Below the pieces are notes generated by a model that worked only from the letters and a program-made list of their open reading frames with translations, was not told the origin of the DNA and did no database searches. Shown here in pieces: positions 1-16,238 of a stretch of 16,238 nt of DNA. The DNA is from Gemmatimonadota bacterium (lineage in GTDB: Bacteria; Gemmatimonadota; Gemmatimonadetes; Gemmatimonadales; Gemmatimonadaceae): positions 1 to 16,238 of the forward strand of contig JAZJZK010000057.1 of the NCBI GenBank assembly GCA_040389905.1, read 5' to 3'. A program made the position numbers and the translations under genes. Every line of letters begins with the position of its first letter. Positions within the stretch are counted from its first letter, which is position 1.

Positions 1-7
1 TAAGCTC

Positions 8-37
8 TTGACACACAAGAGTTAACGCGGATAAGTT
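8..37 (+). promoter_or_regulatory. Putative sigma70-type promoter of the HU/IHF gene
   Basis: Perfect -35 TTGACA at 8-13, 18-nt spacer, -10-like TAAGTT at 32-37. GAGG (72-75) precedes the ATG at 84. Confidence 0.6.
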
Positions 38-83
38 CGATCAGCTTGCACCCCCTCCGCTGCCCGCTCTTGAGGCACTGCTC

Positions 84-428
84 ATGACGAAAGCCGATCT
101 GGTCGAGCGAGTAACCGCCCAGATTTCTCGCACTGCCGGTCCGATGATTTCGAAGAAGGACTGCGCGCGTGTGGTCGATTCGTTCCTCGACGCCATCAAA
201 GAGGCGCTTCAGGAGCAGAAGAACATCGAAGTGCGTGGATTCGGGACGTTCAAGATTCGCCACCGCAAGACGCGGATGGCGCGAAACCCCCGAACCGGCT
301 CGCCCGTCGAGGTGTCTGCGCGCCCCGTACCCGTCTTCAAGCCGAGTAAGGAACTGCGCGCGATGGTCGCCAACATCTCAATAGAGGAGTTGGAGAACGA
401 AGATCAATACGAAGAGTCGGACGCGTAA
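84..428 (+). CDS. HU/IHF family DNA-binding protein (IHF-beta-like) with acidic C-terminal tail
   Basis: MTKADLV start, IEVRGFGTF, ARNPRTG arm and PVFKPSKELR motifs of the bacterial histone-like family. HU versus IHF-beta cannot be settled by eye. Confidence 0.93.
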   Translation: MTKADLVERVTAQISRTAGPMISKKDCARVVDSFLDAIKEALQEQKNIEVRGFGTFKIRHRKTRMARNPRTGSPVEVSARPVPVFKPSKELRAMVANISIEELENEDQYEESDA

Positions 429-449
429 CCACTTTCACGCTCGGCACTT

Positions 450-481
450 GGCCCCGGTACGCGCCGGGGTTTTGTATTTTT
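450..481 (+). terminator. Rho-independent terminator after the HU/IHF gene
   Basis: Stem GGCCCCGGT (450-458)/GCCGGGGTT (463-471) with three G-U pairs and a 4-nt loop, followed by TTGTATTTTT. It starts about 20 nt after the stop codon. Confidence 0.8.
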
Positions 482-522
482 CGGAACTTTCGCGCGCGGT
501 CCGGCTACAGTACCATGCATCC

Positions 523-765
523 ATGAGCGTCACCGTCCTGCTGTTCGCCTCCTATGCCGACGCCCTCGGCACCTCCAGTCTCTCCATAGACCTACCGGAG
601 CAGGCAACCGTGGCGGACGTGCTGGCGTCAATACACGGACTGCCCGGCGCCGCCCGACTCCCAGCCACTCCCCTCGTGGCGGTCAACCAGAAGTACGCCA
701 AGGGCAGCACGCGCGTGCGCGCGGGCGACGAAGTGGCGCTCATCCCACCGGTGGCGGGCGGATGA
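523..765 (+). CDS. moaD: Molybdopterin synthase sulfur carrier subunit (MoaD/ThiS family), 80 aa
   Basis: ATG 523 gives MSVTVLLFASYADALG...VAVNQKY...GDEVALIPPVAGG with the C-terminal Gly-Gly. ATGA overlap with moaE. The ORF-track start at 448 runs through the terminator and is unlikely. Confidence 0.93.
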   Translation: MSVTVLLFASYADALGTSSLSIDLPEQATVADVLASIHGLPGAARLPATPLVAVNQKYAKGSTRVRAGDEVALIPPVAGG

Positions 766-1208
766 GCATCGGCGGACGGCTGGTGCATGAGCCAATCGAT
801 GTCCCTGCGTTGATTCGCGAGGTGACCAATCCATCCCATGGAGCCATCGTGCTCTTCCTCGGCGTCGTGCGCGATGTCAACGACGGCCGCGGGGTCACCG
901 GCATCGAGTACTCTGCCTATGAGGGCATGGCGGCGGCCGAGCTTGAACGCATCGCCGCCGAGGCGGCGTCGCGTTTCGAGTCTGACTCGGTCGCGGTCGT
1001 TCACCGGCTGGGGCAGCTATCGCTCGAGGAAGCCAGCGTCGGCATCGCGGTCGCTCACGCGCACCGCGATGAAGCCTACGCCTTGTCACGCTGGGTGATC
1101 GAGGAGTTGAAGCGCCGAGTGCCGATCTGGAAGCGTGAGCACTATGTCGATGGGACGCGCGAGTGGGTGGACCCAACCGCAACGCGAGCCGTGGAGGCGC
1201 ACTCGTGA
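762..1208 (+). CDS. moaE: Molybdopterin synthase catalytic subunit
   Basis: GAIVLFLGVVR, YSAYEGMA, HRLGQL, AHRDEAY and LKRRVPIWKRE motifs; lies between moaD and moaA. Confidence 0.95.
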   Translation: MSIGGRLVHEPIDVPALIREVTNPSHGAIVLFLGVVRDVNDGRGVTGIEYSAYEGMAAAELERIAAEAASRFESDSVAVVHRLGQLSLEEASVGIAVAHAHRDEAYALSRWVIEELKRRVPIWKREHYVDGTREWVDPTATRAVEAHS

Positions 1209-2188
1209 GCGCGCTTCGGGATCAGTTCGGCCGGTCGATCGAGTATCTCCGCATTTCGGTCACCGACAAGTGCAACTTTCGCTGCCGCTACTGCATGCCG
1301 CTCGAGGGGTTGCCCTGGTTGCCGAAGTCGGAAATCCTGACCTACGAGGAAATCCGAGAGGTCGTGTCGCAACTGGCGCCACTGGGGCTGCGCCGCATTC
1401 GCATCACCGGCGGCGAGCCGACCATTCGGCCGCAGCTCGACACACTCATTCGCTTCATCCGGGAAGTTCCTGGGGTCGAGGACATTGCGCTGTCCACGAA
1501 TGGCGTGAAGCTCCCGGAAATGGCGGCGCGCCTTGCCGGCGCTGGGCTGGACCGCGTGAACATTTCGGCCGACAGCCTTCGCCAAGATCGAATCGTATCA
1601 ATTGCCCGCCGCGATCTGGGCTTCGAGCCGGTCGCGTCGGCCAAGGCGGCGCAGGCCGCTGGCCTGGGTCCGATCAAACTCAATGTCGTCGTCATGCGGG
1701 GCGTGAACGACGATGAAGTTGCCGATTTCGCGCGGCTGACGATCGAGAATCCGTGGCACGTCCGTTTTATCGAGCTCATGCCGGTCGGCTCGCTGGAGGC
1801 GTTGACCGACGACCACGTCGTGCCAAGCGACGAAGTGCTGGCGCGCATTCAGGACGCGCTGGGACCCCTGACGAGCTCGGCGGGCCCTGCGCGCGGCAAT
1901 GGACCGGCGGCGTACTTTCAGCTTGAAGGCGCGGCTGGCACCGTCGGCGTGATTACACCGATGACGCACACATACTGCGGCAGCTGCAACCGCGTGCGCC
2001 TCACCGCGGACGGGCGACTACGCACCTGTTTGTTCGGCGACCATGAGGTCGACCTTCGCGGTCCATTGCGCGCGGGCGAAGCACTCGAGCCGTACTTTCG
2101 GCAGGCACTCGCAGACAAACCGCAGGAGCACGCGCTCCTCTCACGACGGAACGGCGGACTCCGCGCGCTGTCGCAGGTCGGAGGGTAG
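1205..2188 (+). CDS. moaA: GTP 3',8-cyclase (radical SAM), 327 aa
   Basis: [24 protein letters not shown] (CxxxCxxC), ITGGEP, C-terminal cluster [20 protein letters not shown] and terminal GG. Start placed at GTG 1205 (GTGA overlap with the moaE stop; GGAGG at 1193-1197). Confidence 0.96.
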
Positions 2189-2250
2189 CGTCACCCTGTC
2201 AGCGCGATAGTTTTGTCTGTGGCTGCACTCACCCCAGACATATCGCTCTC

Positions 2251-3180
2251 ATGGTCAATAAAATCACGGTTGTCGGCGCTGGTAACGTAGGCGCGACGAC
2301 CGCTCAGCGCGTTGCCGAGAAGGAGCTGGCGCGCACGGTCGTCATGGTCGACGTTGCAGAGGGAATTCCGCAGGGCAAGGGTCTCGACCAGTGGCAGAGC
2401 GCGCCGATCGAGCTCTACGACACACGCATCGTCGGCACCAACGGTTACGAAGAAACAACGGACTCGGACATCGTCATCATCACCGCCGGCATCGCTCGCA
2501 AGCCGGGCATGTCGCGCGATGATCTTCTGAACACGAATGCCGGCATCGTCAAGTCGGTGTCCGAGCAGATTGCCAAGACGTCGCCGAACGCGATCCTCAT
2601 TGTCGTCAGCAACCCGCTCGACGTGATGTGCTACGTCGCGATGAAGGCCAGCGGCTTCCCGCGTGAGCGCGTCATCGGAATGGCTGGCGTGCTTGACACG
2701 GCTCGCTACCGCGGCTTCCTCGCCGAGTCGCTCGACGTGTCCGTGCGCGACATTCAGGCGATGGTGCTGGGTGGGCACGGCGACACGATGGTACCGCTGA
2801 TCTCCTACACGAGCGTCAGCGGCATCCCCATCACGCAGTTGATGGACAAGGCGACGCTCGATGCGATCGTGACACGGACGCGGAATGGTGGCGCCGAGAT
2901 CGTGAAGCACCTCAAGACGGGTTCGGCGTACTATGCGCCTTCGGCTGGTGCGGTTCAGATGGCCGAAGCGATCGTGAACGACCAGCGCCGCATTTTGCCG
3001 TGCGCCGCGTGGCTGCAGGGCGAGTACGGCATGAGCGACCTGTTCCTCGGCGTGCCGTGCAAGCTGGGCAAGGGTGGGCTGCTCAAGGTGATCGAGGTCG
3101 AGCTCACGGCGGATGAAAAGGCCGCGCTGGCCAGCAGTGCGGATGCCGTTCGGGAGCCGATGTCGTTGATCAAGTTCTAG
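2251..3180 (+). CDS. mdh: Malate dehydrogenase (LDH-like type)
   Basis: GAGNVG Rossmann motif, [15 protein letters not shown] substrate loop (Arg indicates MDH specificity), NPLD, LDTAR and GGHGD; directly upstream of sdhCAB. Confidence 0.96.
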
Positions 3181-3184
3181 TAGC

Positions 3185-3304
3185 TGTCATCCCGCACGAG
3201 CAACGCGAGTGTCGGGATCTACTTTCACCGCACCGTGGCCCGCTTCGGCGATCGGACGGTAGATCCCGACACTCGTTCGCTTCGCTCACTCATGCGGGAT
3301 GACA
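3185..3304. repeat. 120-bp palindromic REP-like/miniature inverted-repeat element between mdh and sdhC
   Basis: Outer IR TGTCATCCCGCA (3185-3196)/TGCGGGATGACA (3293-3304). Inner perfect 17-bp IR CGAGTGTCGGGATCTAC (3206-3222)/GTAGATCCCGACACTCG (3259-3275). Central CGC-TTCG-GCG hairpin (3241-3250). Confidence 0.85.
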
Positions 3305-3326
3305 TTCTTCCGCGCCCAGGAAAGTA

Positions 3327-4010
3327 ATGTGGTTGTTGACGCTGTACCGTTCGACGATCGGCAAGAAGGTGATCATGGCGGTCACCGGCCTCATGATGGT
3401 CGGCTTCGTGATCGCCCACATGATCGGCAATCTTCAGATCTTCATCGGCCCATCGAGGATCAACGCGTATTCCGCGTTCCTGAAGAGCACCGGCGAGTTG
3501 CTCTGGGTTGCGCGGTTGGGACTGTTGACGGCGCTCGCGCTGCACGTCCTCATGGCGGTACAGCTCACGCGCGTGACGTGGGCCGCGCGGCCAGTCGGAT
3601 ACGCCAAACGTGATCCCCAGGTGAGCACCGTCGCATCGCGATCGATGCGGTGGGGCGGGGTGGTGCTCCTGGCCTTCATCGTCTTCCACATCCTGCATTT
3701 CACCACCGGCAACGTCTTCCCCATGGCGAGTAGCCCCGACGTCATGCGGCCCGGTTTCAGCCATACCGACGTTTACGGAAACGTGATCTCGGCGTTCCGC
3801 GTTCCGTGGGTGGTCGCCGCGTACGTCGTTGCCATGCTGTTTCTCCTGCTGCACCTCTTTCACGGCGCCTGGAGCTCGGTGCGCACGCTGGGGCTGACGA
3901 AGCCCTCGCCGCATCCGCGGGAGCGTCGCATCGCTACGGTCATCGCGCTCGTCGTGTGGCTCGGTTTCACCGCGGTGCCGGTTGCCGTGTTCCTTGGCGT
4001 GGTTCGTTAG
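3327..4010 (+). CDS. sdhC: Succinate dehydrogenase/fumarate reductase cytochrome b subunit (single large membrane anchor)
   Basis: STIGKKVIMAVTGL start, five hydrophobic segments, and four His-containing helices (IAHMIGNL, ALHVLMA, VFHILHF, LLHLFHG); abuts sdhA. Confidence 0.93.
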   Translation: MWLLTLYRSTIGKKVIMAVTGLMMVGFVIAHMIGNLQIFIGPSRINAYSAFLKSTGELLWVARLGLLTALALHVLMAVQLTRVTWAARPVGYAKRDPQVSTVASRSMRWGGVVLLAFIVFHILHFTTGNVFPMASSPDVMRPGFSHTDVYGNVISAFRVPWVVAAYVVAMLFLLLHLFHGAWSSVRTLGLTKPSPHPRERRIATVIALVVWLGFTAVPVAVFLGVVR

Positions 4011-5933
4011 ATGACCGTCGATCTCAAGTCGCGCGTCCCCGGCGGACCGCTCGCCGAGAAGTGGGACAAGCACAAATTCGATATCAAGCTGGTCAACCCG
4101 GCCAACAAGCGGAAATATTCGGTCATCGTCGTGGGGTCAGGACTCGCCGGTGCATCGGCGGCGGCGACCTTCAGCGAACTCGGATACAACGTCAGCTGCT
4201 ACTGCTACCAGGACTCGCCGCGGCGGGCGCATTCGATCGCCGCGCAAGGCGGCATCAACGCGGCGAAGAACTATCAGAACGACGGGGACAGCATCCAGCG
4301 GCTGTTCTACGACACGATCAAGGGCGGCGATTTCCGCGCGCGAGAAGCGAACGTGTTTCGTCTCGCGCAGATCAGCGTGAACATCATCGACCAGTGCGTG
4401 GCGCAGGGCGTTCCGTTCGCTCGTGAATACGGCGGGTTACTCGCCAACCGTTCGTTCGGCGGCGCGCAGGTGTCGCGGACGTTCTATGCGCGTGGCCAGA
4501 CCGGACAACAGTTGTTGCTCGGCGCGTATCAGGCGCTCGAGAAGGAGATCGCGAAGGGCGGGGTGAAGATGTACCCCCGCGCCGAGATGCTCGATCTCAT
4601 CGTGGTGAATGGGCGGGCGCGCGGGATTGTCGTACGCGATGAAGTGACCGGGACCGTCGAGCCGCATCTCGCGGATGCCGTCGTGCTCGCGACAGGCGGT
4701 TACGGCAACGTGTTCTATCTGTCGACCAACGCGAAAGGATGCAACACGACCGCTATTTGGCGCTCGTACAAGCGAGGCGCCGCGTTCGCGAACCCATGTT
4801 ACACCCAGATTCATCCGACCTGCATTCCCGTCGCCGGCGACTATCAGTCGAAGCTGACCCTGATGTCGGAGTCGTTGCGGAACGATGGGCGCGTCTGGGT
4901 GCCGAAGCGACGAGAGGACGTTGGCAAGGCGCCGGGTGACATTCCGGAGGACGAGCGCGACTACTATCTAGAGCGAAAGTATCCAAGCTTCGGAAACCTG
5001 TCGCCGCGCGACATCGCGTCGCGCGCGGCGAAGGAGGCCTGCGATGACGGACGCGGTGTCGGACCCGGCGCGCGCGGCGTGTACCTCGATTTCGCCGACG
5101 CCATCAAGCGACTCGGTGAGGACAAGATCCGCGAGCGATACGGCAATCTGTTCGAGATGTACGAGCGCATCACGGACGAGAATCCCTACAAGGTGCCGAT
5201 GCGCATCTATCCCGCCGTGCACTACACGATGGGTGGGCTCTGGGTGGATTACAACTTGATGAGCACGATTCCCGGGTTGCACGTCGCGGGCGAGGCAAAC
5301 TTTTCCGACCATGGTGCGAACCGCCTTGGCGCGAGTGCGTTGATGCAGGGTCTCGCCGATGGCTACTTCGTGTTGCCGTACACCATCGGGGACTACCTCG
5401 CGTCGAACAAGCTGGAGCCGGTGACCAGGGAGACGCCCGAGGTGAAAGCCGCCGTCGCCGATGTGAAGACGCGCACCGATCGCTTGCTCGGCGTGAAGGG
5501 CAAGCGCACCGTCGCGTCATTTCATCGCGAGCTCGGCAAGATCATGTGGGAGTATTGCGGCATGGCGCGCGACGCAGCCGGCCTGACGAAGGCGATCGAG
5601 CTGATTCCCGCCCTTCGCGAAGAGTTCTGGCGCGACGTGAGTGTTCCCGGGAGCGGCGCCGAGCTGAATCAGACGCTCGAACACGCGGGCCGAGTCGCGG
5701 ATTTCCTCGAGCTCGGTGAGCTCATGTGTCGCGATGCATTGCATCGCGAGGAGTCGTGTGGCGGGCATTTCCGCACCGAGTATCAAACGTCCGATGGCGA
5801 AGCGCTCCGCAACGACGAGACGTTCGCATACGTGGCGGCGTGGGAGTATGCGGGCGAGGGAACCACACCAGTACTCAACAAGGAGCCGCTCGTCTTCGAG
5901 AACATCAAGCTCTCGCAGCGGAGCTACAAGTGA
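4011..5933 (+). CDS. sdhA: Succinate dehydrogenase/fumarate reductase flavoprotein subunit
   Basis: [11 protein letters not shown] motif, [16 protein letters not shown] (FAD-His region), [25 protein letters not shown] and [10 protein letters not shown]. Confidence 0.96.
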
Positions 5934-6703
5934 ACCTTACGCTCAAGGTGTGGCGCCAGTCGGGTCCGAACAGTGCGGGCACGCTCACGGAGTACGCCGC
6001 GACCGACGTCAGTCCGGAGATGTCTTTTCTGGAGATGCTCGATGTCGTGAATGAACGGCTGATCGAGCAGGGAGAGGTGCCGATCGCGTTCGATCACGAT
6101 TGTCGCGAAGGAATTTGCGGATCGTGCGGCATGATGATCAACGGCGTCGCGCACGGGCCGATGAAGGCGACGGCGACGTGCCAGCTCCACATGCGCAGCT
6201 TCACGGATGGCGACACCGTCGTGATCGAGCCGTGGCGCGCGCGCGCGTTTCCGGTGATCAAGGATCTCGTCGTCGACCGCGGTGCGCTCGATCGCATCAT
6301 CCAGGCGGGCGGCTACATCTCGGTGTCCACCGGTGGGGCGAAGGACGGGAACACGATTCCCATTCCGAAAACGGATGCGGATTCGTCGATGGACGCCGCG
6401 GCGTGCATCGGTTGCGGGGCGTGTGTCGCGGCGTGTCCCAATGCGTCGGCGTCATTGTTTACCGGCGCCAAGATCTCGCATCTCGGACTCCTGCCGCAGG
6501 GGCAACCGGAGCGTTACCGGCGCGCGCTCAGGATGGTGGCGCAGATGGATCTCGAGAGCTTCGGGGGGTGCACGTTGTTCGGAGAGTGCCAGGAGGCGTG
6601 CCCGAAGGAGATCAGCATCGACGTGATCTCGCGGATGAACCGCGACTACATGTTTGCGGCGGTGTCGGCGGTCGACGAGCCGGTCGGAGGAGCGGACGGA
6701 TGA
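5930..6703 (+). CDS. sdhB: Succinate dehydrogenase/fumarate reductase iron-sulfur subunit, 257 aa
   Basis: GTG 5930 (GTGA overlap with the sdhA stop) gives [10 protein letters not shown]. Cluster motifs: CREGICGSC [2Fe-2S], [12 protein letters not shown] and [12 protein letters not shown]. Confidence 0.95.
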
Positions 6704-6860
6704 TGTACGGGTCTAACGCGGTTCTGCCGGGCAGCGCGCCCTTGCGTTCATCGGTATCGGCGGCGTAAGATGGCGACATCGCTGATGTGAGCCCTTCAGC
6801 ACCGTTGCCTTTGCACGAAGCAATCGCAATTTCTCGCCGCCGGACACTGCAAATCCCATC

Positions 6861-9455
6861 ATGAGAGTGCGCAGTGCTTCTGCACTGGCGGTCGTGCTGT
6901 GTATGGGTGCCGGCGTCCGTGCGCATCCGCAGGGCATTACGATCCGCAACGGGAACACGATGCGCGCCGTCGTTGTCGCGGGTGACCGGATCGCAATCCC
7001 CATCACGGTTGATTTCAGCGGCTACACGAGCGTGGGCGTCACCGGACTCACGACGGGAGTCACTTGGGATCCCGCTCGACTGGGTTTTGATTCGGCAAAA
7101 GCTGGCGGGTTGTACATCTCGGTCAACGGTACGGCGGCAGCGACGGGATCGCTCTCGATCTCGATGAATTCCGCATACTTCACGGAGACCTCCATACTCG
7201 CGACGGTCTACTTCACCGCGAAGAGCAGTGGTGGAGGAACGCGAGTGTCGCTCTCGCCGACCGTCGCGTTCGACAAGAACTACAAGAATATCCTTCCCGA
7301 CGCGCGAGTGCAGTCGCTCGATGTTTGCGTGGGAAAGCGCACGCTTTGGGGCGATGCGAACGCTGACCACGCCATTACGATCGTTGACGCGCAGCAGATT
7401 GCGCGCTTCAGCGTGGGTCTTGCTGTTTTGGACTCCATTGCCGTCGCCGATCAGGGCGACGTCACGGCAGATGGATACGTCAGCATCATCGATGCGCAGC
7501 AGATCGCCCGGTACAGCGTGTCGCTGAGTGCGGCTCAACGTGTGAACACGCCCGGCGTGGTCACACCACTAGTGACCCGCGTCGAGCTCGATCGCACATC
7601 GCTCGTCATAGGCGTGAATGCATTCAGCCAGCTGTTGGTCACGCCGAGAGGCCAAGGGGGCGTCGCGCTGTACGGTTGCCATCCCGTTGCGTGGAACTCG
7701 AGCGTCGCGAGTGTGGCACGAGTCGACTCGACTGGGCGAGTGTCAGGTACAGTCACCGGCTCTACCACTGTGTCCGCGACCGTTGAAGGCGTAGTGGCTG
7801 GCTCGGCCGTCGCGGTTTCGGAAATGCCGGCACCGATCACGCTGGTTTCCGGCGGCGATCAGGTTCAAGCTTCCAATGTGCGATTCATCGAACCGATCGT
7901 TGTATCGGTGAAGGACGCGCAAAATCGCGCGGTGCAGGGAGCCCGCGTCATTTTCGCCGTGACGGGGGGCGGCGGCAAGCTTCCGACATTCAACCCGGAT
8001 GTCGCAACAACGGACGTAAACGGAAACGCGTCCGTGGTCTGGCAGCCAGGTTTCGAGACTACGCATACCCTCGCGGCAACGGTCAGCGGCTTGCCCGATC
8101 TTGCCATCTCGGCTCGAACAGCGCGCGACGCCGGCGTATTCAACTGCGCGCTGTCAGCCGCGGAAGCGGCGTACTGCTGGGGCCCGTTGCGGACGGGGGC
8201 CTTGTACGTGCCGACACCCGTTGGGGGCGGCATGACCTTCCGTTCGCTCGCCGCCGGCGCAGGTGGGCACAGGTGCGCGCCAAGTCCAGTTGGTCACGCA
8301 TACTGCTGGGGGGCAAATGACTACGGACAACTCGGCGACGGAACGACGATCGACCGCGACACGCCGGTTGCGGTCGTCGGTGGGCACACGTTCGTACAGC
8401 TGAGTGTCTCTGCCAACGCTACCTGCGGGCTCTCATCGAGCGGAGCTCTGTCCTGCTGGGGCAGCGAGGGCTACGGTCTGTTCGGCGATGGCAAGCGCGG
8501 CGGCATTCGCTCCACGGCCACCGCGGTCAACACCGGAGACGTGTCATTCGTTTCGATGTCGATCAGTAGTGCGACATACTGCGGGCTCTCGACGACACAA
8601 CGGGTTTACTGCTGGGGTCACGGCGAATACGGCCAGGTGGGAGATGGCGCACTTCTGAATCGTGCCACCCCGACGCCGATTGCGGGATCGCGATCATACA
8701 TCGCGGTATCGACGGGCGCCGTTTCCAGTTGCGCGCTCGACGTGACGGGCAAGGCCTTCTGCTGGGGTGCGAACCTCATCACGTTCGAAGGCACGTCGAC
8801 GGGAAGGTTCGATGCGCCACTCGCGCTTCCCGGGGACCTGACCTTTGCGTCTATCGCGTCTGGAAATGACGGGAACGGTTGCGCACTGACGCTGGAGGGA
8901 CGGGCGTATTGTTGGGGGTTGGCTGGGGGAGGTTCGGTTGGCGACGGAACGCGGGAATCACGTCGCGCGCCTACGCGCGTTCTCGGTGACCTGACATTCA
9001 CCTCGCTCTCCATCGGCGACGGAACCACCTGCGCGAGAGCGACCAGTGGACACCCGTACTGCTGGGGTAACAGCCTCGAGGGACAGGTGGGAGACGGATC
9101 AGGGGCAACTCGATCAGTGCCGACGGCAGTGAACTGGATGGAAGGGCAGGTCGGTGTCCCCGTTTCGGTGACGGCGGCGGGCACCAGCAACTGGGGCTAC
9201 GCTGGCAAGGCCATTGGCGAGCCACCCTCAGTGACCATTCGCGACTATACGGGTGCGCCTGTGAGTGGAGTGACCGTGGTTTTCGCGGCCATCGCCGGGA
9301 GCGGGACTGTGACGGGCGGCACCGCTGTTTCCAATGCGAAGGGAATCGCGACTGCGGGTGGCTGGGTCCTTGGCCTGCCGGGCGAGAACAAAGTCATTGT
9401 TACCGCGCCCTCGCTACCGGGATTCGTGCTCTCCGCGCACGCGTATTCGCCGTGA
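6861..9455 (+). CDS. Secreted modular protein 1: signal peptide, cohesin-like, dockerin, Big_2-like Ig, Big_1-like Ig, 7 RCC1/BLIP-II-like repeats, C-terminal Ig-like domain (864 aa)
   Basis: Hydrophobic N-terminus. Cohesin-like pattern GDRIAIPITVD..VTWDPARLGFDS..GSLSIS..LATVYFTAK (~6960-7325). Dockerin WGDANADHAITIVDAQQIARF..GDVTADGYVSIIDAQQIARY (~7347-7526). WNSSVASVARVDSTGRVSG (Big_2). Seven C-x(n)-CWG repeats (~8140-9135). Confidence 0.85.
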   Translation: MRVRSASALAVVLCMGAGVRAHPQGITIRNGNTMRAVVVAGDRIAIPITVDFSGYTSVGVTGLTTGVTWDPARLGFDSAKAGGLYISVNGTAAATGSLSISMNSAYFTETSILATVYFTAKSSGGGTRVSLSPTVAFDKNYKNILPDARVQSLDVCVGKRTLWGDANADHAITIVDAQQIARFSVGLAVLDSIAVADQGDVTADGYVSIIDAQQIARYSVSLSAAQRVNTPGVVTPLVTRVELDRTSLVIGVNAFSQLLVTPRGQGGVALYGCHPVAWNSSVASVARVDSTGRVSGTVTGSTTVSATVEGVVAGSAVAVSEMPAPITLVSGGDQVQASNVRFIEPIVVSVKDAQNRAVQGARVIFAVTGGGGKLPTFNPDVATTDVNGNASVVWQPGFETTHTLAATVSGLPDLAISARTARDAGVFNCALSAAEAAYCWGPLRTGALYVPTPVGGGMTFRSLAAGAGGHRCAPSPVGHAYCWGANDYGQLGDGTTIDRDTPVAVVGGHTFVQLSVSANATCGLSSSGALSCWGSEGYGLFGDGKRGGIRSTATAVNTGDVSFVSMSISSATYCGLSTTQRVYCWGHGEYGQVGDGALLNRATPTPIAGSRSYIAVSTGAVSSCALDVTGKAFCWGANLITFEGTSTGRFDAPLALPGDLTFASIASGNDGNGCALTLEGRAYCWGLAGGGSVGDGTRESRRAPTRVLGDLTFTSLSIGDGTTCARATSGHPYCWGNSLEGQVGDGSGATRSVPTAVNWMEGQVGVPVSVTAAGTSNWGYAGKAIGEPPSVTIRDYTGAPVSGVTVVFAAIAGSGTVTGGTAVSNAKGIATAGGWVLGLPGENKVIVTAPSLPGFVLSAHAYSP

Positions 9456-11821
9456 ACGCGCCCTGGGGAAAAACAGCCTACGTCACACTAGGGATGTTGG
9501 CGCAGGTGCGGGCCTCTGTGGGTGTCGCTTTGCTCAGCGCATGCCTGAGCGCGTTTGGTCTGAGCGCCCAGGTCGTCACCCTGCGAGCGGGGGCGACGGT
9601 CGCGAAACACGTCGTACCTGGAACCAGGCTGGCTGTGCCGATTGTCGTGGACCTGAGTGCGGGCGCCGGAACCAGCGTGCGTTCGCTCCAGATGCGCGTG
9701 AGCTGGGCGACAGCACGACTCACCTTTGATTCCGTGAGGTCGTCGTCATTCGGTGTGTTGACGTCCAGCGCCGCCGACGTCGCGAGCGGGTCGCTGTCGC
9801 TCTCGAGCGCGGCATCGTCCGGCACGACGACGACGGCGGAGGTTGCGACGCTCTACTTCACTGCAAACACGACGGCGGGTACCGGCGGCACCCGCATACT
9901 GCTGACTCCTATCGCGGTCGACAACGATCTTGGTGCGAGCGTGGTAACGAGACTCAGGCTGCAGCATTTGGAAGTGTGCGTTGCGCCCGGCGTGCTGTGG
10001 GGCGACTCGAACAGCGACAATGTCGTCAACATCATCGACGCGCAGCAGATCGCACGCCACTCGGTCGGATTGTCGGTGGCAAACGAGACGGCGTTAGCCG
10101 CTCAGGGTGACGTGACCGAGGATGGCACGGTGAACGTCGTCGATGCACAGCAGATCGCGCGCTACACGGTGGCACTCAGCGCCGTTCCACGCGTGGGTGT
10201 TGCTTTTCCGATTGTGCCGGCGGTGAACGCGCTGTTCGTCAATCCGCTTGATGCCAGCGTATACGTGGGGTCGGCGACGCAGCTTCTCGCTGAGCCACGA
10301 GATGCGTCGAACAATGCGCTCAATGGTTGCCAGCCCGTGTCGTTCTCGTCGGGCGCGCCGACCATTGCGTCCGTCGATTCTGCAGGTCGCGTCTTTGGTC
10401 TGACGAGCGGTATTGCGACGATCACTGCGGCATCCGGGTCGAAAACAACCACGTCGTCGATCTACGTTGGACCTCCCGATGCCGCGAAATATCAGGCGAT
10501 CGCTTCCGTCAACTTTGCGTACCTGGCGGTCACAAACTACGAGCCGAGCGCGTTCATGCACGTTGCTGCCGACGCACTGACGTCCAATTTCAGCAATTTC
10601 GGAATGCGCTTCAGCAACCTCGAACCTCGTATTGCGTACGCCAACAACTCGGCTGGTAGCGATCGCGGAGTCACGGAAGCTCCCTGGGACAGCTATTATC
10701 AGGCGCTTCGTGGCGCCAACGACGCCATACAGGCATTCGACGCCGGGGTCGTGCCGAGTGGGGGGGTCGCTGAAGCAGGGAAGTACCGTCGTCTCGCCCA
10801 GATGTCGCAGGCATGGATGCTGTCGCAGCTCGCGTTGACGTTCGATCAGGCACTGATCATGGACGAAAACACGGTCACGGGCGCTGCGCAAACGCCGCTT
10901 TCGGCGTATCGCGACGTGGCGGCGAGCGCGGTGGCGAAATGGACAGCGCTCGCGGATGCCGAGGCGGGAAAGACGGACACGTATGAGCCGTCCGTATTCC
11001 CACTGGTGGTCGGTCCCCTTACCTCCGCACGAATCCAACGGTTCGCCAACACGATGGCTGCGCTCACGCTCGCCTACGCACCGCGCAACGCGGCAGAGGC
11101 GAGCGCGGTCAACTGGGCGCAAGTACGCGATCTGGCTGCGCGGGGCATTGGAAGCGGCCTCGCGGGTACCCCTTTCGACATGGACGTCATCGGGGACTTC
11201 AACAATTGGTATTCGAGTATCGTCGAAATCGGCGCCGCGCCCAGTTGGTTGCGCGTCGACCTACGGTTGATCAACCGCATGGATCCGGGGACGCCATTGC
11301 GCATGACGTCGACAACGCCACCTCCACGAGGATCGTCAGTCGACGCTCGTTTCGATACGGACTACGCCTATCTCACACCGATCCCGGGAGATCCAGGACG
11401 CGGCGTCTACATGTTGAGCCCGTACTATCACACGCGATACTACGCGCACGGTCTCGAGTCGCCAACCTTCAAGCAGACGCCGGTACCGTTTCTCCTCGCG
11501 GCCGAGAGCGATCTCGTGCGGGCGGAAGCGATCATACGAACGAATGGTGATTTCGCAACCGCAGCAACGCTGATCAATCTGACGCGCGTCGGCAGAGGAC
11601 ACCTCGCGCCGGCATCGGCCAGTGACGGAGCGACGACGCTTCTCGCATACATCGACTATGAGCGGGACGTCGAGCTTCTGAACACAAATGGATACACACT
11701 ATTCCAGCGTCGTCACGTCGATGGTCTTCAGCCTTTTACGCCGGTGCAGCTTCCCGTTCCGGCAAGAGTCCTCGAATCGCGCGGGCTACCGGTCTATACG
11801 TTCGGCGGCCCTGGTGGATAG
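9452..11821 (+). CDS. Secreted modular protein 2: signal peptide, cohesin-like, dockerin, Big_2-like Ig, RagB/SusD-like domain
   Basis: Same N-terminal module as protein 1 (dockerin ~9998-10177). C-terminal ~440 aa has SusD-like patterns: WDSYYQALRGANDAI, LLAAESDLVRAEA...AATLINLTRVGR, IDYERDVEL, LPVP. Start uncertain: GTG 9452 (overlaps the upstream stop), ATG 9494 or GTG 9506. Confidence 0.8.
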   Translation: MNAPWGKTAYVTLGMLAQVRASVGVALLSACLSAFGLSAQVVTLRAGATVAKHVVPGTRLAVPIVVDLSAGAGTSVRSLQMRVSWATARLTFDSVRSSSFGVLTSSAADVASGSLSLSSAASSGTTTTAEVATLYFTANTTAGTGGTRILLTPIAVDNDLGASVVTRLRLQHLEVCVAPGVLWGDSNSDNVVNIIDAQQIARHSVGLSVANETALAAQGDVTEDGTVNVVDAQQIARYTVALSAVPRVGVAFPIVPAVNALFVNPLDASVYVGSATQLLAEPRDASNNALNGCQPVSFSSGAPTIASVDSAGRVFGLTSGIATITAASGSKTTTSSIYVGPPDAAKYQAIASVNFAYLAVTNYEPSAFMHVAADALTSNFSNFGMRFSNLEPRIAYANNSAGSDRGVTEAPWDSYYQALRGANDAIQAFDAGVVPSGGVAEAGKYRRLAQMSQAWMLSQLALTFDQALIMDENTVTGAAQTPLSAYRDVAASAVAKWTALADAEAGKTDTYEPSVFPLVVGPLTSARIQRFANTMAALTLAYAPRNAAEASAVNWAQVRDLAARGIGSGLAGTPFDMDVIGDFNNWYSSIVEIGAAPSWLRVDLRLINRMDPGTPLRMTSTTPPPRGSSVDARFDTDYAYLTPIPGDPGRGVYMLSPYYHTRYYAHGLESPTFKQTPVPFLLAAESDLVRAEAIIRTNGDFATAATLINLTRVGRGHLAPASASDGATTLLAYIDYERDVELLNTNGYTLFQRRHVDGLQPFTPVQLPVPARVLESRGLPVYTFGGPGG

Positions 11822-12640
11822 CGAACGAAATCGACGCGGTCCCGAATCCGCAGCCCACTGTTCGCGTCGCTGGCAACAACAACCCACGCGTGACGCAGGT
11901 CCCCGTGACGTTTGCCGTCGAGAGCGGTCGTGGGTCGATTGCGGGCGCGTCGCCTGTCACTGACAACGCCGGTCGTGCCGACGGTCGGCACCTGGCAACT
12001 TGGTGCGTCATCGGGCACGAACACGCTCACGGCGACCGCAACAGGGTTGCACTGCTCGCCTGTCACATTCACGGCCCGGCGACGACTTCGGCCGCGCCGC
12101 TGGCGTATGAGCGGCTCATGGCGGGATATCTCTCTATAACTGCGGTGTCTCAGGCTCCGCGACGTATTGCTGGGGAGACAATAGCTACGGTCAGATTGGC
12201 GATGGCACGAGGACTCTCCGTGGTCGGCCCGTGGCCATCAGCACGTCGCTCGAGCAGCTGGCCGTGGGAGGCGCGCAAGGTTGCGGGCTCGATAGCGCCG
12301 GTGCCGTGTATTGCTGGGGAAATAATCAGAATGCGGGATCCACACCCACGCTCTTCGCAACTGGTGGCACCTTCGATAGCATTTACGTCGCGCTCAATCA
12401 CACCTGTGGTTTTCGCGCGGGAGCAGCATTGGTGACGGAACCCAGGTGACGCGCTTGTTCCCAGTCGCGGTGTCCACCAACCTGACATTCAAGTCGCTGA
12501 CATCCGGCCACTCCCATACGTGCGGGCTCAAGACCGACGGCGTCGCTTATTGCTGGGGTGAGAATAACCAGGCTCAACTTGGAACTGGCGTAGCGGGGGC
12601 GGCCGAGCTCAGCCCACTTCGTGTGCGTGGCCCAATCGTC
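11822..12640 (+). pseudogene. Frameshifted remnant of an Ig-like + RCC1-repeat C-terminal region, paralogous to protein 3
   Basis: Colinear fragments in changing frames: QPTVRV..VPVTFAVESGRGSIAG / TVGTWQLGASSGTNTLTATATG / AAPLAYERLMAGY / YNCGVSGSATYCWGDNSYGQIGDGT..VYCWG..HTCGF / IGDGTQVTRLFPVAVSTNLTFKSLTSGHSHTCGLKTDGVAYCWGENN. Frame changes near 11980, 12075, 12135 and 12428. No signal peptide, cohesin or dockerin. Confidence 0.85.
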
Positions 12641-12799
12641 CCTCAATTCAGTATTGGCAGTTCTTACCAACGTTCGCTACCTTTTGTATGCAGTTGCGCT
12701 GCAGTAGGAGCGCACGTACGGAGTCGCGCTGAGAGGGCCGCGCAAGCTTCTTGCCGCCTGATCGACTCGATTCATTGTGCAACACCGGCACGACGACGT

Positions 12800-12827
12800 T
12801 TCGGTTGGTCCACCTTGAACGAGTAGC
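12800..12827 (+). repeat. 5' leader duplicated upstream of protein 3 and of the remnant at 15903 (copy 1)
   Basis: TTCGGTTGGTCCACCTTGAACGAGTAGC matches 15872-15899 at 22/28 positions by manual ungapped alignment; both end 3-4 nt before an ATG. Confidence 0.7.
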
Positions 12828-12831
12828 GAAA

Positions 12832-15801
12832 ATGAAAGTCTCGCGCGCGGCCGCATGTCTTGCGGGCATGTCCCTCCTCGCCGCACCGAGCCTGCGGGCG
12901 CAGGGAACCATCGTCGTCCGCGGCTCCGCTGGCACCGCCATTCAAGTGGCGCCGGGTACCGTGCTGACGGTGCCCATCGTGGTCGACATGACTGCAGCGG
13001 GTGGGTTGAACCTCGCATCGCTCGCGAGCGCGATGTCGTGGGGGCTGACGCGCCTCACCCTCGACTCCGTCAAGGCGGCTGCGCTTGGAACTGTGATTCC
13101 GAACATGTCGCAAGCCACGAACGGGAGTGCGAGCGTCGCGATTTACGACGTGACCGGCACGACGACGACTGTTACCGCCGCCAATTTCTATTTCACGGCC
13201 CTCGCGGCCGGTTCCACGAAGATCGCCTTGTTGCCGAGCGTCGCCGGCTCCGACGCGGGAACGAATCTGCTCCAGCGCATCCGCGTGCGTGATATCCCGG
13301 TGTGCGTAGTGAATCCAGCGCTCTGGGGCGATGTCAACGACGACTTCGTCGTCAACGTGATCGATGCGCAGCAAGTGGCGCGCTCCAGCGTTGGGCTCAG
13401 CGTTTCGAACCCCTCCGCTGTTGCTGCTCGAGGTGACGTCAATAATGACGGTGCCGCCAACGTGATCGACGCACAGCAGTTGGCGCGCTACAGCGTCAGC
13501 CTCCCGGCCGTTGCACGGATCGGTACGTCGAACGCCACGCCCGCGACCGTCGCGAACCTGACGGTGTCCGCCGTCCTCGACGCCGAGGCTGGCGGCGTCA
13601 ACCCTGATGTGCCCGCGAATACGAGTGCGTTGGCCGTGGGCAAGCAGGCGCAGATTCAGGCGCTGGCGCGTGACGGTGGCAGTGTCGACGTCACCTCGTG
13701 TGCGGCGCTGACCTATTCATCGAACAGTCCCGGCGTTGCGACTGTCTCGAGCACTGGGCTCATTCAGGCAGTTGGTGCCGGGTCCGCGACGATTACCGTC
13801 GGTGCCGGTGGGCCGACCGCCACGGTGAATGTCACGGTGCCGGCCACCGGGACGCAGCTGGCCGTCACGACGCAGCCGACAGGTGCCGCCTCTGGGGTGA
13901 ACCTGCTCTCGCAGCCCGTCGTGCAGGTGCGCGACGGCTCCAATGCGGTGGTCACTGGTGCGACCAACCCCGTTACGGCAACCCTCGTCGGCTCGGGTGG
14001 GACGCTGGGGGGCACGACGACCGTGTCGGCCGTCAACGGTGTCGCGACGTTCACCAACCTCAGCGTCACCGGGCCCGGCACCTATCAACTCACGTTCTCC
14101 GCACCGACGCTGACGTCCGCGACGTCGTCCAGCTTTACGATCGGGGCCGCGCCCGGTGCACCGACGAAACTCGCGGTCAGCACGGCTCCGTCGTCTACGG
14201 CAGCTTCGCGCGTGGCGTTCCCTCAACAGCCGGTGATTCAGGTACAGGATGCGAACGGCACGCTCGTGCCCGGCGCCGGTGTCGTGGTGACGGCGTCCCT
14301 TTCCGCTGGTGCGGGCTCATTGAGCGGCTCCCTCACGGCAACGACGAATTCGAGCGGTGTTGCGACGTTCACGACGCTGTCGATTGGCGGTCCCGTTGGC
14401 GCCAAATCCATCACGTTCTCCGCGAGCGGCCTGACGCAAGTCGTGTCGAACGTGACGCTCACGGCCGGAGCAGCGACGACCATCGCGATCAACGGCGGCG
14501 ACAATCAGACGGCTCTCCCATCACAGGGAGTCGGAATCGCGCCGTCCGTCAAGATCACTGATGCCGACGGCAACAACGTTGCGGGAACGTCGGTGACCTT
14601 CGCCGTTGCCAGCGGTGGCGGTACCGTCACGGGAACTCCGGCAAGCAGCAACAGCTCGGGAGTGGCGACGGTCGGCTCGTGGACGCTCGGTTCGTCGAAC
14701 GGTACGAACACGCTCACAGCTTCCGCGAGTGGCATCGGCTCCGTGACGTTCACCGCCACTGCGTCGCCATCGGCCGTGCTCGCATTCCAGTCGCTCGACG
14801 CGTCGTACTACAACGTGTGCGGACTCTCGTCCGGCAAGGTCTACTGCTGGGGTAGAAGCGAGTACGGTCAGATTGGCGACGGAACCAACACCATGCGTCC
14901 GCGACCGACCCAGCTTTCCGGTAGCTATACCGCCTACGGGGTCGGCTACGTTTCCGCATGCGCGACCACAGTGTCTGACGTGTATTGCTGGGGAGGATCG
15001 TACGCGACATCACCCACGCTCAAAACCGGATTCGGTGCGTTCATCAGCGTGGCGGCCAGCAACGCCGGAAACGGCTGCGGCCTGAAATCGGGAGGGGTCG
15101 CCTACTGTTGGGGAACGAACTACCAAGGCCAAGTCGGTGATGGCACGAGCCAGGTCCGAGCGACTCCCGTTCTGGTCAGCGGTGGTTTGACCTTCCAGAG
15201 CCTCACGCTCGGTCTTGACTATGCGTGCGGATTGACCACAGCAGGGGACGCCTATTGCTGGGGAGTGAATCGGTACGGCGAGCTCGGACGAGGCGGTGGC
15301 GGGAGCTCGCCCGTAGGGAGCAATGTGCCTACGCTGGTCGTCGGGGGGCGCACTTTTACGCAAATCACGGCGGGTGACAGTCACACATGTGGCCTCACCA
15401 CGGCGGGTCAGGCGTTCTGTTGGGGGTTGAACGTCAGCGGGCAGCTTGGCATCGGCACCAACATCGACGCGACCTCGCCAACTCTGGTTTCTGGCTCGCT
15501 CACGTTCAGCTCGCTCGCGGCGGGGAGCAACCACACCTGTGGTATCAGCGGCGCGACCACCTATTGCTGGGGCCAGAACGCACGTGGCCAACTCGGCGAC
15601 GGCACGCAGACATCCAGGTCATTTCCAGTTGCGGTTTCGACCGCGCTCACCTTCACCTCACTCACAGGCGGACTCGGGCATACGTGTGCGTTGACGTCGA
15701 GTGGAGCCGCCTATTGCTGGGGTGAGAACAACGGTGGCGAACTCGGCAAAGGTGCGAACGGCGCCGCGCTCCTGACTCCCCAGGCTGTCGTCGCCCCGTG
15801 A
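12832..15801 (+). CDS. Secreted modular protein 3: signal peptide, cohesin-like, dockerin, Big_2-like Ig, three further Ig-like domains, C-terminal 7-bladed RCC1/BLIP-II-like propeller (989 aa)
   Basis: ATG 12832 gives MKVSRAAACLAGMSLLAAPSLRA|Q. Dockerin WGDVNDDFVVNVIDAQQVARS..GDVNNDGAANVIDAQQLARY (~13324-13503). YSSNSPGVATVSSTGLI (Big_2). Two LAVxTxP..QPVxQVxD..GVATFxxLS repeats and one Big_1-like domain. Seven (Y/F)CWG repeats (~14780-15798). Confidence 0.88.
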   Translation: MKVSRAAACLAGMSLLAAPSLRAQGTIVVRGSAGTAIQVAPGTVLTVPIVVDMTAAGGLNLASLASAMSWGLTRLTLDSVKAAALGTVIPNMSQATNGSASVAIYDVTGTTTTVTAANFYFTALAAGSTKIALLPSVAGSDAGTNLLQRIRVRDIPVCVVNPALWGDVNDDFVVNVIDAQQVARSSVGLSVSNPSAVAARGDVNNDGAANVIDAQQLARYSVSLPAVARIGTSNATPATVANLTVSAVLDAEAGGVNPDVPANTSALAVGKQAQIQALARDGGSVDVTSCAALTYSSNSPGVATVSSTGLIQAVGAGSATITVGAGGPTATVNVTVPATGTQLAVTTQPTGAASGVNLLSQPVVQVRDGSNAVVTGATNPVTATLVGSGGTLGGTTTVSAVNGVATFTNLSVTGPGTYQLTFSAPTLTSATSSSFTIGAAPGAPTKLAVSTAPSSTAASRVAFPQQPVIQVQDANGTLVPGAGVVVTASLSAGAGSLSGSLTATTNSSGVATFTTLSIGGPVGAKSITFSASGLTQVVSNVTLTAGAATTIAINGGDNQTALPSQGVGIAPSVKITDADGNNVAGTSVTFAVASGGGTVTGTPASSNSSGVATVGSWTLGSSNGTNTLTASASGIGSVTFTATASPSAVLAFQSLDASYYNVCGLSSGKVYCWGRSEYGQIGDGTNTMRPRPTQLSGSYTAYGVGYVSACATTVSDVYCWGGSYATSPTLKTGFGAFISVAASNAGNGCGLKSGGVAYCWGTNYQGQVGDGTSQVRATPVLVSGGLTFQSLTLGLDYACGLTTAGDAYCWGVNRYGELGRGGGGSSPVGSNVPTLVVGGRTFTQITAGDSHTCGLTTAGQAFCWGLNVSGQLGIGTNIDATSPTLVSGSLTFSSLAAGSNHTCGISGATTYCWGQNARGQLGDGTQTSRSFPVAVSTALTFTSLTGGLGHTCALTSSGAAYCWGENNGGELGKGANGAALLTPQAVVAP

Positions 15802-15824
15802 TCCACTAGTTCCAACGTGCTCGT

Positions 15825-15858
15825 GCCACCGGCGTTTTTCCACGCCGCCGGTGGCTTT
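15825..15858 (+). terminator. Hairpin after protein 3, possible terminator
   Basis: Perfect 10-bp stem GCCACCGGCG (15825-15834)/CGCCGGTGGC (15846-15855), 11-nt loop, followed only by a short TTT. Confidence 0.5.
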
Positions 15859-15871
15859 GGTCGGCCACGTG

Positions 15872-15899
15872 TTCGGTGGGTTTACGTTGAGCGAGTCGC
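15872..15899 (+). repeat. 5' leader duplicated upstream of protein 3 and of the remnant at 15903 (copy 2)
   Basis: TTCGGTGGGTTTACGTTGAGCGAGTCGC, 22/28 identical to 12800-12827. Confidence 0.7.
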
Positions 15900-15902
15900 C
15901 CA

Positions 15903-16195
15903 ATGAGCGCATCACGTTTCGCTGCATGTCTTACCGCACTGTCCTTCGTCGCCATCGCAGGGGTGGGTGTGTTTTTCGCGGTCGCGAGCGGTGGTGGCTC
16001 AGTCACCAGCGCCGCACCAAACACAAACGTGTCGGGGACCGCTGCGGTGGGCTCCTGGACGCCTGGCTCGGCCAACGGGACCAGCGCGGAATTGGCACAG
16101 CGCCGCCGACCTCCGGGCCGCCAGCGGTCGCCGGCGGGCTCGTCTTCACTCAGCTCACCGCGGGCGAGTCTCACGTATGCGGACTAACTACTTCT
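15903..16195 (+). pseudogene. Internally deleted paralog of protein 3 (signal peptide + half Ig domain + one RCC1 blade fragment)
   Basis: MSASRFAACLTALSFVA resembles the protein 3 signal and is fused in frame to IAGVGVFFAVASGGGSVT..GTAAVGSWTPGSANGT (protein 3 residues ~583 onward). A different frame from 16109 gives PPAVAGGLVFTQLTAGESHVCGLTTS (cf. PTLVVGGRTFTQITAGDSHTCGLTTA). It may continue beyond the window. Confidence 0.75.
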
Positions 16196-16238
16196 TGGCG
16201 CAAAATTCATCTTCAGAGAAGCGCGTTCATGGTGTGGA

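Follow-up and report, generated by a model that had tools for sequence, protein, structure and literature searches.

Background

To our knowledge, cohesin-dockerin assembly has been well characterised almost only in Gram-positive anaerobes. In the monoderm Clostridium perfringens the cohesin-dockerin interaction joins secreted glycoside hydrolases, and Archaeoglobus fulgidus has a tandem cohesin-dockerin gene. According to the parts of the cited texts available to us, cohesin and dockerin are also found in one chain in cellulosome scaffoldins (PMC3413522), Ruminococcus flavefaciens ScaH has a symmetric dockerin that recognises the cohesin of the same protein (PMC5301203), the 8-3-6-5 face of the cohesin is its binding plateau (PMC5429695), and the C. 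perfringens pair receives a mention in PMC3821032. From ANME archaea, the accessible text of PMC9012536 describes solute-binding proteins attached to dockerins, as well as proteins with a dockerin and multiple cohesins. The diderm cases are, in the excerpts at hand, proposals from genomes (PMC6461901, PMC8542988), among them the Planctosome of Nemodlikiaceae (Planctomycetes), put forward from MAGs (PMC6461901).

Here we analyse positions 6861..16238 of contig JAZJZK010000057.1 (assembly GCA_040389905.1), which comes from an uncultured Gemmatimonadota bacterium of the Gemmatimonadaceae with a genome 84.6% complete. The whole 16,238-nt stretch of this contig is referred to below as the window.

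A common N-terminal module precedes variable heads

A first-pass annotation had claimed that three consecutive genes of the window start with one module and differ in their heads, and the ORFs, the Pfam matches, a DNA repeat family and a fold model all agree with it (Table 1). Each N-terminus comprises a signal-peptide-like stretch (judged by eye), a cohesin, a duplicated dockerin and a Big_2 domain; relative to gene 1, module identity is 40% for gene 2 and 35% for gene 3, and the six dockerin repeats form a single DNA repeat family with an internal spacing of 105 nt. The Pfam profiles that the annotation had named confirm its domain assignments in part: Big_2 is above the cut-off in all three genes and Dockerin_1 in two (gene 2, E 4.7e-7; gene 3, 1.2e-7; gene 1, 0.0058, under the cut-off), whereas Cohesin is over it only in gene 2 (E 2.8e-5), with gene 1 just under (5.4e-5) and gene 3 not listed. 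An NCBIfam search of the window proteins returned nothing useful. The GTG start of gene 2 overlaps the stop of gene 1, so that the two genes share 4 nt (an ATG 14 codons downstream is an alternative start), and gene 3 would reach 1016 aa if read from TTG 12751 instead of its ATG.

Table 1. Features of the locus, in window coordinates
Feature	Position	Strand	Description
Gene 1	6861..9455	+	864 aa: signal-like peptide, cohesin, dockerin, Big_2, Ig, 7-repeat RCC1 propeller, C-terminal Ig; predicted cap
Gene 1 cohesin	6930..7331	+	conserved Cys motif at its end
Gene 1 dockerin	7347..7541	+	two Ca-loop/helix repeats
Gene 1 Big_2	7572..7820	+	holds second conserved Cys, 7677-7679
Gene 1 RCC1 propeller	8133..9155 (approximate limits)	+	seven CWG repeats
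Gene 2	9452..11821	+	789 aa: cohesin, dockerin, Big_2, SusD-like head; predicted cap
Gene 2 cohesin	9569..9982	+	
Gene 2 dockerin	9998..10192	+	
Gene 2 Big_2	10220..10474	+	
Gene 2 SusD-like head	10475..11815	+	70% identity to SusC-linked lipoprotein of contig C12; no lipoprotein signal
Remnant 1	about 11820..12650	+	frameshifted Ig and RCC1 tail from gene 2 stop; most like gene 3 tail
Gene 3	12832..15801	+	989 aa: cohesin, dockerin, Big_2, three-Ig stalk, 7-repeat RCC1 propeller; predicted extender
Gene 3 cohesin	12904..13308	+	type I cohesin fold (model); Cys at 13303-13305
Gene 3 dockerin	13324..13518	+	three helices
Gene 3 Big_2	13537..13845	+	beta insert; Cys at 13699-13701
Gene 3 Ig stalk	13852..14775 (approximate limits)	+	about three Ig-like domains
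Gene 3 RCC1 propeller	14788..15798	+	
Remnant 2	about 15900..16185	+	frameshifted Ig and start of RCC1 repeat, cut by repeated element at contig end

The structure was predicted for the gene 3 module alone, using AlphaFold2 with an alignment (pLDDT 93.7, pTM 0.82). In the model this module contains a nine-stranded type I-like cohesin beta-sandwich that matches 6KGC (Z 16.9, rmsd 1.7, 128 aligned; Foldseek E 4.8e-10, target TM 0.79) and 2XDH (Z 16.3), while its dockerin matches 2CCL_B (Z 9.3, rmsd 1.9, 62 aligned); the third domain of the model agrees with Big_2. The claim of a true cohesin and dockerin on one chain is thereby upheld, and the proviso attached to it, that the N-terminal domain might not fold as a cohesin, does not apply to the gene 3 model. 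The corresponding domains of genes 1 and 2 are assigned as cohesins by homology and Pfam. The dockerins are of type I, with two Ca-loop/helix repeats and D/N at positions 1, 3, 5, 9 and 12, as counted over a 40-row comparison. Both conserved Cys residues, one at the end of the cohesin and the other in Big_2, are present in 38 of these rows, and the row without the first is also without the second; a linker of 6-8 residues separates the last cohesin strand from the dockerin in all 40. A complex prediction for two gene 3 modules and four calcium ions, with scores of 0.06 and 0.04 (mark 0.42), was uninformative either way.

As to the heads, genes 1 and 3 carry seven C[WF]G repeats each, as expected of a seven-repeat RCC1 propeller. 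The head of gene 2 has no match in Pfam or NCBIfam, and in the PDB it matches 3MCX SusD at E 0.25. Over 447 aa it shares the identity given in Table 1 with a lipoprotein whose gene immediately follows that of a SusC/RagA receptor (TIGR04056, 455 bits against a cut-off of 368); its homologs are named SusD/RagB by their sources, and a few have PF07980. The SusD/RagB hallmark, a lipoprotein directly downstream of SusC, holds for the C12 donor but not for gene 2 itself, where the module stands in place of the donor's lipoprotein signal. Judged by sequence comparison, the gene 2 head is a graft from the genome's own SusC-linked SusD-like gene.

The two decayed paralogs that had been reported in the array proved to be Ig/RCC1 tails, and no cohesin or dockerin signal was found in either, so we rejected the notion of whole paralogs. 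A quirk of assembly was rejected as well: a second assembly covers 6700-16213 with 0 differences and 0 gaps, although it probably derives from the same sample and is therefore not independent. Contig depth is alike in the window (12.3) and in the anchor operon described below (10.1-13.5); the tetranucleotide correlation of the window contig (0.978) is the second-lowest among contigs >10 kb.

Two predicted states of the built-in cohesin

Two residues of the putative binding face, an aromatic in strand 6 and a Gly in strand 8, are retained by gene 3 (Tyr83 of the module, at 13144-13146, and Gly117, at 13246-13248) and both lost in genes 1 and 2. The strand-6 residue probably faces the dockerin, as judged from strand alternation in the model and from an HMM alignment to 5NRM. 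Among the built-in cohesins of the 40 rows, 17 have both markers, 18 neither and 5 are discordant, i.e. the two co-vary in 35/40, and at least 6 marker changes are forced on the module tree. Within the host genome the markers are kept in 4/13 built-in cohesins, and the strand-6 aromatic is missing in 9/13; the predicted live sockets are those of gene 3, of C22 and of the C7 pair. Cohesins outside the cargo retain Phe in strand 6 in 10/10 anchor cohesins and Phe or Tyr in 8/9 small cohesins; the Gly is invariant in small cohesins and present in only 6/10 anchor cohesins, and can hence serve as no more than a partial marker of live sockets.

From this pattern the built-in cohesin is predicted to exist in two states, gene 3 being an extender, which can accept a further subunit, and genes 1 and 2 caps; the three would then be one extender and two caps and not a free polymer of three. 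The claim that every subunit has both a socket and a plug thus becomes doubtful, also because relatives possess dockerin-only cargo. Chains could still form in roughly half of the family.

The cargo family, its probable anchors and gene order

Genome-wide we found 13 cargo proteins with the module, i.e. ten beyond those of the window, and all 13 dockerin proteins of the genome have cohesin and dockerin in one chain, as in adaptor scaffoldins. Among the 13, the dockerins share 68% identity on average, as against 40% in the built-in cohesins and 37% in Big_2. The dockerin code is near-invariant, with D12-A13-Q14-Q15 and R18 in 40/40 rows in both repeats. Genomes G006 and G080 encode cargo with the same dockerin code and no built-in cohesin, which is therefore dispensable. 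Conversely, a second, anchor-type cohesin occurs on some cargo (P0010, P0011, P0038 and a 2409-aa protein of G080). On the module tree genes 1 and 2 fall in one set (support 96/91) and gene 3 in another (100/99); since the modules are not sisters, the array is not a co-evolved trio, and simple tandem triplication was rejected.

The view that the heads are not catalytic stands for the window but fails for the genome as a whole, as paralog heads include GH17 and M8 peptidase domains. That the system is not a cellulosome was corroborated: neither cellulases (GH48, GH9, GH5) nor CBM3 were found in the 13 cargo proteins and both giant anchors, and CBM_3 was not found in the genome (84.6% complete) with a working control, whereas the genome search for GH48 gave no match but its control was silent.

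Four genes of the genome encode cohesins only, namely two giant probable lipoproteins and two small proteins of contig C41, one a lipoprotein and the other a secreted cohesin. One giant anchor (C41:782-8869) carries three cohesins on a 2696-aa Ig stalk, in the manner of a multi-cohesin scaffoldin, and the second, on contig C13, a single cohesin on a 3915-aa stalk; these four anchor cohesins are mutually 65-71% identical, and anchor cohesins match solved cohesins (2JH2, E 1.3e-4; 5NRM, E 3.7e-4). The small lipoprotein has a cohesin fold (TM 0.62; probability 97%). By eye, lipoboxes are good in the small lipoprotein and in several relatives' anchors, and atypical in both giant anchors, with Arg or Thr before the Cys.

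The order anchor, small lipoprotein, cargo is found in G080, G148 and G006 and partially in G020 and G385, and anchor/cargo order accompanies a different dockerin code in G185, G258 and G208. Thus anchor-then-cargo order recurs in Gemmatimonadota MAGs and is conserved over three families. A cohesin-only gene lies within 6 kb of cargo in 20/47 loci and 19/28 genomes (one flagged locus dropped); the other 27 loci have none within 6 kb on the same strand, many of their contigs being short. Seven genomes of the family have anchor-like cohesins and no strong match to the cargo module. The small-cohesin profile was built from 4 of the 5 genomes in which the small cohesin strongly co-occurs with cargo. 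No anchor gene was found near the window in the host genome. The survey of relatives thus substantiates the architecture and the anchor-cargo order but not a self-contained assembly of the three window proteins: separate cohesin-only genes, in conserved order beside cargo, are the obvious trans partner for the dockerins.

Models of assembly

We lean slightly towards the reading that the window proteins are secreted cargo whose dockerins plug into predicted lipoprotein-anchored cohesins, with the socket of gene 3 live and those of genes 1 and 2 dead. This would likely serve display of binding and enzyme heads on the cell envelope, only some members being predicted to extend into chains. The cargo would be exported by Sec, a disulfide, between Cys136 and Cys268 in the gene 3 module, would join the cohesin to Big_2 and keep the dockerin between them as a looped-out insert, and the calcium-loop dockerins would dock on the anchors, with three sockets on the 2696-aa stalk, one on the 3915-aa stalk and one on the small lipoprotein. 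Extenders like gene 3 could accept another subunit, giving short chains that caps like genes 1 and 2 would end; the small secreted cohesin may act as a plug or carrier, and external material would be bound by the RCC1 and SusD-like heads and cleaved by the GH17 and M8 heads. Fusion downstream of the module would be enough to bring a new domain into the complex, and this would account for the scattered way in which the family has expanded. No route across the outer membrane was identified for the cargo; two secretins are present in the genome, and a genome search for TIGR04183 (T9SS tail) gave no match, but the control was likewise silent.

A more elaborate version, offered tentatively as well short of an even bet, is a programmable surface polymer: lipoprotein cohesins would seed chains, live-cohesin subunits extend and dead-cohesin subunits cap them, the extender-to-cap ratio would set length and composition, the disulfide-clamped cassette would gain heads through fusion, among them SusD glycan-binding domains that left their transporters for stalks, and each lineage would use an orthogonal dockerin code. 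Less probably, anchored display would proceed without chains, the dockerins binding anchor cohesins only and the built-in cohesin always being a structural partner, like the X module of X-dockerin dyads. The equally fast divergence of built-in cohesins and Big_2 spacer (40% vs 37%), the missing aromatic in 9/13 of them in this genome, and the short linker, Cys pair and pTM of 0.82 that suggest one rigid unit all point that way. We nevertheless find it doubtful, as the aromatic persists in 20/40 built-in cohesins, in 17 along with the strand-8 Gly, through six or more changes on the tree; moreover, dockerin-only cargo requires no such partner, and cargo with a second, anchor-type cohesin has extension built in.

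The first-pass annotation had envisaged a live socket and plug in every subunit and a head-to-tail polymer of the three proteins without an anchor. The single, two-fold symmetric dockerin code, the true cohesin fold, the 4-nt overlap of genes 1 and 2 and the ScaH precedent, as excerpted from PMC5301203, are consistent with such a polymer, yet it is improbable given that both marker residues are missing in genes 1 and 2, that the three modules are not sisters, and that it would leave the conserved cohesin-only lipoprotein genes beside cargo unnecessary. A small chance also attaches to monomeric or periplasmic proteins, the dockerin being occupied by its own cohesin or the system never reaching the surface. 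The monomer model places its domains relative to one another with high confidence (pTM 0.82), which could mean an intramolecular interface, and an outer-membrane export signal was not recognised; however, with a linker of 6-8 residues the dockerin could probably not extend as far as the 8-3-6-5 face, the code is unchanged in dockerins that lack a built-in cohesin, and SusD-like, GH17, M8 and long Ig-stalk heads generally fit an outward role. On balance we retain the anchored reading with one predicted extender and two predicted caps.

Comparison with known systems

Cellulosome scaffoldins (ScaA-D of A. cellulolyticus; ScaC, ScaH and ScaE of R. flavefaciens) resemble the present proteins in combining a type I-like cohesin fold with a dockerin. 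In contrast to them, the host here is diderm, predicted lipoprotein anchors take the place of SLH or sortase, the N-terminal cohesin-dockerin-Big_2 cassette is on nearly every cargo instead of a few adaptors, and the 13 cargo proteins and two giant anchors are devoid of cellulase and CBM3. NagJ (GH84) of C. perfringens, the best sequence match of both the anchor and the small cohesin profiles, is likewise non-cellulosomal, but its system is not known to have a lipoprotein-anchor operon.

As far as the excerpts of PMC6461901 describe it, the Planctosome likewise belongs to diderms and is no cellulosome, its parts being a long anchor with a cohesin at the end, a dockerin-cohesin adaptor and peptidase cargo; its own features are a lamin-tail anchor with P-domains and M12B and M14 peptidase cargo, whereas the cargo here is mostly RCC1, SusD-like and Ig, and lamin-tail, P-domain, M12B and M14 had no match in the scanned proteins of the genome. 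The available portion of PMC8542988 presents Ca. Stygibacter (Cloacimonadota) as a further diderm MAG, one that combines a giant scaffold of multiple cohesins with cargo of the peptidase or GH type and differs in its C-terminal dockerins and a CBM-bearing scaffold with a C-terminal attachment domain; a cohesin on cargo is not described in that portion, while the cargo here carries one. Our literature search found no paper describing a Gemmatimonadota cohesin-dockerin display system, and this plug-board is likely undescribed. It comes with a full parts list, a gene order conserved over three families and a sharp residue-level prediction of extender versus cap, which small recombinant domains would suffice to test; no carrier in culture was found. 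If correct, it would show how the cell surface is built in a phylum that is abundant and little understood, and its cohesin-dockerin pairs, new and probably orthogonal, would suit Gram-negative display.

The A. fulgidus and ANME proteins, to which 2XDH relates the gene 3 cohesin (Z 16.3), belong to systems that are archaeal and S-layer linked, unlike the present one. Still, the ANME fusions of solute-binding protein and dockerin, as far as the accessible text of PMC9012536 goes, parallel the SusD-like graft of gene 2, which, if true, would show that a SusD-like domain has been freed from SusC in nature.

The array and its shared module

The observation of three consecutive genes with a common N-terminal module is real and largely as described in the first-pass annotation, yet the array belongs to a larger, probably anchored system. 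The window is an entire contig (C57) of a 5.08-Mb genome (66 contigs, 84.6% complete), which homologues of named origin assign to Gemmatimonadota. Its depth approximates that of the C41 cluster described below (run X1), its tetranucleotide correlation is somewhat low (0.978), and the array (6700-16213) matches a second assembly, probably from the same sample. To judge by their translations, the genes 5' of the array are housekeeping genes: IHF/HU, moaD, moaE, moaA, malate dehydrogenase and sdhCAB.

The three open reading frames have about 315 residues in common after a signal-like peptide. Pfam matches Dockerin_1 (gene 1 under the cut-off) and Big_2 in all three genes; its Cohesin matches, to genes 1 and 2, are weak. 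The AlphaFold2 model of the gene 3 module (pLDDT 93.7, pTM 0.82) was built from a 40-row alignment comprising 13 own proteins, 8 from relatives and 19 of 28 dockerin-bearing database proteins, with 3 duplicates or near-duplicates and 6 others omitted. All three folds were recovered. The first domain matches type I cohesins (Foldseek to 6KGC, E 4.8e-10; structural alignment, Z 16.9, rmsd 1.7, 128 aligned), the second matches the dockerin 2CCL_B over 62 residues (Z 9.3, rmsd 1.9), and the third matches Big_2 in 7QUZ with Z 11.1. The constant module has the order cohesin, dockerin, Big_2. The Ig domains and RCC1 propellers noticed among the heads were also borne out, with seven C-terminal RCC1 repeats plus Ig domains in each of genes 1 and 3.

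Two further stretches had been called decayed paralogs. Decayed they are, but only as frameshifted Ig and RCC1 tails, closest to the gene 3 tail, with no cohesin or dockerin signal in either. The first starts where gene 2 stops, which would fit an older tail of Ig and RCC1 domains that the SusD-like graft discussed below had severed.

Features of the window and of related loci (C, contig of the window's genome; L, locus; P, database protein)
Feature	Position	Description
Gene 1	window 6861-9455 (+)	module with its own head
Gene 2	window 9452-11821 (+)	module with its own head
Gene 3	window 12832-15801 (+)	module with its own head
Big_2 insert	window 13572-13620	about 15 residues; gene 3 and closest relatives (C7 pair, P0004, P0005); a beta extension in the gene 3 model
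Remnant 1	window, about 11820-12650	decayed
Remnant 2	window, about 15900-16185	decayed
Contig-end repeat	window 16184-16238	55-62 nt; also opens contigs C6 and C39; depth higher; probably the end of a mobile element, interrupting both remnant 2 and the assembly
C41 anchor		2696-aa Ig-stalk protein; three cohesins, no dockerin
C13 anchor		3915-aa Ig-stalk protein; one cohesin, no dockerin
Small lipoprotein cohesin gene	directly 3' of C41 anchor	
Small secreted cohesin gene	L001:9578-10075 (C41)	behind C41 anchor, beside small lipoprotein; single cohesin, no anchor
Short repeat	L001:10083-10128	between the small cohesin gene and the M8 cargo gene, which converge; has matches in many contigs of high depth; may be a terminator or REP-like element
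C3 cargo	L005:179-4618	repeated head, no Pfam match
Giant proteins	C50:15878-23986, 27004-33951	no module
Long cargo of relative G080	L041:9045-16271	2409 aa; cohesin-dockerin at the N-terminus, some 20 He_PIG Ig repeats and an anchor-type cohesin at the C-terminus; putative long extension rod

Genome-wide cargo and predicted anchors

Profile searches of all reading frames found 13 dockerin proteins (cargo) in the genome, each with a cohesin directly N-terminal to the dockerin; Pfam alone finds 12. Their genes are spread over eight contigs among unrelated neighbours, and their heads include RCC1 propellers, Ig stalks, InlB-type repeats, a GH17 domain (E 1.6e-8) and an M8 peptidase domain (E 1.6e-7). 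Four genes encode cohesins without dockerin: those of the predicted C41 and C13 anchors, of a small lipoprotein and of a small secreted protein. For the small lipoprotein Pfam reports no cohesin, but the Atlas assigns it a cohesin fold (TM 0.62), and profile comparison makes it a cohesin with 97% probability. The small secreted cohesin stays beside it in other genomes too, among them the relatives G080 and G148; this cohesin may serve as a cap or a chaperone for free dockerins. The M8-headed cargo gene points towards the C41 anchor cluster.

Dockerin code and two predicted socket states

Among the 13 paralogs, mean identity is 68% for dockerins, 40% for built-in cohesins and 37% for Big_2; the four anchor cohesins are 65-71% identical. 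In both dockerin repeats, position 10 is Ile or Val (40/40 rows) and D12, A13, Q14, Q15 and R18 are invariant. Symmetric repeats are taken as a sign of dual binding, which this symmetry suggests here.

According to PMC5429695, the 8-3-6-5 sheet is the cohesin plateau that binds dockerin, and hydrophobic residues prevail in some pairs. A Phe closes strand 6 in 10/10 anchor cohesins, and Phe or Tyr ends it in 8/9 small cohesins; this Phe aligns with an outward-facing Leu on strand 6 of 5NRM, and the gene 3 model places the aromatic in a putatively outward register. In the 40 built-in cohesins the strand-6 aromatic and a strand-8 Gly are both present in 17 and both absent in 18, with 5 discordant (Fisher p 3e-6, overstated since the rows are kin). 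The state changes 9 times on the tree, at least 6 of them forced by well-supported branches. Both residues are retained in four of the 13 own proteins, including gene 3, and neither in genes 1 and 2. The Gly occurs in only 6/10 anchor cohesins, which cautions against over-reading the marker.

A Cys before the dockerin and another in Big_2 are both present in 38/40 rows, and the sole row without the first also lacks the second; Cys on either side of the dockerin occur in distant families too. From sequence, the pair suggests a covalent version of the dockerin clasp, in contrast to the cases described in PMC3821032, where the clasp is non-covalent; the text of that paper does not contain the word "disulfide".

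Head capture and origin of the array

The head of gene 2 shares 314 of 447 residues (70%) with a C12 lipoprotein encoded 3' of a SusC/RagA receptor, the similarity beginning just past the lipoprotein's signal region. This is its nearest relative among the best 120 of 170 matches (lengths 433-1381 searched); the other 118 of these are 435-560 aa long. Two C5 paralogs end in another SusD-like domain, 38-40% identical to a different C12 gene and about 25% identical to gene 2, so that the graft likely occurred twice. The head of the C3 cargo, likely a further graft, shares 39% identity with the C-termini of the giant C50 proteins. In the tree, C22 and one C7 gene fall into one group with genes 1 and 2, and the other C7 pair clusters with gene 3: the array was put together from different lineages.

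Relatives and gene order

The cohesin-dockerin profile matches 7/150 family genomes (5 at E < 1e-50), none of the three same-genus genomes, and 11/300 phylum genomes; copy numbers are minima, because only 20 (family) and 10 (phylum) candidates per genome were scored. The small-cohesin profile also matches 7/150 family genomes, two weakly and five strongly; these five are those with strong cargo matches, and four of them had supplied sequences to the profile. The anchor profile matches 12/150, of which 7 have no strong cargo match, so that other types of dockerin are served by cohesins as well; such a type was observed in G111 and G143. Two genomes without the window-type cargo module, G010 and G038, encode 750-790-aa lipoproteins that carry a small-type cohesin at the N-terminus (L059, L060).

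The anchor-cargo order recurs patchily in other Gemmatimonadota genomes. Long anchor (C-terminal cohesin), small lipoprotein cohesin and cargo follow one another in G080, G148 and G006, and partially in G020 and G385. G185, G258 and G208, from two other families, have the same order with a different dockerin code and 3-4 tandem cargo genes. Operons L098, L099 and L100, also from two families other than the window's, have a different, partly asymmetric code and Cys flanking the dockerin on both sides, and are candidate orthogonal cohesin-dockerin pairs.

In a pattern scan limited to a single genome per species, 47 loci turned up in 28 genomes, all MAGs (by title, hand-counted: 24 Gemmatimonadota, 2 unclassified, 1 Dehalococcoidia, 1 Saccharibacteria). 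At 20/47 loci (19/28 genomes) the same strand has a cohesin-only gene no more than 6 kb away, after removal of L136, a frameshifted cargo gene, from the 21 marked by script. Two cargo proteins (G006, G080) have a dockerin without cohesin, and four carry an extra anchor-type cohesin. Dockerins at or near the C-terminus (L048, L131, L132, L139, L049, L052, L082), several followed by cohesin-only genes, are an alternative arrangement of this system. The Dehalococcoidia locus (L141) has the full anchor-small cohesin-cargo order and the Saccharibacteria locus (L149) a dockerin only; either may reflect transfer or mis-binning.

Proposed mechanism and known systems

The reading we favour, at somewhat better than even probability, is that the proteins would be exported, the module would fold as a clamped unit, and cargo dockerins would plug into cohesins on predicted lipoprotein anchors. 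Gene 3, whose built-in cohesin is a predicted live socket, exemplifies the extenders, which would accept more subunits; genes 1 and 2, with predicted dead sockets, exemplify the caps, which would terminate chains. Anchoring without chains is distinctly less probable. We consider it unlikely that all three window proteins make a free polymer, and just as doubtful that they stay self-occupied or periplasmic monomers; with regard to an outer-membrane export route, the genome encodes two secretins.

We found no description of a Gemmatimonadota cohesin-dockerin system in the full-text literature searched, and subscription papers and supplements may list such proteins. The system is probably anchored, and it is patchy across the phylum. 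It is not a cellulosome; it is predicted to work like a network of anchoring and adaptor scaffoldins. Unlike in the known kinds, nearly all cargo proteins here carry the adaptor cassette, which occurs in two sequence states.

Follow-up and report, generated by a model that had tools for sequence, protein, structure and literature searches.

SusD is regarded as an obligate lipoprotein lid, and the adjacency of susC and susD is used to predict utilisation loci. In BT1762-63 the ligand site is made jointly by SusD and SusC. In solved SusCD complexes, the N-terminal segment of SusD wraps the barrel and forms the pivot and lasting attachment to SusC (excerpts of PMC7782687), and residues 25-43 bury about 1200 Å2 (excerpts of 10.64898/2026.09.16.752182). 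A SusD that does not bind is also on record (PMC9599597). In the utilisomes of Bacteroides, SusD is found at the surface with extra binding proteins and enzymes, in complexes that are built on SusC from the lipoproteins of one locus (PMC7618045).

Cohesin-dockerin assemblies are a separate design for surface capture. The amylosome of R. bromii includes Sas20, a non-catalytic binder docked by its dockerin on an anchoring scaffoldin, and Amy4, an enzyme with both a cohesin and a dockerin; this system is Gram-positive and sortase-anchored, and its starch-binding domains are unrelated to SusD (excerpts of PMC9112005). Assemblies of this type have also been proposed for diderm bacteria, namely Planctomycetes (the 'planctosome', PMC6461901) and Cloacimonadota (the Ca. 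Stygibacter complex, PMC8542988). Excerpts of these two papers describe predicted assemblies of aquatic bacteria with peptidase or GH cargo, and these excerpts do not mention SusD cargo.

We analyzed a stretch of DNA of 16,238 bases (the window) that makes up a whole contig, C57, of a 5.08-Mb Gemmatimonadota genome that is 85% complete. One of its genes encodes a 789-aa protein in which a cohesin-dockerin-Ig head is followed by a domain with the same fold as the SusD/RagB lids (BT1762-63, SusCD and RagAB; TM up to 0.68), and this domain probably comes from a susD located behind a susC in the same genome. Unlike the lids, it has no lipid Cys, no tether and no adjacent susC, and it closes a chain of several domains that is probably secreted. 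Despite its SusD fold, it lacks four defining features of a lid. The proposed head would resemble Sas20 in being a non-catalytic binder docked by a dockerin, and it resembles Amy4 in having both a cohesin and a dockerin. In contrast to the amylosome, the system is found in a diderm bacterium, its anchors are lipoproteins by prediction, and a cohesin-dockerin pair opens every subunit. The 'planctosome' and the Ca. Stygibacter complex belong to other phyla and have other anchors, and whereas the utilisomes are built on SusC, here SusD would be on a separate scaffold.

We found no dockerin-SusD or other multi-domain SusD fusion, and no such Gemmatimonadota heads, in the full-text literature outside subscription papers. 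Excerpts of PMC7480376, PMC7260996 and 10.1101/2025.11.13.688124 likewise describe neither. The fusion is a real, recurrent and apparently undescribed variant; database architectures may list such fusions uncommented. In a phylum that has received little study, it connects two ways of capturing material at the surface, the cellulosome-type scaffold and SusCD transport.

The window encodes a cohesin-dockerin-Ig protein that ends in a SusD domain

The first 6.7 kb of the window contains housekeeping genes (HU, moaD/E/A, mdh and sdhCAB). These are followed by three large genes, each beginning with a cohesin-dockerin-Ig head as detected by Pfam. The first (6861..9455, + strand) encodes an 864-aa protein with the Pfam order cohesin-dockerin-Ig-RCC1-Ig. 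The third (12751..15801, + strand; an ORF whose real start is probably the ATG near 12832) encodes a cohesin-dockerin-Ig stalk-RCC1 protein, also by Pfam. The fusion gene is located between these two paralogues (9452..11821, + strand). It is a single open frame, and its GTG start overlaps the stop of the upstream gene. As the original prediction had stated for the window, there was no susC on this contig, and the fused gene is not directly after a susC in the way that lid genes are. There are 13 full-length SusC-like genes elsewhere in the genome.

The 789-aa protein probably begins with a Sec signal peptide (residues 1-39; 9452..9568, + strand), as judged from its sequence, with a putative cleavage between GLSA and Q as in the paralogues. 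Of 85 heads, 54 have an A/G-Q where the head begins and 3 have a lipobox-like motif. The fused protein has a lipobox-like LSAC at residues 28-31, inside the signal region, and lipidation through this motif may also be possible. The cohesin that follows (about residues 40-178; 9569..9985, + strand) matched PF00963 over the cut-off at residues 56-159, and the head model (pLDDT 96) had cellulosomal cohesins as its best Foldseek matches (target-normalised TM 0.74-0.83). The dockerin, with two calcium-loop repeats (10001..10165, + strand), matched PF00404 over the cut-off at residues 184-238 (E 4.7e-07); both loops were located, and there are three helices in the model. The protein has two features of cohesin-dockerin assemblies, a cohesin fold and a dockerin with duplicated calcium loops. 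The head ends with a Big_2 Ig-like spacer (10238..10474, + strand) that matched PF02368 over the cut-off at residues 263-330 and is all-beta in the model.

The rest of the protein (10475..11818, + strand) is a SusD-fold domain from helix 1 onward, without the lipid Cys or the N-terminal tether, as defined by profile, model, Foldseek and tree. Searches of residues 345-789 against Pfam and NCBIfam gave zero family-model matches, and the best match in a single-sequence PDB search was only E 0.25. A 146-row profile of relatives matched 23 PDB sequences, mostly named SusD or SusD-like, with a best E of 1.6e-11. The AlphaFold2 model of the domain had a pLDDT of 97.3 and a pTM of 0.95. In the Foldseek comparison of about residues 345-789 with known structures, the 40 rows listed were all proteins of the SusD family or complexes of SusCD (BT1762 was the best, with an E of 1.4e-10 and a TM of 0.64), and the ESM Atlas feature matches of the domain were SusD/RagB clusters. 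By profile, model, Foldseek and ESM Atlas, the domain has the alpha-helical, TPR-containing fold of SusD, and the product of 9452-11821 is modelled as ending in a complete copy of it. The proposal that a SusD-like domain lies behind the cohesin-dockerin-Ig head was thus borne out by the profile search, the model and Foldseek, and the change in composition that had been noted around 10490 corresponds to a junction at residues 341-345 (about 10472-10486). The stand-alone parent of the domain (see below) likewise had no match to a Pfam SusD model, and one relative, P0123, was narrowly over the cut-off of PF07980. Because Pfam misses this SusD subfamily, annotation pipelines would overlook such fusions.

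A separately assembled contig of sequencing run X1 covers 6593-13000 and spans the fusion gene unchanged, with 0 differences, 0 gaps and no joint at the junction. Runs X2 and X3 had next to nothing of the stretch. The evidence from X1 is at the level of an assembled contig, and this run, the only one in which the stretch was found, may itself be the source sample. Even so, we consider the probability that the junction is an assembly chimera, a concern raised by the original prediction, to be negligible. The second assembly is identical across 10472-10486, and the same architecture is found in other proteins (P0131, P0223, L062 and L078; see below). In addition, the SusD half is not a mis-joined piece of the locus of its parent on contig C12, because it is only ~70% identical in DNA to this nearest genomic copy.

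The fused domain is probably derived from a susD of the same genome

The closest relative of the fused SusD domain in the genome is a 542-aa lipoprotein (G000:C12:88496-90124) that is 70% identical to it. Its gene is directly after a susC whose product is over the TIGR04056 cut-off, so that both the closest stand-alone susD and its susC, which the original prediction had proposed to look for, were found on C12. The fused domain and the C12 SusD are sisters, with support of 100/98 in a 39-row IQ-TREE tree and 0.966 in a 149-row FastTree tree. The idea that the domain had been recruited as cargo on the cohesin-dockerin module was therefore supported: its nearest kin is the genome's own susD, and capture appears to have happened at least five times (see below). 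Relative to the C12 SusD, the fusion begins at helix 1, and the first 41 residues (signal, Cys and tether) are gone.

The two copies have a DNA identity of 69-70%, with a dN of 0.22 and a dS of about 1.6. The resulting dN/dS of about 0.13 is a crude pairwise estimate with dS near saturation, and by this estimate the fused domain is under purifying selection. The IQ-TREE branch lengths (0.36 for the fused copy and 0.10 for the C12 parent) indicate that the fused copy has evolved faster.

Directly behind the stop of the fusion gene there is a frameshifted remnant of a Big_1 and RCC1-propeller tail (11822..12660, + strand; E 4e-33, frames 1-2-1, 68% DNA identity over 244 bases). The remnant is colinear with residues 638-950, the second half, of the product of the next gene. 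It is probably the cargo displaced by the incoming SusD module. In the simplest reading, SusD would have entered an older head-Ig-RCC1 gene and severed its tail.

We also surveyed the genus. This SusD family was detected at E 1e-20 in 35 of 54 other genomes, always in frames of less than 800 aa that mostly start at the lipoprotein start. Among the 55 genomes, which are incomplete, long fused frames were found only in the source genome. The neighbours of the C12 donor locus encode FG-GAP/ASPIC, TPR, GDSL-TPR and DUF4397 proteins, and there was no CAZyme among the 13 neighbouring ORFs scanned.

Dockerin-SusD fusions are recurrent

There are two further fusions in the genome, both on contig C5. 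They are 1999 and 1956 aa long and consist of a head, Ig domains, RCC1 propellers and SusD. Their SusD domains are sister to a second susD of the genome on C12 (support 100/100), and dN/dS between the two C5 fusions is 0.15. Using HMMER, we found the domain inside a larger chain in 20 proteins among the best 150 of 660 representatives. P0131 and P0223 have exactly the layout of the window protein. In P0258, dockerin-like motifs were recognized by eye only, and Pfam gave just Big_2. Several of the larger-chain proteins carry SusD on Ig stalks; six have a terminal T9SS sorting domain, and three of these six have two SusD copies.

We then considered proteins that share the head. There were 96 distinct head proteins in 86 loci (63 with the 3' end), and 42 of 46 head-sharing loci were titled with Gemmatimonadota taxa, the phylum to which the source labels of close homologues also point. 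These proteins included one more family member, L062 from Longimicrobiales, which recurs in truncated form as L105. Another head protein, L078, probably carries a different, unrelated SusD family in the same slot. It was called a SusD because it is homologous (E 2e-51) to the ORF that follows a SusC on contig C55, and its domain had no similarity to the SusD domain of the window and no PDB match. A search for the combination of dockerin and SusD, part of the original prediction, thus recovered P0131, P0223, L062, L078 and the C5 pair. A word-based homologue search limited to longer proteins returned the window protein alone, which is weak evidence. There was no susC in the 86 head loci and none beside the three fusions of the source genome.

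A single origin of the seven dockerin-SusD proteins was rejected, as a tree with these proteins in one clade had a p-AU of 1e-91. Grouping of the window protein with P0131 was also rejected (1e-06). The well-supported branches of the IQ-TREE tree (39 rows) cannot be explained by fewer than five changes. As stand-alone proteins make up 235 of the 261 SusD units collected, we read these changes as gains, that is, fusions. By this reading, dockerin-SusD fusions appear to have arisen independently at least five times, and five origins are still left when P0258 is dropped from the fusions.

The tether is lost and the body of the domain is kept

The tether residues of stand-alone SusD proteins (C21, L25, N29, N31 and P33) show 85-100% conservation across 86 diverse stand-alones. 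In front of helix 1, the tether motif was missing from every one of the 26 fused domains, with P0223 retaining the last few residues, and the fusion point was the same in all 26. In the window protein, the domain is directly preceded by 341 head residues where a lid has its lipidated Cys and lipoprotein signal, and it lacks the N-terminal tether by which lids wrap SusC. An Ig domain fills the tether position, which in the C5 fusions is filled by about 1,450 residues.

Most columns that are highly conserved in close relatives (151 of 169) are still kept in the fused domain. Residues 385-404 are identical to the C12 parent at 18 of 20 positions, and they are within the region that was profile-aligned, as an approximate mapping, to the BT1762 ligand residues D67 and W85. 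Across 16 sister pairs, the fused copies had 274 losses and 184 gains of consensus residues, indicating that constraint on these copies is somewhat relaxed. Without its anchor, its tether and its gene partner, a lid appears to have been retained by selection on cohesin-dockerin heads at least five times, and there are further cases on other carriers.

Heads, candidate anchors and export

There are 13 head proteins in the genome, and their dockerin motifs are near-identical. The heads reach 3,160 aa, with long Ig stalks, and their cargoes include RCC1 propellers, Ig arrays, InlB-B repeats, a GH17-like domain, an M8 peptidase and SusD. The GH17-like domain and the M8 peptidase are the only enzyme-like cargoes recognized among the 13, in contrast to a cellulosome proper, in which cellulases and hemicellulases with dockerins are numerous. 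Because most head cargoes are non-enzymatic and the donor locus had no CAZyme among the 13 ORFs, a role of the fused SusD in nutrient capture is not established.

Two predicted lipoproteins have cohesins and no dockerin, G000:C41:782-8869 with three cohesins and G000:C13:25985-37702 with one. With their lipidation read from sequence, they are candidates for the cell-anchored cohesin scaffoldin of such an assembly. Cohesin-tipped lipoproteins adjoin heads in many other loci, and in L062 they are directly before the SusD fusion. The predicted complex of an anchor cohesin and the head had a score of 0.33, compared to 0.00 for the best control, a value that may reflect likeness to solved cohesin-dockerin pairs. 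The predicted contacts between cohesin and head agreed by at least 97% between runs, and the pLDDT of the partners was at least 86. The mark that we used for complexes was reached by 116 of 157 solved pairs and 2 of 215 mismatched pairs; at scores of 0.60 or less, these comprised only 18 of the solved pairs and both mismatches. The prediction weakly supports the notion that the dockerin of the window protein binds an anchor cohesin in trans. Regarding export, there is a T2SS cluster and an SprA gene in the genome, and PorV was not found in this 85%-complete assembly.

Possible functions of the fused SusD domain

We lean slightly towards the interpretation that the fused SusD is a SusC-independent ligand-binding head on a protein that is likely exported and held at the surface by its dockerin, with lipid-anchored cohesin proteins as the support. 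In this lineage, a susD would have been duplicated and spliced in at helix 1, losing signal, lipid Cys and tether, a direction that we infer from the tree. The insertion would have severed the earlier Ig/RCC1 tail, which is now decaying behind the new stop; the remnant is present, and the order of events is our reading of it. The SusD domain would thereafter have been kept by purifying selection, consistent with the crude estimate given above. The protein could cross the outer membrane by the T2SS or by an SprA-type route, genes for both being present. The dockerin may then bind the cohesin of either a lipoprotein anchor or another head, parts that are all encoded and for which binding is tentatively predicted. 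The product would be a mixed assembly at the surface that also includes RCC1 propellers, an M8 peptidase and a GH17-like domain, and in which the dockerin takes over from the lipid as the way to the surface. There, the SusD pocket might bind the same kind of ligand as the parent lid and hold it near the cell. A lone SusD may bind weakly, because the ligand site in BT1762-63 is shared with SusC. The longer branch of the fused copy (0.36 versus 0.10), the excess of losses over gains (274 versus 184) and the finding of the fusion in 1 of 55 genomes of the genus run counter to a capture head.

The original prediction had offered two functions, a free capture head and an adaptor to a SusC. The former is the better fit, given the lack of a tether in 26 of 26 fused domains and of a nearby susC, and the latter is weakened. 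As an adaptor or alternative lid, the fused SusD would dock on the C12 SusC, either transiently or by replacing the lid, hand over its ligand and tie the assembly to the transporter. This seems rather unlikely to us. It is true that the domain is 70% identical to the cognate lid with the barrel-facing loops largely kept, that each fusion is nearest to a susD whose susC persists, as a partner-specific adaptor would need, and that extra surface proteins assemble on SusCD in utilisomes (PMC7618045). However, the element that holds the lid on the barrel is missing from every fused domain, its place being taken by an Ig domain here and by about 1,450 residues in the C5 fusions; susC still has an intact native lid encoded beside it; the head loci and the surroundings of the three fusions are free of susC; and some related proteins have a tandem SusD pair with a T9SS tail. 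Surface conservation cannot separate a capture head from docking on SusC, because the ligand face and the SusC face are the same side of the domain. Since these faces coincide and the parent susC of each fusion is still in the genome, the adaptor is weakened yet still a candidate. Alternatively, the assembly could be a surface coat or adhesive in which the SusD module recognizes cells, particles, or phages or toxins that target SusCD, rather than food. At their ends, the majority of heads have no enzyme and instead carry propellers (RCC1, Kelch or WD40), Ig stalks, InlB-B repeats or lectin-like domains, and cargo turnover appears quick, with a decayed tail behind the fused gene and a patchy distribution. 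We nevertheless consider this improbable, given that M8 peptidase, GH17-like and alpha/beta-hydrolase cargoes also occur, that the surface loops of the parent are strongly conserved, as would suit a specific small ligand, and that nothing found here points directly to a host, prey or phage target.

Two other interpretations were given much less weight. The fusion could be a chance product of a fast-recombining gene family, folded but without a job. Its presence in a single genome of the genus, its faster evolution after fusion, and neighbours whose decay points to a churning locus would all fit. We consider this very improbable, however: the dN/dS is 0.13 (dS about 1.6), or 0.15 for the C5 pair, while the adjoining tail gained frameshifts, the fusion point is the same in 26 of 26 cases, and a change of Glu773 recurs (see below). 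The complex could also stay in the periplasm, with the lipoprotein scaffold facing inward and SusD acting there as a binding protein. The visible signal is of the Sec type only, PorV was not detected, and no T9SS tail was found in this 85%-complete genome by a search that matched no control either and so carries no weight. Against this, the size of the heads (up to 3,160 aa), their long Ig stalks and their peptidase or glycosidase cargoes are in keeping with the surface, the genome has T2SS and SprA genes, and equivalent SusD domains are found on T9SS cargo in other lineages, so that we regard a periplasmic location as scarcely credible.

Beyond this locus, we tentatively suggest, as a minority view among our own readings, that SusD lids are a reusable module that has been repeatedly untethered onto cohesin-dockerin scaffolds, Ig stalks and T9SS cargo in Gemmatimonadota and other FCB bacteria. 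In the boldest form of this proposal, the scaffold copy would load ligand away from the membrane and briefly close on its cognate SusC to pass the ligand on, plugging the cellulosome-like assembly into a TonB-dependent importer. The fusions are natural experiments on SusD without SusC, a question that in vitro work with isolated SusD left unclear. Because the parent and the fused copy are in one genome and are 70% identical, the two can easily be compared side by side.

A recurrent substitution in fused domains

In the alignment of relatives, the window protein has Val773 (11768..11770, + strand) where stand-alone relatives have the Glu of a PAKEL motif. Of 83 stand-alones, 65 have E in this column, and 20 of 26 fused domains have V, I or T there. 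Across the 16 sister pairs, there were 11 losses and 1 gain of Glu773 in the fused copies; the column was found post hoc among 135 columns, and the p of 0.006 fails correction. A pairing between Glu773 and an Arg of the tether was considered and not established, as the covariation p was 0.11 with 86 diverse rows and 0.0007 with 143 related rows. A stronger sign than the p-value is that the column is V or I in 18 of the 26 fused domains, compared to 2 of the 83 stand-alones.

Other SusD fusions on cohesin-dockerin heads

Two further SusD fusions lie in tandem on contig C5 of the same genome, at L001:1136-7135 and L001:7358-13228. Each is ~2,000 aa and carries the cohesin-dockerin-Ig N-terminal module (the head), Ig, three RCC1 propellers and SusD. 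Between the two proteins the SusD portion shows 75% identity and a pairwise dN/dS of 0.15. The gene order of the window, a head-RCC1 gene followed by a head-Ig-SusD gene, is repeated in another organism (L078:1-5854), where a cohesin-tipped ORF precedes both genes; its SusD family probably differs from that of the window. Past the third gene of the window, Ig-like and RCC1-like fragments in differing frames extend to the contig end (15851-16238), and are possibly another decayed paralogue.

The two presumed donor susC-susD pairs, whose susD genes are closest to the window and C5 fusions (L118 and L119; G000:C12:84000-123800), fall inside 32 kb. The surrounding genes include FG-GAP/ASPIC, TPR and DUF4397 genes, and no CAZyme was recognised in the 13 adjacent ORFs scanned. 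A pair of matches to the window's SusD family, a few kb apart, was seen again in several genomes of the genus.

Anchoring and export

This genome encodes two predicted lipoproteins with cohesins, one of 2695 aa with three (L010:782-8869, contig C41) and one of 3905 aa with one (G000:C13:25985-37702). The former adjoins a small cohesin-like ORF and an M8 peptidase head protein. The signal region of the window fusion contains a lipobox-like LSAC (9533-9544), a kind of motif present in just 3 of 85 heads. Were it functional, the fusion protein would itself carry a lipid anchor. A SprA/Sov translocon gene (L115:475-6654, contig C9) scored over the TIGR04189 cut-off, and PorV was not found in this genome, which is 85% complete.

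Among the best 150 of 660 representatives, P0134, P0141, P0165, P0197, P0262 and P0267 combine a T9SS sorting domain with tether-less SusD of the window's family, in one or two copies per protein, some also having SprB, Fib_succ_major or BNR repeats. As judged from domain content, SusD is T9SS cargo in these proteins. In P0130, P0168, P0193, P0228, P0234, P0254 and P0255, from the same 150, tether-less SusD tips Ig stalks or other N-terminal domains, mostly in proteins that have a lipoprotein-like start, or follows a TolB-like propeller.
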